DNA of 64,000 bases. Source: Acidobacteriaceae bacterium. Lineage in GTDB: Bacteria; Acidobacteriota; Terriglobia; Terriglobales; Acidobacteriaceae. The translations under genes and the position numbers were made by a program. The notes under the pieces are model-generated. The model did not search any database. It was not told where the DNA came from and saw only the letters and a list, made by a program, of their open reading frames with translations. Shown in pieces: positions 1-64,000 of the stretch; within the stretch, counting starts at the first letter, position 1; every line of letters begins with the position of its first letter. The stretch covers positions 10,870 through 74,869 of the forward strand of contig JBEKWE010000001.1 of assembly GCA_049513335.1 (NCBI GenBank). Direction: 5' to 3'.

Positions 1-169
1 CTCCATCGGTGCAGTGTCGACTCCTATTTTTCGTCGTTCTATCCGCCTGCTAACCTAACCCAGGAAAAACCCACCTCCACCCTTGCATTCCATTCCCACT
101 CATCCCTGTGGCACTGGGTCACACGAATCGAGTCGCATCTCCCAGGTCATTCCCGATACAGGAATAGAA

Positions 170-345
170 AGTCTCAAAGTTATAGCTTTAGACAACTTTT
201 ATGTCAACTACAATTATTATGTTCATAAAAAACATAAAATGACTCAATAAACGTGCAGTTAATGGGAAAAACATTGCGTAAAACAAATATTTTGCTTAAT
301 GTTCGTCTTGCAAAATGATATGGTTCGGCAACAGGAATAACCCAC
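170..345 (+). promoter_or_regulatory. AT-rich promoter/operator region with inverted repeats
   Basis: TTATGTT-N7-AACATAA (217-237) and ATTTTGC-N14-GCAAAAT (289-316) in an AT-rich stretch upstream of the HTH gene. Confidence 0.45.
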
Positions 346-348
346 TCT

Positions 349-1056
349 ATGAATTTTCATGATCTCCACGAGCTTTTACGTCTCGAACTTCTCCGTCGCA
401 TCGAACAGGGCAGCCTCACCGGCACCGTCCTCGCTCGGCAGGCGGGTTTCCGCCAGGCCCACATCTCCAACTTCCTCAACCGAAAGCGCGCCCTCTCCCT
501 CGACGGACTCGACCGCGTCCTCGCCGCGCAGAACCTCACCGTGGATCAGATCATGCCCCTTGAGTTCAGCGCAGCGTCTTCCCCACCGGCGACCGATCCA
601 ATTGAAGCAATCCCTGTTGTCTCGCCCTCAACGGCGATGGACGAAGCACAGATCCGGCCCGGATCGGTCATTGAGACCATTCACGTCTCTGCATCCCGGC
701 TCCAGGACAATCGCGCCCGTCCATCCGTGAAGTGCGCCCACTGGCAGCGCTTCCTCGCCGTGCGCGCCGACGCGCAGCAGACTGCCGCCATGGATCCAAT
801 GATCGCTGCCGGGGCCATCGTCGTCCTGGACCGTCACTACAACTCGCTTGCGCCCTACCGCGCCCAGCAGCTCACCCTCTATGCCGTCCGTTGCGGCACC
901 GGCCTCGTCTTCCGCTATCTCGAATTCGACGATGGAAGGCTCATCCTCCGCCCGCTCTCTCTTGCCTTCCCGGTTCAACTTCTTGCGCTCGAATCTCACG
1001 AAACGTCAGCCGACTTCATCGTCGGCCGTGTCTGTCTCGTCGTCTCTGAGCTTTGA
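349..1056 (+). CDS. XRE-type HTH regulator with C-terminal S24 (LexA/CI-like) domain, catalytic residues apparently lost
   Basis: N-terminal HTH (LARQAGFRQAHISNFLNRKRALS); C-terminal AMDPMIAAGAIVVLD...LILRPLS resembles the S24 fold; AT-rich upstream region. Confidence 0.7.
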   Translation: MNFHDLHELLRLELLRRIEQGSLTGTVLARQAGFRQAHISNFLNRKRALSLDGLDRVLAAQNLTVDQIMPLEFSAASSPPATDPIEAIPVVSPSTAMDEAQIRPGSVIETIHVSASRLQDNRARPSVKCAHWQRFLAVRADAQQTAAMDPMIAAGAIVVLDRHYNSLAPYRAQQLTLYAVRCGTGLVFRYLEFDDGRLILRPLSLAFPVQLLALESHETSADFIVGRVCLVVSEL

Positions 1057-1130
1057 GCCGCCCCCTGCATCGCCCCGGCGAAGAGGTGTTGCCCTTCTCG
1101 TCTCGCCCAAGCGATTGATAAACTGTACAG

Positions 1131-2390
1131 ATGCATTCGGGTCTTTATGGAAAGTGGATGACGGCGTGGGAGACAAAGCTCACAACGCGCGATACGAATC
1201 GAATTGTTAGGCCGCTCGAATGGGGATTTGACTGGCTTACGAACTTCAGCGACGCCTCCTCTTCAGTGCACTTCGAGGCCCCGGCGACGCCCAAGCCGGC
1301 GGAATCCATCTCAGCAGGACCTCCGGCCTCTCCCGCGTCCCAGGATCTCAACCGTATGATCGCCCTGAACGAAGAGATTGTCCGCCGCTCGGATGATTTT
1401 TTCGGCTATGACGTACCGCAGGACTTCCGCCTCGAACACCGCCATCCACAGCTATACCCCACCAACGTCCGCCCGGAGACCCTCGCCCAGGACGCCGAGA
1501 TGAAGCGCCAGGCAGCCGACGGCGTGCTCGACAAGGCAGAGTTCCTGCGATTCACCTCCGCCGTCCGCACTCCCTATCCCGAAAACGACCAGATGAACGC
1601 GAGATGGTACCCGGCGCCCGAGCGCAAGCAATCGGCGGGTCGCACCCCTAGGCCGAAGCAGGCCATCATCGTCTTGCCTCAATGGAACTCCGACGCAATC
1701 AGCCACAACGTGTTCTGCACGCTCTTCAACCGCTTCGGGATCTCTGCCCTGCGCCTCTCCCAGCCTTATCACGACATCCGCCGCCCCGCCGAACTGGAGC
1801 GCTCCGACTACGCCGTCAGCGCCAACATCGGCCGCACCACCGCCTCTTGCCGCCAGGCCGTCGTCGACATCCGCAGTTGCATCGACTGGCTGGAGAGCCA
1901 GGGCTACTCGCATTTCGGCGTCCTTGGAACCAGCCTCGGCTCCTGCTACGCCTTCATCGCCGCAGCCCATGACCCTCGCCTGCGCGTCTGCGCCTTCAAC
2001 CACGCCTCCACCTGGTTCGGCGATGTCGTATGGGAGGGCCAGAGCACCCGCCACGTCCGCACCGCGCTAGCAGACGCAGGCCTCACCCAGAATCAGGTCC
2101 GCCAGTTGTTCCTCGGCGTCAGCCCCATGTCCTACATGCAGCGCTTCGCCTCAACTCCCAAGCGGGTCCTCGTCGTCCACGCCACATACGATCTGACCTT
2201 CCCCCTGCATCTCTCGCTTGAGGTTCTGAAGAAATTTCAGCAGTTCAACATCGACTTCGTCTCCAAGGTGCTTCCCTGCGGCCACTACACCACCGGCGAG
2301 ACCCCCTACAAGTACATCGACGGCTGGTTTCTGGGATCGTTCATCTACCGGGCGTTCAGAGACCTCGCGGAAAGAAACCAGCCTGCCTGA
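1131..2390 (+). CDS. alpha/beta hydrolase (ABHD18/DUF2048-like)
   Basis: GTSLG nucleophile elbow, Asp in HATYD, His in PCGHY. Confidence 0.8.
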   Translation: MHSGLYGKWMTAWETKLTTRDTNRIVRPLEWGFDWLTNFSDASSSVHFEAPATPKPAESISAGPPASPASQDLNRMIALNEEIVRRSDDFFGYDVPQDFRLEHRHPQLYPTNVRPETLAQDAEMKRQAADGVLDKAEFLRFTSAVRTPYPENDQMNARWYPAPERKQSAGRTPRPKQAIIVLPQWNSDAISHNVFCTLFNRFGISALRLSQPYHDIRRPAELERSDYAVSANIGRTTASCRQAVVDIRSCIDWLESQGYSHFGVLGTSLGSCYAFIAAAHDPRLRVCAFNHASTWFGDVVWEGQSTRHVRTALADAGLTQNQVRQLFLGVSPMSYMQRFASTPKRVLVVHATYDLTFPLHLSLEVLKKFQQFNIDFVSKVLPCGHYTTGETPYKYIDGWFLGSFIYRAFRDLAERNQPA

Positions 2391-2430
2391 ACTCTTTCCG
2401 CCGCGCCGAGATTGTCGTAAAATTAATCCC

Positions 2431-2493
2431 ATGGCCCGTGTACCCAGGACGAAGCGCTTCCGTCTCGGCCGCCGCGACCGCGGCCGCTCGTAG
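2431..2493 (+). CDS. putative leaderless Arg-rich leader peptide MARVPRTKRFRLGRRDRGRS upstream of acnA
   Basis: TAAAAT at 2418-2423 lies 7 nt before the ATG; 8 of 20 codons are Arg; stop lies about 175 nt before acnA. Confidence 0.4.
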   Translation: MARVPRTKRFRLGRRDRGRS

Positions 2494-2667
2494 TCCTGTT
2501 CGCGTCGCGCTGTAGAGCCGCCGCCAGCCACCCCGCCCCATTATTTGATACGCTCTCCTCGTCCCGCCGATTTGCGTCCCTTCAGTTTCCAGACGCACTC
2601 CGGCCCTGAACTCGCGCACGGTACTCCCCTTCGAGCCCGCGCTGCCTTTAGAAAAATGGAGAAATCG

Positions 2668-5514
<2,847 letters not shown>

Positions 5515-5535
5515 TACTTCCTCCACCCAAGATTT

Positions 5536-5566
5536 GAGGTCGCCTTATAGGGCGACCTCTTCTTCT
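5536..5566 (+). terminator. intrinsic terminator between convergent acnA and cupin genes
   Basis: GAGGTCGCC-TTATAG-GGCGACCTC hairpin followed by TTCTTCT. Confidence 0.7.
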
Positions 5567-5586
5567 ATGGCGACTATATCGTCGAG

Positions 5587-6141
5587 CTAACTAGCCACAA
5601 TCGGCGGCCCTACATACTGCATGTCGTACTTCGCGAACAGTGCCGCATCCATCTTCGGCCCGTTGGCCACTGCAGCCTCGCGGAAGAATGCCTCCATCTT
5701 CCCCGCTGGCGAGAAAGCAATCAGCATATGCGCCGGCTTCGCGCCCACGCCCACGAACCCATGCGCGATCCCGCGCGGCCCCAGCAGCGACTCGCCCGCG
5801 CGAAGCTGTCTCCGGCTCTCCCCCACCTGAAACAGCACCTCACCCTCCATCACGTAGAACCACTCCTCCTGGTGCAGATGGAAGTGCATCGGCGGGCCGC
5901 CCTTGCCCAGGTTTTTATGTTCAATCACAAACAATCCGCCATTCGTCTCTCGCGGCAGCACCTTGAACAAAATCGTGCTGAAGCCCAGCGAGTGCGTCTC
6001 GCCCAAGCGGTCCTGACCCGACTCTACTGGATGGATTTCACCCGTCCCCGCAGTCGCGGCTGTCTGACCGAGCGCAAATACATTGAACCCGGCGACTGGA
6101 AACGCCGCAGCCGCACTCTTCAGAAACGAACGTCGCTTCAT
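5587..6141 (-). CDS. Tat-exported cupin domain protein
   Basis: MKRRSFLK twin-arginine signal; PPMHFHLHQEEWFYVMEGE and PRGIAHGF cupin motifs. Confidence 0.85.
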   Translation of the reverse strand: MKRRSFLKSAAAAFPVAGFNVFALGQTAATAGTGEIHPVESGQDRLGETHSLGFSTILFKVLPRETNGGLFVIEHKNLGKGGPPMHFHLHQEEWFYVMEGEVLFQVGESRRQLRAGESLLGPRGIAHGFVGVGAKPAHMLIAFSPAGKMEAFFREAAVANGPKMDAALFAKYDMQYVGPPIVAS

Positions 6142-6206
6142 GTGAATCTCCTTGATAAAGAACTACACCTGTCCCGCGGATCGCATCCATCCAACGCAGC
6201 AATAAT

Positions 6207-7190
6207 CTAGAGCAGCGATATTCCGCTCAGTTGCTCGCACTCGTTCCACAGCCGCGCCGCTGCTGCCTGGTCGAGCGCCTGAGCGGCCACCTTTGCCACT
6301 CCCACATCGCCTCCGCGCATCTCCAGCAGGCCCTGCGGCCCGTAGTACCCGCCATCCACCACATCCGGCGAGGTCGCCGCAAACAGCGTCGGCGCCGCTC
6401 CCTCCGCCTCCGTGTTCAGCAGCGCGCCGATCGCCACGCCCAGCCCCCGCCGCACCAGCCTCTCCACCGCCGAAAACTCCCCCGCCTGAAACAGGTTCGT
6501 ATTGGCCACGCCCGGGTGCGCCGCCACGCTCATCACGCGGCATATCGGCGGCTCGGCAGCGCGCAGCCGCCGCCCCAGCTCGAACGCCAGCATCAGGTCG
6601 GCCAGCTTCGACTGCCGGTACGAGGCCATCGGTCCATAGCTCTTCGCCGACTGCAGATCGTCGAACTCCAGCCGTCCCTGCTTGTGCGCAATCGAGGCCA
6701 GCGTCACCACGCGCGGCCTCTGCGGGTGGTTCACAGACGCGCGCACCAGCGCCGGCAGCAGCACCGCCGTCAGCACAAAATGGCCCAGCACATTGGTCCC
6801 AAACTGAATCTCGAATCCGTCCCTCGTCTGCAGCCGCTTCTTGGGGGCCATCACGCCCGCGTTATTAATCAGCAGGTCGAGCGGCTTGCCCAGCGCAAGC
6901 TCTGACGCACCGAACGCGCACACCGACTCCAGCGACGCCAGGTCCAGCAGCACCACCTCCGCGCTCGCCGCCGGAACCTCGTCGCGCAGCCGCTCCAGCG
7001 CCGCATCGCCTTTGGCCTTGTCCCGGCACGCCAGCAACACATGCGCTCCCTTGCGCGCCAGCTCCAGCGCCGCATGGTAGCCGATCCCGCTGTTCGCCCC
7101 GGTAATCAGCGCCCGCCGCCCTGCCTGGCTGGGAATCTCCGCTGCCGTCCATCCGCTGCCCACCGCATTGCCCTCACCTGTTTCGCTCAT
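6207..7190 (-). CDS. short-chain dehydrogenase/reductase (retinol dehydrogenase-like)
   Basis: TGANSGIG, NNAGVM, YRQSK, HPG; start chosen at ATG 7190. Confidence 0.9.
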   Translation of the reverse strand: MSETGEGNAVGSGWTAAEIPSQAGRRALITGANSGIGYHAALELARKGAHVLLACRDKAKGDAALERLRDEVPAASAEVVLLDLASLESVCAFGASELALGKPLDLLINNAGVMAPKKRLQTRDGFEIQFGTNVLGHFVLTAVLLPALVRASVNHPQRPRVVTLASIAHKQGRLEFDDLQSAKSYGPMASYRQSKLADLMLAFELGRRLRAAEPPICRVMSVAAHPGVANTNLFQAGEFSAVERLVRRGLGVAIGALLNTEAEGAAPTLFAATSPDVVDGGYYGPQGLLEMRGGDVGVAKVAAQALDQAAAARLWNECEQLSGISLL

Positions 7191-7266
7191 GCCGCCATTA
7201 AACCACGAACAGATGAAAAGCAACCGTTGCATCCATCTCCACTCCGTTCACGATAAAGTAGACCAC

Positions 7267-7926
7267 ATGGGCCTTTTCAAAAAGAAGATCAAGCAGGAGC
7301 ACAAGGTCATGCTCCAGCACGAGCGCTCCGCCGGGGCCGTGCAGCCGGAGTATCACCGCGCCACCCCGGAGTGTCCCCAGCCCCAGCGCTGGAGCATGAT
7401 CGACTCGATGACCGCCGAGGTCGAGGTCCTCGAGTTCATCGCCACCCTCGTCACCACCCTCAAACCCCGCCTCGTCGTCGAGACCGGCTCCTTCCTCGGA
7501 GTCTCCACCGAGTGGATCGCCAGCGGACTCGAGCGCAACGGCCCGCTCCCCGACGGCACCCCGTCCCGCGTCATCAGTTGCGAGTTCGATCCCATCGTCT
7601 ACGCCAAGGCCAAGTCCCGCATCGAAGCCTCGCCGCTCGCCCCCTGGATCGAGCTGCGCAATGAGTCCAGCCTGGAGATGCAAGTCGACGGAACCATCGA
7701 CCTCTTCTTCTCCGACTCCGACCTCGACATCCGCGAGGCCGAGGTCAAGCGCTTTCTCCCCCAGATCAACCCCCACGGCATCATCCTCATGCATGATGCC
7801 AGCTCCCACCTCAAGACCGTCCGCGCCGCCGCCCTCAAGATGGAGTCCGAGGGCCTCATCTCGGTTGTCCTCCTCCCCACCCCTCGCGGCCTCGTCATCG
7901 CCCAGCCCCGCGCCAACCGCACCTAA
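7267..7926 (+). CDS. class I SAM-dependent methyltransferase (Methyltransf_24-like)
   Basis: VVETGSFLGVST, IDLFFSDS, GIILMHD. Confidence 0.8.
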   Translation: MGLFKKKIKQEHKVMLQHERSAGAVQPEYHRATPECPQPQRWSMIDSMTAEVEVLEFIATLVTTLKPRLVVETGSFLGVSTEWIASGLERNGPLPDGTPSRVISCEFDPIVYAKAKSRIEASPLAPWIELRNESSLEMQVDGTIDLFFSDSDLDIREAEVKRFLPQINPHGIILMHDASSHLKTVRAAALKMESEGLISVVLLPTPRGLVIAQPRANRT

Positions 7927-7955
7927 CCAACTCGACGGATGGAGAGGATCTCACA

Positions 7956-9269
7956 ATGAAGGTTCTGGTAATCGGTGGTGGCGGACGCGAGCACGCGATC
8001 GTCTGGGCATTATCCAAGTCCGCGCGAGTGACCGAGATCGTCTGCGCGCCGGGAAACGCGGGCATCGCACAATCCGCCCGCTGCGTCGCGGTCAATACAG
8101 GCGACCTCGCCGCCATACTGCGCGTCGTCGAGTCCGAACGGCCCGCGCTCACCGTCGTCGGTCCCGAGCTTCCCCTCTCCCTCGGTCTCGTCGACGAGCT
8201 TTTCCGCCTCGGCCTGCGCGTCTTCGGCCCCACGCAGTCCGCCGCACGTCTGGAAACAAGCAAGTCCTTCGCCAAGGAGTTCATGCAGCGTCACGCAATC
8301 CCCACCGCCGCCTACGCCGTCTGTCGTTCGCTCGACGACGTTCGCCGCCAGCTTCCCCGCTTTGCCGCATCCGTCGTAGTCAAGGCCGACGGTCTCGCCG
8401 CAGGCAAGGGCGTAGTCATCTGCCAATCCCACGCCGAGGCCGAGCAGGCTGCAACAGAGATATTCTCCGGCACACTGCTCGGCACAGCCGAGAAGGAGCT
8501 CGTCCTCGAAGAGTTTCTCGACGGTGAAGAGCTCTCCTTCTTCGCCCTCTGCGACGGCAAGCACGCCGTAACACTGGCCGCCGCGCAGGACCACAAGCGC
8601 ATTGGCGAGGGAGACACCGGCCCCAACACTGGAGGCATGGGGGCCTACACCGCGGACGGCCTGATGAGCGCCGAACTGGAGCAGTGGCTGCTACAAAACG
8701 TAGCCCAGCCGGTCGTCGATCAGATGGCCCGCGAGGGCACTCCCTTCCACGGCGTCCTCTTCTGCGGCATGATGATGGCCCGCCAGTCCGACGGCTCAAT
8801 CCGCCCCATGGTCCTCGAGTTCAACGCCCGCTTCGGCGACCCCGAGACCGAAGCCATCCTCGTCCGTCTCGAGAGCGACATTGTCGATCTCTTCGACGCC
8901 GCCATCGATGGGACTGCAAACAGGCTTGTAATTCAGATGCGGCCGGGGGCAAGCGTCTGCGTCATCGCCGCCAGCGCAGGCTATCCCGGCAAGGTTGTCT
9001 CCGGGGCACCCATCGCGGGACTCGACTCGGTGCATGACCCCGACATGGTGGTCTTCCACTCCGGCACGGCCATGAAAGATGGCGCCATCGTCACTGCGGG
9101 CGGACGCGTTCTCGGCGTCACCGCGGTCTCCGGCTCCAGCTCCTCTGCATCGACCTCGGCGCTACAGGACGCCCTCAGCAAAGCCTACAGGGCACTCAGC
9201 GGAATCTCCTTCGAAGGAATGCAGTTCCGCCGCGACATCGGTTGGCGCGCGCTGCGCGTCGGCCTGTGA
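7956..9269 (+). CDS. purD: phosphoribosylamine--glycine ligase
   Basis: MKVLVIGGGGREHA, VKADGLAAGKGV, QDHKRIGEGDTGPNTGGMGAY, EFNARFGDPE. Confidence 0.97.
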   Translation: MKVLVIGGGGREHAIVWALSKSARVTEIVCAPGNAGIAQSARCVAVNTGDLAAILRVVESERPALTVVGPELPLSLGLVDELFRLGLRVFGPTQSAARLETSKSFAKEFMQRHAIPTAAYAVCRSLDDVRRQLPRFAASVVVKADGLAAGKGVVICQSHAEAEQAATEIFSGTLLGTAEKELVLEEFLDGEELSFFALCDGKHAVTLAAAQDHKRIGEGDTGPNTGGMGAYTADGLMSAELEQWLLQNVAQPVVDQMAREGTPFHGVLFCGMMMARQSDGSIRPMVLEFNARFGDPETEAILVRLESDIVDLFDAAIDGTANRLVIQMRPGASVCVIAASAGYPGKVVSGAPIAGLDSVHDPDMVVFHSGTAMKDGAIVTAGGRVLGVTAVSGSSSSASTSALQDALSKAYRALSGISFEGMQFRRDIGWRALRVGL

Positions 9270-9329
9270 GGAGCGACCGGATGCATCGAAGCGCGCAGTG
9301 GTGCATCTGATCAGCCGGGGTGAAATGCA

Positions 9330-10025
9330 ATGGTAACCATACGGCCTGCCGCCGAGCGCGGGCATGCCAACCACGGCTGGCTCGACTCCAGCTTCAGTTT
9401 CTCGTTTGACGAGTACTACGATCCTGCGCACATGGGCTTCCGCGCGCTGCGCGTCATCAACGAGGACCGCGTCGCGCCCGCAATGGGTTTCCCCAAGCAC
9501 CCGCACCGCGACATGGAGATCCTTACCTACGTCCTCGAAGGCGCGGTGAAGCATGAGGACTCGACCGGCGCAAGCGAGACGCTGGTCCCCGGCGAACTCC
9601 AGCATATGTCGGCGGGCACTGGCGTGCGCCACAGTGAGATGAACCCCTCGGACTCCGAGACACTCCACCTGCTCCAGATATGGCTCCTTCCGAACCAACT
9701 GGGCATCCCGCCGAAGTACGAACAGAAGCGTTTCACTGTGCAGGACGAGCCAAGCAAACTGCATCTGCTCGCCTCGACCGACGCGCGCGACGGCTCGTTC
9801 AAGATTTACTCCGACGCGGAGATGCTGGCGGCGAAGCTCGACGCAGGCGGCTCTGTCAGCCACGCCTTCAAGTTCGGCAACGGCTGGCTGCAGGTGGCGC
9901 GCGGCGCCGTCTCGGTGGCCGGAGGAACGCTCCATGCGGGCGATGGCCTCGCTCTCGAGGGCGAACCCTCCATCACCATCGCCAGCGAATCCGGCGCGGA
10001 GTTCCTGCTCTTCGACCTGGCGTAA
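9330..10025 (+). CDS. pirin family protein (YhhW-like)
   Basis: RGHANHGWLDS, LRVINEDRV, HPHRDMEILTY, GVRHSEMN. Confidence 0.92.
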   Translation: MVTIRPAAERGHANHGWLDSSFSFSFDEYYDPAHMGFRALRVINEDRVAPAMGFPKHPHRDMEILTYVLEGAVKHEDSTGASETLVPGELQHMSAGTGVRHSEMNPSDSETLHLLQIWLLPNQLGIPPKYEQKRFTVQDEPSKLHLLASTDARDGSFKIYSDAEMLAAKLDAGGSVSHAFKFGNGWLQVARGAVSVAGGTLHAGDGLALEGEPSITIASESGAEFLLFDLA

Positions 10026-10057
10026 GGGTCGCCACAGACGGCTCGCAGGTGGCCAAC

Positions 10058-10945
10058 TCAGTCGATTACGCGACGCATGAATCCACGGATGCCGAACCAG
10101 GTGAGCACCGCGAACGAGCAGGCGAGCATCGCCAGAATGAGCCACGGATTCATGTGGTGCAGCCCGGGCGTGAGCGCGGCGCGCAGGCCCTCGCTCATAT
10201 AGACGATTGGGTTGATCAACACCCCATACTGTAGCCACGGGATCGCCTTCAACGCGGCCCACGGATAGTAGACGCATCCAAGGAAGGTGATGGGCATGAC
10301 GACGACGCCGAAGATCAGCCCGATCTGCTGCGGCCGTACGCTGGTGCCGATCACCAGGCCAAGCGCCCCCGAGGTGAGGCTGGCCAGCAAGAGTACGGCG
10401 ATCAGGAACGCCCAGCTATTGACGTGCGCGTAGACCGGAGTCGCGGGCATGTAGTAGGCAAGCGGAAAGACCACCCCCGCCGCAATCATGCTCTGCACCG
10501 CGGAGAAGGAGATCTTCTCGATGGCGACAGCGGCGACCGGCAGGGGACACATCACGCGGTCGTCAATCTCGCGCGTGATGCCGAACTCCTGCGCCAGCGG
10601 CAGCGCCACCGCCGCGATCCCCGAAAACATGATGGCGACCGCCATCAGTCCAGGCAGCAGAACGGTGGAGAAGTTGGCACCGGCGGCGCTGACCATCGAG
10701 GCTGTGGGGTTCATCGCCGCGCCGCCGCTCATGTGCGGCATGATGAAGGTGAAGACGAAGAGGAAGAGCAGTGGGTTCATAATGACGCGCACCAGGAACG
10801 GGACCATCTCGCGCCGCAGCGCATGCAGATCGCGCAGAAATAGCCCCGAGAAGGCGCGGGCGTACAGCACACCCACGGACGCAACGGGCCGATGCTCCGG
10901 TTCCGGCTGATAGATCGCGTCGATCTCAGATTGCAGTGCTGCCAT
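10058..10945 (-). CDS. ABC-2 type transporter permease
   Basis: Six hydrophobic segments, LINPIVYMSEGLRA; downstream of ABC ATPase. Confidence 0.9.
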   Translation of the reverse strand: MAALQSEIDAIYQPEPEHRPVASVGVLYARAFSGLFLRDLHALRREMVPFLVRVIMNPLLFLFVFTFIMPHMSGGAAMNPTASMVSAAGANFSTVLLPGLMAVAIMFSGIAAVALPLAQEFGITREIDDRVMCPLPVAAVAIEKISFSAVQSMIAAGVVFPLAYYMPATPVYAHVNSWAFLIAVLLLASLTSGALGLVIGTSVRPQQIGLIFGVVVMPITFLGCVYYPWAALKAIPWLQYGVLINPIVYMSEGLRAALTPGLHHMNPWLILAMLACSFAVLTWFGIRGFMRRVID

Positions 10946-10965
10946 GAGCTTCTACTCCCGCAGTT

Positions 10966-11925
<960 letters not shown>

Positions 11926-12068
11926 TCAATTTAATCGATCTCGCCTGATTCGATTATAGGCACCCGCGCGCCTGGGCCACCACGCAGAGGTGCCGGTTGA
12001 ACCGGTACCAAGCAGGTCGATCACACCAGGACCGAATGCAATCTTGCGGGTCGGCGTAAAATTAACCC

Positions 12069-12317
12069 ATGTCACAGGGATTGGAAAGCAAATCCGTAGA
12101 AAAGCAGCAAATGCAGACCCCGGCACCCCGGCAAGACAAAGCAGTCGCCCAGGCGCACGAGGCCGAGCGCAAGCGGCAACGCCAGGCACTCGAACTCCAG
12201 CGCGAACGCATCCTCTCCGAGCGCACCGCCAGCCCGCACCGGCGCACCGCACTGGCCAACGCGCTGGCCGACATCGAGGAAAAACTCGCCGAACTCGGCT
12301 GGACCATCCACCTGTGA
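12069..12317 (+). CDS. small coiled-coil hypothetical protein
   Basis: Coherent helical ORF; TAAAAT 6 nt before ATG. Confidence 0.7.
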   Translation: MSQGLESKSVEKQQMQTPAPRQDKAVAQAHEAERKRQRQALELQRERILSERTASPHRRTALANALADIEEKLAELGWTIHL

Positions 12318-12345
12318 GCGCTTAGCGACGATCCCTCAGAAGCGC

Positions 12346-13119
12346 TCAACTGTGCCGGTGAAAGACTGTCGAGTTCGCTTGGTCGATTGTGGTCAGCACA
12401 ATAGTGTGAATGTTCACATGGGCCGGCCTGCTAGCCGCCCAGACGATCGCATCCGCGATGTCCTCCGGCTTGAGCGGCGTGATCTTCTCGTAGACCTTCG
12501 CCGCGCGCTCCTCATCGCCGCAAAACCGCACCCGGCTGAACTCCGTCTCCACCATCCCCGGATCGACCGACGTAACTCGCACCGCAGTGCCCATCAGATC
12601 GATCTTTAGCCCCTCGCTGATGGCCCTCTCTGCGGCCTTCGTCGCGCAGTAAACCGCCCCGTTCGCATACGTGATGTACCCTGCGGTTGAGCCTATGTTG
12701 ATCACATGTCCCGCTCCCCGCGCCACCATTCCGGGAACCACCGCTCGGGTGACCGCGAGCAGCCCCTTCACGTTGGTGTCGATCATCTCGTCCCAGTTCT
12801 CCGGGTCGTCCTCGTGAAGCTTCGTGAGTCCCCGACACAGCCCTGCATTGTTGACCAGAACGTCGATGGCTTTCCAATCCTCCGGCAGGCCCGCGATGGC
12901 CGCATCGACTGCTGCACGATCGCGCACATCCAGCCGGAAGAGCAAGACTGCCGCTGCGCCCGCCTCCATCAACGGCGCTTCCAGTTCCCGCAACAGCTCC
13001 AGACGACGCGCACACAGCAGAAGCCGTGCCCCGGCGCCGGCAAACGCAAACGCCGTAGCCCGGCCAATTCCCGAACTCGCCCCGGTAATCAGTACAACCT
13101 TGCCTTCGAGAGATCTCAT
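12346..13119 (-). CDS. NADP-dependent SDR oxidoreductase (YdfG-like)
   Basis: TGASSGIG, NNAG, YCATK, DPGMVETEFS, RPAHVNI. Confidence 0.92.
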   Translation of the reverse strand: MRSLEGKVVLITGASSGIGRATAFAFAGAGARLLLCARRLELLRELEAPLMEAGAAAVLLFRLDVRDRAAVDAAIAGLPEDWKAIDVLVNNAGLCRGLTKLHEDDPENWDEMIDTNVKGLLAVTRAVVPGMVARGAGHVINIGSTAGYITYANGAVYCATKAAERAISEGLKIDLMGTAVRVTSVDPGMVETEFSRVRFCGDEERAAKVYEKITPLKPEDIADAIVWAASRPAHVNIHTIVLTTIDQANSTVFHRHS

Positions 13120-13151
13120 CCTTCTCTTATAAACCCATGCTCGCCGTTCCA

Positions 13152-13184
13152 TAAAAATAGAGAGGGCCGCACGAAGCGACCCTC
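13152..13184 (-). terminator. intrinsic terminator downstream of OmpA-family gene
   Basis: Minus strand AGAGGGTCGC-TTCGT-GCGGCCCTCT then CTATTTT. Confidence 0.65.
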
Positions 13185-13214
13185 TGGATGGAAGACGACG
13201 ATTTATTGAAGCCG

Positions 13215-14906
13215 TTACTGTAAAGACAAAGACGCGCTTTCCGCAATGCCGATCGCATCGCCCGACACTACCAGGTTCACGCGCCGGTTCTGCGCACGTC
13301 CGCTGGCTGAGCCGTTATCGGCTACGGGATCGTTCTTGCCAAAGCCCGTCGAAGTGATGCTGCCCTGCGATTCGCCCTGCGAGACCAGGAAATCTTTGAC
13401 CGCCAAGGCGCGGTTCTCAGAGAGCTTCTGATTGAGTTCGTCCGAGCCGGTCGAGTCGGTATAACCCTCCACCTGCACCTTCAAGCCAGGATAGGCCTCC
13501 AGAATCCCCGCAACCTTGGCCAGACTGATCTGCGTCATCGGCTTCAGCGTGTACTTGCCGGTGTCGAAGAGCACATCCGACATATTCACAATCAGTCCGC
13601 GTGCCGATTCGCTGGTTGCCAACACCGAGTTCAACTGCAACCGCAGCTTCTCGCGAACAGCATTCGCATCGTTGGCGCTCTTGTCGGCCTCGACCGCCTT
13701 TGCCTGCGCTGCGGCCGTCTCCGCCTCAGCTTGTGCGCGGGCCGCATCGGCCTGCGCCTTGGCAGCCTGCGCCTGCTCTGCATCGAGCTGCGCTTGCTGC
13801 GCCACCACCTGCGATTGCGCCGCCTGAACCTGTGCCTGCGCCGCCTGCTGCTGCGACTGCGCCGCATCGGCCTGGGCCTGCTCCTTCGCCGTTACCTGGG
13901 CCTGCGCACGCTCCGCCGCCTGCTTGCGCAACGAAGTGATTCGCGCATCCTCGGCGCGTTCCACGGCCTCGCGAGCTTCGGTGATCTCCATCTTCCGGTC
14001 GCCATGCTTGCTGCCGTCGAGCGCGCTGGCATTCTGCTCGTCCAACGTAGCCTGCGCCATGATCTGCGGTGCGTACTTGTCCGCTCCTGCATCCTGCGCA
14101 ATGCGAACCGCATTGTCCGCCTCATACAACTCCAGCGGCGAGCGCTCATTGCGCGTAATCGGGATCGCAACCGTATGCGATCCCGCTGTCTCCGCGTACA
14201 TGCCGCGCGGTAGCAGACTATAGTTCGCCTCCACCTTCTCCATTACGCCGTTGGTTTTGTCCGGGCGAATCACGTTCTGTTGCACCACAACGTCGCTTGG
14301 CTCCGTGACCGAGAAGTACGGCTCGGCGGTAATGATCAAACCGAACGACTGCAGCGCGGTCGTCACCTTGAGGTTGTTCTTGGTGTTCTCCGGAAGCACC
14401 TCGCCCAGGTTCTGCGCGCGGCCGTCTGGCGAGATCGCCCACAGCACATAGGTGAGATACTCCCTGCCGAATCCATTGGCCGGCGTCAATCCATCAAAGT
14501 GCGCGTCGATCGCAATCTTCCCGCGTTCGCTGGTCACCTTTGCCTCGCCCTTCGCTCCAGGCAACAGCGACGTGCCCTCGAAATCGAGGTGCGTCGAGCC
14601 GCTGCGATTCAGATAACTCACGCAGTCGAGATTGCGCTCGACCACCTTCACCCTGTAGATATAGATGCCGTTTTGTTCTACGATTGGGTTTGAATTTGTA
14701 TCCGTTACAGCCGCCGACTGCGAGGTCGGGTTCGGCTCCTGCGCCCTTGCAGTTGCCGGAACTACACTCGCGAGAAGGCCGAATGCGCCGGTGATGGCCA
14801 CAGCCGGCAGCGTGCGAGTCCACAGGCTGCGGAAAGAGTAGCTGATATTTTGCACACGATTCTGCGCGTGCGCCAAATGAGGCGCTGAATACTTTGAACG
14901 GGACAT
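13215..14906 (-). CDS. OmpA family peptidoglycan-binding protein with Ala/Gln coiled coil
   Basis: C-terminal DVLFDTGK, VEGYTDSTG, NQKLSENRA, GRAQNRRV; signal-like N-terminus; AGGAG RBS before ATG 14906. Confidence 0.9.
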   Translation of the reverse strand: MSRSKYSAPHLAHAQNRVQNISYSFRSLWTRTLPAVAITGAFGLLASVVPATARAQEPNPTSQSAAVTDTNSNPIVEQNGIYIYRVKVVERNLDCVSYLNRSGSTHLDFEGTSLLPGAKGEAKVTSERGKIAIDAHFDGLTPANGFGREYLTYVLWAISPDGRAQNLGEVLPENTKNNLKVTTALQSFGLIITAEPYFSVTEPSDVVVQQNVIRPDKTNGVMEKVEANYSLLPRGMYAETAGSHTVAIPITRNERSPLELYEADNAVRIAQDAGADKYAPQIMAQATLDEQNASALDGSKHGDRKMEITEAREAVERAEDARITSLRKQAAERAQAQVTAKEQAQADAAQSQQQAAQAQVQAAQSQVVAQQAQLDAEQAQAAKAQADAARAQAEAETAAAQAKAVEADKSANDANAVREKLRLQLNSVLATSESARGLIVNMSDVLFDTGKYTLKPMTQISLAKVAGILEAYPGLKVQVEGYTDSTGSDELNQKLSENRALAVKDFLVSQGESQGSITSTGFGKNDPVADNGSASGRAQNRRVNLVVSGDAIGIAESASLSLQ

Positions 14907-15080
14907 GATGTCGATCTCCTGGCGATCCAATCGCCGATTCCGAATTGGGACCCCTCGCACTGCGCACGTGCGAATGGCGCTTCCAAAGCCCCTGGATGGG
15001 CCTGTAATTGGGATGCCGGATCGACGGCAAAGGTAGCCCACAGTCGCAAACCGTGCGACTGGGGCAAGATAGGGAGCTAT

Positions 15081-15818
15081 TCAGGCGTTGTGCAACGGCG
15101 ACGCCGAGTGGCGCTGCACAAAGTGATACGGCGGCCAGGGGCCGGACAACTGCATCCGGCACTCCTTCATCTCCAGCGTCGCCGACGAGTACTTGTTCTG
15201 ATACCGCTCCACCGTCTTGTTATCAATCAGGTGGGCGATGTCCAGCAGCATCTTGCCCGAATCCGTCCGCTTGCAGGTGATCTCCTCCGCGATGGGCAGG
15301 AACATGCGATGCATCTGCACCGACAGGGCGCGGGCCCGCGATTGGCGCTCCCTCTGCCGGGCTGCGCTCTCGCGCAGGCTGGTCAGGTACTGCTGGCCAA
15401 CCGTCATGTCGCGCGCTGCGTTGCCCGGACAGGTGTCGTCCATCAGAACCTTCAGGTGCATCTCCGCCTTGCCACGCAGTCGCTCCACATTCGCCGTAAA
15501 GTGCCGTTGGTTCGAGCGGACCGACCGGCGCAGCGCGTCATCGTCTGGAAAGGTCGTGCCAAAGCGAAAGGGAAGCACGGTGGAAAGTTTAAAGCAGTCC
15601 GCAATCACGCGACCGTGGTCCTTGACTGCGCTCTGATCCATCCGGGCAGCGTCTTCCGGTGTGTGTTCAGAGACAATGACGGCGAGATCACTTGCTGGAA
15701 ACAGGAAGGTCTGGTTGCCAAAAAGACCGGTAACTCCGGCGAGCGGCATTGGACGGCGGTGACGACAAAGCTCAGGAAAGGCGTTTCGTTCTGCAATGCA
15801 GTAGGCGTACCAACTCAT
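15081..15818 (-). CDS. GvpL/GvpF family protein (orphan)
   Basis: YAYCI, TVLPFRFGT, E-x-x-LKV, SGPWPPYHFV. Confidence 0.85.
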   Translation of the reverse strand: MSWYAYCIAERNAFPELCRHRRPMPLAGVTGLFGNQTFLFPASDLAVIVSEHTPEDAARMDQSAVKDHGRVIADCFKLSTVLPFRFGTTFPDDDALRRSVRSNQRHFTANVERLRGKAEMHLKVLMDDTCPGNAARDMTVGQQYLTSLRESAARQRERQSRARALSVQMHRMFLPIAEEITCKRTDSGKMLLDIAHLIDNKTVERYQNKYSSATLEMKECRMQLSGPWPPYHFVQRHSASPLHNA

Positions 15819-16250
15819 TGTTTCGTCACTCCAAAGCGCAGATAGACAAAACCCTCACTTGTGGATAAGGGTGTTTTTAACCCAATCGAACGTTTCCGGG
15901 AATTGTCCGAACGGTTCGAACTATGTCCGGCTACAAACTGGTATTGAGTCCTTGCGCGTGCGTGATTGGGCGTTCAATTCGGGATCGAAACGGATAGTAA
16001 GCTCATAGCGTGACGATTGGCAAGGCCAATCTTCGAGGAATGCTCACGTTGGGTGGACGGCTAATTCCATGCCCTCATGGACATGAATCGCCAAACTCAA
16101 CCGGCTGAAGAGATGCGTCGGTCAATCAATATCGCAACAGGTGGATTGACAGTAACTCCTCGGCCTCGCATGACCTTCATGCGATACCCCGTGGTTTGGA
16201 GTTCTAGCACGACCAAGCCTGTTCGCCGGTGCTACCCTTGACTCATCCCC

Positions 16251-19200
16251 ATGAGTCACGAAAACACGACAAATACGCCCCCTCAATCGCTGCCGGAACC
16301 GCCTGCCCAGCCAGCCGCGGAAGCAGCCGCCGGCAATCTTCCCAAGGCCTACGATCCCTCCATCATCGAGCGGCGTTGGGCCGAATACTGGGTCCGCGAG
16401 CGCCTCTTCGACGTGCCGACGCCAGCCACAAAACCAGGTTCTCCATCCATGGAGCGAAGCGACATGGGTGGGAAGAGCAAAGAGAACTTCACGCTGCTCC
16501 TGCCGCCACCCAACGTCACCGGACGTCTGCACATGGGCCACATGCTCAACCAGACGGAGATGGACATCCTCACGCGTTGGCACCGGATGCGTGGCGAACG
16601 AAGCCTGTGGGTTCCCGGCACCGACCACGCCGGCATCGCTACGCAGATGATGGTCGAGCGCCAGCTCGCAGCCGAAGGCACCAACCGCAAGACCCTCGGC
16701 CGCGAGGCCTTCAACGCCCGCGTCTGGGAGTGGAAGAGCCAGTATGGCTCCGCCATCACCGACCAGATGCGCCGACTCGGAGCTTCTGTAGACTGGTCGC
16801 GCGAGTACTTTACCATGGACGACCGCCTCTCGGTCGCGGTCAAGGAGGCCTTCGTCCGCCTCTACGAGCAGGGGCTGATCTATCGCGGCAGCTACATCGT
16901 CAACTGGGACCCCATCCAGCAGACCGCCGTCTCCGACCTCGAAGTCACGCATGAAGACCGCCTCGGCAAGCTCTACCACATCCGCTACCCCTTCGCCGAT
17001 GGCACCGGTTCCATCGTCGTTGCCACCACGCGTCCCGAAACCATGCTCGGCGACACCGCAGTCGCCGTAAACCCGAACGACGAGCGCTACGCAGCCTTCA
17101 TCGGTAAGCTGATCTCGCTGCCCTTGAGTGGAGTCAGTGGTGGCCCAAACCGTGAGATACCCATTCTCGCCGACGACTGGGCGCAGCCCGAGTTCGGTAC
17201 CGGCGCAGTTAAAGTCACGCCTGCGCACGATCCCAATGACTTCGCCCTCGGCCAGCGCCACTCGCTCCCGTCGCTCACTATCCTCGATGAAACCGCGCAC
17301 GTCGCGCTGCCCGGCTCACCTTACCATGGCCTCGACCGCTTCGCCGCCCGCAAGCGCATCGTCGCCGACCTCGAAGCCGCGGGCCTGCTGGTTGACGCCC
17401 GCGATCACAGCCTCGCCATCGCGCTCTCGCAGCGCTCCGGCGCCGTCATCGAGCCGCGCCTCTCCATGCAGTGGTTCCTCGCCGTCAACAAGCCAGTGAG
17501 CGAAACCAGACCTTCGGTCGCCCAGACCGCCATCGACGCCGTTCGCGACGGCCACATCAAGTTCACCCCAGAGATGTACCAGAAGATTTACATGGAATGG
17601 ATGACCAACATCCACGACTGGTGCATCTCACGCCAGCTCTGGTGGGGCCATCGCATCCCGGCGTGGCACTGCACGGCCTGCCGCGCCATCACCGTTGCAC
17701 ACGAGACGCCCACTGCCTGTGCCACCTGCGGGGCTGTCGACATCACCCAGGAGACTGACGTCCTCGACACCTGGTTCTCCTCCGGCCTGCTGCCGTTCAC
17801 CGTCTTCGGCTGGCCCGGAACACAAGAACCAAAGGCCACCGAAACAATTCGCAAGTCCGCCGAAGCAGAGGGTAAGTACATCCGCCAGGTGGGCGGGACC
17901 GGCAACTACGGGCACGTGAAACTTCGCGTGTCTCCAAACGAGGCTGGCAAAGGATTCGCTTTCTCCAACGAGACAGCCCCGCACACTCTGCCGGAAAGGT
18001 TTATCCAGCCGATACGCGAAGGGATACAAGAAGCGCTGCGGGGAGGCGTCGTCGAAGGGCATCCGCTCGTGGACATCACCGTCGCTCTTTTCGATGGCAG
18101 CTACCACGAGACTGACTCCAACGAAATGGCGTTCCGAATCGCCGCGTCAATCGCATTGAAGGAGGCCGCGCGAAAAGCCCAACCTGTAGTGCTGGATCGC
18201 GCCTCAAACCTCGAACCTACACATCTGCGCAGTCACGGCAATCTGCTGACCCTCGAACCCACCCCGAACCTCGAACCTCGAACCTCGAACCTTACCCCTG
18301 ATCTCGCCGCCTTCTACCCCACCTCGCTTCTCGTCACCGGCTTCGACATTCTCTTCTTCTGGGTCGCGCGCATGATTATGTTCGGCACCCACTTCATGCT
18401 CGACGTGCCGATGCCAGATGGCTCGTCGCACACGCTTGCCGGTGCGGTCCCCTTCAAAGAGGTGTATATCCACGCCCTGGTGCGCGACGCCGACCGCCAG
18501 AAGATGTCCAAGACCAAGGGCAACGTCATCGACCCCATCGAGATCATCGAGCGCTTCGGCACCGACGCCGTCCGCTTCACCCTGGCCAGCATGGCCTCGC
18601 CCGGCACCGACATCGCCTTCTCCGAAGCCCGCACCGAAGGCAACCGCGCCTTCGCCAATAAAATCTGGAACGCCGCCCGCTTCCTCTTCATGAACCTCGA
18701 CCGCGCCCGCGAAGCTGGCATCCCCGTTGATCGCATCCTGCGAACTTCTGTCATCCTGAGCAGAGCCGCTCAGCGAGCTGGATTCATATCAGGAGCCGAT
18801 CAGGGTACACCAAGTCTCTCTTCTGAGACGTGGGAAGACGTTCCACAAACTCCCCTCGAATCCAGCTGGATTCTCGCCCGTCTCTCCCAAACCGCCGCCG
18901 CCGTCAACGCCTCTCTCGCTGAATACCGCTTCGACGAAGCCGCCAACCACGTCTACCAGTTCTTCTGGGGCGACCTCTGCGACTGGTATCTCGAAATCGT
19001 CAAACTTCGTCTCAACTTTGGCGAGGCCGACGACAAGACCGCTGCCGCCGCTGCGCTCGCCACTCTATTTCATGTCTTCGAATCCGCCCTTCGCCTGCTG
19101 AGCCCTTTCATGCCCTTCCTGACGGAAGAGATCTGGCACGCCCTTTACGCTGGCGCACCACCCGCGAAATCGATCGCCCTCACCAGCTACCCGCAAGCCT

Positions 19201-19739
19201 CCGACTACCCTTCCGACGAAGCAGCCATAGTCGAGATGCGTGATTTGCAGTTCCTGACTACCGAGCTACGGGCGATCCGCAAGGATTTGTCCATACCCGA
19301 GGGACAAACCTTTCCAGGGTATGTCCTTGGCGTAAATATGGGGGATGCAAAGACAGGGATTCTACGTACGCCGGGAGACTTGCTCTCTGCTCACAGCGAT
19401 ATATTGGGACGGCTGACTCGGGTTAGTCCTATACAAGAAGTGGGGGCCCAGGAGCGCTATGGCAGCCTTTCCAGTCTCTCCTGGCGTCAAGGATTGTTCG
19501 AGGTAGCACTTCAATACCATAAGAAGATCGATGTCCCCGCCGAGCGCGAGCGCCTCACCAAAGACCTCGCCAAGTATGAAAAAGGTCTTGCCGCCGCCGA
19601 ACGCCAGCTCTCCAACGATTCCTTCATGTCCAAAGCTCCAGCGCATATCGTCGAAGGCCTGCGCAAGCAGGCCGCCGAGACCCGCACCGTCTACGACAAG
19701 ACCAAAGCAGCCCTCGACGCGCTGCCACCCAACAACTAA
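16251..19739 (+). CDS. valS: valine--tRNA ligase with in-frame EF-G domain IV insertion and REP-derived loops
   Basis: PPPNVTGRLHMGH, GTDHAGIATQ, TTRPETMLGD, DWCISRQLWWGHRIP, DTWFSS, KMSKT, C-terminal coiled coil; 1162 aa is unusually long. Confidence 0.97.
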   Translation: MSHENTTNTPPQSLPEPPAQPAAEAAAGNLPKAYDPSIIERRWAEYWVRERLFDVPTPATKPGSPSMERSDMGGKSKENFTLLLPPPNVTGRLHMGHMLNQTEMDILTRWHRMRGERSLWVPGTDHAGIATQMMVERQLAAEGTNRKTLGREAFNARVWEWKSQYGSAITDQMRRLGASVDWSREYFTMDDRLSVAVKEAFVRLYEQGLIYRGSYIVNWDPIQQTAVSDLEVTHEDRLGKLYHIRYPFADGTGSIVVATTRPETMLGDTAVAVNPNDERYAAFIGKLISLPLSGVSGGPNREIPILADDWAQPEFGTGAVKVTPAHDPNDFALGQRHSLPSLTILDETAHVALPGSPYHGLDRFAARKRIVADLEAAGLLVDARDHSLAIALSQRSGAVIEPRLSMQWFLAVNKPVSETRPSVAQTAIDAVRDGHIKFTPEMYQKIYMEWMTNIHDWCISRQLWWGHRIPAWHCTACRAITVAHETPTACATCGAVDITQETDVLDTWFSSGLLPFTVFGWPGTQEPKATETIRKSAEAEGKYIRQVGGTGNYGHVKLRVSPNEAGKGFAFSNETAPHTLPERFIQPIREGIQEALRGGVVEGHPLVDITVALFDGSYHETDSNEMAFRIAASIALKEAARKAQPVVLDRASNLEPTHLRSHGNLLTLEPTPNLEPRTSNLTPDLAAFYPTSLLVTGFDILFFWVARMIMFGTHFMLDVPMPDGSSHTLAGAVPFKEVYIHALVRDADRQKMSKTKGNVIDPIEIIERFGTDAVRFTLASMASPGTDIAFSEARTEGNRAFANKIWNAARFLFMNLDRAREAGIPVDRILRTSVILSRAAQRAGFISGADQGTPSLSSETWEDVPQTPLESSWILARLSQTAAAVNASLAEYRFDEAANHVYQFFWGDLCDWYLEIVKLRLNFGEADDKTAAAAALATLFHVFESALRLLSPFMPFLTEEIWHALYAGAPPAKSIALTSYPQASDYPSDEAAIVEMRDLQFLTTELRAIRKDLSIPEGQTFPGYVLGVNMGDAKTGILRTPGDLLSAHSDILGRLTRVSPIQEVGAQERYGSLSSLSWRQGLFEVALQYHKKIDVPAERERLTKDLAKYEKGLAAAERQLSNDSFMSKAPAHIVEGLRKQAAETRTVYDKTKAALDALPPNN
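17841..18197 (+). other. EF-G domain IV-like insert within ValRS
   Basis: ETIRKSAEAEGKYIRQVGGTGNYGHV...GKGF...GIQEAL..GVVEGHPLVDITVALFDGSYHETDSNEMAFRIAASIALKEAARKAQPVVL follows the EF-G domain IV consensus end to end. Confidence 0.93.
18202..18292 (+). repeat. CTCGAAC heptamer tandem repeats in frame in valS
   Basis: cctcaaacctcgaacc and ccccgaacctcgaacctcgaacctcgaacc, translated NLEP...NLEPRTSNL. Confidence 0.85.
18749..18834 (+). repeat. two REP-like remnants in frame in valS
   Basis: TGTCATCCTGAGC (18749) and GGGTACACCAAGTCTCTCTTCTGAGACGTGGG (18803-18834), 28/32 identical to intergenic 55809-55840. Confidence 0.8.
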
Positions 19740-19787
19740 CAACCATCAACCTGCAACCGCCAACTCCGACGTAGAATCGAATCCATT

Positions 19788-20699
19788 ATGGACTGGAAAT
19801 CCCGCCGCATCACCGCCCTGCTCGAAGCCGCCCTCATCGAGGACAAGGCCGCCAACGACGTCACCACCGCGCTGACCATCGACCCCAACATGCGCGCCAC
19901 CGCCACCATCGTCGCCAAGCAGAGTTGCGTGGTCGCCGGCATCGGCTGCATCTCAGCCTTCCTCAGCCTCTACGGCAAGCTCTCCACCAAGCCATCGAAT
20001 TCGTCAGTCCGCTTCGAGGTTGTCTCGCACCCGGAGATCTTCGACGGCGTCCGCGTCAAAAAAGGTCAGGCCATCGCCGTCATCCGCGCCAACGCCGCCA
20101 GCATTCTCTCCACCGAGCGCGTCATCCTCAACCTCATGCAGCGCATGAGCGGCATCGCCACGCTGACCAATGAGTACGTCGCAGAGGCGGCCAAGGCGAA
20201 GTCGCCCTCCCGCATCCAGACCAAGATTCTGGACACGCGCAAGACCATCCCCGGCCTGCGCGCGCTGGATAAGTACGCCGTCGGTTGCGGCGGCGGCGCC
20301 AACCACCGGCTCGATCTGCAGGACGGAATCCTCATCAAGAACAACCACATCACGCTGGGCGGCGGGCTGCCTGCGGTGCTTGCGCGTGCCCTCGCCGGAC
20401 GCAAACCCGGCCAGGTCGTCCAGGTCGAGGTCCGCACTCCAGCCGAACTCGACCAGGCAATCGCCGGCGGCGCGGAGTCCATCCTGCTCGACAACATGAC
20501 CCCCAAAGAGGTGAAGAAAGCTGTCAATCTGGTGCGCAAATCATTGCCCAAGGCCATCATCGAGGTTTCCGGCGGCGTGAACCTCAAGACCGTCCGCGAC
20601 TACGCCAAGACCGGTGTCGACTTCATCTCCGTCGGTGCGCTCACTCACTCCGCCACCGCAGTCGACCTTAGCATGAAGATCACGGCCAGCCTCCTCTGA
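19788..20699 (+). CDS. nadC: nicotinate-nucleotide diphosphorylase (carboxylating)
   Basis: ERVILNLMQRMSGIAT, DTRKTIPG, LLDNM, SGGV, ISVGALTHS. Confidence 0.95.
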   Translation: MDWKSRRITALLEAALIEDKAANDVTTALTIDPNMRATATIVAKQSCVVAGIGCISAFLSLYGKLSTKPSNSSVRFEVVSHPEIFDGVRVKKGQAIAVIRANAASILSTERVILNLMQRMSGIATLTNEYVAEAAKAKSPSRIQTKILDTRKTIPGLRALDKYAVGCGGGANHRLDLQDGILIKNNHITLGGGLPAVLARALAGRKPGQVVQVEVRTPAELDQAIAGGAESILLDNMTPKEVKKAVNLVRKSLPKAIIEVSGGVNLKTVRDYAKTGVDFISVGALTHSATAVDLSMKITASLL

Positions 20700-20710
20700 T
20701 CCGCCCTCTC

Positions 20711-21544
20711 ATGTCGACCGACGCCTTTGACCTCCGCGAAGTGGAACAAGCCATCGTTGGCACCGAGTTCGCGGGCTACCTGATGCACTTCCCCACGGTT
20801 CCATCGACCAACGACCTCGCGCTCAAGGCGACGAAGGTGGGTGCACGCCACGGCGTCTGGATCGCCGACGCACAGACCGCCGGCCGGGGCCGCGGCAACC
20901 GCACATGGCACTCCAGCCCAGGCGAAGGCCTCTACATGACCGCGCTCATCTCGCCCCCTCTGCCCATGCAGAGTGCGCTCAGCCTGTCGTTCACCACCGC
21001 CATTGCAGTGCAGTCGGCCATCGCGTCGGTCGCAGGATTTCGCCGCCGTGACCAGATCGACATCCGCTGGCCCAACGACCTTCTCCTCAACGGACGCAAG
21101 TGCGGCGGCATCCTCATCGAGACCAGCGCGCAGCCCGTTCCAGCCTCCGGTCCCGCAATGCTCCGCCACGCCGTCATCGGCATCGGTATCAACGTCAACC
21201 ACGACGTCTTTCCGCCCGAACTTGACCCCATCGCCACCTCGCTGCGCCGCGAACTGCCCAACCCATCCCAGCCCCTTCGACGCGAGCCGCTCGCCGCCGC
21301 CATCCTCCTCGCGCTCGATCAAGAGATTCGCTGCCTCACCTCGACCCTCGTATCCCGAACCTCCAACCTCGAACAAATCAGCTCCTGGATCTCCGGCAAG
21401 CGCGTCCACGTCGAGGCGCGCGACGACGATCCCGGCAGCTATACTGGCGTTACCGCGGGACTCGATCCCAGCGGCTTCCTGCGAGTCGCCGGAGACGACG
21501 GCCAGCTCCACACCGTCCTATCCGGAGGCCTCCGCGAAGTATAA
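20711..21544 (+). CDS. birA: biotin--protein ligase (no HTH)
   Basis: STND, QTAGRGRG, RWPNDL, KCGGILIE, GIGINVN. Confidence 0.93.
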   Translation: MSTDAFDLREVEQAIVGTEFAGYLMHFPTVPSTNDLALKATKVGARHGVWIADAQTAGRGRGNRTWHSSPGEGLYMTALISPPLPMQSALSLSFTTAIAVQSAIASVAGFRRRDQIDIRWPNDLLLNGRKCGGILIETSAQPVPASGPAMLRHAVIGIGINVNHDVFPPELDPIATSLRRELPNPSQPLRREPLAAAILLALDQEIRCLTSTLVSRTSNLEQISSWISGKRVHVEARDDDPGSYTGVTAGLDPSGFLRVAGDDGQLHTVLSGGLREV

Positions 21545-21580
21545 CGCAACCACGAACCTTGCACCTCGAACCTCGATAAT

Positions 21581-22453
21581 ATGCTCCTGGCCATCGATGT
21601 AGGCAACACCAACACGGTACTCGGTCTCTACCGCCTCGCCACGCCACAGGCTCCCGCCGCCCTGCTCGCAGACTGGCGCATAACCACCCACCGCAACCCC
21701 ACCATCGACGAGCTTGGCGTCCTCTTCCGCGACCTCTTCGCTCTGCGCTCGCTCGACATCGCCCAGATTACGGGCATCATCATCTCCTCGGTCGTCCCCC
21801 CGCTCGACTCTACCCTGCGCCGCGCAGCCGAGATCTACTGCGGCGTCAAGCCGATCTTTGTCGAACCCGGCATACGCACGGGCCTGCCCATCCTCACCGA
21901 CAACCCGGCCGAGGTCGGCGCTGACCGCATCGTCAACTGCGTCGCCGCCTACGAGTTCTTCAAAGATCCAGCCAACTTCAAAGTGCCACTCCCTTCCAAG
22001 GATTCAGCTCACCCGCCCGTCATCGTCGTCGACTTCGGCACCGCAACTACGTTCGACGTCATCTCCGCCAAGGGCGAGTTCCTCGGCGGAGCCATCGCTC
22101 CCGGCCTCGGCATCTCCGCCGACGCCCTCTTCACCCGCGCTGCTCGCCTGCCTCGCATCGATATCCGCAAGCCCGCCAAGGTCATCGGCACCGGAACTGT
22201 GGACAACCTGCAGATCGGCTTCTACTACGGCTACATCGGCCTGGTCGATGGGATTCTCGAACGCATGATCGTCGAGCTTGGGCCGAACACCCGCACCATC
22301 GCTACCGGAGGCTTCGCCCGCCTCATCGCTAGCGGCTCCAAATACATCCGCCAGGTCGACGAACTGCTCACGTTAACCGGCCTCCGCATCATCTTCGAGC
22401 GCAACCAGGACCATCACAACCGTATCCGCCATCCCAGGCCCCACCAAGACTGA
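21581..22453 (+). CDS. coaX: type III pantothenate kinase
   Basis: LAIDVGNTN, SSVVP, VGADR, VDFGTATT, GGAIAPG, ATGG. Confidence 0.95.
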   Translation: MLLAIDVGNTNTVLGLYRLATPQAPAALLADWRITTHRNPTIDELGVLFRDLFALRSLDIAQITGIIISSVVPPLDSTLRRAAEIYCGVKPIFVEPGIRTGLPILTDNPAEVGADRIVNCVAAYEFFKDPANFKVPLPSKDSAHPPVIVVDFGTATTFDVISAKGEFLGGAIAPGLGISADALFTRAARLPRIDIRKPAKVIGTGTVDNLQIGFYYGYIGLVDGILERMIVELGPNTRTIATGGFARLIASGSKYIRQVDELLTLTGLRIIFERNQDHHNRIRHPRPHQD

Positions 22454-22477
22454 CTTCGCCGCCGCAAGGTGTGGCTA

Positions 22478-23239
22478 ATGAACTACTTCAACTACTTCAC
22501 CGAGATTGAAGAGCGCTTCCAGCAACGCCGAGGGGCGCTGCTCATGCTCTCCACACTCGACTGGGCGCTCATCGAAACCTGGCGCGAGGCTGGTGTTCCG
22601 CTCGAAGCCGTTCTGCGCGGCATCGATGCGGCCTTCGACAAGCACGACGCCCAATCCCTACGCCGCATCCGTCGCCCGCGCAAGGTCAACGGCCTCGCTT
22701 GGTGTGCACAAGCTGTCCTCGAAGCCGTCGAGCAATCCCGTGAAGCCGCCATCGGCGCCGCATCCCCCGCAGCCGAGCCCTGCGAATCCGGCTTCGATGC
22801 CGTCCGCATTGCGCGCTACCTCCAACAAAACGCCGACCTCCTTACAGCCGCCGCCGCCAATCTCGCCACCCCTGCCGACACCGCCGCCACCCAAGCTGCC
22901 ACCCGCCTCCGCGAACTCGCCAACCTCAATGAAACGGCCTCGTCCATAGAACCTCGCACTTCGAACATCGAACCTCGAACCTTGAACCTCGAAGAACTCG
23001 ACCGCACTCTTACCGTCCTCGAAGAAAAACTCTTCGCCGCGCTCCTCACCTCGACACCAGAGGCCCAGCTTGTTGCGCTGCGCGAACAGGCCGCGCGCGA
23101 ACTTGCCCCCTACCGAGGCAAGATGCAGGCCGTCCAGATCAAGCAAGTCCAGCAGCAGTTCCTCCAGAAGCGCCTGCTCGAAGCCCACTCGCTCCCGCGC
23201 CTCAGCCTCTTCTACATGTCCCACGAAGACCAGGTCTGA
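22478..23239 (+). CDS. conserved hypothetical protein with in-frame heptamer array
   Basis: MNYFNYFTEIEE...LPRLSLFY with host codon usage; contains IEPRTSNIEPRTLNLE. Confidence 0.75.
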   Translation: MNYFNYFTEIEERFQQRRGALLMLSTLDWALIETWREAGVPLEAVLRGIDAAFDKHDAQSLRRIRRPRKVNGLAWCAQAVLEAVEQSREAAIGAASPAAEPCESGFDAVRIARYLQQNADLLTAAAANLATPADTAATQAATRLRELANLNETASSIEPRTSNIEPRTLNLEELDRTLTVLEEKLFAALLTSTPEAQLVALREQAARELAPYRGKMQAVQIKQVQQQFLQKRLLEAHSLPRLSLFYMSHEDQV

Positions 23240-23242
23240 TCG

Positions 23243-24550
23243 ATGCTGCCCGCACTCAATTCCGCAGCCATGCAAGCGCAAGACCGCGCCGATCCTCCTT
23301 GTCCGCACTTCGGTTCATGCGGCGGCTGCCAGCTTCAGCACCTCACCTACGCGACCCAACTCAGCGATAAAGCCGCTCAACTCCGCGCACTGCTCGAAGC
23401 AACCGGCCTCAAGCTGCCCGAGCTTCAACTCCACCGATCCCCGCCGTTGGTCTACCGCAATCGCATCCGCCTCACCCTCGCCGAGGTCGATGGTCAGCTC
23501 TGCGCAGGCTACATTCGCAGCTTGGCCAGCCACGGAGACAGCAACTCAACCACGCGCCTTGGACATACCGAATGGTATGTATTCCCAGAGGCGGGTCTTG
23601 GAGTCGAGGAAGGTCTCGAGCCGGTATCAATACCGAACGGTATCTCCTTTCTTCCCATCCGCGAGTGCCCCATCGCCGCACTCATCCTATGGCGAGCCAC
23701 CGAAGCACTTCTCGCGCTGCTCAATCAATCCCCCAGCACCTGGCTCCGCAACTCCCACCATCGGTTGGACCAACTCGAACTCTTCACCACGGCTGACGAG
23801 TCGCGCCTTCAACTCACGCTCTACCTGCGCACGGCCGCGAAGACACTCCCGGCAAAGCTCATCACCGCTTTCACCGCTCTCTGCGAAGCCCTCCGCATCG
23901 GCGTCCCCGAACTCTCAGGCGCAGGAATCGCTCTTCTCCCCGCACTCTCCAAACAGCGCAGCCGCCGCGCCGAACAACCACGTCCCGGTCCATCCTGGGG
24001 CAGCCCCGGACTTATCTATCGTGTAGCCGAAACCGACTACTGGGTGCCGCGCGGGGCCTTCTTTCAGGTCAACCGTTTTCTCCTCCCCGAACTCCTTGCG
24101 CCAGTCACGGCAAATCGAACCGGCCAACTAGCCTTCGACCTCTATGCAGGCGTCGGCCTCTTCTCACGTCCGCTCGCCGCCCACTTCACCCAGGTCACCG
24201 CCGTCGAGATCGCCGAGTCCGCCATCAGCGCTCTCGCCGCAACCAAACTCACAAACCTCCGCGCCGTCAAAGCCACCACGCTCGACTTCCTCCGCACCGC
24301 CGTCATCGAGCGCGAGCGTCCCGACCTCGTTGTCCTCGATCCACCTCGTTCTGGAGCAGGCCCTGAGGTCTGCGCGCTGCTTGCGCGCATCAGTGCGCAC
24401 ACGCTGGTCTATGTCTCCTGCTCGCCCGAGACCCTGCCCACCGATCTCAAAACTCTCGCCGCCTCGGGCTACACCCTCGCCAAGCTGCACCTCTTCGACC
24501 TCTTTCCCCAGACCACACACATTGAAACCGTCGCTGTCCTCACCCGTTAA
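23243..24550 (+). CDS. RlmD/TrmA-family RNA (uracil-5)-methyltransferase, no TRAM domain
   Basis: CPHFGSCGGCQLQH Fe-S motif, FFQVN, DLYAGVGLF, LDPPRSG, YVSC, DLFPQTTHIE. Confidence 0.92.
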   Translation: MLPALNSAAMQAQDRADPPCPHFGSCGGCQLQHLTYATQLSDKAAQLRALLEATGLKLPELQLHRSPPLVYRNRIRLTLAEVDGQLCAGYIRSLASHGDSNSTTRLGHTEWYVFPEAGLGVEEGLEPVSIPNGISFLPIRECPIAALILWRATEALLALLNQSPSTWLRNSHHRLDQLELFTTADESRLQLTLYLRTAAKTLPAKLITAFTALCEALRIGVPELSGAGIALLPALSKQRSRRAEQPRPGPSWGSPGLIYRVAETDYWVPRGAFFQVNRFLLPELLAPVTANRTGQLAFDLYAGVGLFSRPLAAHFTQVTAVEIAESAISALAATKLTNLRAVKATTLDFLRTAVIERERPDLVVLDPPRSGAGPEVCALLARISAHTLVYVSCSPETLPTDLKTLAASGYTLAKLHLFDLFPQTTHIETVAVLTR

Positions 24551-24609
24551 AAAATTTGCGCACTCCTCGCGCCGATGTGACACAGTTGTGAGGAAAGACA
24601 GGTGACCTG

Positions 24610-27468
24610 TTGCGGCAATTCTCTGGCGGTTCCACGTTCGGTTCCAGACCCGAAACAGAAGGCGAGTTTGAGCGCCGCCTCTGGCCCCAGTTCCCGCGCG
24701 TCGAACCCCTCCGCCTGCGCCGCGCCCCGCTGCTTGCAGCCGCCCTCTGCTTCGCCCTCGGCGAGTCCCTCGGCAAAATCCCGCCGCCAACCACGCGACC
24801 CACAATTCTTCTCCTGCTGGCCGCAATCGCACTCGTTACGCTCACCCTCCTCGCCCTACGCCGAAGCCTCCGCCTCGCCATTTTCCCCATTGCCGCTCTG
24901 TGGATCGCCGCCGGCCTGTGGGCCGCGCAGATACAGCCCGCTCCATCGCCGCAGACCGCGCTGCTCGCCTACGCCGACGGCCTCAGCCGCACCGTCCAAG
25001 GCCGCATCGTCCGCATCCGAACCTTGCCCAGCCACGCCAACAACTCCGGCAGCCCAGACAATCCCGACGGCGGCTTCGATCCCGACCAGTGGGACGAGAC
25101 CGGCACACCCACCACATCCCTCGACCTCGACCTCACCGCCATCGAAGACGTCGCGCCTGACACCTCCCGCATGGTCCCCATCACCGGCGGCGTCCGCGTC
25201 ACACTCCTCACAACCAACGCTCCTCAGCCCCAAGCCCAACCCCGACCACAAACGCAGCCCCAGTTCCACTGCGGAGACCCCATCGAAGCCACTCTTCGCC
25301 TCCGTGCGCCCGAGCGTTACCGCGACCCCGGAGCATGGCAGTTAGCAGACTTTCTCCTCGACCAGGGAATCGCAGCCACCGCTAATGTCCCCTTGGCAAA
25401 ACTCCATCCCTTGGCCAACGTCTTGCCCGGTGCTGCATCCGCAACCCTGCATTGCCGCATCTTCGCCGCGCAGAGCTGGGCTGCCGCCCGTCTTCTCGCC
25501 TACACCCGCTCCACTGCAAACCGACGCCTTCCGCCGCGGCTCCGCCTCACCCCAGACGACGCCGGAATGCTAAACGCCATGCTCTTCGGCGATCGCTCCC
25601 GCCTCACCCGCCAGTTGCGCCTCGGCTTCGAGCGCACTGGCTCCTTCCACCTCTTCGTCGTCTCCGGAATGCACGTCGCTCTGCTCGCGGGCCTCGTCTT
25701 CTGGATCGCCCGCCGCCTGCACCTGCGCAACTGGCTTGCAACCCTACTCACCCTCGTCCTTACCTACGCCTATGCACTGCTCACAGGCTTCGGAGTGCCC
25801 GTGCAACGCGCCCTCCTGATGACTGCCGTCTTTCTCCTCGCACGCCTTCTCTCTCGCCAGCGCAACCCCCTCAACGCCCTCGGCGCAGCCGCACTCGCTG
25901 TCCTCATCTGGTCTCCGCGCGCGCTGTTTGAGGCCAGCTTCCAGATGACCTTCCTCGCCATCGTCGCCATCGCGGGCATCGCCATGCCGCTGGGCGAGCG
26001 CAGTTTCCTACCCTACGCTCGCGCCGCGCGCAATCTTCGCCACATCTGGCGCGACAGCGCGATCCCACCGCGCTTCGCGCAGTTGCGGGTCTCGCTCCGC
26101 ATGTGGGGCGAACCACTTGCCGGCATCCTCGGCAAGTGGGCCTATCTACTCCCAGCAAAAATTGTGATTACAGTCCTCTGGGCCGCTCAACTCGTGTTGA
26201 TCGGCCTCATCGCCGAAGCCGTCATGGTGCTTCCCATGGCCATGTACTTCCATCGCGCCACCGTCTTCGCGCTGCCCGCCAACATGATCTGTATTCCCCT
26301 GATTGCACTCCTCGCCTCGCTTGGCCTCGCAACCTTTCTCGCATCTCTGATCAGTCCCTGGCTCGCCGCTCTGCCCGGCTCCGCGCTGGCGTTCCTGCTG
26401 CACGGGGTCACCGGCGCCATCCACCGCATCAGCCACGCGCAGGCCGCCGACCTCCGCGTCCCCGGCCCCACGCTGCCGCACGCTCTGCTCGCCGTCGCCT
26501 GCTTCGCCTTCGGCTGCTGGGCAGTGCGCCGGTCACGTGCAACCGCATGGGCAGCCGTCGCAGTTCTGCCTCTCGCCGCTGCAATCGTCCTCTGGCCCGT
26601 GCTGCCCGTCGTCCATCCCAACCAGCTCGAAGTCACCGCCATCGATGTCGGCCAGGGCGACTCGCTGCTGGTCGTCGGCCCCTCTGGCCGAGCCATGCTC
26701 ATCGACGCGGGCGGGCCCACCGGGGCTGCCGCTAACGCCGAAAACGCAGTCCTGACCTCCTCCACCTTCGACATCGGCGAAGAGGTCGTCTCGCCTTACC
26801 TCTGGTCGCGCCAGTTCCGCCGTCTCGACGTCGTCGCCCTCACCCACGCCCACTCCGACCACATGGGAGGAATGCCCGCCGTCCTGCGCAACTTCCGTCC
26901 CCGCGAACTCTGGGTCGCCGTCGATCCCAACTCAGCAACCTACCGCGCGCTGCTCGCCGAGGCCACCACCCTCGGCATTCGCGTGCGTCACCTCCGCGCC
27001 GGCGACACGCTCGCCTTCGATTCCATCGCCATCCGCGTCCTCGCGCCCACGCCCGACTACACCAACCCCGGCCCGCCCATCAACAACGACTCGCTCGTGA
27101 TGCGCCTAACCTTTGGCCACTCCTCCGCCCTGCTCGAAGGCGACGCCGAGGCCCCTAGCGAGCATCAAATGGTCGCCGCCGCGCTCACCAACCCCGCTGC
27201 CTCGCTCGGCCCAGACACACTGCTCAAGGTCGGCCACCACGGCAGCCGAACCTCCACCACCCCCGAGTTCCTCGCCCTCGTCGCCCCGCAGGACGCCGTC
27301 ATCTCCGTCGGCCTCCACAACACCTTCGGCCATCCCAGTCCAGAGGTCATTCAGCGCCTCCACGACGCCCAAGCCCTCGTCTTCCGCACAGACCAGTTCG
27401 GCATCACCACCTTCCTCCTCTCCCGCGACGGCCAAATCTCCGCCCTCACCCCCGCCTCCTACCCATAG
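24610..27468 (+). CDS. comEC: ComEC/Rec2 competence protein with MBL domain
   Basis: HLFVVSGMHV, SFQMTF, DVGQGDS, THAHSDHMGG, LKVGHHGS, NTFGHP. Confidence 0.92.
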   Translation: MRQFSGGSTFGSRPETEGEFERRLWPQFPRVEPLRLRRAPLLAAALCFALGESLGKIPPPTTRPTILLLLAAIALVTLTLLALRRSLRLAIFPIAALWIAAGLWAAQIQPAPSPQTALLAYADGLSRTVQGRIVRIRTLPSHANNSGSPDNPDGGFDPDQWDETGTPTTSLDLDLTAIEDVAPDTSRMVPITGGVRVTLLTTNAPQPQAQPRPQTQPQFHCGDPIEATLRLRAPERYRDPGAWQLADFLLDQGIAATANVPLAKLHPLANVLPGAASATLHCRIFAAQSWAAARLLAYTRSTANRRLPPRLRLTPDDAGMLNAMLFGDRSRLTRQLRLGFERTGSFHLFVVSGMHVALLAGLVFWIARRLHLRNWLATLLTLVLTYAYALLTGFGVPVQRALLMTAVFLLARLLSRQRNPLNALGAAALAVLIWSPRALFEASFQMTFLAIVAIAGIAMPLGERSFLPYARAARNLRHIWRDSAIPPRFAQLRVSLRMWGEPLAGILGKWAYLLPAKIVITVLWAAQLVLIGLIAEAVMVLPMAMYFHRATVFALPANMICIPLIALLASLGLATFLASLISPWLAALPGSALAFLLHGVTGAIHRISHAQAADLRVPGPTLPHALLAVACFAFGCWAVRRSRATAWAAVAVLPLAAAIVLWPVLPVVHPNQLEVTAIDVGQGDSLLVVGPSGRAMLIDAGGPTGAAANAENAVLTSSTFDIGEEVVSPYLWSRQFRRLDVVALTHAHSDHMGGMPAVLRNFRPRELWVAVDPNSATYRALLAEATTLGIRVRHLRAGDTLAFDSIAIRVLAPTPDYTNPGPPINNDSLVMRLTFGHSSALLEGDAEAPSEHQMVAAALTNPAASLGPDTLLKVGHHGSRTSTTPEFLALVAPQDAVISVGLHNTFGHPSPEVIQRLHDAQALVFRTDQFGITTFLLSRDGQISALTPASYP

Positions 27469-27479
27469 ATACAGCCTGA

Positions 27480-27899
27480 TCAAAGTCGGTCAAGAGTCAA
27501 TGAATCGAATTTTCCGCCATAGTATTTATCGATTGCCTCGATGAAGATTGAATTCGCGGTCGCCGCATGGGAAAACAGGGTCATCGAGGATTTAAATTTC
27601 AAGTCGTCGGGACTGCCGAAGATCTCCCTTGAGCTCCGTCCTTCGATTAAGGTCACAATCCGGCTGCATTCGATGAGCCGCTCACCCAGGAGGGGATGTT
27701 CCAGATACGATTTGGCCTCAGCGAGGGATGTAATTCCGTAATACTCTGCCATCGAACTGAATCCCAATCCCTTGAGTTGAGGGAAGATGAACCACATCCA
27801 GTGGCCGGTCTTCCTTCCCCGGCGCAGTTCTGCACAAGCCCCCTCCAACACGCCCGCCTGCGCCTCGACAAATCGTTGCAGATTGTAGACATCCTTCAT
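27480..27899 (-). CDS. DUF1810 family protein
   Basis: LQRFVEAQ, GRKTGHWMWFIFPQ, IFGSPDDLKFKSSMTLF; lower GC. Confidence 0.9.
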   Translation of the reverse strand: MKDVYNLQRFVEAQAGVLEGACAELRRGRKTGHWMWFIFPQLKGLGFSSMAEYYGITSLAEAKSYLEHPLLGERLIECSRIVTLIEGRSSREIFGSPDDLKFKSSMTLFSHAATANSIFIEAIDKYYGGKFDSLTLDRL

Positions 27900-28029
27900 G
27901 GCTCATTCCAGCTTTCTACTTTAGTTTGCGAGATCGGCAGAATCTACCGCGTCGGTCTTCGATTCGCGTTTCTCTATTCCGATCCACAATCCATCTCTTC
28001 CCCATTGGTGTACGTTAGCCACAGAGCCT

Positions 28030-29496
28030 ATGTCCATTCCCCTCACCCCCCGCGAACGCATCACCCTCGGTCAGGCCCAGCGCAAGCACATGCGCCGCGC
28101 CGATCTCGCCGTCTGGCAGCCCAAACTCCGCCGCGCCGACCCGCTCCAGCTCATCGCCGCGTCGATGCTCGACCGCATCCCCGCGCTCGTCCCCATCAAA
28201 TACGACCGCATGGCCGCCTCGCCCTTCGGCTTCTTTCGCGGCGCAGTGCCCGTCATGGCCTGCGACCTCTCGCTCGGCCCCAACACCAGCATCCTCACCC
28301 AGCTCTGTGGCGACGCACACATCCGCAACCTCGGAGCCTTCGCCGCCCCCGACGGCCGCCTCGTCTTCGACATCAACGACTTCGACGAGACCATCCGCGG
28401 CCCCTTCGAGTGGGACGTCAAACGCATGGCCGCCAGTCTCATCCTCGCCGGACGCGAGGCAGGCGCGAAGAGCGGCCTCTGCCGCGATGCGACGCGGGCC
28501 TTCCTCAAGAGCTATCGCACCGCAATGCATACCTTCGCGCAGATGCCTGTGCTGGAGCTCGCTCATTATCAGGTCCACCGCCTGCACTCGGTCGAACCCG
28601 TCTCGCAGCTCCTGCGCCTCGCCGAGCGTGCCACGCCGTTGCACAACCTCGAAGCTCTCACCCTCGAAGTACGCAACGGTTCGCACCTGCGTATCTTCAA
28701 GACCATCGACCCCGTCCTCACCCGTGTCCACGGCGACTTGGCCCGCGCGGTCCTCGACTCGCTTACCACCTACGCCGAAACCCTCCAGCCTGAGCGCCGG
28801 CATTTCCTCGCGCAGTACACCCCGCTCGATGTGGCGTTCAAGATCGTTGGCACCGGTTCCGTCGGCCTGCGCGACTACTGCGTCTACATGCAGGGCAATG
28901 GCCCTAAGGATCCGCTCTTCCTGCAAGTCAAAGAAGAGACACTCTCCGCTTACGCGCCGTATCTCGGCCAGGCGACCGCCGACTCGAACCAGGGTCGTCG
29001 CGTCGTCGAGGGCCAGCGCGCCATGCAGTTCCAGTCCGACCCATTCCTCGGCTTCACCACCATCCAGGGCCGCGCTTTCCTCGTCCGCCAGCTCAACGAC
29101 CACAAGGCCGCCGTCGAGATGAGCGAACTGAAGTCCGCCGGACTGCTCGAATACGCCGCCGTCTGCGGGGAGACGCTCGCCCGCGGACATGCCCGCTCCG
29201 GCGACCCCGGTATGATCGCCGGCTACATCGGCGCCTCCGCCCGCTTCGACTCAGCCATCGCCAACTTCGCCGCCGCCTACGCCAACCAGACCGAGCGCGA
29301 CTGGCAGACCCTCCTCCGCTCCCGTCGCATCGCAAGGCCCATCCTCAAGTTCAGACCACAGCCCGCCTCCGCGAAGCATCCCACCGCCAAGCCCGGCGTC
29401 GTCTCCTCGCTTGCCGCCAAATCACACAAGCCAACCGCCAAATCCTCGCACCCTCGCGAGAAAAGGCCGCGGAAGGCAAAGCGCGCCGCCTCGTAA
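28030..29496 (+). CDS. DUF2252 family kinase-like protein
   Basis: RMAASPFGFFRG, CGDAH, FDINDFDE, GTGSVG, LARGHARSGD; basic C-terminal tail. Confidence 0.9.
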   Translation: MSIPLTPRERITLGQAQRKHMRRADLAVWQPKLRRADPLQLIAASMLDRIPALVPIKYDRMAASPFGFFRGAVPVMACDLSLGPNTSILTQLCGDAHIRNLGAFAAPDGRLVFDINDFDETIRGPFEWDVKRMAASLILAGREAGAKSGLCRDATRAFLKSYRTAMHTFAQMPVLELAHYQVHRLHSVEPVSQLLRLAERATPLHNLEALTLEVRNGSHLRIFKTIDPVLTRVHGDLARAVLDSLTTYAETLQPERRHFLAQYTPLDVAFKIVGTGSVGLRDYCVYMQGNGPKDPLFLQVKEETLSAYAPYLGQATADSNQGRRVVEGQRAMQFQSDPFLGFTTIQGRAFLVRQLNDHKAAVEMSELKSAGLLEYAAVCGETLARGHARSGDPGMIAGYIGASARFDSAIANFAAAYANQTERDWQTLLRSRRIARPILKFRPQPASAKHPTAKPGVVSSLAAKSHKPTAKSSHPREKRPRKAKRAAS

Positions 29497-29649
29497 GCGA
29501 CTCTTCGCCTCCCAACGTCTCAGTGCAGCCCTCGTTGCCTTAGAATATCTCTCTTGTAGGTGTTCGCCGAGGACGAACGACTCGCGTTGTTCTTCCCCAG
29601 AAAACGGCATTCGTGGAACTCTTCCGGGCATAAGAACAGGAGACATTCT

Positions 29650-32283
29650 CTAGTCCCCTGGCAATCCTGTAGCGCTCTTCTTCCCTGCGTGCGCATCCAG
29701 CCACTGCCGCAGTTCCGGCTCGTGCACCGCCCGCAGGTGGATGCAGTCGTTGATGCTGTCGATCGACTTCGCCAGCGTCCGCTGGGTTGACGCGACCGGA
29801 TGCGCCGCAAAAAAGCCTGCCACCTCATCCCTCCTCTCGACCGTGCAGAACGCGGCCGCCGCCGCGACGATGCGCGCGCCCGAGCTCTCCGTCTGCCTGC
29901 GCGCGATCTCCGCCCAGTGCTGCTGGACGAAGGCCCAGGCCTGGTCCTGCGTCTCGCGTCGCTCCAGCAGCCGCGCAATCAGCGTCCAACTGTCCTGACT
30001 GCGCACCTTGTCCGACAGCGCGTACTCCAGCGTCCGCGCCACCAGCTCCGGCGACTGGAAGCGCGTCAGCGTATGCAGCGCGTCCTGCTTCAGGTCGGGA
30101 TCGGTTGCCGTCTGCGCCACGCGCAACATCTTCTCGTACATTGCCGCATCGCCCTTCGCCGCCACCATCGCGACAGTCGCATCCGCCGGCTTCTGCCCGG
30201 CGAACAGATCCTTCGTCTGGTTCGCCGCCTCCGCCAGCACCGCCGGATCGCCCGCCCGCCCCAACGCCTCAAACAGCGTCTCGCGCAGCTCCGCGCGATC
30301 CTCCGGTTCATGCCTGCCGCCCTTGCCCAGCCCTGCATACACCCCGCCGAACTCCCGCCGGACCACCCCATCCAGCCGTTTGCGGTCGTCGTCCGTCGCA
30401 ATCTGTGTCCCAATCGCACCAATTTTTCCCAGAGCGCTCTCCAGAACCGCTGCGTTCGGGTCCTGCTTCACCGCCAGGGCCAGATCCAGAATTTCGCCCA
30501 CCGACCCCTCGCCCGCCCGCATCAGCGCCCAGCGATCGCCCAACAGCCCAATCCGCTCCGGCGGTGTCAGCGTAGTCTCCGCATTCGCGACGATAGCTTT
30601 AAGCTGTCCCGGCGAATAATCTGTCCGGTAGTACCCCTTGTCTCCCGCGTCTGCATACACAAATTGCAATTCCGGCGATACCATTCCCAACGGCACCGGG
30701 ACCGGCAGATCCAGCGTCGTCGCACCCGGAGTCAGCAGCCGGCACGACGCAGCCTTGAAGCACAGCGGAACCGTCCACGCCTCTTTCGTGTTGGGAGCAG
30801 CCGCAGAGAGAAAAAATCTGCGTTGAGTCACGGGCGCGCCCGCGCCTCCGCTCGTCAGCGTCACCAGCGGGACTCCCGGCTGTTCCACAAAGCCGCGCAT
30901 CACCTTGTCCACCGGCAGCCCACTCACCCGCGCCTGCGCGTTCCAGAAGTCCTCCGCCGTCGCATTCCCGTACAAGTGCGCCGCCAGATACGCCTGCACC
31001 CCCTTGCGAAACGTCTCTTCGCCGACCCAGTTCTCCACCATTCCGATCACCGCGCCCGCCTTGCCATACGCAATCACATCGAAGCTCTCGTTGATCTCGT
31101 CCGGCGTCTCCGCCCGCGCGCGGATGGGGCGAGTCGTACGGCCCGCATCGGCGTCCATGGTGCGTTCCTTGTCCAACGCCGCGTCCTCGTCGAACCTCCA
31201 CTTCGGATGCTCCTTCGCCGCCTCCTTGGTCTCCATCCACGTCGCAAATCCCTCGTTCAGCCACAGGTTGTCCCACCACACCGGCGTCACCAGGTCCCCG
31301 AACCATTGATGCGCCATCTCGTGCGCCACCGTCTCGGCGACCTCCTTCTTCGCAGCGAGCGCCCCGTCTTTCTTCGCCACCAGCAGCTCCGTCTCGCGGA
31401 ATGTGATGCACCCGAAGTTCTCCATTGCGCCCGCCTCGAAGTCGGGAACCGCTACCAGGTCCAGCTTCGCCAGCGGATATTTAATGCCGAAGTACCGGTC
31501 GTAGTCGCGCAGCGTCTGCTTCGCTGAATCCAGTGCAAAGCGTGTCAACTTCACCTTGTCCGGCGTCGCGCACGCACGGACCGGCACTCCATCCGCCTTG
31601 CCCGCGCTGCACTTGAAGTCCCCCACCAGCCACGCCACCAGATAGGTCGACATCCGCGGCGTCGTTGCAAACGCCACCGTATGCTTCCCCGCCACCGGGC
31701 CCGGCTGGTCAGAGACAATCTTCGTATTCGAGATCGCCGTGTCGCCCGCATCCATCACCAGCGCCACGTCGAAGGCCGCCTTCAACGCCGGCTCGTCGAA
31801 GCAGGGAAATGCCCGCCGAGCGTCCGTCGCCTCAAACTGCGTCACGCCATACCGCCGCAGCTTCGTCTTGGATAGATAGAACCCGCGCAGCTTGTCGTTC
31901 AGAATCCCCCTGTACTCGATCATCAGCAGCACTCGCCCCGCCGGCAGCTCTCGCGCAAAGGTAAAAGTCGCCTGCTCCTTTGCCGCATCCAGTGTCACCA
32001 CAGCGGTCTGGAACTGGGGCGTAAAATCACCCACCATCGCCTTCACCGACTCAAACTCGATCTCCGCCGCATTCAGCGTTATGGCCGTCGCCGGCGAATC
32101 CAGCAGCACGTCGATCGTCTCGCTTCCGGCAAACGTCGCCGATTTCAGGTCCGGCGTAATCACCAACGAGTAATGCTCCGGCCGAACCCCACCCGGCAGC
32201 CGCTGCGCCTCGACCCGTACCGCCGCAACTACACCCAACCCCATCACCAAGCCCGCAACCGCCAACCCCCGCCAAATCTTCAT
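29650..32283 (-). CDS. M1 family aminopeptidase (puromycin-sensitive/ERAP1-like), secreted
   Basis: TQFEATDARRAFPCFDEP, GAMEN, HEMAH, WLNEGFA, YGKAG; signal peptide from ATG 32283. Confidence 0.95.
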   Translation of the reverse strand: MKIWRGLAVAGLVMGLGVVAAVRVEAQRLPGGVRPEHYSLVITPDLKSATFAGSETIDVLLDSPATAITLNAAEIEFESVKAMVGDFTPQFQTAVVTLDAAKEQATFTFARELPAGRVLLMIEYRGILNDKLRGFYLSKTKLRRYGVTQFEATDARRAFPCFDEPALKAAFDVALVMDAGDTAISNTKIVSDQPGPVAGKHTVAFATTPRMSTYLVAWLVGDFKCSAGKADGVPVRACATPDKVKLTRFALDSAKQTLRDYDRYFGIKYPLAKLDLVAVPDFEAGAMENFGCITFRETELLVAKKDGALAAKKEVAETVAHEMAHQWFGDLVTPVWWDNLWLNEGFATWMETKEAAKEHPKWRFDEDAALDKERTMDADAGRTTRPIRARAETPDEINESFDVIAYGKAGAVIGMVENWVGEETFRKGVQAYLAAHLYGNATAEDFWNAQARVSGLPVDKVMRGFVEQPGVPLVTLTSGGAGAPVTQRRFFLSAAAPNTKEAWTVPLCFKAASCRLLTPGATTLDLPVPVPLGMVSPELQFVYADAGDKGYYRTDYSPGQLKAIVANAETTLTPPERIGLLGDRWALMRAGEGSVGEILDLALAVKQDPNAAVLESALGKIGAIGTQIATDDDRKRLDGVVRREFGGVYAGLGKGGRHEPEDRAELRETLFEALGRAGDPAVLAEAANQTKDLFAGQKPADATVAMVAAKGDAAMYEKMLRVAQTATDPDLKQDALHTLTRFQSPELVARTLEYALSDKVRSQDSWTLIARLLERRETQDQAWAFVQQHWAEIARRQTESSGARIVAAAAAFCTVERRDEVAGFFAAHPVASTQRTLAKSIDSINDCIHLRAVHEPELRQWLDAHAGKKSATGLPGD

Positions 32284-32390
32284 CTCGCGCCAATCCCCCC
32301 AAGCAACTCCCACTAGACTAAATCCCCGGCCACAGACCGCGGACCCCATCGGGCATATACTGCCCATGAGAGGCACAAGCCATTCGCCCT

Positions 32391-32888
32391 ATGAACCAAG
32401 CCATTACAGCCTTGCTCGGCGCGGTCACAGGCTTCTTCCTGCCCTTGATCGCCTCCTATGTCCGGTCCAGGACGAAGGGCAGCCGATTTGAAAACGCAGT
32501 ACGCGCGGAGATCGACGAAGCGAAAGACAGCGTCCATCAAAAGTTGCTCTGGCTCTCAAGAGACCAGACGCAATACCGGATCAAGATCGAAGAGCGACTG
32601 CTCGTCGAGTTCGAGGGCAAGCTCCTCTACCTCGGCGAACCGGAAGATTTTTCTCTCGCGCTGCCCTTCTGGGACCACAACCTGCGCGATGTCATCGAGG
32701 CCACACCAACCAAAGCGTTCAATCGAATGTGCCGCGAGGTCTCGCTGCTCCGGAAGTTCGAGTCCAAATTCCACGAGATGAAGCTTGCCTTTCAAATCGG
32801 CGGAGGAGATCCCAAGCAGATGGCCCTGGCCTGCTATCGAGACCTCATCGAGATTCACGATTCCCTCATGGCAGCCTCCTTGCCATAA
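32391..32888 (+). CDS. hypothetical protein with N-terminal TM helix
   Basis: ORF fills the intergenic space; hydrophobic N-terminus. Confidence 0.6.
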   Translation: MNQAITALLGAVTGFFLPLIASYVRSRTKGSRFENAVRAEIDEAKDSVHQKLLWLSRDQTQYRIKIEERLLVEFEGKLLYLGEPEDFSLALPFWDHNLRDVIEATPTKAFNRMCREVSLLRKFESKFHEMKLAFQIGGGDPKQMALACYRDLIEIHDSLMAASLP

Positions 32889-32999
32889 GCGGCAACCGGG
32901 CAGGTTGCATGACTTCCTCACCGTTGCGTCTTCCCACTACTTCTTTCGTGTCATAGTCTTCCGCCAAATCTCCTGCTACCGTACCCACAGGAGAATCCA

Positions 33000-33989
33000 G
33001 TGAGACTCAACCCGTTTCTTGAAAAGCAACTCATCGCCGTCATCCAGTGGAACGAGCCCGAGCCGGGCATCCTCGCCTACCGTTTCCCCATGCAGGACAT
33101 GGAGATTGAGAACGGTGGCAGGCTCACCGTGCGCGAATCCGAGATGGCACTCTTCGTCAACGAGGGCAGGATCGCCGACGTCTTTGGCCCCGGCCTCTAC
33201 ACCCTCAACACCGAAAACCTCCCGCTGCTCACCGACCTCATGAACTGGGGCAAGGGATTCGAGTCGCCCTTCAAGTCCGATGTCTACTTCTTCTCCACCC
33301 ACCTCGAGATCGACCAGAAGTGGGGGACCGCCACGCCCATCACCATCCGCGATAGTGAGTTCGGCGCCGTCAGCGTGCGCTCCTATGGCATCTACTCCTA
33401 CCGCATCGTTGACCCGCGCGCCTTCTTCACCCAGATCAGCGGCACGCGTCAGATCTACGGCGTCGCCGACCTCGAAGACCAGCTCCGCAACACCATCATC
33501 GCGCGCATGACCGAGGTCTTCGCCACCAGCGACCTTCCCTTCCTCGATCTCGCCGCCAACGAATCCGCCCTCGCCGCGAAGGTCAGCGAGCAGGTCAAGC
33601 CCGCCTTCGCCGCCATCGGCCTCGATCTCACCCAGTTCGTCGTCGAGAACGTCTCGCTGCCCGACGCGCTGCAGAAGTCCCTCGACCAGCGCATCGGCAT
33701 GAAGATCGTCGGCGACCTCGACCGCTACACCCAGTTCGCCGCCGCGCAGGCCATGACCATCGCCGCCGCCAACCCCAGTGGCGGCGCTGCCATCGGCATG
33801 GGCCTCGGGGCCGGCGCAGCCATCGGGCAGGTGATGGCAGCCTCGCTCAAAACCGCAGCCGCCGCCCCAACCGCCGCACCAGTCGCCGCCCCGGCAGTTT
33901 CCACACAGGACACCAAGTTCTGCATCGCCTGCGGCCACGCCATCCCGCAGCGCGCCAGCTTCTGTCCAGACTGCGGGAAGGCCCAATGA
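33000..33989 (+). CDS. SPFH (YdjI-like) domain protein with C-terminal zinc ribbon
   Basis: LTVRESEMALFVNEG, FGPGLYTL, KWGTATP, C-terminal CIAC...FCPDCG. Confidence 0.88.
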   Translation: MRLNPFLEKQLIAVIQWNEPEPGILAYRFPMQDMEIENGGRLTVRESEMALFVNEGRIADVFGPGLYTLNTENLPLLTDLMNWGKGFESPFKSDVYFFSTHLEIDQKWGTATPITIRDSEFGAVSVRSYGIYSYRIVDPRAFFTQISGTRQIYGVADLEDQLRNTIIARMTEVFATSDLPFLDLAANESALAAKVSEQVKPAFAAIGLDLTQFVVENVSLPDALQKSLDQRIGMKIVGDLDRYTQFAAAQAMTIAAANPSGGAAIGMGLGAGAAIGQVMAASLKTAAAAPTAAPVAAPAVSTQDTKFCIACGHAIPQRASFCPDCGKAQ

Positions 33990-34501
33990 ACTGTCCCTCC
34001 TGCGGCGCCCCCATGCACCCCCACGGCGACACGCTCGTCTGCGACTTCTGCCACAACGTCGTCGTCCCCGACACCAACGATGACGGCGTCAGCGTGCTCG
34101 AGGAGGCCCCCGGCCAGTCCTGCCCCATCTGCATCAACCTTCCGCTCATGCAGGCCACCCTCGCCAAACTCCCTCTTCTCTACTGCACCAAGTGCCGCGG
34201 CATGTTGGTCTCCATGGAGGAGTTTCAGACTCTCATCGACGCGTTGCGCGCCACACAACGTGGCAGCATCATTCAGCCGCCCATGGATCCCGGCGATCTC
34301 AACCGCCGCATCAATTGCCCCAAGTGCCATCGCCCCATGGAGGCCCACTCCTACTGCGGCCCCGGCAACGTCGTCATCGACAGTTGCGAGCCATGCTCGC
34401 TCAACTGGCTCGACCACGGCGAGCTGGCCCGCATCGCCCAGGCCCCCGACGACCGCGGCCCCGACGCCGACTCCGACTTCACATCCGAAGCCGAACGGTA
34501 G
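33986..34501 (+). CDS. multi zinc-ribbon (zf-TFIIB-like) protein
   Basis: Six CxxC motifs, WLDHGEL; ATGA overlap with the SPFH gene. Confidence 0.82.
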   Translation: MNCPSCGAPMHPHGDTLVCDFCHNVVVPDTNDDGVSVLEEAPGQSCPICINLPLMQATLAKLPLLYCTKCRGMLVSMEEFQTLIDALRATQRGSIIQPPMDPGDLNRRINCPKCHRPMEAHSYCGPGNVVIDSCEPCSLNWLDHGELARIAQAPDDRGPDADSDFTSEAER

Positions 34502-34594
34502 AGACACACAATCGCCTCGATCAGTGCCACAGACTCAACCCTGCCCGACATTAGCAATCGTTGGATGTTGCTCTCTTGTAGAATTTGGTGCAAG

Positions 34595-35269
34595 ATGAAC
34601 GTCCAATTTTTCCGATGGTTATTCTTGGCAGTGCTGGCAACCATTATTGTCATTGGAAACCTTGTGTCACCGATAACCCTTGGAGCTTCCGCTGAGTGGT
34701 CCAATGGCACTTACCTATTTGCAGGTGGAACCAACCCGTGGGCAATCGCCCTCGCTGTTGTGGTGATATTTCTTTATCTCCTGCTCATGTACTCGCCACC
34801 GATGCAACAAGCAAGCCCGTTCCCCGGCGTATTTCGCCGATTTGTGGCATTTTGGCTGGATTTTGTCCTCGCGATGATCGCAGTCGGTCCGATTGTGGGC
34901 ATTCTGCCTACTCTCACTGAGTGGAGGCGAACGGGTGTCTTTGAATGGAACTTTGAACGTACGACACACGCTGCTGGAGACGGTTGGCTCATCGCGATTG
35001 TGACTGCGACAAGTTTCGTCGTGCTGATCATTTATTACGCTTTCCCACTTATTCGTCGAAGACCCTCGCCCGGCGCCTGCATCGCTGGCTATCAGATCAT
35101 TGCTGACGACGGCGTAGTTCTTTCGCCTCGAACGGCGGTATTGAGAACACTCTTAGGTTTCCTCGCAACCAGTGCATGGTTTATAGCTCCCTTTATTGCC
35201 CGCGACCGGAAACAAGGAAAGTTCTGGCTTGATAAGGTCTTTGATACTCGGGCCGTAAAAGTGAAGTAA
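34595..35269 (+). CDS. RDD family membrane protein
   Basis: RRFVAFWLD, SPG, LRT, WLDKVFDTRAV; lower GC than flanks. Confidence 0.75.
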   Translation: MNVQFFRWLFLAVLATIIVIGNLVSPITLGASAEWSNGTYLFAGGTNPWAIALAVVVIFLYLLLMYSPPMQQASPFPGVFRRFVAFWLDFVLAMIAVGPIVGILPTLTEWRRTGVFEWNFERTTHAAGDGWLIAIVTATSFVVLIIYYAFPLIRRRPSPGACIAGYQIIADDGVVLSPRTAVLRTLLGFLATSAWFIAPFIARDRKQGKFWLDKVFDTRAVKVK

Positions 35270-35314
35270 TATTGCGTGCCTCATCCACAGCAGCACTATC
35301 GTGATGAGTGGCCC

Positions 35315-36343
35315 TTACCCCTTCACCGACGCAGCCCGCTCCGATCGCCCTGTAATCTCCGCCGCGCGGGCCTCCGCGTAGGCCGCCGCGCCCAGCAGCG
35401 CGCAGCTCTCGTCCAGAATCACCCGCACCGGAATGGATTCCAGCAGCGGCGACAGCCGCCCCTTGTCCAGAAACGCCTGCATGAAGCTGCCGCTGGCCAG
35501 CGTCTTCAGGATCTTCGGCGCAATCCCTCCGCCCAGAACCATGCCGCCCGTCGCCAGCACCTTCAGCGCGATGTTGCCCGTCTCCGCGCCGTACGCCGCC
35601 GCGAAGGTCTGCATCGTCTCGAAGCACAACGCGCTTGACCCGTCCTCTGCGCACCGGCCGATCACCGCGTTCGGGTCCTCGCTGGCCATCCGCTCGCGCA
35701 ACCATGCCGGCTCCTCGATCTTCTCCACATCGCGCAGAAACGCATAGATGTTCTGAATCCCAAGCCCGGAGACGACACGCTCCCAGCTCACGCGCTCGTG
35801 TAATTTGCGACGCAGATATTCCAGCAGTGCAATCTCGCGGTCCGTCCGTGCCGCAAAGTCGCAGTGCCCACCTTCGGACGCAATCGGACGATGCGCCTTG
35901 CCATCCCAGATCAGCAGTGCCTCGCCCAGCCCGGTGCCCGCGGCGATCAGCCCGCGATGTCCAACCGCCGCCGCATCGCCCGCGTGCAACATGAAGACGC
36001 TCTCCGGAGCAAGCTCGGGGATGCCGTAGCCGTTCGCTTCGAGATCGTTGATCAGAAAGACAGTTTCGATCGAGAGCGACTGTGCCAGCTCGCGCGCATC
36101 CAGCGTCCACGGCAGGTTGGTCAGCTTCAGCCGCCCATCACGCACCGGCCCCGGACAGCCAAAGCACGCCGCCGCGATCTCATCTGTATTGCCGTCTGCG
36201 AGAAATGCGTTTACCACCGCGTCCAGCGAGGCAAACTCCTGCGCCGCAAACCTCTGCTCGCGTACCACCTTCAGCCGTCCGCCCTCGAAGCCGTAAAGCG
36301 CAAGATGGACCTTCGTTCCACCAATATCGCCCGCAAGAATCAT
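35315..36343 (-). CDS. glk: glucokinase
   Basis: LAGDIGGTK, LINDLEA, GTGLGE, SEGGHCDF, ERVVSG, GGGIAPK. Confidence 0.95.
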   Translation of the reverse strand: MILAGDIGGTKVHLALYGFEGGRLKVVREQRFAAQEFASLDAVVNAFLADGNTDEIAAACFGCPGPVRDGRLKLTNLPWTLDARELAQSLSIETVFLINDLEANGYGIPELAPESVFMLHAGDAAAVGHRGLIAAGTGLGEALLIWDGKAHRPIASEGGHCDFAARTDREIALLEYLRRKLHERVSWERVVSGLGIQNIYAFLRDVEKIEEPAWLRERMASEDPNAVIGRCAEDGSSALCFETMQTFAAAYGAETGNIALKVLATGGMVLGGGIAPKILKTLASGSFMQAFLDKGRLSPLLESIPVRVILDESCALLGAAAYAEARAAEITGRSERAASVKG

Positions 36344-37162
36344 CTATGAAATCTCCAGCGTCGCGACACACGACGATCCAGCCCCGGCAGCTTCCAAATC
36401 CGCCGATCCCGGCAGCATCGATGCCGCCGCCGCATCCAGCAACAGGTTCAGTCTACCGCTCGCCGGACGGACTAGTTGCGCCGGCTTTGCCTCCGGATCG
36501 TACGCCCCGCAGAAGACATCCTGCACCACCTGCGCCTTTGCCGCGCCCTCGATCAGAAACGCAACCTCGCGTCCCCGATTAATCACCGGCCATGTCAGCG
36601 TGATCCGCCACGTCTCCTTCTGAGGCACTGGATTGGCCACAACGATGCGTACCATCTCGATCAGCGCCTCGGTGTGCGGAAACAGCGACGCCGTATGCCC
36701 GTCCTCGCCCAGCCCCAGCAGTACCAGATCGAAGGCCGGAGTCTGGGCGCCCTCCAGCAGGAACGCTGCACGAATCGCCGCCTCATACCGCGCCGCTGCA
36801 ACCTCGGGATCGAGTTCGCCCACCATCCGATGAATCTGCGCCGCTGGCAGAGGCACATGTTCGAGCAGCGCCTCCTTCGTCATGCGATAGTTCGACTCCG
36901 CGTCCGTCGGCGGCACGCACCGCTCGTCCACCCAAAAAAGTTGCAACCGATCCCACGGCACCTGCGCGAAGTACGGTCTGCTCCGGTCCGCCAGCAGCGC
37001 GAACATTCCCTTCGGAGTACTACCGCCGGAGATCGCCACCCGCGCCACTCCCCGCGCCTTTGCTGTCGCCGACGCCGACGACGCAAATAACTCCGCCGCG
37101 GACGCCGCCAAATCTTCAGCCGTAGGCGAAACTCGATATTGTACTGAAACAGGTCGCGGCAC
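36344..37162 (-). CDS. pgl: 6-phosphogluconolactonase
   Basis: ISGGSTP, WVDERCVP, SNY, GLGEDGHTASLFP, RITLT; GTG start chosen. Confidence 0.93.
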   Translation of the reverse strand: MPRPVSVQYRVSPTAEDLAASAAELFASSASATAKARGVARVAISGGSTPKGMFALLADRSRPYFAQVPWDRLQLFWVDERCVPPTDAESNYRMTKEALLEHVPLPAAQIHRMVGELDPEVAAARYEAAIRAAFLLEGAQTPAFDLVLLGLGEDGHTASLFPHTEALIEMVRIVVANPVPQKETWRITLTWPVINRGREVAFLIEGAAKAQVVQDVFCGAYDPEAKPAQLVRPASGRLNLLLDAAAASMLPGSADLEAAGAGSSCVATLEIS

Positions 37163-37451
37163 TCTCTCGTCCCTCGCCCTTAACCAATAATGGGATTCAT
37201 CGCCAGCATTCGATGGCTGCGATGCGCAAACAAAGTTGCATCGTCCGGCACCGTCATTCGCCCTCAGGAAAATCCGCACCCAGAGTCACGCTCTCCCACG
37301 CTGCAATCTCCTCGCGCCACTGTTCGAGCTTACCGCGAAACCGCTTCAGCGCAATCGCACCCAGAATCAGATGCAGTGGAGGATTCTCCGGCTCAACCAC
37401 CGCCAGCATCGCCTGCACCGCCTTGAGTCGTCGTCCTGCGGACCTCTCCGG

Positions 37452-38321
37452 TTAAGGCATCTGCTTGCGAATCAGCCCTTCCACCCGGCTCCAAACCAAC
37501 GGGTCGTTCTCGATCTCGATGTGGGGCTTCATGAAGGCCCGCGCAAACCACGGGTAGCCGGCGCAGGAGACCGGATGCCCCCGGTAGCTCGACTCATAGT
37601 TGCCCAGGATCGTCGTCTGCTTGGGATCCATCGCCGCGATCGAGCTGCGGCCATGCAGCAACCCCTCGGTCTGGTAGAAGTTCACCGCCTCGCGCACATT
37701 GGGCGGAATGCTACCGTCGTTCTCGTTCAACTTCTCTACGCTGTCGACCTGGATGGTCAGCAGCACCGGAATCCCCAGTTGGTCCAGCCGCCGGGCCAGC
37801 GTCACCGCCTCCGACGCTCCCCAGCTATGACCGTAAATGACAATCCGCGCCGCATTTTTCTCCCCTGCGCTCGGCCGCCCATTGCCCTGTGCGTCGAGTA
37901 GCTGAAGCACACTGCGCAGCGCGTTCTTCCAGTCGCTGTTGGCAAACACCGCGGCGTGTAGGCCTAGCGGATAGAGCTGTTGCAGGTCCCTGGCCACCAA
38001 CGCCTCGCGATGCACCAGATTGCCCGCGCTGATGTTGCCCCCCATGAACCCGATCACAATCAGTTGGCCCGGCAATGCGGGAAGCCTCTGCGCCGTGGCA
38101 CTCCGGCCCGTTTCGGTATCGCCCCCCAGCACCAGGCGGCCCGCCACCGCCACCGCTTCCGGCAGGCCTGCGCGTGCCACCGGCGGCGAGACCGGCGACG
38201 AGGCAAGACCCTCTTGCGGCGCGCCAATCGGCTGCGCGATCACCGGCGAACACAGCCCAAAGGCCAGTAGCAGGGCGGCGCATCCTGTTCTCTTGGCGCG
38301 CAACTCACATCTCATTTGCAT
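37452..38321 (-). CDS. secreted hypothetical protein, alpha/beta-hydrolase-like
   Basis: Signal-like N-terminus, YGHSWG motif; start uncertain. Confidence 0.7.
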   Translation of the reverse strand: MQMRCELRAKRTGCAALLLAFGLCSPVIAQPIGAPQEGLASSPVSPPVARAGLPEAVAVAGRLVLGGDTETGRSATAQRLPALPGQLIVIGFMGGNISAGNLVHREALVARDLQQLYPLGLHAAVFANSDWKNALRSVLQLLDAQGNGRPSAGEKNAARIVIYGHSWGASEAVTLARRLDQLGIPVLLTIQVDSVEKLNENDGSIPPNVREAVNFYQTEGLLHGRSSIAAMDPKQTTILGNYESSYRGHPVSCAGYPWFARAFMKPHIEIENDPLVWSRVEGLIRKQMP

Positions 38322-38645
38322 CGGATTCTCCACGCGGAATCTCAGCAACGCTCGCTGCGATCAGCTCTGCTGCGGGGACACGCGTACCATTCCGTCGCGC
38401 ACCGCGCCGCACATCCCCACCAAAGTAGTCCCGGCAGGCGCGCTAGGCTACCGCTTCGCGCAGGCTGCACTCGTCGCCTTACAGCAGACGTGTGCCACCA
38501 CTTCAAGACTACGCTCAATTGTGCAGGCGGGTTGGGGATGCATTGCTCCGGCGTCGCAGTCCCATGACCCAAAAAACTCACTCCCCCACACGACCGTTGC
38601 GCTTCCCCGTCCCGCCTAGTTGACAAGAACCTTTGGCTGCGAAGC

Positions 38646-39116
38646 CTAGGCCACCATCGCCTCCCGCCGCGGAGATGCCTGGATGGTTCGCACCAGGTCC
38701 GCCACCGTCACCAGCGGCGAGTCGAGCAGGCCCGGTAGATAGCTCCGCCCGGTCTCCGCCAGCAACCCGCGGATCGTCTCCCTCAGGTCCTCGCTGTCCA
38801 GGCCGAGATCGCGATCCAGATCGTCGAGTGGCTCGATCGGAAAGGCCACCTTCTGCTGTTCCTGTAGGTACCGGTAGGTGGCGCGGGCGATCTCAGGATC
38901 AAATCCATATTCGGCCAGGTACTCCGCAAACGTCTCCTCGGTGCGCCCCGAGCGGTCGCGCGCCAGCGAAGAATGACGGCTTTTAGCCGATAAATACAGG
39001 ACTGTAAAGCCAATGAGAATGCCGAGGCCGATCAGTAACAACGGCACGAATTGCTCACCAAGCCACTGCTGTACGGTAAACGGAGTAGGCATCACGAACG
39101 ACCCAGGAACAGACAT
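38646..39116 (-). CDS. membrane-anchored acyl-carrier-protein-like protein
   Basis: N-terminal TM helix; C-terminal DDLDRDLGLDSEDL...TVADLV resembles the ACP motif. Confidence 0.65.
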   Translation of the reverse strand: MSVPGSFVMPTPFTVQQWLGEQFVPLLLIGLGILIGFTVLYLSAKSRHSSLARDRSGRTEETFAEYLAEYGFDPEIARATYRYLQEQQKVAFPIEPLDDLDRDLGLDSEDLRETIRGLLAETGRSYLPGLLDSPLVTVADLVRTIQASPRREAMVA

Positions 39117-39124
39117 TCAGAGAT

Positions 39125-39231
39125 TGCAACTCCACGCATTCATGGTAGATGCACGGGAATTGGAGTAGACATCACGTATAACCTGGGAAAAATCGTTCAG
39201 GGTCTGCAACTCTACGCATTCATGGCCGATG
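39125..39231. repeat. two 27-bp direct repeats with 80-bp period
   Basis: TGCAACTCCACGCATTCATGGTAGATG (39125) and TGCAACTCTACGCATTCATGGCCGATG (39205), 24/27 identical. Confidence 0.8.
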
Positions 39232-39454
39232 GTTGTGCTGAAGACGACTTCGCGCCCGGCAGACAATCCCCGGCCCGACAAACTTACTATGCAGATAAAC
39301 TTACTATACTGAATTCTGCGCGGTTCGCAAGTGGAAAATCGCACAGCGTGCAATCCGGAATTGGATATTCTTCCCCAAAAAGAACATCCAACCGCTCTCG
39401 GAGGAAACCATCGCTTCCCTGTCCCCATCGCCGCTCTACCGAAGCGCCTCCGCG

Positions 39455-40573
<1,119 letters not shown>

Positions 40574-40695
40574 TCTGCTGCGGACCGCAGCGTTCCATCT
40601 TTGTTGTATTGCAGGATTGGTCCCCTCTGTATTCTGCTGATCTGAGGTCTGTGTTGAAGGAGAAACGCCAGTTCGAGGTCATCGAAAGCCGCCAG

Positions 40696-41784
40696 ATGGA
40701 CCATCTGGGCGTCTTCCACGAGGTCGCGCGCGCTCTCACCCAGACCCTCGAACTCGAAGAGATACTGCTCATCATCATGCGCAAGATGGCCCAGTTCTTC
40801 GGCCCCGAGCGCTGGTCCATGCTCATGGTCGACGAGGAGGCCCAGGACCTCTACTACGCCATCGCGGTCGGCGAGGACTCCCAAAGCCTGAAGGGACTGC
40901 GCGTGCCGCGTGGCGAGGGCGTCGCCGGATGGGTCGCCTCCACCGGCAATCCCCTGGTCGTCCCAGACGTCTCCCTCGACACCCGGTGGAACGCCTTCTC
41001 GCGCGCCCATCCCGAGCTCAGAATCCGCTCCATCGCCTGCATCCCCATCCGTTCCGGAGAGAAAACCCTCGGCGTCATCCAGCTCCTCAACACCAAGCTT
41101 GACCTGGAGAGCGAGTACTCCATCTCCTTCCTGCGCATCCTCTGCGACTACGCCGCCATCGCCATCCAGAATGCCCGCTCGGTCAAGCTCATCCACGAGC
41201 TCACCATCACCGACGACTGCACCGGCCTCTTCAACGCCCGCCACCTCTACACCCTGCTGGACGAGCAGATCGAGCTCGCCGCAACCATCCCCGAGACCCG
41301 CTTCAGCCTGCTCTTCGTCGACCTCGACCACTTCAAGCTGGTCAACGACACCCACGGCCACCTCATCGGCAGCCGCCTGTTGGCCGAGGTCGGCGGCCTC
41401 ATGCGCCGCGCCCTAGGCCCCGCCAACTCCTGCTTCCGATACGGCGGCGACGAGTTCGTCGCCCTGCTCCCAGGCCTGGAAAAGCAGGCCGCCATCGACG
41501 CCACCATGAAGCTCTGGGAGCAGCTCCGCAAGGCCCGCTTCCTCACCGGCCAGGGCCTCTTCCTCGCCCTCGCCGGCAGCTTCGGCCTGGCCACCTTCCC
41601 CGAGGACGGAGCCAGCGTTCCCGCCATCATCCGCGCTGCCGACACCATGATGTACGAGGCCAAAACCACCCGCGACAACATCGCCGTCGCCGGCCTCGGC
41701 CTGCTCACCGGTGCCAAGCCGGCCGCACCCTCCGGCAAGACCGCAACCATGGCCGCCGGCGACCTCGAAGCCAAGCGGCGCTAG
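40696..41784 (+). CDS. GAF-GGDEF diguanylate cyclase
   Basis: GEGVAGWVA GAF domain; DLDHFKLVNDTHGH, RYGGDEF; start could be GTG 40651. Confidence 0.92.
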   Translation: MDHLGVFHEVARALTQTLELEEILLIIMRKMAQFFGPERWSMLMVDEEAQDLYYAIAVGEDSQSLKGLRVPRGEGVAGWVASTGNPLVVPDVSLDTRWNAFSRAHPELRIRSIACIPIRSGEKTLGVIQLLNTKLDLESEYSISFLRILCDYAAIAIQNARSVKLIHELTITDDCTGLFNARHLYTLLDEQIELAATIPETRFSLLFVDLDHFKLVNDTHGHLIGSRLLAEVGGLMRRALGPANSCFRYGGDEFVALLPGLEKQAAIDATMKLWEQLRKARFLTGQGLFLALAGSFGLATFPEDGASVPAIIRAADTMMYEAKTTRDNIAVAGLGLLTGAKPAAPSGKTATMAAGDLEAKRR

Positions 41785-41823
41785 TTGAATCTCAACCGGC
41801 AACCTGTAACCTGCAACTGCCAA

Positions 41824-42960
41824 CTACTCCGCCCCCCGCCGCTCCAGCGTCACTGGCCGCTTCGGCTCCGGCTTGATCGCGTCCCGGTTCTCCGGCGCCA
41901 CCGGATGCACCCCGAAGTCCCACACCCCCAGGTTGATCTCGTTCTCCGAGACCACCTCCATCAGCGCGTACTCGCCGAAGTCCAGAGGCCGCTTCGGCGT
42001 CACCTTCATCCAGTGGCCTCCCGGCAGCACATCGCTCACCGTCTCGATCACGTCCTCCTGCTCCTTCACCCCACCGCCCAGCACTCCGATGTTGAAGCTG
42101 GCCAGCACCCGTGCGTCCGTGCGCACATCCGCCCGCACCATCACATACCCGCTCTCCGCCGGGCCGCCGCTGGAGTCCGTCTTCGCGACCGCTCCGGCCC
42201 TGTGCGTGTCCACCGTCAGCGGAGTCCCGCCCCGCATCACCCCCGAGTCGTCGCCCAGCCGCACATAGATCGCCGGCGTGTCCACATGCAGTTGCACCGC
42301 AGACTCCACGCCCTTCAACTGCTCGATCTGGTGCGAGGCCGAGCGCGGATTGATCGCCAGCTTCAATATATTGTGGCTCGTCGTGCGGTTCAGCTCGCCG
42401 TCCGACTGCACCAGCGGCACCAGCTCCGGCGCACCGTGAAAATAGTCCAGCGCCAGCACGCTGTCCTGCTCCGGCAGCCGCAGATCCGGCGCAATCTCCG
42501 GAGTCCACGCCGCGCGGTCCGCCTCCTCCTTCAGCAGTTCCGGATCGATCCCCGGAGCGGGGGCCACTGCCAATCCCTGCCCCGCATCGCTCTCCTTCTC
42601 CGCCGGATGCTGCCTCTCCCACCGGTGCGTCGCGTCCCAGTCCACCAGCTCCGCCGGAATCTCCTCCGTCGCATCGCGTTCCGCGCTGTAGTAACGCACC
42701 ACGTTGCCATTCACCTGGTAGCTCATCACCACCTGATAGCTGCCGTCCTTCAAAATCAGCCGCGTGCGATGCGGCGCAGCCGTCGCAGCCTGCCCCGCAC
42801 CCGCCGTCTGCGAAGACCCTGCCTGCTGCGTGGAGTTGGCCTGTTGCGCATTCGCCTGCCCCGCGCCCGCACCCGCCTGCGGACTCTGTGCATGCCCCAC
42901 CCCCGCCACTCCCACCACTACAACCAGCGCCCAATCCCAGGCTGCGAATCGTCGTATCAT
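41824..42960 (-). CDS. secreted hypothetical protein
   Basis: Signal peptide; RLILKDGSYQ N-terminal domain; strand-consistent codon bias. Confidence 0.75.
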   Translation of the reverse strand: MIRRFAAWDWALVVVVGVAGVGHAQSPQAGAGAGQANAQQANSTQQAGSSQTAGAGQAATAAPHRTRLILKDGSYQVVMSYQVNGNVVRYYSAERDATEEIPAELVDWDATHRWERQHPAEKESDAGQGLAVAPAPGIDPELLKEEADRAAWTPEIAPDLRLPEQDSVLALDYFHGAPELVPLVQSDGELNRTTSHNILKLAINPRSASHQIEQLKGVESAVQLHVDTPAIYVRLGDDSGVMRGGTPLTVDTHRAGAVAKTDSSGGPAESGYVMVRADVRTDARVLASFNIGVLGGGVKEQEDVIETVSDVLPGGHWMKVTPKRPLDFGEYALMEVVSENEINLGVWDFGVHPVAPENRDAIKPEPKRPVTLERRGAE

Positions 42961-43058
42961 CGCCGTCCCACCCCAACTCCAAAGTTTAGACGCATCTCGC
43001 CAGGACCCGCACCTCGAACCTCGTACCTTGTACCTCGAACCTAGTACCTTAAGTACAG

Positions 43059-44015
43059 ATGCCCGTTCCCCTCTCGCAAAAAACCCGCATCGCCATCGCC
43101 TTCGCCTGCGTGTATCTCTGCTGGGGCTCGACCTACGGCGCCATTCTCATCGCCGGCCAGCACCTAGCGCCGCCACTGGTCGGCGCCATCCGCACGCTCT
43201 TTTCATTCGTGCTCATCGGCACCATCTGCCTGGTGCGCGGCGCCAGCCTGCGAGTCCCGCTGCGCACCGCTACGCAGCTTGCCCTGGTCGGCGTTCTCAT
43301 CATGACCGCCAACAACGTCCTGCTCATCTGGGCCGAGACCAGGGTCGCCTCCGGATACGCCTCGCTGGTCGTCGCCACCATCCCCATCTTCATCGCGCTC
43401 TTCGAGACCGTCCTTCCCCACGGCGAGCGGCTCAACCTGCGCGGCTGGCTCGGCACCCTGCTCGGCGCCCTCGGAATGCTGGTCCTGCTCTGGCCCACGC
43501 TGCATCGCTCCAGCAGCGCCAATGCAGGCCAGCGCAGCCTCTTCGGCTTTGTCCTGCTCATCGGCGCCGCGCTCTCCTTCGCCATCGGCTCCATCCTCGC
43601 CCGCCGCTTCCGCTTCCGCGTCGACACCTTCGTCGCCACCGCATGGCAGATCGGCGCCGCCGGAGTCGTCAACCTCATCCTCGCCACCGCCGGAGGCTGC
43701 TTCCACACCGCCGTCTGGACGCGCAACGGACTCCTCGCCATCGCCTTCCTCGCCGTCTTCGGAACGGTGGTCGGCCTCTCCGCCTACACCTACCTTGTGC
43801 AGCACGTCGCCATCACCAAGGTCTCCACCTACGCCTTCGTCAATCCAGTCATCGCCGTACTCATCGGCGCGGCCCTCTTCCACGAGCGCCTCGCACCCGC
43901 CGAACTCGCCGGCACCGTCCTCATCGTCGCCGCCGTCGCCACCGTCATCCTCTCCCGCACCGGGATCGCCTCGCCCCCCTCCGATCCCATGCAGGAACTC
44001 CCCATCGAGGAGTGA
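43059..44015 (+). CDS. EamA/DMT family transporter (YedA-like)
   Basis: YLCWGSTY, about 10 TM helices, STYAFVNPVIAV. Confidence 0.92.
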   Translation: MPVPLSQKTRIAIAFACVYLCWGSTYGAILIAGQHLAPPLVGAIRTLFSFVLIGTICLVRGASLRVPLRTATQLALVGVLIMTANNVLLIWAETRVASGYASLVVATIPIFIALFETVLPHGERLNLRGWLGTLLGALGMLVLLWPTLHRSSSANAGQRSLFGFVLLIGAALSFAIGSILARRFRFRVDTFVATAWQIGAAGVVNLILATAGGCFHTAVWTRNGLLAIAFLAVFGTVVGLSAYTYLVQHVAITKVSTYAFVNPVIAVLIGAALFHERLAPAELAGTVLIVAAVATVILSRTGIASPPSDPMQELPIEE

Positions 44016-44055
44016 CCCGCCTCTAGCCCTCGAACCTCGCACCTCGAACCTCAGC

Positions 44056-45558
44056 TTACTTCCGCTTCCACCGCACCCCGTCCTTCGAGTCCTCGATCAC
44101 CACGCCCTTCGCCAGCAGCTCTGCTCGGATCGCGTCCGCCCGCGCAAAGTTTCGTGTCTTCTTGGCCTCGGTCCGCTCCGCCACCAGAGCCTCAATAGCC
44201 TCATCCGAAAGCGCCAGCTTCGCCACCAACTCCGGAGCAGCCTCGCTAATCCGCCCCTCCGCCTCGGCCCACTTCAGCGCCGCCCGTGTCCGCTCCTCGT
44301 CCCGGTCCTCCAGCACCGCGAAGACTTCATCAAAGAGCGCCAGCACGCGCAGCACCTCCGCCGCATTCTCCTCGCCCAGCGTCCCAGCGTCCGCCGCCGA
44401 GTTCGCCGCCCGCACCATCTCCGATATCGCCGCCGCAGCCTCGGCCGTATTCAGATCGTTGGCCAGCGCCGCAGTAAACTCACTCGCCGACTTCGCCGTC
44501 GCCGCCGTCACCGCCGCGTCCACCACCCCCACCGCAAACCCGCCGCGCAGCATCCGCTCGTGGAACGTCCGCAGCCGCTCGATCGCATTCGTCGCCCCGG
44601 CGAGCCCCTCGAACGTAAAGTTCATCTGATGGCGATACGGCACGCTCAGCAGCAGGTACCGGATCGCCGACGCCTTGTGTTCCTTCAGCAGCAGGTCGCG
44701 CAGGGTATAAAAGTTCCCCAGCGACTTCGACATCTTCTTCCCCTCCACCAGCAGGAAGCGCACATGCATCCAGTGCCGCGCAAACGTCCGCCCACTCGCC
44801 GCCTCCGACTGCGCAATCTCGTTCTCGTGGTGGGGGAACATCAAATCTTCGCCGCCCGCGTGCAGGTCGAAGCTCTCGCCCAGAATCGCCGTCGCCATCG
44901 CCGAGCACTCAATGTGCCATCCCGGCCGTCCCGCGCCCAGCGCCGTCTGCCAGCTCGGCTCGGGCTGGCCATCGGCCCCGGCGGTCTTCGCCGCCTTCCA
45001 CAGCGCAAAGTCCCGCGCCGCGTCCTTCTCGTACTCGTCCGCGTCCACCCGCGCGCCGTCCTCCATCCCCTCCAAATCTTTCTTCGACAGCTTCCCATAC
45101 TCCGCGAACCGCGCAATCCGGAAGTACCAGCTCCCATCCTCCGTCTGGTACGCAATGTCTTTCGCCGCCAACTGCTCGATCAGCGTCACCATCTCCGCAA
45201 TGTGCTCGGTCGCGCGCGGCGTGTGCTCCGGCCGCTCGATCCCCAGCGCCTCCATGTCCTCAAAGAACGCCCTCTCAAATCGCGCCGTGTACTCGCCGAT
45301 CGGCATTCCCGCAGCCAGCGCGTTGCGGATGATCTTGTCGTCCACGTCCGTCACGTTCATCACATGCTCCACTGCCATCCCCTGCTGGCGCAGAAACCGC
45401 CGCAACACGTCCACATGCAGAAACGTCCTGAAGTTCCCAATATGCCCGTAGTCGTAGATCGTCGGCCCGCAGGCATACATCCGCAGCGCCGGCGCGCCCA
45501 CCGGCTCCAGCCGCTCCACCCTCCCACTCAATGTATTGAACAGTTCCAACGCCGCCAC
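44056..45558 (-). CDS. cysS: cysteine--tRNA ligase
   Basis: LFNTL, MYACGPT, HIGN, DFALWK, GRPGWHIECS, FPHHENE, KMSKS; start uncertain (45558-45612). Confidence 0.97.
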   Translation of the reverse strand: MAALELFNTLSGRVERLEPVGAPALRMYACGPTIYDYGHIGNFRTFLHVDVLRRFLRQQGMAVEHVMNVTDVDDKIIRNALAAGMPIGEYTARFERAFFEDMEALGIERPEHTPRATEHIAEMVTLIEQLAAKDIAYQTEDGSWYFRIARFAEYGKLSKKDLEGMEDGARVDADEYEKDAARDFALWKAAKTAGADGQPEPSWQTALGAGRPGWHIECSAMATAILGESFDLHAGGEDLMFPHHENEIAQSEAASGRTFARHWMHVRFLLVEGKKMSKSLGNFYTLRDLLLKEHKASAIRYLLLSVPYRHQMNFTFEGLAGATNAIERLRTFHERMLRGGFAVGVVDAAVTAATAKSASEFTAALANDLNTAEAAAAISEMVRAANSAADAGTLGEENAAEVLRVLALFDEVFAVLEDRDEERTRAALKWAEAEGRISEAAPELVAKLALSDEAIEALVAERTEAKKTRNFARADAIRAELLAKGVVIEDSKDGVRWKRK

Positions 45559-45668
45559 AGCACTCACCGCCGCATCCGGCGCGCATATAAGAACGCCCCG
45601 TGCAGTCCACACTTCTGTCTCAATTGCTTCTCTAAGATTCTACATTCCGTCACTCTCGAACCTCGAAC

Positions 45669-46994
45669 CTAGTAACTCGAACCCAGCCTCAACCCCGGCT
45701 CCGCCACCAATCCCTCGCGCGCAAACTCCCCGGCACAAAACTTCCCCCACGCCGCCGCCGCAATCATCGCCGCATTGTCGGTCGACATCGCCAGCGTCGG
45801 GAACGCCACCCGCAGCCCGAGCCGCGCCGCCTCCTCGGCGAACCGCTGCCTTAGCTCGCTGTTCGCCGACACCCCGCCCGACACCACAATCCCCCGCGCG
45901 CCCAGCGCCTCCGCTGCCGCAAACGTCTGCCGCATCAAATTCCCCACCACCGCGTATTGAAAGCTCGCAATCAAATCCAGCGTCTGCTGCTCGAAGACCT
46001 CCGGCAGCTCCCTCACTGCGTCCGCCGGTCTCATCGCAGGATTCGCCTTCAGCGCCTCCGCCAGCGCCCGCCGCCGCGCCTCCACGCCCGCTGCCATCCC
46101 ATGCCCCTGGATATACCGCAGCACCGCCGTCTTGATCCCGCTGAATGAAAAATCAAAGCTGACATCCGAATCGGGTGCCCCATCCAAGCTCTGCTTGGGT
46201 GGGATCGGGTGCCCCATATCTCGATTTTGAGATGTGGGTTTCCGCGCCTTAATCTGCTGAAACCGAAACTCCACCGCCCGCGGATTTCCCTCCTTCGCCA
46301 GCGCATCCATCCACGGCCCTCCGGGATACCCCAACCCAAGCAGCTTGGCCACCTTGTCGAACGCCTCGCCCGCCGCATCGTCCACCGTCCGCCCCACATT
46401 CCTGTAGTGCCACATCACTGGGTGCCCCACATCTCGATTTTGAGATGTGGGTTCCTCCGCCAGATAAAGATGCGTGTGCCCCCCACTCACCACCAGCGCC
46501 AGCATCGGCATCTCCATCTCTCCGAAAACGCCCGGGTGCCCCATCCTTCCAGCGCCTTCTGCGGGAAGGGTGGGAGGAACACGGTTCATCCCCATCACCA
46601 CCGCATGGATGTGCCCCTCTAAATGGTTCACCGCGATCAGCGGTTTCCCCACTCCAAGCGCCAGCGCCTTGGCGTAAGTAATCCCCACCAGCAGCGCGCC
46701 AGCCAGCCCCGGCCCCTCGGTCACCGCGATCGCATCCAGCTCCGCGAACCCCGCCCCCGCCTCAGCCATCGCCGCCCGCACCACCGGCACGATATTGCGC
46801 AAGTGTTCGCGGCTCGCCAGCTCCGGCACCACCCCCCCGTACTTCGCGTGCAGCGCCATCTGCGACGCCACCACGTTCGCCAGCACCTCGCCGCCCGCGC
46901 GCACCACCGCCGCCGCCGTCTCGTCGCACGAGCTCTCAATCCCCAAAATCAACCCGCTGCTTCTCCGCATTGCTCTCGCGCTCGCCGCCTGCAT
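45669..46994 (-). CDS. tsaD: tRNA N6-adenosine threonylcarbamoyltransferase with four in-frame REP insertions
   Basis: LGIESSCDET, GGVVPELASR, NHLEGH, VSGGHT, DDAAGEAFDK, FSFSGIKT, GGVSAN, TDNAAMIA. Confidence 0.96.
   Translation of the reverse strand: MQAASARAMRRSSGLILGIESSCDETAAAVVRAGGEVLANVVASQMALHAKYGGVVPELASREHLRNIVPVVRAAMAEAGAGFAELDAIAVTEGPGLAGALLVGITYAKALALGVGKPLIAVNHLEGHIHAVVMGMNRVPPTLPAEGAGRMGHPGVFGEMEMPMLALVVSGGHTHLYLAEEPTSQNRDVGHPVMWHYRNVGRTVDDAAGEAFDKVAKLLGLGYPGGPWMDALAKEGNPRAVEFRFQQIKARKPTSQNRDMGHPIPPKQSLDGAPDSDVSFDFSFSGIKTAVLRYIQGHGMAAGVEARRRALAEALKANPAMRPADAVRELPEVFEQQTLDLIASFQYAVVGNLMRQTFAAAEALGARGIVVSGGVSANSELRQRFAEEAARLGLRVAFPTLAMSTDNAAMIAAAAWGKFCAGEFAREGLVAEPGLRLGSSY
46173..46575 (+). 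repeat. four GGGTGCCCCA...TGGG palindromic REP-like elements inside tsaD
   Basis: Copies at 46173-46204, 46207-46238, 46420-46451 and 46534-46575; copies 2 and 3 differ at one base. Confidence 0.9.
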
Positions 46995-47011
46995 CTCTCT
47001 ATCATAAGGAC
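46995..47011. promoter_or_regulatory. bidirectional overlapping -10 promoter for leaderless tsaD and cca
   Basis: TATCAT (+, 47000-47005) and TATGAT (-, 47006-47001), each 6 nt from an ATG; the ATGs are 18 bp apart. Confidence 0.7.
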
Positions 47012-48469
47012 ATGCCGGGCGATCTCCCCTCCAACCCGCACTATCTCGCCGCCGCTGCCATCGCCGCGCATCTGCGTGCGCACGGCCACGCCGCCTTCTT
47101 CGCCGGCGGATGCGTGCGCGATCTCCTGCTCGGCCTCGCGCCCAAGGACTTCGACGTCGCCACCTCCGCCACCCCCGATCAGATCGTCGCCCTCTTCCCC
47201 AAGACCTTCACCGTCGGCGCGCACTTCGGCGTCGTCCTCGTCTGCAATGAGATCGACGACGCCGAGATCGCCACCGAATCCGGGGCCCCCGGCGAGCGGT
47301 CTCGGCTCGCTGGGGTGGTCGAGGTCGCCACCTTCCGCTCGGACGGAGCCTACTCCGACGGCCGCCGTCCTGATGCGGTGCGTTACACCACCGACCCCTG
47401 CGAAGACGTCCTCCGCCGCGACTTCACCATCAACGGAATGCTCATCGATCCCCTCGCATTCGACTCCACCGGCGACCCCGCCTGCGCCACGCTCGACTTC
47501 GTCCACGGTCGCCAGGACCTCGCCGCCCGCACCATTCGCGCCATCGGCGACCCCTCCCTGCGCTTCACCGAGGACAAGCTGCGCATGATGCGCGCCGTCC
47601 GATTCGCCGCCCGCCTCGACTTCCAGATCGACCCCGCAACCACCGCCGCCATCCGCCGCCACGCCGCCGAAATCCATCAAGTCAGCGCCGAGCGCGTACG
47701 CGACGAGCTCACCCGCATCCTCACCGAGGGCGGCGCGCGCCGCGGCTTTGAGCTACTCTTCGATCTCGGCCTCCTCGCCGAAGTCCTGCCCGAAGCCGTT
47801 CGCCTACGCGGCGTAGCCCAGCCGCCCGAGTTCCACCCCGAGGGCGATGTCTGGATCCATACCATGCTCATGCTCGCGCAGCTTCCCGCTGGATCTAGCT
47901 CAAACTTAGCCTGGGCCGCGCTGCTACACGACATCGGCAAGCCCGCCACCTACCAGCCGCCCAACCCTGCAACCCCCGGCAGTCGCATCCATTTCTACGG
48001 CCACGTCGAGGCCGGCCTCCGCATCAGTGAGACCATCCTCACCCGCCTGCGCTTCTCGGGCGACGACACCGCTCAAATCCTCTCCCTCGTCGCCAACCAC
48101 ATGCGATTCGGCGATGTCCTCCAGATGAAGCAGTCCACCCTCAAGCGCTTCCTACGTCTTCCGCGATTCGACGAGCACCTCGCCCTGCACCGCCTCGACG
48201 CCCTCTCCGCGCACGGCGACCTCACCTGCTACGACTTTGCCCGCGCCCAATTCGAAGCCGAACCCGCACCCGATCTCCGCCCCGCGCCGCTGCTCACCGG
48301 CCGCGACCTCATCGCCGCCGGCTATCGTCCCTCCCCGCAGTTCAAACCCATGCTCGCCCTCGCCGAGGACGCCCAGCTCGAAGGCGCCATTACCACCCCG
48401 GAGCAGGCCCTCGCCCTGGTCCAGGCAAGCTTTCCGCGACCCTCGCCCAATCCCAACCCGCGCAATTAA
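47012..48469 (+). CDS. cca: CCA tRNA nucleotidyltransferase with HD domain
   Basis: AGGCVRD, DFDVAT, EVATFR, RRDFTIN, EDKLRMMRAVRF, LLHDIGKP. Confidence 0.92.
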   Translation: MPGDLPSNPHYLAAAAIAAHLRAHGHAAFFAGGCVRDLLLGLAPKDFDVATSATPDQIVALFPKTFTVGAHFGVVLVCNEIDDAEIATESGAPGERSRLAGVVEVATFRSDGAYSDGRRPDAVRYTTDPCEDVLRRDFTINGMLIDPLAFDSTGDPACATLDFVHGRQDLAARTIRAIGDPSLRFTEDKLRMMRAVRFAARLDFQIDPATTAAIRRHAAEIHQVSAERVRDELTRILTEGGARRGFELLFDLGLLAEVLPEAVRLRGVAQPPEFHPEGDVWIHTMLMLAQLPAGSSSNLAWAALLHDIGKPATYQPPNPATPGSRIHFYGHVEAGLRISETILTRLRFSGDDTAQILSLVANHMRFGDVLQMKQSTLKRFLRLPRFDEHLALHRLDALSAHGDLTCYDFARAQFEAEPAPDLRPAPLLTGRDLIAAGYRPSPQFKPMLALAEDAQLEGAITTPEQALALVQASFPRPSPNPNPRN

Positions 48470-48477
48470 GTCCTGCG

Positions 48478-48546
48478 TTGAAAGGGACGGGCTTTAGCCC
48501 GTCCGCAATAACCGCAATTTCAAAGGGGCTTTCGCCCCCGAGGGAA
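48478..48546. repeat. REP-like doublet (GGGCTTTAGCCC class)
   Basis: GGACGGGCTTTAGCCCGTCC hairpin plus GGGGCTTTCGCCCC hairpin between convergent genes. Confidence 0.75.
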
Positions 48547-48584
48547 TATTTGAAGATAGAGCAACTCCGCCCGTCCCACTCTGC

Positions 48585-48863
48585 TCACCGCTCGAACACA
48601 ACATTATGCCGTCGCAGCCACCAGCATGCCCCGCTCCCCACCTGGGGAAAAATCGACCTGCTGCAACTCACATCCGCCGTCCCACCCCAGTCGTACTCTT
48701 CCTTGTTGTTCTTCAGCGGCATCACCACGATGCTGCTCACCACCACCGACCCCATCCCGCCGCCTCGAGCCACGCGCACCCGCCACACCGCCCAGTCCCC
48801 CACATAGAGGACCGCCAGCGCCACCATCAGTCCTGCCGCCGTCCTGCCCAGAATCCGTTTCAC
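48585..48863 (-). CDS. small membrane/secreted hypothetical protein
   Basis: GTG overlaps the upstream TGA; TM helix; CSRSIFPQ...CWW. Confidence 0.65.
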   Translation of the reverse strand: MKRILGRTAAGLMVALAVLYVGDWAVWRVRVARGGGMGSVVVSSIVVMPLKNNKEEYDWGGTADVSCSRSIFPQVGSGACWWLRRHNVVFER

Positions 48864-49093
48864 ACGCCCTTCAGCTCTCGTTCGGCCCACAACCAGTCCT
48901 GCTGGTCCGCACCATTCTTCCCGCCGCGCTCCACAAAGTAGCGATGCGCCAGCCGCGCAATCTCTTCGTGCGTTGGCGTCTTTGCGGCCGCAGGTTTGCC
49001 AACCGTCGCCTTCTTCGCCGCCGTCTGCTTGGCCGAAGCCGCGCTCGTCCCGGGTTTCGCTGGAGCCTTTGCCTTCTTCACTTTCTCAGCCAT
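48860..49093 (-). CDS. DUF2934 domain protein
   Basis: K/A-rich N-terminus; HEEIARLAHRYFVERG...DWLWAEREL; GGAGG RBS. Confidence 0.85.
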   Translation of the reverse strand: MAEKVKKAKAPAKPGTSAASAKQTAAKKATVGKPAAAKTPTHEEIARLAHRYFVERGGKNGADQQDWLWAERELKGV

Positions 49094-49279
49094 ACAAATC
49101 CTCCTTCGCGTTAAATCCCGCCCACTTTGCGGGGCCATCTTTTCCAGAATACTGGATTCTGTCAACTAAGATGCGCCTCGCGAGCGAAAGAGTGCCTCAC
49201 CGCTAACTCCATAGCGGATGTTGTGGTCTGCATATTCTCCATCTGCAGCAGGTTGCGCTGCCCATGCTGTAATTTGGTC

Positions 49280-50248
49280 CTATGATTGCGGCCGGGTCCC
49301 AAGATATTTGTGAACGATTTTGGCCGCCTCAGGCACCTTGACCGTGGATTCCGAAATCTCCGGCCCGCGGCTCTTCTCTCGTTCGTCCTTCTCCCGCCTC
49401 GGCGCTGGCCGGTCGTCCTCCGTGAAGGCGACGGGCTTCTCATTTTCGTAGCCTGAGAAGCTCTGCAGCAGTTGTGCATTCACCTCGTCCGCAATGGCCA
49501 TCAAGGTCTCGCACAACTGGCCGATGCCGATCCGGTCCAGATTGTTCTGCATCGCCTGGAAGAGCGCAACCTGCAGCGCCCGAGCCTCCTCCACCAGCAC
49601 CGGAGAACTGAACCCCTGCCGCCGCCGCCGCGCGCCGTGCTGCAGCGCGGCCATGGAGAACAGCGTCATCGATCCCAGAGGCTGCGGACAGCGCAGGCGA
49701 TAGATGATCTCGTGCAGCGCGTCGGGCAGATACTCGCTCTGCTCCTCCTCCGTGATTGGCACCGCCTTTAGCCCGCCTGTCTCCTGCATCTTTTGCAGCC
49801 ACGCCTGTGTGATCCAGGCGGTCTCGCGTTCCAGCACGGTTGCGGCCGCCTCCACCCTCAGGCTGCGCGGCGACGGCTCCTCATGGGCCAGCCGCTGGCG
49901 GATGATCTGAATGATGGAACCGGCGCTCACCGGTTTCAGGACGATCTCGTCCACCTGTCGCAGGATGGCAGCCGTGGCCTTCGTCATGTCGGGTTTGGCG
50001 CTCAGCAGCAGGGTCACGGCCTCTGGGTTGGCGTGGCGCATCGCGCTCACCACCGTCAGGCCGTCCCCTTCATTCGGCATGTGCAGGTCGCTCAGCAGCA
50101 CATCGAAGCTCGCGCTTGTGATGTGTTGCAGCGCCTCAACCACGCTGGACGCGGTCGTGACTTCGAATTCATGCGCCTCGAGAACGATCCCCAGTCCGGA
50201 TAGGACCGATTCGTCGTCGTCGACGAGCAGAAGTCTTGCGGGTGCCAA
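49280..50248 (-). CDS. response regulator (REC plus RsbRD-N-like helical domain)
   Basis: LLVDDD, LLSDLHMP, LLLSA, LKP; HGARRRRQGF; start uncertain (TTG 50248). Confidence 0.85.
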   Translation of the reverse strand: MAPARLLLVDDDESVLSGLGIVLEAHEFEVTTASSVVEALQHITSASFDVLLSDLHMPNEGDGLTVVSAMRHANPEAVTLLLSAKPDMTKATAAILRQVDEIVLKPVSAGSIIQIIRQRLAHEEPSPRSLRVEAAATVLERETAWITQAWLQKMQETGGLKAVPITEEEQSEYLPDALHEIIYRLRCPQPLGSMTLFSMAALQHGARRRRQGFSSPVLVEEARALQVALFQAMQNNLDRIGIGQLCETLMAIADEVNAQLLQSFSGYENEKPVAFTEDDRPAPRREKDEREKSRGPEISESTVKVPEAAKIVHKYLGTRPQS

Positions 50249-50680
50249 GGAGAAACCCCTTGTGCGGGTTGCACACAGATTTAAGCCCCAAAAGCAGGCG
50301 GTGAAACAGGAGAAAAAAGAATTGCAATTACAAACGAGTTGCTTGAACCCCACCCTACAGATACAGACGTATCTTGTAGTTTAGACCGCTTGTAGGCATC
50401 AAAGGGTGTCTAAATAGTAACCAATTGTTATCTAAATGGTAAGTAGCGTTGAATCATTGACAACCGCCCCCACGCAGATTATTTGCATCGTTTTGAAGCC
50501 TTATGGCATCCGCCAAATCTGCCGTCGCTTCGTCCTGCATGGGCGCGCATCAGCCGCCCCGCCCGGCCCATCCGTCAGAAAAGATCGCCCCGCCCCATGC
50601 TAGACTCGAAGTCTTCCGCCGTCCGCGCCTTCGCCGCCGTAGCTGCGCGCAAACAGTGGAAGCCATCGGGAGGCCTCTCC

Positions 50681-51478
50681 ATGCATCCGGATCTCGCCAA
50701 GCTCGTCGTCCTGCAATCGCATGACATCGAGGCCAGGCGTCTGCGCGACCAGATCTCCGCGCTTCCCCGGCAGCTCGCCGCGCTCCAAGCCAGGGCCTCC
50801 GCCACCGTGACCCAGCGCACCGCCGTGCTCGACCTCATCGCCAGGGAAGACGCGCTGCGCCGCCGCCAGGAGTCCGAGATCGCCGACCTGCGCCAGAAGC
50901 TCGCGCGCACCCAGAAGAAGATCGACATCTCCACCACCTCCGTCCAGGTCACCGCACTGGAACACGAGGCCGCCTTCGCCCGCGCCCAGATCAATCGCCT
51001 GGAAGACGCCGAACTGGAGAGCATGGAACGCGGCGAAGCGCTCGATGCCCAGCGCGCCCTCGCCGAAGCCGCCGTCGCAGACTCCGCCCTTGCGCTCGAG
51101 CAGGAGCGCGCCCGCACCAACGAGCTCCTCGCCCGCCACCGCGCCGCCCTCGCCGTACTCGATGGCAAGCGCGAGGCCCTGCGCACAGAGATCGCCCAAA
51201 GCCCCACAGGCGAAGACTCCCTCTCCATCTACGACCGCATCAGTCGCTCCAAGGGCGATGCCGTCTCCCAGGCCCTCAACCAGAGGTGCTCCGCATGCCA
51301 GATGATGGTCCGCCCGCAGCGCTGGAACGACCTGCGCGACAACACCCCCGGCTCCCCCTCCAGCCAGACCCTGATGACCTGCGAGAACTGCGGCCACCTC
51401 CTCTACTACGACCCCGCCCGCGACTCGCCCCAGCCCGCCGCAGCCGAATCCATCCCCGCCCAATCGTTGTCATCCTGA
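50681..51478 (+). CDS. coiled-coil plus C4 zinc ribbon protein (DUF164-like)
   Basis: MHPDL..LQ..D, long coiled coil, CSAC...CENCGHLLY; GGAGG RBS. Confidence 0.88.
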   Translation: MHPDLAKLVVLQSHDIEARRLRDQISALPRQLAALQARASATVTQRTAVLDLIAREDALRRRQESEIADLRQKLARTQKKIDISTTSVQVTALEHEAAFARAQINRLEDAELESMERGEALDAQRALAEAAVADSALALEQERARTNELLARHRAALAVLDGKREALRTEIAQSPTGEDSLSIYDRISRSKGDAVSQALNQRCSACQMMVRPQRWNDLRDNTPGSPSSQTLMTCENCGHLLYYDPARDSPQPAAAESIPAQSLSS

Positions 51479-51521
51479 GCGGAGTTTGGCGCTCTTGCGC
51501 CAAACGCAGTCGAAGGACCCC
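51468..51521 (+). repeat. TGTCATCCTGAGC-class REP-like element
   Basis: TGTCATCCTGAGCGGAGTTTGGCGC-TCTT-GCGCCAAACGCAGTCGAAGGACCC; supplies the TGA stop of the upstream CDS. Confidence 0.8.
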
Positions 51522-51579
51522 TGTATCTGTCTTTCAACCTCGAACCTCGCACCTCGAACCTATTGCCGATAATGGAACC

Positions 51580-52122
51580 ATGAGCATCCCTCTCAAACGC
51601 ATCTGCGTTGACATGGACGAGGTCATCGCCGACACCGTCGCCGAGCACCTCGTCCGCTACAACCGCGACTACAGCGACAACCTCACCAAGACCGACCTGC
51701 GCGGTAAGTGGATATGGGACGTCGTCGCCATCGACCGCCATCCCCGCCTCGACGAGTACCTCCGCTCCGACGACTTCTTCGACGTCCTCGATGTCATGCC
51801 CGACGCGCCCCGCGTCCTCCGCCGCCTCCTGCAGCACTTCGAGGTCTTCATCGCCTCCGCCGCCATGGAGGTCCCAACCTCCTTCAACGCCAAGTACCGC
51901 TGGCTGGAGCGCCACTTCCCCACCATCCCCGCCACCCACATCGTCTTCTGCGGAGACAAATCCATCCTCCGCGCCGACTACCTCATCGACGACAACCCCC
52001 GCCAGCTCCGCCGCTTCTCCGGCGCCGGAATCCTCTACGACGCGCCCCACAACGCCGCCGTCACCGGCTTCCCCCGCGTCCACAACTGGCTCGAAATCGA
52101 GTCCCTCTTCCTCAGCGAATAA
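51580..52122 (+). CDS. 5'(3')-deoxyribonucleotidase (NT5C, HAD)
   Basis: ICVDMDEVIAD, KYRWL, FCGDKS, YLIDDNP, APHN. Confidence 0.92.
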   Translation: MSIPLKRICVDMDEVIADTVAEHLVRYNRDYSDNLTKTDLRGKWIWDVVAIDRHPRLDEYLRSDDFFDVLDVMPDAPRVLRRLLQHFEVFIASAAMEVPTSFNAKYRWLERHFPTIPATHIVFCGDKSILRADYLIDDNPRQLRRFSGAGILYDAPHNAAVTGFPRVHNWLEIESLFLSE

Positions 52123-52152
52123 TAATTTCCGCCGCGCACCCCGTCTCCAAAC

Positions 52153-52181
52153 CGTCATTCTGGCCACAGGCCAGAATCTCC
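52153..52181 (+). repeat. CGTCA-class REP-like hairpin
   Basis: CGTC-ATTCTGGCC-ACA-GGCCAGAAT-CTCC. Confidence 0.65.
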
Positions 52182-52287
52182 GTCTCCCCCTTCACGCGCG
52201 ATACACTCGAATCGTGACACGAACCACCGCAGCCAGCCACAGGAGAGCGCAGACGAGCGTGAAGATCGGTCCGCCAAACCTCGCCGC

Positions 52288-53508
52288 ATGACCCTCCCGC
52301 GCATCCACATCGGGCGGCCGCAGCGTCTTGCCGCGCTTCTTCTGCTGGCCTTACTCGCCCAGTGTCTTCGGGTCGTTAGCCACCAGGAGATATCCACCGC
52401 CGACTACCGCTTCGCCCGCTGCGGCCGCGAGATGTGGGAGCGTCCCTCGCCGCTCGAGGGCTACTTCACCACCTGCGGAAACCTCCACGGCGACGGCACA
52501 TTCGCCTATCGCGCCGCCGGCCTTCCCCTCACCCTCCAGCGCCTCATGCTGCTCGCCACGGACCACCTACGCGCGCCGGTCAATCGCCTCTACCCCGACG
52601 GCTCGCTCAACGGTTCCACCTGGGAGTCGCGCCATCAACTGAAGTTCGTCGTCGTTCTCATCCATCTGCCCTTTGTGCTCTTCGCCCTTTGGCTGGGCGG
52701 AGGCCTGTGGTGGGTCACGCGCCGTCTCTACGGCAACGAGGGCGGTTTCTTCGCGCTCGGCCTCTACTGCTTCTGTCCCGCTGTCGTCCGCATGGCGGTC
52801 GTGCCCAATAACGACGTCCTCGCCATGTGGGGACTTTACGGCCTCATCTACACCGCCATCGGCGTCGCCCACGCCATGCAGGGGCCGCGCCGCAAGTGGC
52901 GTCCGCGCATCGCGCTGCTCACCATCGCGCTCGGCCTCACCGCCGCCGCACATCTTCTGGCCGCAATCTTCGGCTTCATCGCCGCGCTGGTCTTCATGCT
53001 CTACCTCGCCGAACGCCGCCGCGGCTACGTCATTCAGGTTCTTCTCATCTCCGCCATCGGCGCGCTTGTCATTCTCTTCGCGTTCTATGGATTCCGCCCG
53101 GCCGCCTTCAGCTACGTCTTCACCGGAGGCGCGGCCCGCTTCTGTTTCTCGCTCTCAGGCGTTCGCAGTTTTGTTGTAGATTGCGGCTTCGCCGGCAGCC
53201 TGGCGAACTTCCCCATCCTCACCGCGTTCGCCGTTGCCACGCTTCTTTATTGCGCTGTGCGCCGCAGCCGATACTTTGGCAACACCACGCCGCTTCTGGT
53301 TGTGCTCGCGCTCGCGCCGCTCATCACCACCCAGACCGTCAGCGCGCCGTGGCTCTGGGCGCTGCCGTTCTTCTTCACCTTCATCGGCGGGGTCTTCGCC
53401 GACGCGCTGGAAACCCGCTTCCGCAAGCTCTTCCTCCTGCTCGCCGGCGCTATTCTCGTCGCGCAGGCAACCGCCTGCCTCGCCGCCCTCCCACTCATTG
53501 CGCGCTAG
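52288..53508 (+). CDS. polytopic membrane protein, GT-C/PMT-like glycosyltransferase remote homologue
   Basis: Many TM helices; RRLYGNEGGFFALGLYCFCP resembles ArnT/PMT_2. Confidence 0.65.
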   Translation: MTLPRIHIGRPQRLAALLLLALLAQCLRVVSHQEISTADYRFARCGREMWERPSPLEGYFTTCGNLHGDGTFAYRAAGLPLTLQRLMLLATDHLRAPVNRLYPDGSLNGSTWESRHQLKFVVVLIHLPFVLFALWLGGGLWWVTRRLYGNEGGFFALGLYCFCPAVVRMAVVPNNDVLAMWGLYGLIYTAIGVAHAMQGPRRKWRPRIALLTIALGLTAAAHLLAAIFGFIAALVFMLYLAERRRGYVIQVLLISAIGALVILFAFYGFRPAAFSYVFTGGAARFCFSLSGVRSFVVDCGFAGSLANFPILTAFAVATLLYCAVRRSRYFGNTTPLLVVLALAPLITTQTVSAPWLWALPFFFTFIGGVFADALETRFRKLFLLLAGAILVAQATACLAALPLIAR

Positions 53509-53536
53509 CTCCGCTAGTTTCTAGCGGAATATAATT

Positions 53537-55785
53537 TCACTGTTCGCCGGACCACTTCAGCGCAGCCTGCTGCTCGGCGTACGGCTTCATCCGGTACTCC
53601 GCCGGCGGCTCGCCTCCCGCCAGATAGCGCACAAAGTAGTCCCATCGCCGCCGCGTCACATACGGCGTCGCCGCGCCGTAGTCGTGCGCCGCGTTCGGCA
53701 CCAGCAGCAGGTCGAAGTCCTTGTTGGCCTTGATCAGCGCATCCACCACCAGCAGCGTGTTGTTCGGCGGAACGTTGTCGTCCATCGTCCCGTGGACCAG
53801 CAGCAGCCGCCCCTTCAGGTTCTTGGCGAAGTTCTCATTCGCCTGGCTGTCGTAGTTCGTCGTCCCGTCCGAGTTGGCCTTCAGCAGTCCGATCCACTTC
53901 TCCGCCCAGTCGTCCTCGTACTCGCGGTTGTCGTGGTTACCGCTCTCGCTCACGCCGACTTTGAAGAACTCCGGCGCATGGAACATCGCCGCCGCCGCCG
54001 CGCCGCCGCCGGAATGCCCATAGATACCCATTCGCTCGCCGTCCATCCACGCGTACTTCGCCGCCAGTTGCTTAATCCCGGCCACTTGGTCGGGAATCGT
54101 ATTGTCCGCCATGTCGCCGTATAGCGCGTCGTGGAAGCTCTTCGACCGCCCCGGCGTTCCCATGCCGTCGATGCACACCACCACGAAGCCCAGCTCCGCC
54201 AGCGACTGCATGTCCTTGTGCGCCGCCGTGAAACTGCGGCTGCCGCATGATCCCGTCTGCGGCCCAGGATAGATGTGGTCAATCACCGGATACTTCTTCG
54301 TCACGTCGAAGTTGGTCGGCTTAAACAGGAACCCATACAGGTCCGTCTTGCCGTCGCGCGCCTTCACCGTAATCGGCGTCAGCAGCTTCATCCCCGTGCC
54401 GTCGAAGTTCACGCGATAGAGCGCCGCAAAGTATGGATCGAGCCTCGCCTCTTTCCCCACCGCCAGAAAAAAATCACCCGCGCCTTCTCATCCACGCGCA
54501 GCACCTGGGTCACATCGCCCTCGCCGTGCGTGATCTGGTTCTTCAGCCTGCCCGTTGTCAGGTCGTAGAGAAACATCTGTCCCCAGTTGTCGCGCTCACT
54601 GAACCACAGCGCTACATTCGATCCCCACAAAACCCGCCAGTTCACCGTGCCTTTCCCGCTGTCCAGGGTGTCTGCGCTCTCGAAGTACGTCGCAACCCTC
54701 TCGCTCAACACATCGCGAACCTCTCCAGTGGCAGCGTCGGCCACGCGCAGCCACTCCTGCTTGTGGTCGCGCGAGGTCGAGACAAAGGCCAGGTGCATCC
54801 CGTCCTCGCTCCACTGTACGTCGTCCCAGCCGCGCCCTCCGGCGCAGCTCACGTCGTCGCACAGGCTGGAGCGATGCGCGTCTGGCGGCATCTTCAGCCG
54901 CACCACCGTGCGCGCGTCCACATCCACAATCACCCGCTCCATCGCCGCCACGTCCTTGTCTCCGGCCAGCGGATAGCGCCACATCTCGACTGCCGGATGT
55001 CCCACCGCCATCGAGACCAGAGTCATCGTCCCCACCCTGCGCTGGTCCAGTTGAAACGTCGCAATCTTCTTCGAGTCCGCAGACCACGCCAGAATCGGCC
55101 TGTCGCTGTGCGTCCATCCCGCGTTGTCCGTCGCGTAGCCGAACTCCGCCACGCCGTCCGTGGTCAACTGCGTCTCCCGTCCGCTCGCCACCTCTCGCAC
55201 CCACAGGTTGTTCTCGCGGATGAACGCCGCCCTCTTGCCATCGGGCGAGAGGTCGTAGGCCACGTCCGCGCCGTGCCCATATAAATCACCGGCCTCCTTA
55301 CAGGTCACGGCAGCTACAAGCTCGCAGCGCACCCGTTGCCGCCCCATCGTCAGCAGCACGGCCTGGTCCTCATCCTCCAGAGTGAACTCGTCGATCGGCA
55401 GATGCCCCGCGTCCACCGGAGAGATCAAAGAGAGTGTCAGCTTGCCAGACTTGATCGCCGCGTTCAGCGCCGCCGCAACCTTGCCGTGATCGAACACCGG
55501 CGCCTTCGTCCGCTTCGCCGAATCGACCAGCATGAAGGTCGCGCCATCCGGCCCTGCATCGCGATACCAGAAGCGCCCATCGCCCAGCCACGTTGCATGC
55601 TCCACTGCGTGGTACACCAGCGGCTCCACGTTGTAGTCCTGGAAGCTCTCTGCCCGCGCGTAGTCCGCCGCGCTATACACCCTGCCCGCCTGCGCCTCGC
55701 ACCTTGGCACTCCGCAGCACAGAACCACCATCGCCGCCCGTGTTAGGACCTGTCGAATCACTCGCTTCAACTGACAGGATCGCAC
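53537..55785 (-). pseudogene. S9B dipeptidyl-peptidase IV family gene, frameshifted and internally deleted
   Basis: DPP-IV propeller in 54409-55785 and catalytic GHSGG/DDNV/H part in 53537-54460 are in different frames at a T7 run (54467-54473); LLTP joins directly to ITVKARDG. Confidence 0.85.
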
Positions 55786-55808
55786 ATGTCCCGCCGGGTG
55801 CCGGGTGC

Positions 55809-56044
55809 GGGTGCCCCAAGTCTCGCTTCTGAGACCTGGGTTCTTAGGACTTGTCGTTGCTTCTGCCTTTCGGAGGGAGCAGGGGGCTTCAGAAGCTGCT
55901 GAAAAACTGACGTTTTTGTCTTTCGGAGGGAGCAGGGGGCTTCAGCCCCCTGAATCAGCCCCATCGGATCATGGGGCTTTAGCCCTGGGCCTTCTGCAAA
56001 AAGCGGCAAGCAACCCATTTTTGCAGCTTGTTTAGCCGCTGAGG
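55809..56044. repeat. composite REP/MITE-like cluster
   Basis: GGGTGCCCCA REP (55809-55840); 26-bp direct repeat (55867-55892, 55920-55945); imperfect TIRs AAGCTGCTGAAAAA / TTTTTGCAGCTT (55893-56029). Confidence 0.8.
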
Positions 56045-56051
56045 TCTCGCT

Positions 56052-56765
56052 TTACTTTGCAGTCGCAGGCTTCGTCACAGGCGGTGTCGCCCTCCTCGCC
56101 GGAGTCTCTGCCTTTACCTTCGCCTCCAGCTCGTCAATGGTCGAATAGAGGTACTGGATGTCCGTCACATGCACCCATTCCTTCTGTGTGCATACCACAA
56201 TCGACGGCGTGTACTCCACTCCCAGCTTCTCCCCCAGCGTCCTGTCCGCCTCCACTTCCTTCTTGAGCTGCCCTGTTGGGTCGACCACGAACGGCACGTT
56301 GAACCCATGCGACCGGAAGTACTTCTGCGTGAAGTTCACCATGTCGTCCGTGCTGGCGATGCCGGTCTGCGCCGCAAACACCGCGCCGCGATACTCGTCC
56401 GCCGCCTTGGCCGACACCTTGTCCTGCAGATAGCGCGCCCACACCGCGCAGTCGAAGCTCCAGATGTGTTGTCGCAGGGGGAAGTCCTTGTAGACCAGCG
56501 GAATGTTGTAGTGCGCCATCGCGGCATGAACGATTGGGTACGCGTGCGCGCACGCCGGACACTCCATGTCCGCCAGCTCGTAGATTGCGATCTTCGCACC
56601 CGCCGGCGGCTTCAGCATTGAAGTGTCTTTGTACAGCTCTAACGTCGGTTGGTCATTTGGCTTCGGCACGTATCGCTGCGCCGTCACCGGTGCGGCGGCA
56701 AACAGCAGAGTCATCGCAACGACAGCGGCGATAACCACGGAACGTAGGCGGATCATCTCAGTCAT
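56052..56765 (-). CDS. DsbA/thioredoxin-fold protein
   Basis: Signal peptide, DMECPAC, KDFPL, GVEYTP. Confidence 0.88.
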   Translation of the reverse strand: MTEMIRLRSVVIAAVVAMTLLFAAAPVTAQRYVPKPNDQPTLELYKDTSMLKPPAGAKIAIYELADMECPACAHAYPIVHAAMAHYNIPLVYKDFPLRQHIWSFDCAVWARYLQDKVSAKAADEYRGAVFAAQTGIASTDDMVNFTQKYFRSHGFNVPFVVDPTGQLKKEVEADRTLGEKLGVEYTPSIVVCTQKEWVHVTDIQYLYSTIDELEAKVKAETPARRATPPVTKPATAK

Positions 56766-56891
56766 GCGCTTTAATCCTCGTATCCATCCTATCGCAATCC
56801 CGCGCCGCGCAGGCCGCGCTCCTTACGCCGTACTCCGCGTATACCCGTACAATGAGAGAGCCTGCGGCTGCCCGCGGCACGGAGACTTGCA

Positions 56892-57362
56892 ATGAGCATC
56901 ACCGAGAAGATCGGCGCCGACATCATCGCCGCCATGAAGGCCCACCAGGAACACCGCCTCACTACCCTGCGCATGGTCAAGTCCGCCCTGCGCTCCAAAG
57001 AGATCGACAAGCGCCAGCCCCTCACCGACGCCGAGCAGATCCAGGTCCTCACCACGCTCATCAAGCAGCGCCGCGACTCGGTCGAGAGCTTCACCAAGGG
57101 CAACCGTCCCGAGCTCGCCGCCAGGGAGCAGGCCGAGATCGACATGATCGAGGACTACATGCCCCAGGCCGCCAGCGAAGACGAACTCCGCGCCATCGTC
57201 CAGGCAGCCGTCGCCCAACTCGCTGCAAGCTCCAGCGCCAAACCCGGCCCCCGAGACATGGGCGCAGTCATGAAGCACGCGCAACAGCAGGTCCTCGCCA
57301 CCGGCCTGCGCGCCGACGGCAAGCTCGTCGCCGAACTCGTCAAAGCCGAGCTGGCAAAATAA
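56892..57362 (+). CDS. GatB/YqeY domain protein
   Basis: AMKA, LRMVKSAL, KQRRDS, DMGAVMK, RADGK. Confidence 0.92.
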   Translation: MSITEKIGADIIAAMKAHQEHRLTTLRMVKSALRSKEIDKRQPLTDAEQIQVLTTLIKQRRDSVESFTKGNRPELAAREQAEIDMIEDYMPQAASEDELRAIVQAAVAQLAASSSAKPGPRDMGAVMKHAQQQVLATGLRADGKLVAELVKAELAK

Positions 57363-57406
57363 AAATTCAGACCGCAACCATCCACGCACTTTGCCGTTGC
57401 CTGGCA

Positions 57407-57454
57407 AGGGCCAAAGGCCCGTCCTATATTTAGCCTAGGGCGAAGCCCTAGGTT
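57407..57454. repeat. REP-like doublet
   Basis: GGGCCAAAGGCCC and CCTAGGGCGAAGCCCTAGG hairpins. Confidence 0.7.
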
Positions 57455-57482
57455 CGGTGAGGCGCTCCATTACAATTGACCC

Positions 57483-58712
57483 ATGATCCTCAAGACGCGT
57501 CTCTTCACCCCCGGCCCAACGCCTCTGCTTCCTGCCGCCCAGTTCGCCATGGCAGCGGCCGATGTTCACCACCGCACCCCCGAGTTCCGTGCTCTCTACA
57601 CGCGCGTGCTCGCGCAACTGAAGGACTTCGTCGGCACCGCCAACGACGTCATCGTCCTCTCCAGCTCGGGAACCGGTGCAATGGAAGCCTCCGTCTCCAA
57701 TCTCACCTCGCCCGGCGACCGCGTGCTGGTCCTCAGCGCCGGCAAGTTCGGCGAGCGATGGGCCGGCCTCGCCAAGGCCTTCGGCTGCGAGGTCGATCTC
57801 GTCTCCGCGCCCTACGGCGAGACCTTCTCGCTCGACGCCGTCAAGGCCGCGCTGCGGCTCGAAACCCGCGCCGTCTTCATGCAGGCCACCGAATCCTCCA
57901 CCGGCGCGCGCCATTGCCTCGACGGCGTCGCCAAGCTGCTGAAGGAGGCCAACTCCGAGGCCCTGCTCGTCGTCGACGCCATCACCGGTCTCGGCACCAC
58001 CCACATCGACATGGACCGCCTCGGCATCGACGTTCTCATCGGCGGCTCGCAGAAGGCCCTCATGATCCCGCCCGGCCTCAGCTATCTTGCCGTCAGCCAG
58101 CGCGCCTGGGACCGCATGGAGTCCAGTTACAACCCCCGCTACTACTTCGACCTGCGCAAGGAGCGCAAGAACTCCAAGCTCGGCGAAAGCGCGTACACAC
58201 CTGCAATCGCGCTCATCGCCGCCCTCGGCGCATCGTTGGACTACATCGCCCGCCAGGCCGCCACGCCCGAGAACCCCGCCGGTGACCTCGTCGCCGGGCG
58301 CAAGAAGCTCATCGAGAACGCCGAGACCATCGCCGCCATGACCCGCGCCGCCGTCGCCGCGCTGGGCATGAAGCTCTTCTCGCCCGACTGCCCCGCCGCC
58401 GCCACCACCGCTGTCCTCGCTCCCGAGGGCGTCGACTCCAGCGTCGTCGTCAAGGAGCTCAAGTCGCGCTTCGGCGCCATCGTAGCCAACGGCCAGGGCG
58501 AGATGAAGGGAAAGATCTTCCGCATCGCCCACCTCGGTTTCTTCGATTACATGGACTCCATCGCGATCATCGGCGCCCTCGAGCAGGTCGTCGCAAAGTC
58601 CTTCCCCTCGCCCACCTTTGCCTTCGGCAACGGCCTCATCGCCGCCCAGAAGCTCTTCGCCGAGCGCTCCCCCACCGCCGCCGAAGACGCCTGTCGCAGC
58701 AAGCACAAGTAG
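57483..58712 (+). CDS. class V PLP aminotransferase (alanine-glyoxylate/serine-pyruvate type)
   Basis: LFTPGPT, SGTGAMEA, GKFGERW, VVDAI, GSQKALMIPPGL, FRIAHLG. Confidence 0.93.
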   Translation: MILKTRLFTPGPTPLLPAAQFAMAAADVHHRTPEFRALYTRVLAQLKDFVGTANDVIVLSSSGTGAMEASVSNLTSPGDRVLVLSAGKFGERWAGLAKAFGCEVDLVSAPYGETFSLDAVKAALRLETRAVFMQATESSTGARHCLDGVAKLLKEANSEALLVVDAITGLGTTHIDMDRLGIDVLIGGSQKALMIPPGLSYLAVSQRAWDRMESSYNPRYYFDLRKERKNSKLGESAYTPAIALIAALGASLDYIARQAATPENPAGDLVAGRKKLIENAETIAAMTRAAVAALGMKLFSPDCPAAATTAVLAPEGVDSSVVVKELKSRFGAIVANGQGEMKGKIFRIAHLGFFDYMDSIAIIGALEQVVAKSFPSPTFAFGNGLIAAQKLFAERSPTAAEDACRSKHK

Positions 58713-58715
58713 ACC

Positions 58716-59050
58716 GGGTGCCCCATCTTCGCGACGGCTTCATCGTCGCTAAGGTGGGTCGAACTGAACTGGGTGCCCCATCCTTTCACGGTCTTATCGT
58801 GAAAGGGTGGGTTATCGTTCGCGGCAGCGAACGGCCGTCTTCCTCGCCCCCCAACAAAACTATCATCCTGAGCGCAGCGAAGAATCCCCGCATTTGCCCT
58901 AGTCCTTGCTTCTGGGTACGCCAAGCCTGGTAGCCCAAGGCTTTAGCCTTGGGTCTCCTTGGCTTTCTCAAACCGCACAAAAGTAAATGGCTTCAGCCCC
59001 TGGGGCATGCCCTTGCCGTTGTCTGTTCTTCACTCACAACTCACAACTGT
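58716..59050. repeat. mosaic of several REP-like families
   Basis: GGGTGCCCCA REPs at 58716-58758 and 58771-58811; TCATCCTGAGCGCAGCGAAG at about 58863; CCCAAGGCTTTAGCCTTGGG and GGCTTCAGCC hairpins; CACAACT heptamers. Confidence 0.85.
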
Positions 59051-59150
59051 TTTTACTGTCAACCCCCTCAACCCTCCAAAATCCCCCTAACCCCCATCCC
59101 ACCAACCACTTCCCCCCGAAAAATAGTTGGCATACTAGTTTCCCTCCACT

Positions 59151-59159
59151 TGGTATAAT
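59151..59159 (+). promoter_or_regulatory. extended -10 promoter TGGTATAAT
   Basis: Perfect TGnTATAAT about 110 nt upstream of ATG 59267. Confidence 0.6.
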
Positions 59160-59266
59160 AGAAGTAGAGTTAAAAAAGAAGGGCCGCTAGCCGTCCACCA
59201 CACGGGGGACGCCGCTTGCGGCCCTGGGTTTTTAATCCGAAAGATAGTCGGAAAAGGACAGGGCCA

Positions 59267-59851
59267 ATGAACGCGAAAGAATTGAAAATTCCCATCTGCC
59301 GTCACATCCGGATCAGCGGTCGCCGCTGCCAGTCGCCCACAGTCACCGGCTCCCTCTTCTGCTTCTTCCACCGGTCCCTCCGCCACGGCCACGATGCCGC
59401 TTCTACGGCCAAAATCGGCCCCTTGCGCCCCGAAACCGTGCAATATCTGCTGGAGAACGGCCAGAATCCCTCCCAGTTCGCCCACTCCACCGCCCTCAAC
59501 CTCCCGCCGCTCGAAGACGCCGAAGCGATCCAGCTCTCCATCTCCCTGCTCTTCGCGGCCATCGCCGCCGGCCAGATCGATCCCATCCTCGCCCGCAACC
59601 TCCTCTACGCCCTCCAGATCGCCAGTTGCAATCTCCGCGTCCTCTCTTCCGGCTCCAAGCCCGGAGACGACTTCTCCACCCTGGCACGTCGCGTCGTCCG
59701 CACCCGCAACGGCCAAACTCTCGCCGCGCGCGGCGACCGCAACGGCGTCCCTCCTGAAGCCGAAAGCCGCGAATCTCGCTTTGCAGAGATGCTCAACGAC
59801 CTTCTCCATCCCAAAGACACTGCCCCAGACGCCACACCCCAAACCGAATGA
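59267..59851 (+). CDS. hypothetical protein with N-terminal Cys/His zinc-finger-like motif
   Basis: CRH-x6-C-x9-CFFH, then LPPLEDAEAIQ...LLYALQIAS; AAAGGA RBS. Confidence 0.8.
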   Translation: MNAKELKIPICRHIRISGRRCQSPTVTGSLFCFFHRSLRHGHDAASTAKIGPLRPETVQYLLENGQNPSQFAHSTALNLPPLEDAEAIQLSISLLFAAIAAGQIDPILARNLLYALQIASCNLRVLSSGSKPGDDFSTLARRVVRTRNGQTLAARGDRNGVPPEAESRESRFAEMLNDLLHPKDTAPDATPQTE

Positions 59852-60059
59852 AGACTGTATTTGCAACACAAATCGAATCAATGCCAGTTCCCGTCATATC
59901 CCGTCATTCTGTGTGAAGGGGATAAATGTCGCTCTAACCGCACTGGAATGAACGCATTACAAGAAAAATCCCCGCAGGGGGGAGGGGGTATTGACGAATA
60001 ACTACATAGGCCATCCAACGATTCCTGCCATTGCCCTGCTGATGCCTGTTCCCTTGTAC

Positions 60060-60767
60060 TTAGGTGATCAGCGTAGAGTCGTCATCGCTCGCCGCTTCGT
60101 CAGTCTCCTCCGCCTCTTCGATCGGAAACTGTGCGCCGCGCCGCCGGTCGAAGAGTTTGCGCAGCACATAGACCGACAGCCCAAGCACAACTACGCCCAC
60201 AATCACCAGCACGACTCCCAGGCGATCATGGATCGCGTGCCGGACTGCGTGGGCGATCTCCGGCCCGTAAAAGACCGTAATCAGAGCGCAGACCAGAAAC
60301 TGGATCATCTTGCCCGTGAAGATCGCCGTCGCGAACGGCAGCGGCTTCATCTCGAAGACGCCCGCGCCGAACTCGAACATCTTGATCGGCATGGGCGGCG
60401 GCATCATCGCCGGAATCATAATTGCCAGAAACTCCTGTTTCTCGAACCGGTCCCGCATCTGCTCGTAGCGCGCCCGGTTGATGCGCTTCAGCAGGAACAG
60501 TTCGCCGCCCGCACGGCCCACATAGTAAGGCACCAGGCTGCCCAGCGACGAGGCCGCAGCCGCCATCAGGCAGTAGAGCAAAAACATCCTGTGGTTGCTG
60601 GCCACATAGCCGATCACAGCCCCGTCCATCGTCGTCGGAATCGGAAAGATACCGGCATCGATGAATGCCAACCCGCCCAGACCCCAGATGCCAAACGGCA
60701 GCAGTGCCGCGCTGATGATGGCGCCGGCTTTATGAAGCAGTGCAATGGGTCCAATCTTCACGGGCAA
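60060..60767 (-). CDS. DedA/VTT (YqaA-like) membrane protein
   Basis: AFIDAGIFPIP, LGSLVPYYVGR.GG, PPPMPIK. Confidence 0.88.
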   Translation of the reverse strand: MPVKIGPIALLHKAGAIISAALLPFGIWGLGGLAFIDAGIFPIPTTMDGAVIGYVASNHRMFLLYCLMAAAASSLGSLVPYYVGRAGGELFLLKRINRARYEQMRDRFEKQEFLAIMIPAMMPPPMPIKMFEFGAGVFEMKPLPFATAIFTGKMIQFLVCALITVFYGPEIAHAVRHAIHDRLGVVLVIVGVVVLGLSVYVLRKLFDRRRGAQFPIEEAEETDEAASDDDSTLIT

Positions 60768-60782
60768 CTCGATTCTACTTGC

Positions 60783-61355
60783 CTATTCATGCGCCGTCCG
60801 TCCCGCCAGCAGATCGAGCGCGTGGGGAAGCAACGGCAGGATCGCCGCCAGCGATGTTACGGCCCCGGCGGGCGAACCTGGCAGGTTCACAATCAGCGCA
60901 CCTCCGGTTGCAGCCGAAATCGTCCCGCAGACGCCCCGGCCCAGCGCCGCCAGCGGCGTTTGCCGCACGCCTTCGGCGCGCATCCGTTCTGCGAGGCCGT
61001 CAACCAGCCGCTCACAGACCAGCCGCGTCGCCTCCGGAGTCACATCGCGCGCCGCCAGCCCTGTCCCACCCGTGGTCACGATCAGGTTCGCACCCGCCGC
61101 AGCATGGCGCCGCAACGCCGCGGCAATCTGCTCCAGCTCATCGGGCAGCGTCTCGCTCACCACCTCCGCCGCTCCCGCCGACTCCAGCAGCGCCACCACG
61201 GCCGGCCCGGAGCGGTCCACCTGCACGCCCTGGCAGCACCGGTCGCTGATGGTCAGCACCACAGCCCGCGATTTCTTCGACCACAGCGTGGACGGCAACT
61301 GCGTGTGGGTCAACGCGTCGAGTTTCGTCTTCGCCAATCCCTGCGTTTCTTTCAT
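60783..61355 (-). CDS. mog: MogA/MoaB molybdopterin adenylyltransferase
   Basis: [36 protein letters not shown]. Confidence 0.92.
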
Positions 61356-61584
61356 CCTCTGTTAGTTTACGTCCAGCTTGAACCGAACGCGGTCCATCTG
61401 CTCCTCAACCCCGCAACGGCAACCAGGATTCGGCTGCCTTTGTTCCAGGGGAGCGATCGAAAGTGAGAAAATGGGGAACGAGCGAAGCTCCCGGCGTTTT
61501 GCAGGGTCTATAACGATGGTCGCCGCCGAATCTGTTTCGCACCGTCTAACTGAGAGCCGCCAACTGTCCCACCAATCCTAGCCG

Positions 61585-62625
61585 ATGCCGATCCTAGAAC
61601 TCTTCCCCAATCCGTCTCGCGATCCAGACCAGACCCAGGAGACAATGGGAGACGCAGCCACCGGCCAGGCAAACGGTCGAGTGGGCCAGCCCCTCAAGCT
61701 GCGCACCAGACGCCACGGCGAACTGGAGGAGCATGAGATCATCCATCTGCTCGATTCGCTCGACGACGAGCGCTCCCGCGCACGCTTCCGCGAATCCATC
61801 TACATCTCCATCATCGTCTACCTTGCTCTCGCCTGGTTCCTCTTTTATGGGCCCCGCGTCCTCTGGCATCAGCCGCGGTATCAGGACCCCATCGCCCTGA
61901 TGAAGCAGCACGACCGGGAGCTGACTCTGCTTGCGCCGCGCAATGTGCCCGCACCCAAGCCGCCGCCGCGCCCGGTGATCGACCGCAAGACCATGGAGCA
62001 ACTTCAGCAGCAGGCCCGCCTGAACGCGCCCACGCCACAGCCTCCGGCGCAGCAGCCCGAGGAGCAGGCCCACATCACCGCGCCGCCCGTTCCGCAGCCG
62101 CCGCTGCCCATCGCTCCAAAGCCCGCGCAGCCAGCGGTCGAATCGCCGCTGCCCGCCGCTCCGCGTCCCAACTTTGCGCAGAACCCAAGCGCCCACGACG
62201 CCATTCAGAACGCACTGCGAGGCGCGCTCAGTGGCCGCGGCGGCGACTACGGCCCGTCCTCCGGATCGCGCGGTCCCTTGCAGGCAGGAGCGACGATTCT
62301 CTCCGACACCATGGGCGTCGACTTCAGCGCCTACATGCGCCGCCTGCACGACGACATTCAGCATAACTGGGACCCCCTGATTCCCGAAGAGGTCCAGCCC
62401 CCGCTGCTCAAGAAAGGAATCGTCGGTATCCGCTTCACCATCCTGCCTGACGGAAAGATCGGCGCAATGATCCTCGAGACCCGCTCCGGCGATGTCGCGC
62501 TCGACCGCGCCGCATGGAACGCCATCACCAGTGAGGGCGATTTTCCGCCGCTGCCCAAGGCCTTCCATGGCCCGCAACTCGAGCTGCGGGTAGGCTTCTT
62601 CTACAACATCCCGCTCCCGGAGTAG
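61585..62625 (+). CDS. TonB/TolA C-terminal domain protein
   Basis: TM anchor, Pro-rich linker, FTILPDG, SGDVALDRAAWNAI, FPPLP. Confidence 0.88.
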   Translation: MPILELFPNPSRDPDQTQETMGDAATGQANGRVGQPLKLRTRRHGELEEHEIIHLLDSLDDERSRARFRESIYISIIVYLALAWFLFYGPRVLWHQPRYQDPIALMKQHDRELTLLAPRNVPAPKPPPRPVIDRKTMEQLQQQARLNAPTPQPPAQQPEEQAHITAPPVPQPPLPIAPKPAQPAVESPLPAAPRPNFAQNPSAHDAIQNALRGALSGRGGDYGPSSGSRGPLQAGATILSDTMGVDFSAYMRRLHDDIQHNWDPLIPEEVQPPLLKKGIVGIRFTILPDGKIGAMILETRSGDVALDRAAWNAITSEGDFPPLPKAFHGPQLELRVGFFYNIPLPE

Positions 62626-62631
62626 CCACCG

Positions 62632-62829
62632 ATGCCCAAGCTCTCAGAAGACTCTCAGACCGTCCCACAGTCCGACAAATCCCGCACTGAAGAGCCCTTG
62701 CCGGAGCAGATCGAACGCCGCCGCCAGGTGCGTGGCCTGCTTCTGCTCGCCCTCGCCGCAATTATCTTCGCAATTCTCCGCGCCGGCGTGCATCGCGTCT
62801 TCACCGTTGGCTGGTGGCGGCTTTGGTAG
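62632..62829 (+). CDS. small single-TM hypothetical protein
   Basis: ATG 6 nt after the upstream stop; RRRQ followed by a hydrophobic helix. Confidence 0.55.
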   Translation: MPKLSEDSQTVPQSDKSRTEEPLPEQIERRRQVRGLLLLALAAIIFAILRAGVHRVFTVGWWRLW

Positions 62830-63830
62830 ACCTCGCTGAATCCGGGCAGCTCGCACCGTTGATCGCCGTCGCCGGCCCCACCGCCAGCGGCAAGACCGCG
62901 CTTGCGCTCGCCCTCGCCGAGCGCTTCTCCGGCGAGATCGTAAGTTGCGACTCAGTCGCCGTCTATCGTGGCATGGAGATCGGTACCGCCAAGCCAACGG
63001 TAGCTGAACGCGCCCGCGTCCCGCATCACCTCATCGACGTCTTTCCGCCTGATGCTCCTTGCACCGCCGGGGATTACAGCCGCCTCGCCCGCGAGTCCAT
63101 CCGTGGAATCGTCATGCGCGGCCGCCTGCCCATCGTCTGCGGCGGAACCGGCCTTTACCTGCGCGCGCTCGTCGACGGTCTCTTTCCCGCACCACCGCAA
63201 CTCGAGTCCTTGCGCGATAAGCTCCGCCAGCGCGCCCAACTCCGTGGCCCAATGCACCTGCACCGCATCCTCAGCCATCTCGACCCCGCCGCGGCAAAGC
63301 TGATCCATGCCAACGACGCGCCCAAGATCATCCGCGCCATTGAGGTTACGCTCTCCGCCCGCCGGCCCATCACCCGCCAATGGGAGCAGCCGCGCGATCC
63401 GCTCACCGGCTTCCACATCCTGCGATTCGGCCTCAACCCGCCCCGCGCCGAACTCTATGCCCGCATCAACCACCGCGCCGCCCAGATGTTCGACCCGCCA
63501 GACCACCGAAGTGGCCTCGTCGAAGAGACCGCCCAGCTCGTCGCACGCTACGGCCCGGATTGCCGTCCACTGGCCTCGCTCGGCTACGCCCAGGCCGCCG
63601 CTCTCCTGCGCGGCGAACTTACCCGAGACCAGGCCATCGCCGCCGCCCAGCAAGGCCACCGCAACTACGCCAAACGCCAACTCACATGGTTCCGCAAAGA
63701 TCCCACACTCCACTGGCTCCCCGGCTTCGGCAGCGACCGGGAGATTACACAGCAAGCCTGCGACCTTGTCGCGCAACATCTCAATACTCGATCGCCGCGA
63801 TCTGGAATACAGGGTCCAGACATGGCGTGA
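62814..63830 (+). CDS. miaA: tRNA dimethylallyltransferase
   Basis: GPTASGKT, DSVAVYRGMEIGTAKP, GGTGLY, RAIEV, YAKRQLTWFR. Confidence 0.96.
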   Translation: MAALVDLAESGQLAPLIAVAGPTASGKTALALALAERFSGEIVSCDSVAVYRGMEIGTAKPTVAERARVPHHLIDVFPPDAPCTAGDYSRLARESIRGIVMRGRLPIVCGGTGLYLRALVDGLFPAPPQLESLRDKLRQRAQLRGPMHLHRILSHLDPAAAKLIHANDAPKIIRAIEVTLSARRPITRQWEQPRDPLTGFHILRFGLNPPRAELYARINHRAAQMFDPPDHRSGLVEETAQLVARYGPDCRPLASLGYAQAAALLRGELTRDQAIAAAQQGHRNYAKRQLTWFRKDPTLHWLPGFGSDREITQQACDLVAQHLNTRSPRSGIQGPDMA

Positions 63831-63889
63831 GACAAAGGAGCGGAAAGTTCAACGGAGAGCTCGATGAACTCCCGTAGGACTGGCAGCAG

Positions 63890-64000
63890 TTATTTCTTCA
63901 GCAGCCAGAGGACGCAGGCGTGTGGTTCAAGGGTGAGGCTTTCGACGGATTTGACCTTGTTGATGGTCTTGCCGGTCCAGACGTCTTTGATGCGGTAGGT
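63890..64000 (-). CDS. C-terminus of a gene running off the window, likely alpha-galactosidase (GH27 C-terminal domain)
   Basis: TYRIKDVWTGK...LEPHACVLWLLKK* resembles the melibiase C-terminal pattern. Confidence 0.5.
   Translation of the reverse strand, partial: TYRIKDVWTGKTINKVKSVESLTLEPHACVLWLLKK

Follow-up and report, generated by a model that had tools for sequence, protein, structure and literature searches.

An EF-G domain IV nested in frame within the valyl-tRNA synthetase of an Acidobacteriaceae bacterium

The valS locus and its carrier enzyme

The window analyzed here, a 64,000-nt stretch of a contig from an Acidobacteriaceae genome assembly, carries valS on its plus strand at positions 16251–19739, an open reading frame without internal stops that encodes a valyl-tRNA synthetase (ValRS) of 1162 amino acids with a nested domain. 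Its neighbours are nadC, birA, a GvpL/GvpF-like gene and an OmpA-family gene. The host is a soil acidobacterium; the Acidobacteriaceae are free-living, with genomes of 3–6 Mb.

As a whole protein, the valS product scores above the curated equivalog cut-offs of two ValRS families, with 1095.8 bits against NF004349 (valine--tRNA ligase, NCBIfam; cut-off 704) and 923.6 bits against TIGR00422 (cut-off 612.1), the latter match being split into pieces on either side of an insert. Pfam recognizes tRNA-synt_1, an editing-domain match, Anticodon_1 and Val_tRNA-synt_C, the LHMGH and KMSKT motifs are legible in the translation, and no other gene of the genome, whose assembly is 85.7% complete, scores above the TIGR00422 cut-off. 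The AF2 model of the full ValRS (pLDDT 88) has Thermus thermophilus ValRS (1GAX) as its top fold match, with a target-length-normalized TM of 0.87. By sequence, the carrier enzyme is a normal-looking ValRS with catalytic, editing and anticodon-binding domains and a C-terminal arm, and it shares with canonical ValRS (TIGR00422/NF004349; 1GAX) the family domain set, the single copy and the fold. The predicted activities, valylation of tRNAVal and editing of threonine, are based on the intact motifs, the single-copy status and the purifying selection on the enzyme's body.

The departure from the canonical enzyme is in one linker. Among 79 diverse ValRS representatives, the spacing from DTWFSS to GxDIxFW, which holds the GWP-to-FYP linker, is fixed at 28 residues in 56, whereas the linker here has about 158 residues; the few other long GWP-to-FYP linkers in that set have 20–40 residues of low complexity. 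DTWFSS occupies residues 506–511, and the ∼158 additional codons lie between GWPG (G523, 17817–17819) and LTPDLAAFYPTS (L681, 18291–18293). A first-pass annotation of this DNA had proposed that these codons are an in-frame insertion into ValRS, and the reading frame, open throughout, confirms it. Past the insert, ValRS resumes at 18294–18350 (plus strand) with TPDLAAFYPTSLLVTGFDI, the next helix and β-strand of the Rossmann fold, which is invariant or nearly so in all carriers and non-carriers; AF2 places the helix at residues 683–688 and the strand at 691–696. The insertion site is a surface loop between the DTWFSS helix and the FYPTSLLVTG strand, which, going by class I synthetase architecture, should be on the far side from the active site. 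Our literature searches turned up no open text that says where this loop lies in the ValRS structure.

The insert matches a complete EF-G domain IV

The first-pass annotation read the insert as a complete EF-G domain IV, and an HMM search bears this out: alongside the ValRS families, Pfam EFG_IV (PF03764) matches residues 530–644 (17838–18182) over profile positions 6–121 of 121 (E = 2.4e-33, 114.9 bits, cut-off 24). The domain spans residues 530–648 (17838–18194, plus strand), and the translation contains both tip loops (loop I, RQVGGTGNYGH; loop II, DGSYHETDS) and the boundaries ETIRK and PVVLD at 17841–18197, just as first described. In a phmmer comparison, the insert matches T. thermophilus EF-G residues 474–602 (E = 7e-38). 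Against the NCBIfam EF-G family TIGR00484, only profile positions 482–602 match, giving 141.5 bits where the cut-off is 659.4, and the Pfam scan finds neither the G domain nor any of domains II, III and V of EF-G in the valS product. By its domain content, the insert is a fragment of EF-G, not an EF-G, and it cannot be a translocase.

Structure prediction agrees. The pLDDT over the domain IV part is 83–97 in the full model and exceeds 90 for 106 residues in an insert-only model, which Foldseek superposes on the solved domain IV of EF-G chains with an rmsd of 0.9–1.1 Å over 119–120 residues (E = 1e-19 to 1e-17). In these models, the insert is predicted to fold as an independent EF-G domain IV. 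It is 50–51% identical to domain IV of T. thermophilus EF-G (PF03764; 1DAR, 2BM1, 1FNM), matches the profile at full length, has the same β-β-β-β-α-β-α-β order and shares both tip loops with their Gln, GNY(G/A)H and GSxHxxDSN. In EF-G, domain IV is part of a whole factor; here it stands alone, nested in another enzyme. The conserved GG that precedes IPKEYI in EF-G is lost in the insert, and about a quarter of the EF-G-invariant positions are free to vary in the inserts.

The domain is joined to the enzyme by two unequal linkers. The N-side junction and short linker, G523–A529 (GTQEPKA; 17817–17837, plus strand), has a pLDDT of about 64. The fusA genes of the genus read NVGKPQV[NA]YRETIR, and in a junction alignment of nine carriers, two (P0006 and P0009) retain GK.Q; GTQEPKA is probably what remains, in decayed form, of the GKPQVxY found before RETIR in EF-G. 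The C-side tail, residues 649–681 (18195–18293, plus strand), is predicted to be disordered (pLDDT below 50 at residues 652–678), and the HMMER alignment of the insert to EF-G extends into the start of domain V. On the plus strand, the tail contains a heptamer array A (18207–18218), a unique 32-nt piece coding HLRSHGNLLT (18219–18250) and a heptamer array B (18251–18292). The CTCGAAC array that had been noticed after the insert is real by Tandem Repeats Finder, which delimits 18261–18292 with period 7, 4.6 copies and 96% matches, and its heptamer is a member of a genome-wide repeat family. The tail peptide is conserved in eight of the nine carriers with DNA (P0012 is the exception), tail lengths differ among carriers in 21-nt steps, and P0010 lacks the inter-array piece that is present in its sister P0003. 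The Pfam and NCBIfam scans show no Hint or intein family, which a self-excising insert would have, and the junctions, G|TQEP and SNL|TPDL, are without the Cys/Ser/Thr nucleophiles of splice junctions.

The fusion recurs in independent assemblies and diverged genes

If assembly or binning had joined reads of valS and fusA, or if valS were a dead pseudogene, such a reading frame could result, and the genome is a fragmented, incomplete MAG of 232 contigs in which the canonical fusA is represented only by a 35-residue stub where a contig ends. The identical 1162-aa protein is, however, recorded on 24 contigs from three independent archives (NCBI, JGI and ENA), and 11 further diverged protein clusters have the same architecture, making 12 clusters in all, at 51–100% identity, with the insert at the same site and PF03764 in the precomputed annotation of every one. 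This recurrence, of the same protein on 24 contigs and of its junctions in 11 other clusters, shows that the junctions did not arise in assembly. A second genome of the genus (G013) also carries the domain at this site. The insert is at most 66% identical to any EF-G found. Nor is it a chimera with the host's fusA, a possibility raised at the outset, given the identities reported below for the assembly's own EF-G-like gene (40%) and, for the G013 insert, the EF-G domain IVs of the genus (at most 58%). With an open frame, a dN/dS of about 0.1 and a full ValRS equivalog score besides, an artefactual or dead gene is effectively refuted.

Donor and capture

The earlier proposal of a captured fusA fragment also held: the insert's nearest relatives are the canonical EF-G proteins of Acidobacteriaceae, at 60–66% identity, and some of them share its first 16 EF-G-derived residues (ETIRKSAEAEGKYIRQ) without a difference. 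The ribosomal protection proteins Tet(M), Tet(O) and Otr(A) likewise reuse an EF-G-type domain IV outside translocation, but they keep the whole EF-G architecture and GTPase; their families match the insert weakly (E = 1e-9 to 1e-10), and the insert is far closer to true EF-G. We rejected the host's own fusA both as the source of the insert and as a partner in a chimera. The one full EF-G-like gene that the assembly contains, an EF-G2-type paralogue, is 40% identical to the insert, and of the canonical fusA there is just the contig-end stub. The fusA genes of genus relatives stood in for it in our comparisons.

In the insert tree, 11 inserts form a starred clade, and all 12 form one group with support of 87/89 and 94/90 (86% and 96% of bootstrap trees). 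The insert of G013 is at most 58% identical to the EF-G domain IVs of the genus. On this phylogeny, the inserts share one origin, from a canonical EF-G of the Acidobacteriaceae type. Their branches are about 10 times longer than those of real EF-G.

The capture would have been a single event, in which a piece of a canonical Acidobacteriaceae fusA, running from just before RETIR to just past PVLLE and so comprising domain IV and a few codons of domain V, entered a hypervariable, repeat-prone surface loop of ValRS. On this view, the captured domain is tethered by the short N-linker and by a disordered C-linker some 30 residues long, part of which is encoded by heptamer repeats. At LLEP, the fusA of the genus has CTCGAGCC, and the heptamer is CTCGAACC; the heptamer-coded SNLEP motif occurs in the same ValRS loop of two relatives without the domain (G496 and G528). 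Microhomology with the LEP-coding heptamer, suggested in the first-pass annotation, is a plausible but unproven route of capture.

Purifying selection and the tip residues

We compared dN/dS between insert and body for the estimable pairs among nine lineages, obtaining 0.07–0.19 for the insert and 0.08–0.40 for the ValRS body. By this measure, purifying selection on the insert is as strong as that on the body, and the intact frame, as first suspected, is kept by selection, to which the 21-nt steps of the tail's indels also point. Codon usage sets the two apart. The A/T-ending codon bias noticed in the window corresponds to a GC3 of 0.67 in the insert versus 0.83 in the N-terminal body, and in 9/9 lineages with DNA, the insert (0.53–0.67) is below the body (0.83–0.90).

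Among 67 columns that are invariant in EF-G, 33 are kept in the carriers, including most tip residues, and 17 are variable, including the loop I glycines and the D, Y and V of loop II. The window's copy retains all invariant tip residues of loops I and II. Across carriers, GNY and DSN are invariant, 11 of 12 retain the Gln of loop I and the His of loop II, and G20, G25, D86, Y89 and V92 (domain alignment numbering) vary. The G013 copy, which is 42–53% identical to the other inserts, lacks the loop His. Net charge has not shifted toward that of an RNA binder, being −1.8 in the insert and −1.0 in EF-G.

A patchy distribution and a probably old capture

The domain is found in 2 of 217 species of the genus, in none of 400 other genomes of the family and in 4 of the 120 closest ValRS clusters; close relatives at 84–89% identity have short linkers only. 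In the survey of ValRS orthologues that the first-pass annotation had proposed, a same-site insert recurs in relatives, but most close relatives are without the domain, so it is dispensable. On the ValRS tree, the carrier label needs nine changes and carrier monophyly is rejected (ΔlnL 492, p-AU = 1.4e-5); the same scatter and rejection of monophyly are obtained when only the 123 codons flanking the insert on each side are used. With carriers so scattered and so few in the genus and family, the domain is optional. A scan of genome contigs for more carriers returned EF-G genes only, and matches that seemed to reach a ValRS flank proved to be ordinary EF-G. The insert is confined to one site in one gene.

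The loop itself is hypervariable. In relatives, it holds REP-like peptides, other heptamer repeats and inserts of 71 and about 30 amino acids. The 71-aa insert of G002 was considered as a decayed EFG_IV and rejected (hhalign probability 0.4%); SRSEAEGS (G491) and TERSEGSESPHF (G478), considered as EF-G remnants or deletion scars, resemble REP-type repeat peptides more than EF-G and are not counted as scars.

Scattered carriers could arise in two ways. The insert may be a mobile cassette, young relative to the genus, that spreads among valS alleles by homologous recombination through the conserved flanks. Such spread would explain the scatter on the ValRS and immediate-flank trees; valS is indeed a mosaic, with P0001 and P0002 sharing 87% identity in the N-terminal body and 72% in the C-terminal body while P0002 and P0005 share 93%, and insert and body disagree marginally over one deep grouping of carriers (p = 0.034). 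However, the insert is at least as diverged as the body in nearly every carrier pair (dS 0.65 to >1.8, 42–85% amino acid identity), windows of synonymous differences along valS reveal no excess similarity among carriers beside the insert (FF/FN 0.95–0.98), as hitch-hiking would leave, and the insert tree does not reject the sister pairs supported by the body. We regard a mobile cassette as improbable. Most likely, judging from these comparisons, the capture is old and the domain has been lost repeatedly within a hypervariable, repeat-prone loop, the direction (loss rather than gain) being our reading of the pattern. The domain would be inherited with valS and removed by in-frame deletion, for which deletion between heptamer arrays, as in P0010 compared with its sister P0003, offers a route.

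What the nested domain may do

Given the presence, fold, single origin, selection and patchy distribution of the domain, the explanation that we favor as a whole, with a probability of roughly 0.4, is a single fusA capture that became a selected accessory domain, was repeatedly lost and has a tip that still touches RNA or the ribosome. Inherited with its gene, selected and repeatedly lost, the domain is an optional accessory module and not part of the aminoacylation machinery. Removed from translocation, it would have kept a constrained tip, and this tip would contact an RNA helix or the ribosome, providing ValRS with a weak tether to the translation machinery. Such a tether is the function that we prefer for the domain. 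A more specific version, in which the nested domain reaches into the A-site or decoding region of the ribosome or holds a tRNA–mRNA helix, so that ValRS is parked on translating ribosomes or senses their state, is unlikely. Against a tether count the 17 variable columns among the 67 invariant in EF-G, the missing loop His of G013, the unchanged charge and the many close relatives without the domain; the purifying selection could also reflect the need to fold inside an essential enzyme and nothing else.

That last point leads to the principal competing explanation, a trapped passenger. Here the domain has no function of its own, but mutations that unfold it harm the cell's sole ValRS, and nothing short of its precise in-frame removal is neutral; carriers would therefore show strong purifying selection alongside repeated clean loss. 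The patchy distribution, with only short linkers among relatives at 84–89% identity, is what a passenger would show, as are the relaxed EF-G-specific invariants and tenfold longer branches, a GC3 and codon bias below those of the body in every lineage, the disordered tethers in the AF2 model and the unrelated junk that occupies the same loop in relatives. A passenger is harder to reconcile with a dN/dS no higher than that of the catalytic body, with the domain's persistence in at least 12 lineages despite synonymous divergence to saturation and a loop in which deletions clearly occur, and with the keeping of solvent-exposed EF-G tip residues (loop I Gln and loop II His) in 11 of 12 carriers. 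A passenger is a substantial possibility, somewhat short of even odds.

The domain might instead be a decoy or sensor that titrates or detects a toxin, an antibiotic-resistance factor or a phage protein directed at EF-G domain IV or tRNA, as the first-pass annotation had also envisaged. The circumstantial evidence is an accessory-like patchy distribution combined with purifying selection, and EF-G domain IV binders do exist, FusB–EF-G structures being among the Foldseek fold matches. Yet no defence or resistance genes are linked to valS among the neighbours examined, the tip has drifted from the EF-G consensus and we know of no partner in Acidobacteria. A decoy or sensor is a long shot.

Implications

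Appended domains are a known acquisition of tRNA synthetases. A piece of the translocase EF-G inside a synthetase's catalytic fold is, as far as our searches reach, undescribed: the literature searches found no description of EF-G domain IV nested in ValRS and no paper on an aminoacyl-tRNA synthetase of such architecture, in agreement with the first reading of this DNA. Mammalian ValRS forms a non-covalent complex with eEF1H through an N-terminal GST-like extension, the factor being EF-1 (EF-Tu/Ts-type). That complex likewise joins ValRS physically to a part of the elongation machinery; the link there is non-covalent, whereas here a domain of the translocase forms one covalent chain with the enzyme and lies inside its catalytic fold, and the two arrangements share no homology.

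If the nested domain touches the ribosome or RNA, it would join tRNA charging to elongation in bacteria by a direct physical connection. If it also parks ValRS on ribosomes, the fusion would be the covalent equivalent, in bacteria, of the ValRS–elongation factor complex of eukaryotes, coupling the supply or quality control of Val-tRNA to elongation. If it is a passenger, the gene is a clean natural example of an essential enzyme that tolerates a whole foreign domain, showing how a guest domain is kept folded by selection and how inserts arise and vanish in loops rich in repeats, which would be useful for domain-insertion engineering of synthetases. Under either reading, nature provides pairs of valS alleles with and without the domain, at 84–89% identity, that are open to direct tests.

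A translation factor domain nested within ValRS

The valS gene is a single long open reading frame of 1162 codons (16251-19739, + strand), and its product is recognized as a valyl-tRNA synthetase (ValRS) by both NF004349, the valine--tRNA ligase model (1095.8 bits, cut-off 704), and TIGR00422 (923.6 bits, cut-off 612.1), with the usual Pfam set of tRNA-synt_1, an editing-domain match, Anticodon_1 and Val_tRNA-synt_C. It is the sole gene above the ValRS cut-off in the source genome, G000, which is 85.7% complete. The class I catalytic match is interrupted by ~158 added residues, running from GWPG (G523, 17817-17819) to LTPDLAAFYPTS, within which Pfam EFG_IV covers amino acids 530-644 along its entire profile (E = 2.4e-33, 114.9 bits, cut-off 24). 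The search bears out the first-pass annotation, which had read an EF-G domain IV in ValRS from the sequence and whose coordinates, loop sequences and boundaries were exact on re-reading. The insert also aligns with the EF-G equivalog model at its positions 482-602 and, by phmmer, with Thermus thermophilus EF-G at residues 474-602 (E = 7e-38). Full-text literature searches turned up no description of a tRNA synthetase bearing an EF-G domain; synthetases that have acquired domains are a known kind of protein, to which this one belongs.

We modeled the full ValRS with AlphaFold2 from 147 aligned sequences (12 insert-bearing ValRS, or carriers, 90 diverse ValRS and 45 EF-G domain IV pieces), yielding a mean pLDDT of 88 and a pTM of 0.84. 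Its top fold match is T. thermophilus ValRS in complex with tRNA (1GAX; TM 0.87, normalized by target length). The insert is confident across residues 530-648 (pLDDT 83-97), its N-side junction is less so (pLDDT ~64) and residues 652-678 fall below 50; modeled by itself, it superimposes on domain IV of solved EF-G structures to within 0.9-1.1 Å across 119-120 residues. Consequently, the models describe the guest as a complete, independently folding domain IV, tethered by a short stretch at its N side and by a long, disordered one at its C side. Flanked by the short helices following DTWFSS and by the strand SLLVTG, the host loop should, by the general architecture of the class I Rossmann fold, in which the loop precedes the strand, be on the face away from the active site.

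The junctions are genuine

A chimera of reads from valS and the host's fusA is ruled out. The identical 1162-residue ValRS is recorded on 24 contigs (NCBI, JGI, ENA). Searching residues 500-700 against 5.8 billion proteins returned 12 ValRS clusters that carry EFG_IV at this site and are 51-100% identical across those residues, and beyond these only ordinary EF-G proteins. A second genome of the genus, G013, carries the insert within a 1180-codon valS. Domain IV of the genus's EF-Gs is 56-63% identical to the G000 copy and at most 58% to the G013 copy. In G000 itself, canonical fusA is present only as its first ~35 codons, a stub ending contig 117 (7716-7817). The sole full EF-G-like gene (contig 85:4754-6862) shares 40% identity with the insert, scores under the EF-G cut-off (608.8 versus 659.4 bits) and looks like a paralogue of the EF-G2 type. 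For practical purposes, an artefact is excluded as the explanation of the nested domain.

The host loop accumulates repeats

The spacing from DTWFSS to GxDIxFW is 28 residues in 56 of 79 diverse ValRS representatives; a few have 20-40 additional low-complexity residues in this loop, and none of the 79 has a domain there. Within the genus, the loop is hypervariable. Genomes G496 and G528 have SNLEP-type peptides encoded by the CTCGAAC heptamer, without the domain, and other relatives have different heptamers (CAGCAAC, ACGGACA, AACTGAG or CTCACAA). REP-like peptides occupy the loop in G478 and G491. The linkers with these heptamers and REP-like peptides are those of loci L036, L041, L042, L044, L045 and L057. 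Two complete genomes also have segments at this site: 71 residues in G002 (L024:2297-2569), with no detectable relation to EFG_IV, and ~30 low-complexity residues in G004 (L025:2671-2817), from GGGAAGA and CTCCCTA repeats.

The CTCGAAC array in valS (18261-18292) belongs to a dispersed (CCTCGAA)n family. Across G000, 38 arrays of this family have at least two exact copies, and its single heptamers number 751 against ~339 expected. The arrays are intergenic and, apparently, in frame within open reading frames, typically with ~4 units including one variant (CCTTGAA, CCTTGTA or CCTAGTA); others in the window lie at 22962-22989, 43010-43042, 45655-45668 and 51536-51561, and an array of eight copies is on contig 7 (12093-12148). 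A 7-nt repeat within an essential gene can change length only three units at a time, making valS an odd site for slippage-prone DNA. In carriers, the C-side tail runs from array A through a unique 32-nt piece (encoding HLRSHGNLLT) to array B, and its length differs by 21-nt steps. Cluster P0010 lacks exactly the inter-array part present in its sister P0003, so repeat-mediated in-frame deletion does occur in the tail.

Several kinds of inserted repeat have accumulated in valS. A (CCAACAA) x 3.3 repeat (19729-19751) spans its final codons and stop, and two more low-confidence segments of the ValRS model (pLDDT < 60), at residues 60-75 (~16430-16475) and 835-860 (~18745-18835), coincide with REP-like in-frame inserts, for example the peptide VILSRAAQRAGFISG.

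Origin and inheritance of the insert

A tree built from 94 domain IV sequences unites 11 of the inserts in a starred clade and all 12 in one group (support 87/89, 86% of bootstrap trees), the latter rising to 94/90 and 96% in a reduced set. The closest EF-Gs are canonical Acidobacteriaceae factors, in records named Granulicella, Terriglobus, Edaphobacter and Terracidiphilus; the best match is 66% identical, the first 16 residues of the EF-G-derived part are identical in some of the family's EF-Gs, and branches to the inserts are ~10 times as long as those of real EF-G. The captured fusA piece probably extended slightly beyond domain IV, because some carriers retain GK.Q before TETIR, fitting the GKPQVxYRETIR of EF-G, and because in carriers other than G013, whose insert stops at PVLLE, the HMMER alignment to EF-G extends ~10 residues into domain V. 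The first-pass annotation had proposed capture through microhomology. Such a route is possible: at LLEP, genus fusA has CTCGAGCC, to be compared with the heptamer CTCGAACC.

Carriers are rare and scattered. They comprise two of 217 species in the genus (G000 and G013), and the insert is absent from 400 genomes of 142 genera in the rest of the family. Of the 120 protein clusters most similar to the N-terminal body, the part of ValRS before the insert (77-89% identical), four have it, and non-carriers come as close as 88-89% identity. In a ValRS phylogeny that omits the loop (12 carriers, 29 non-carriers), the carrier label must change nine times, at least five of them forced by starred branches, and constraining the carriers to one group lowers the log-likelihood by 492 units (p-AU 1.4e-5). 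A DNA tree of 123 codons on each side of the insert agrees, requiring eight changes, and none of its bootstrap trees gets by with a single change. Two genomes, G009 and G490, are marked as unpublished: G009 supplied the trees with an EF-G (L013) and the ValRS of a non-carrier (L051), G490 appeared in a hit list only, and no conclusion rests on either.

Such scatter could arise by recombination between valS alleles, and the gene is visibly mosaic: clusters P0001 and P0002 are 87% identical in the N-terminal body and 72% in the C-terminal body, versus 91% and 93% for P0002 and P0005, a mismatch that points to within-gene recombination among lineages of the genus. Spread by this route is conceivable, recent mobility being a minor alternative. 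Insert divergence is never clearly below body divergence, carriers have no excess similarity beside the insert relative to non-carriers, and the insert tree is compatible with the sister pairs of the body tree, with a single deep trio marginally rejected (p 0.034). Together with the scattered carriers, these comparisons favor an old capture, inherited with valS and lost many times.

Constraint and possible function

The first-pass annotation had suggested selection on the insert, and the substitution rates agree. By the Nei-Gojobori method, across estimable pairs of the nine carriers with DNA, dN/dS is 0.07-0.19 in the insert, within or below the 0.08-0.40 of the ValRS body; its dN is about that of the N-terminal body, up to twice as high, and its dS is higher in most pairs (~1.0-1.8 versus 0.5-0.9 in the body). 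GC3 is lower in the insert in every lineage (0.53-0.67 versus 0.83-0.90), suggesting either weaker codon-usage selection there or an insert older than a homogenized body. Among 82 related EF-Gs, 67 columns are conserved at 95% or more; carriers keep 33 of these, have a new fixed residue at 2 and vary at 17. All 12 carriers retain GNY and DSN at the tip, and 11 retain Gln and His; several EF-G-invariant glycines are gone, as is the GG preceding IPKEYI, and net charge shows no shift from EF-G.

The neighbors of valS are housekeeping or unrelated genes: nadC, birA, a GvpL/GvpF-like gene and an OmpA-family gene. The GvpL/GvpF-family (gas-vesicle-type) gene, directly upstream (15081-15818, - strand), also adjoins valS in two further carriers (L027, L031).

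Two readings of the insert fit about equally. It may be a trapped passenger, staying folded only since misfolding would harm the sole ValRS, a contender only slightly less likely than the other and consistent with the domain being dispensable in most relatives, the relaxed EF-G invariants, the weak codon bias, the predicted floppiness of the tethers and the strong drift of the G013 copy. A role as a decoy is a minor alternative beside these two. Alternatively, the insert may be an accessory module whose tip touches an RNA helix or the ribosome, to which we assign a probability of about 0.4, because the strength of constraint matches that on the enzyme, because the domain has persisted, in a loop prone to deletion, while synonymous change reached saturation and because exposed functional residues of EF-G are conserved. 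As an accessory module, it would use its conserved tip to contact an RNA helix or the ribosome, providing these bacteria with an optional tether from tRNA charging to elongation.
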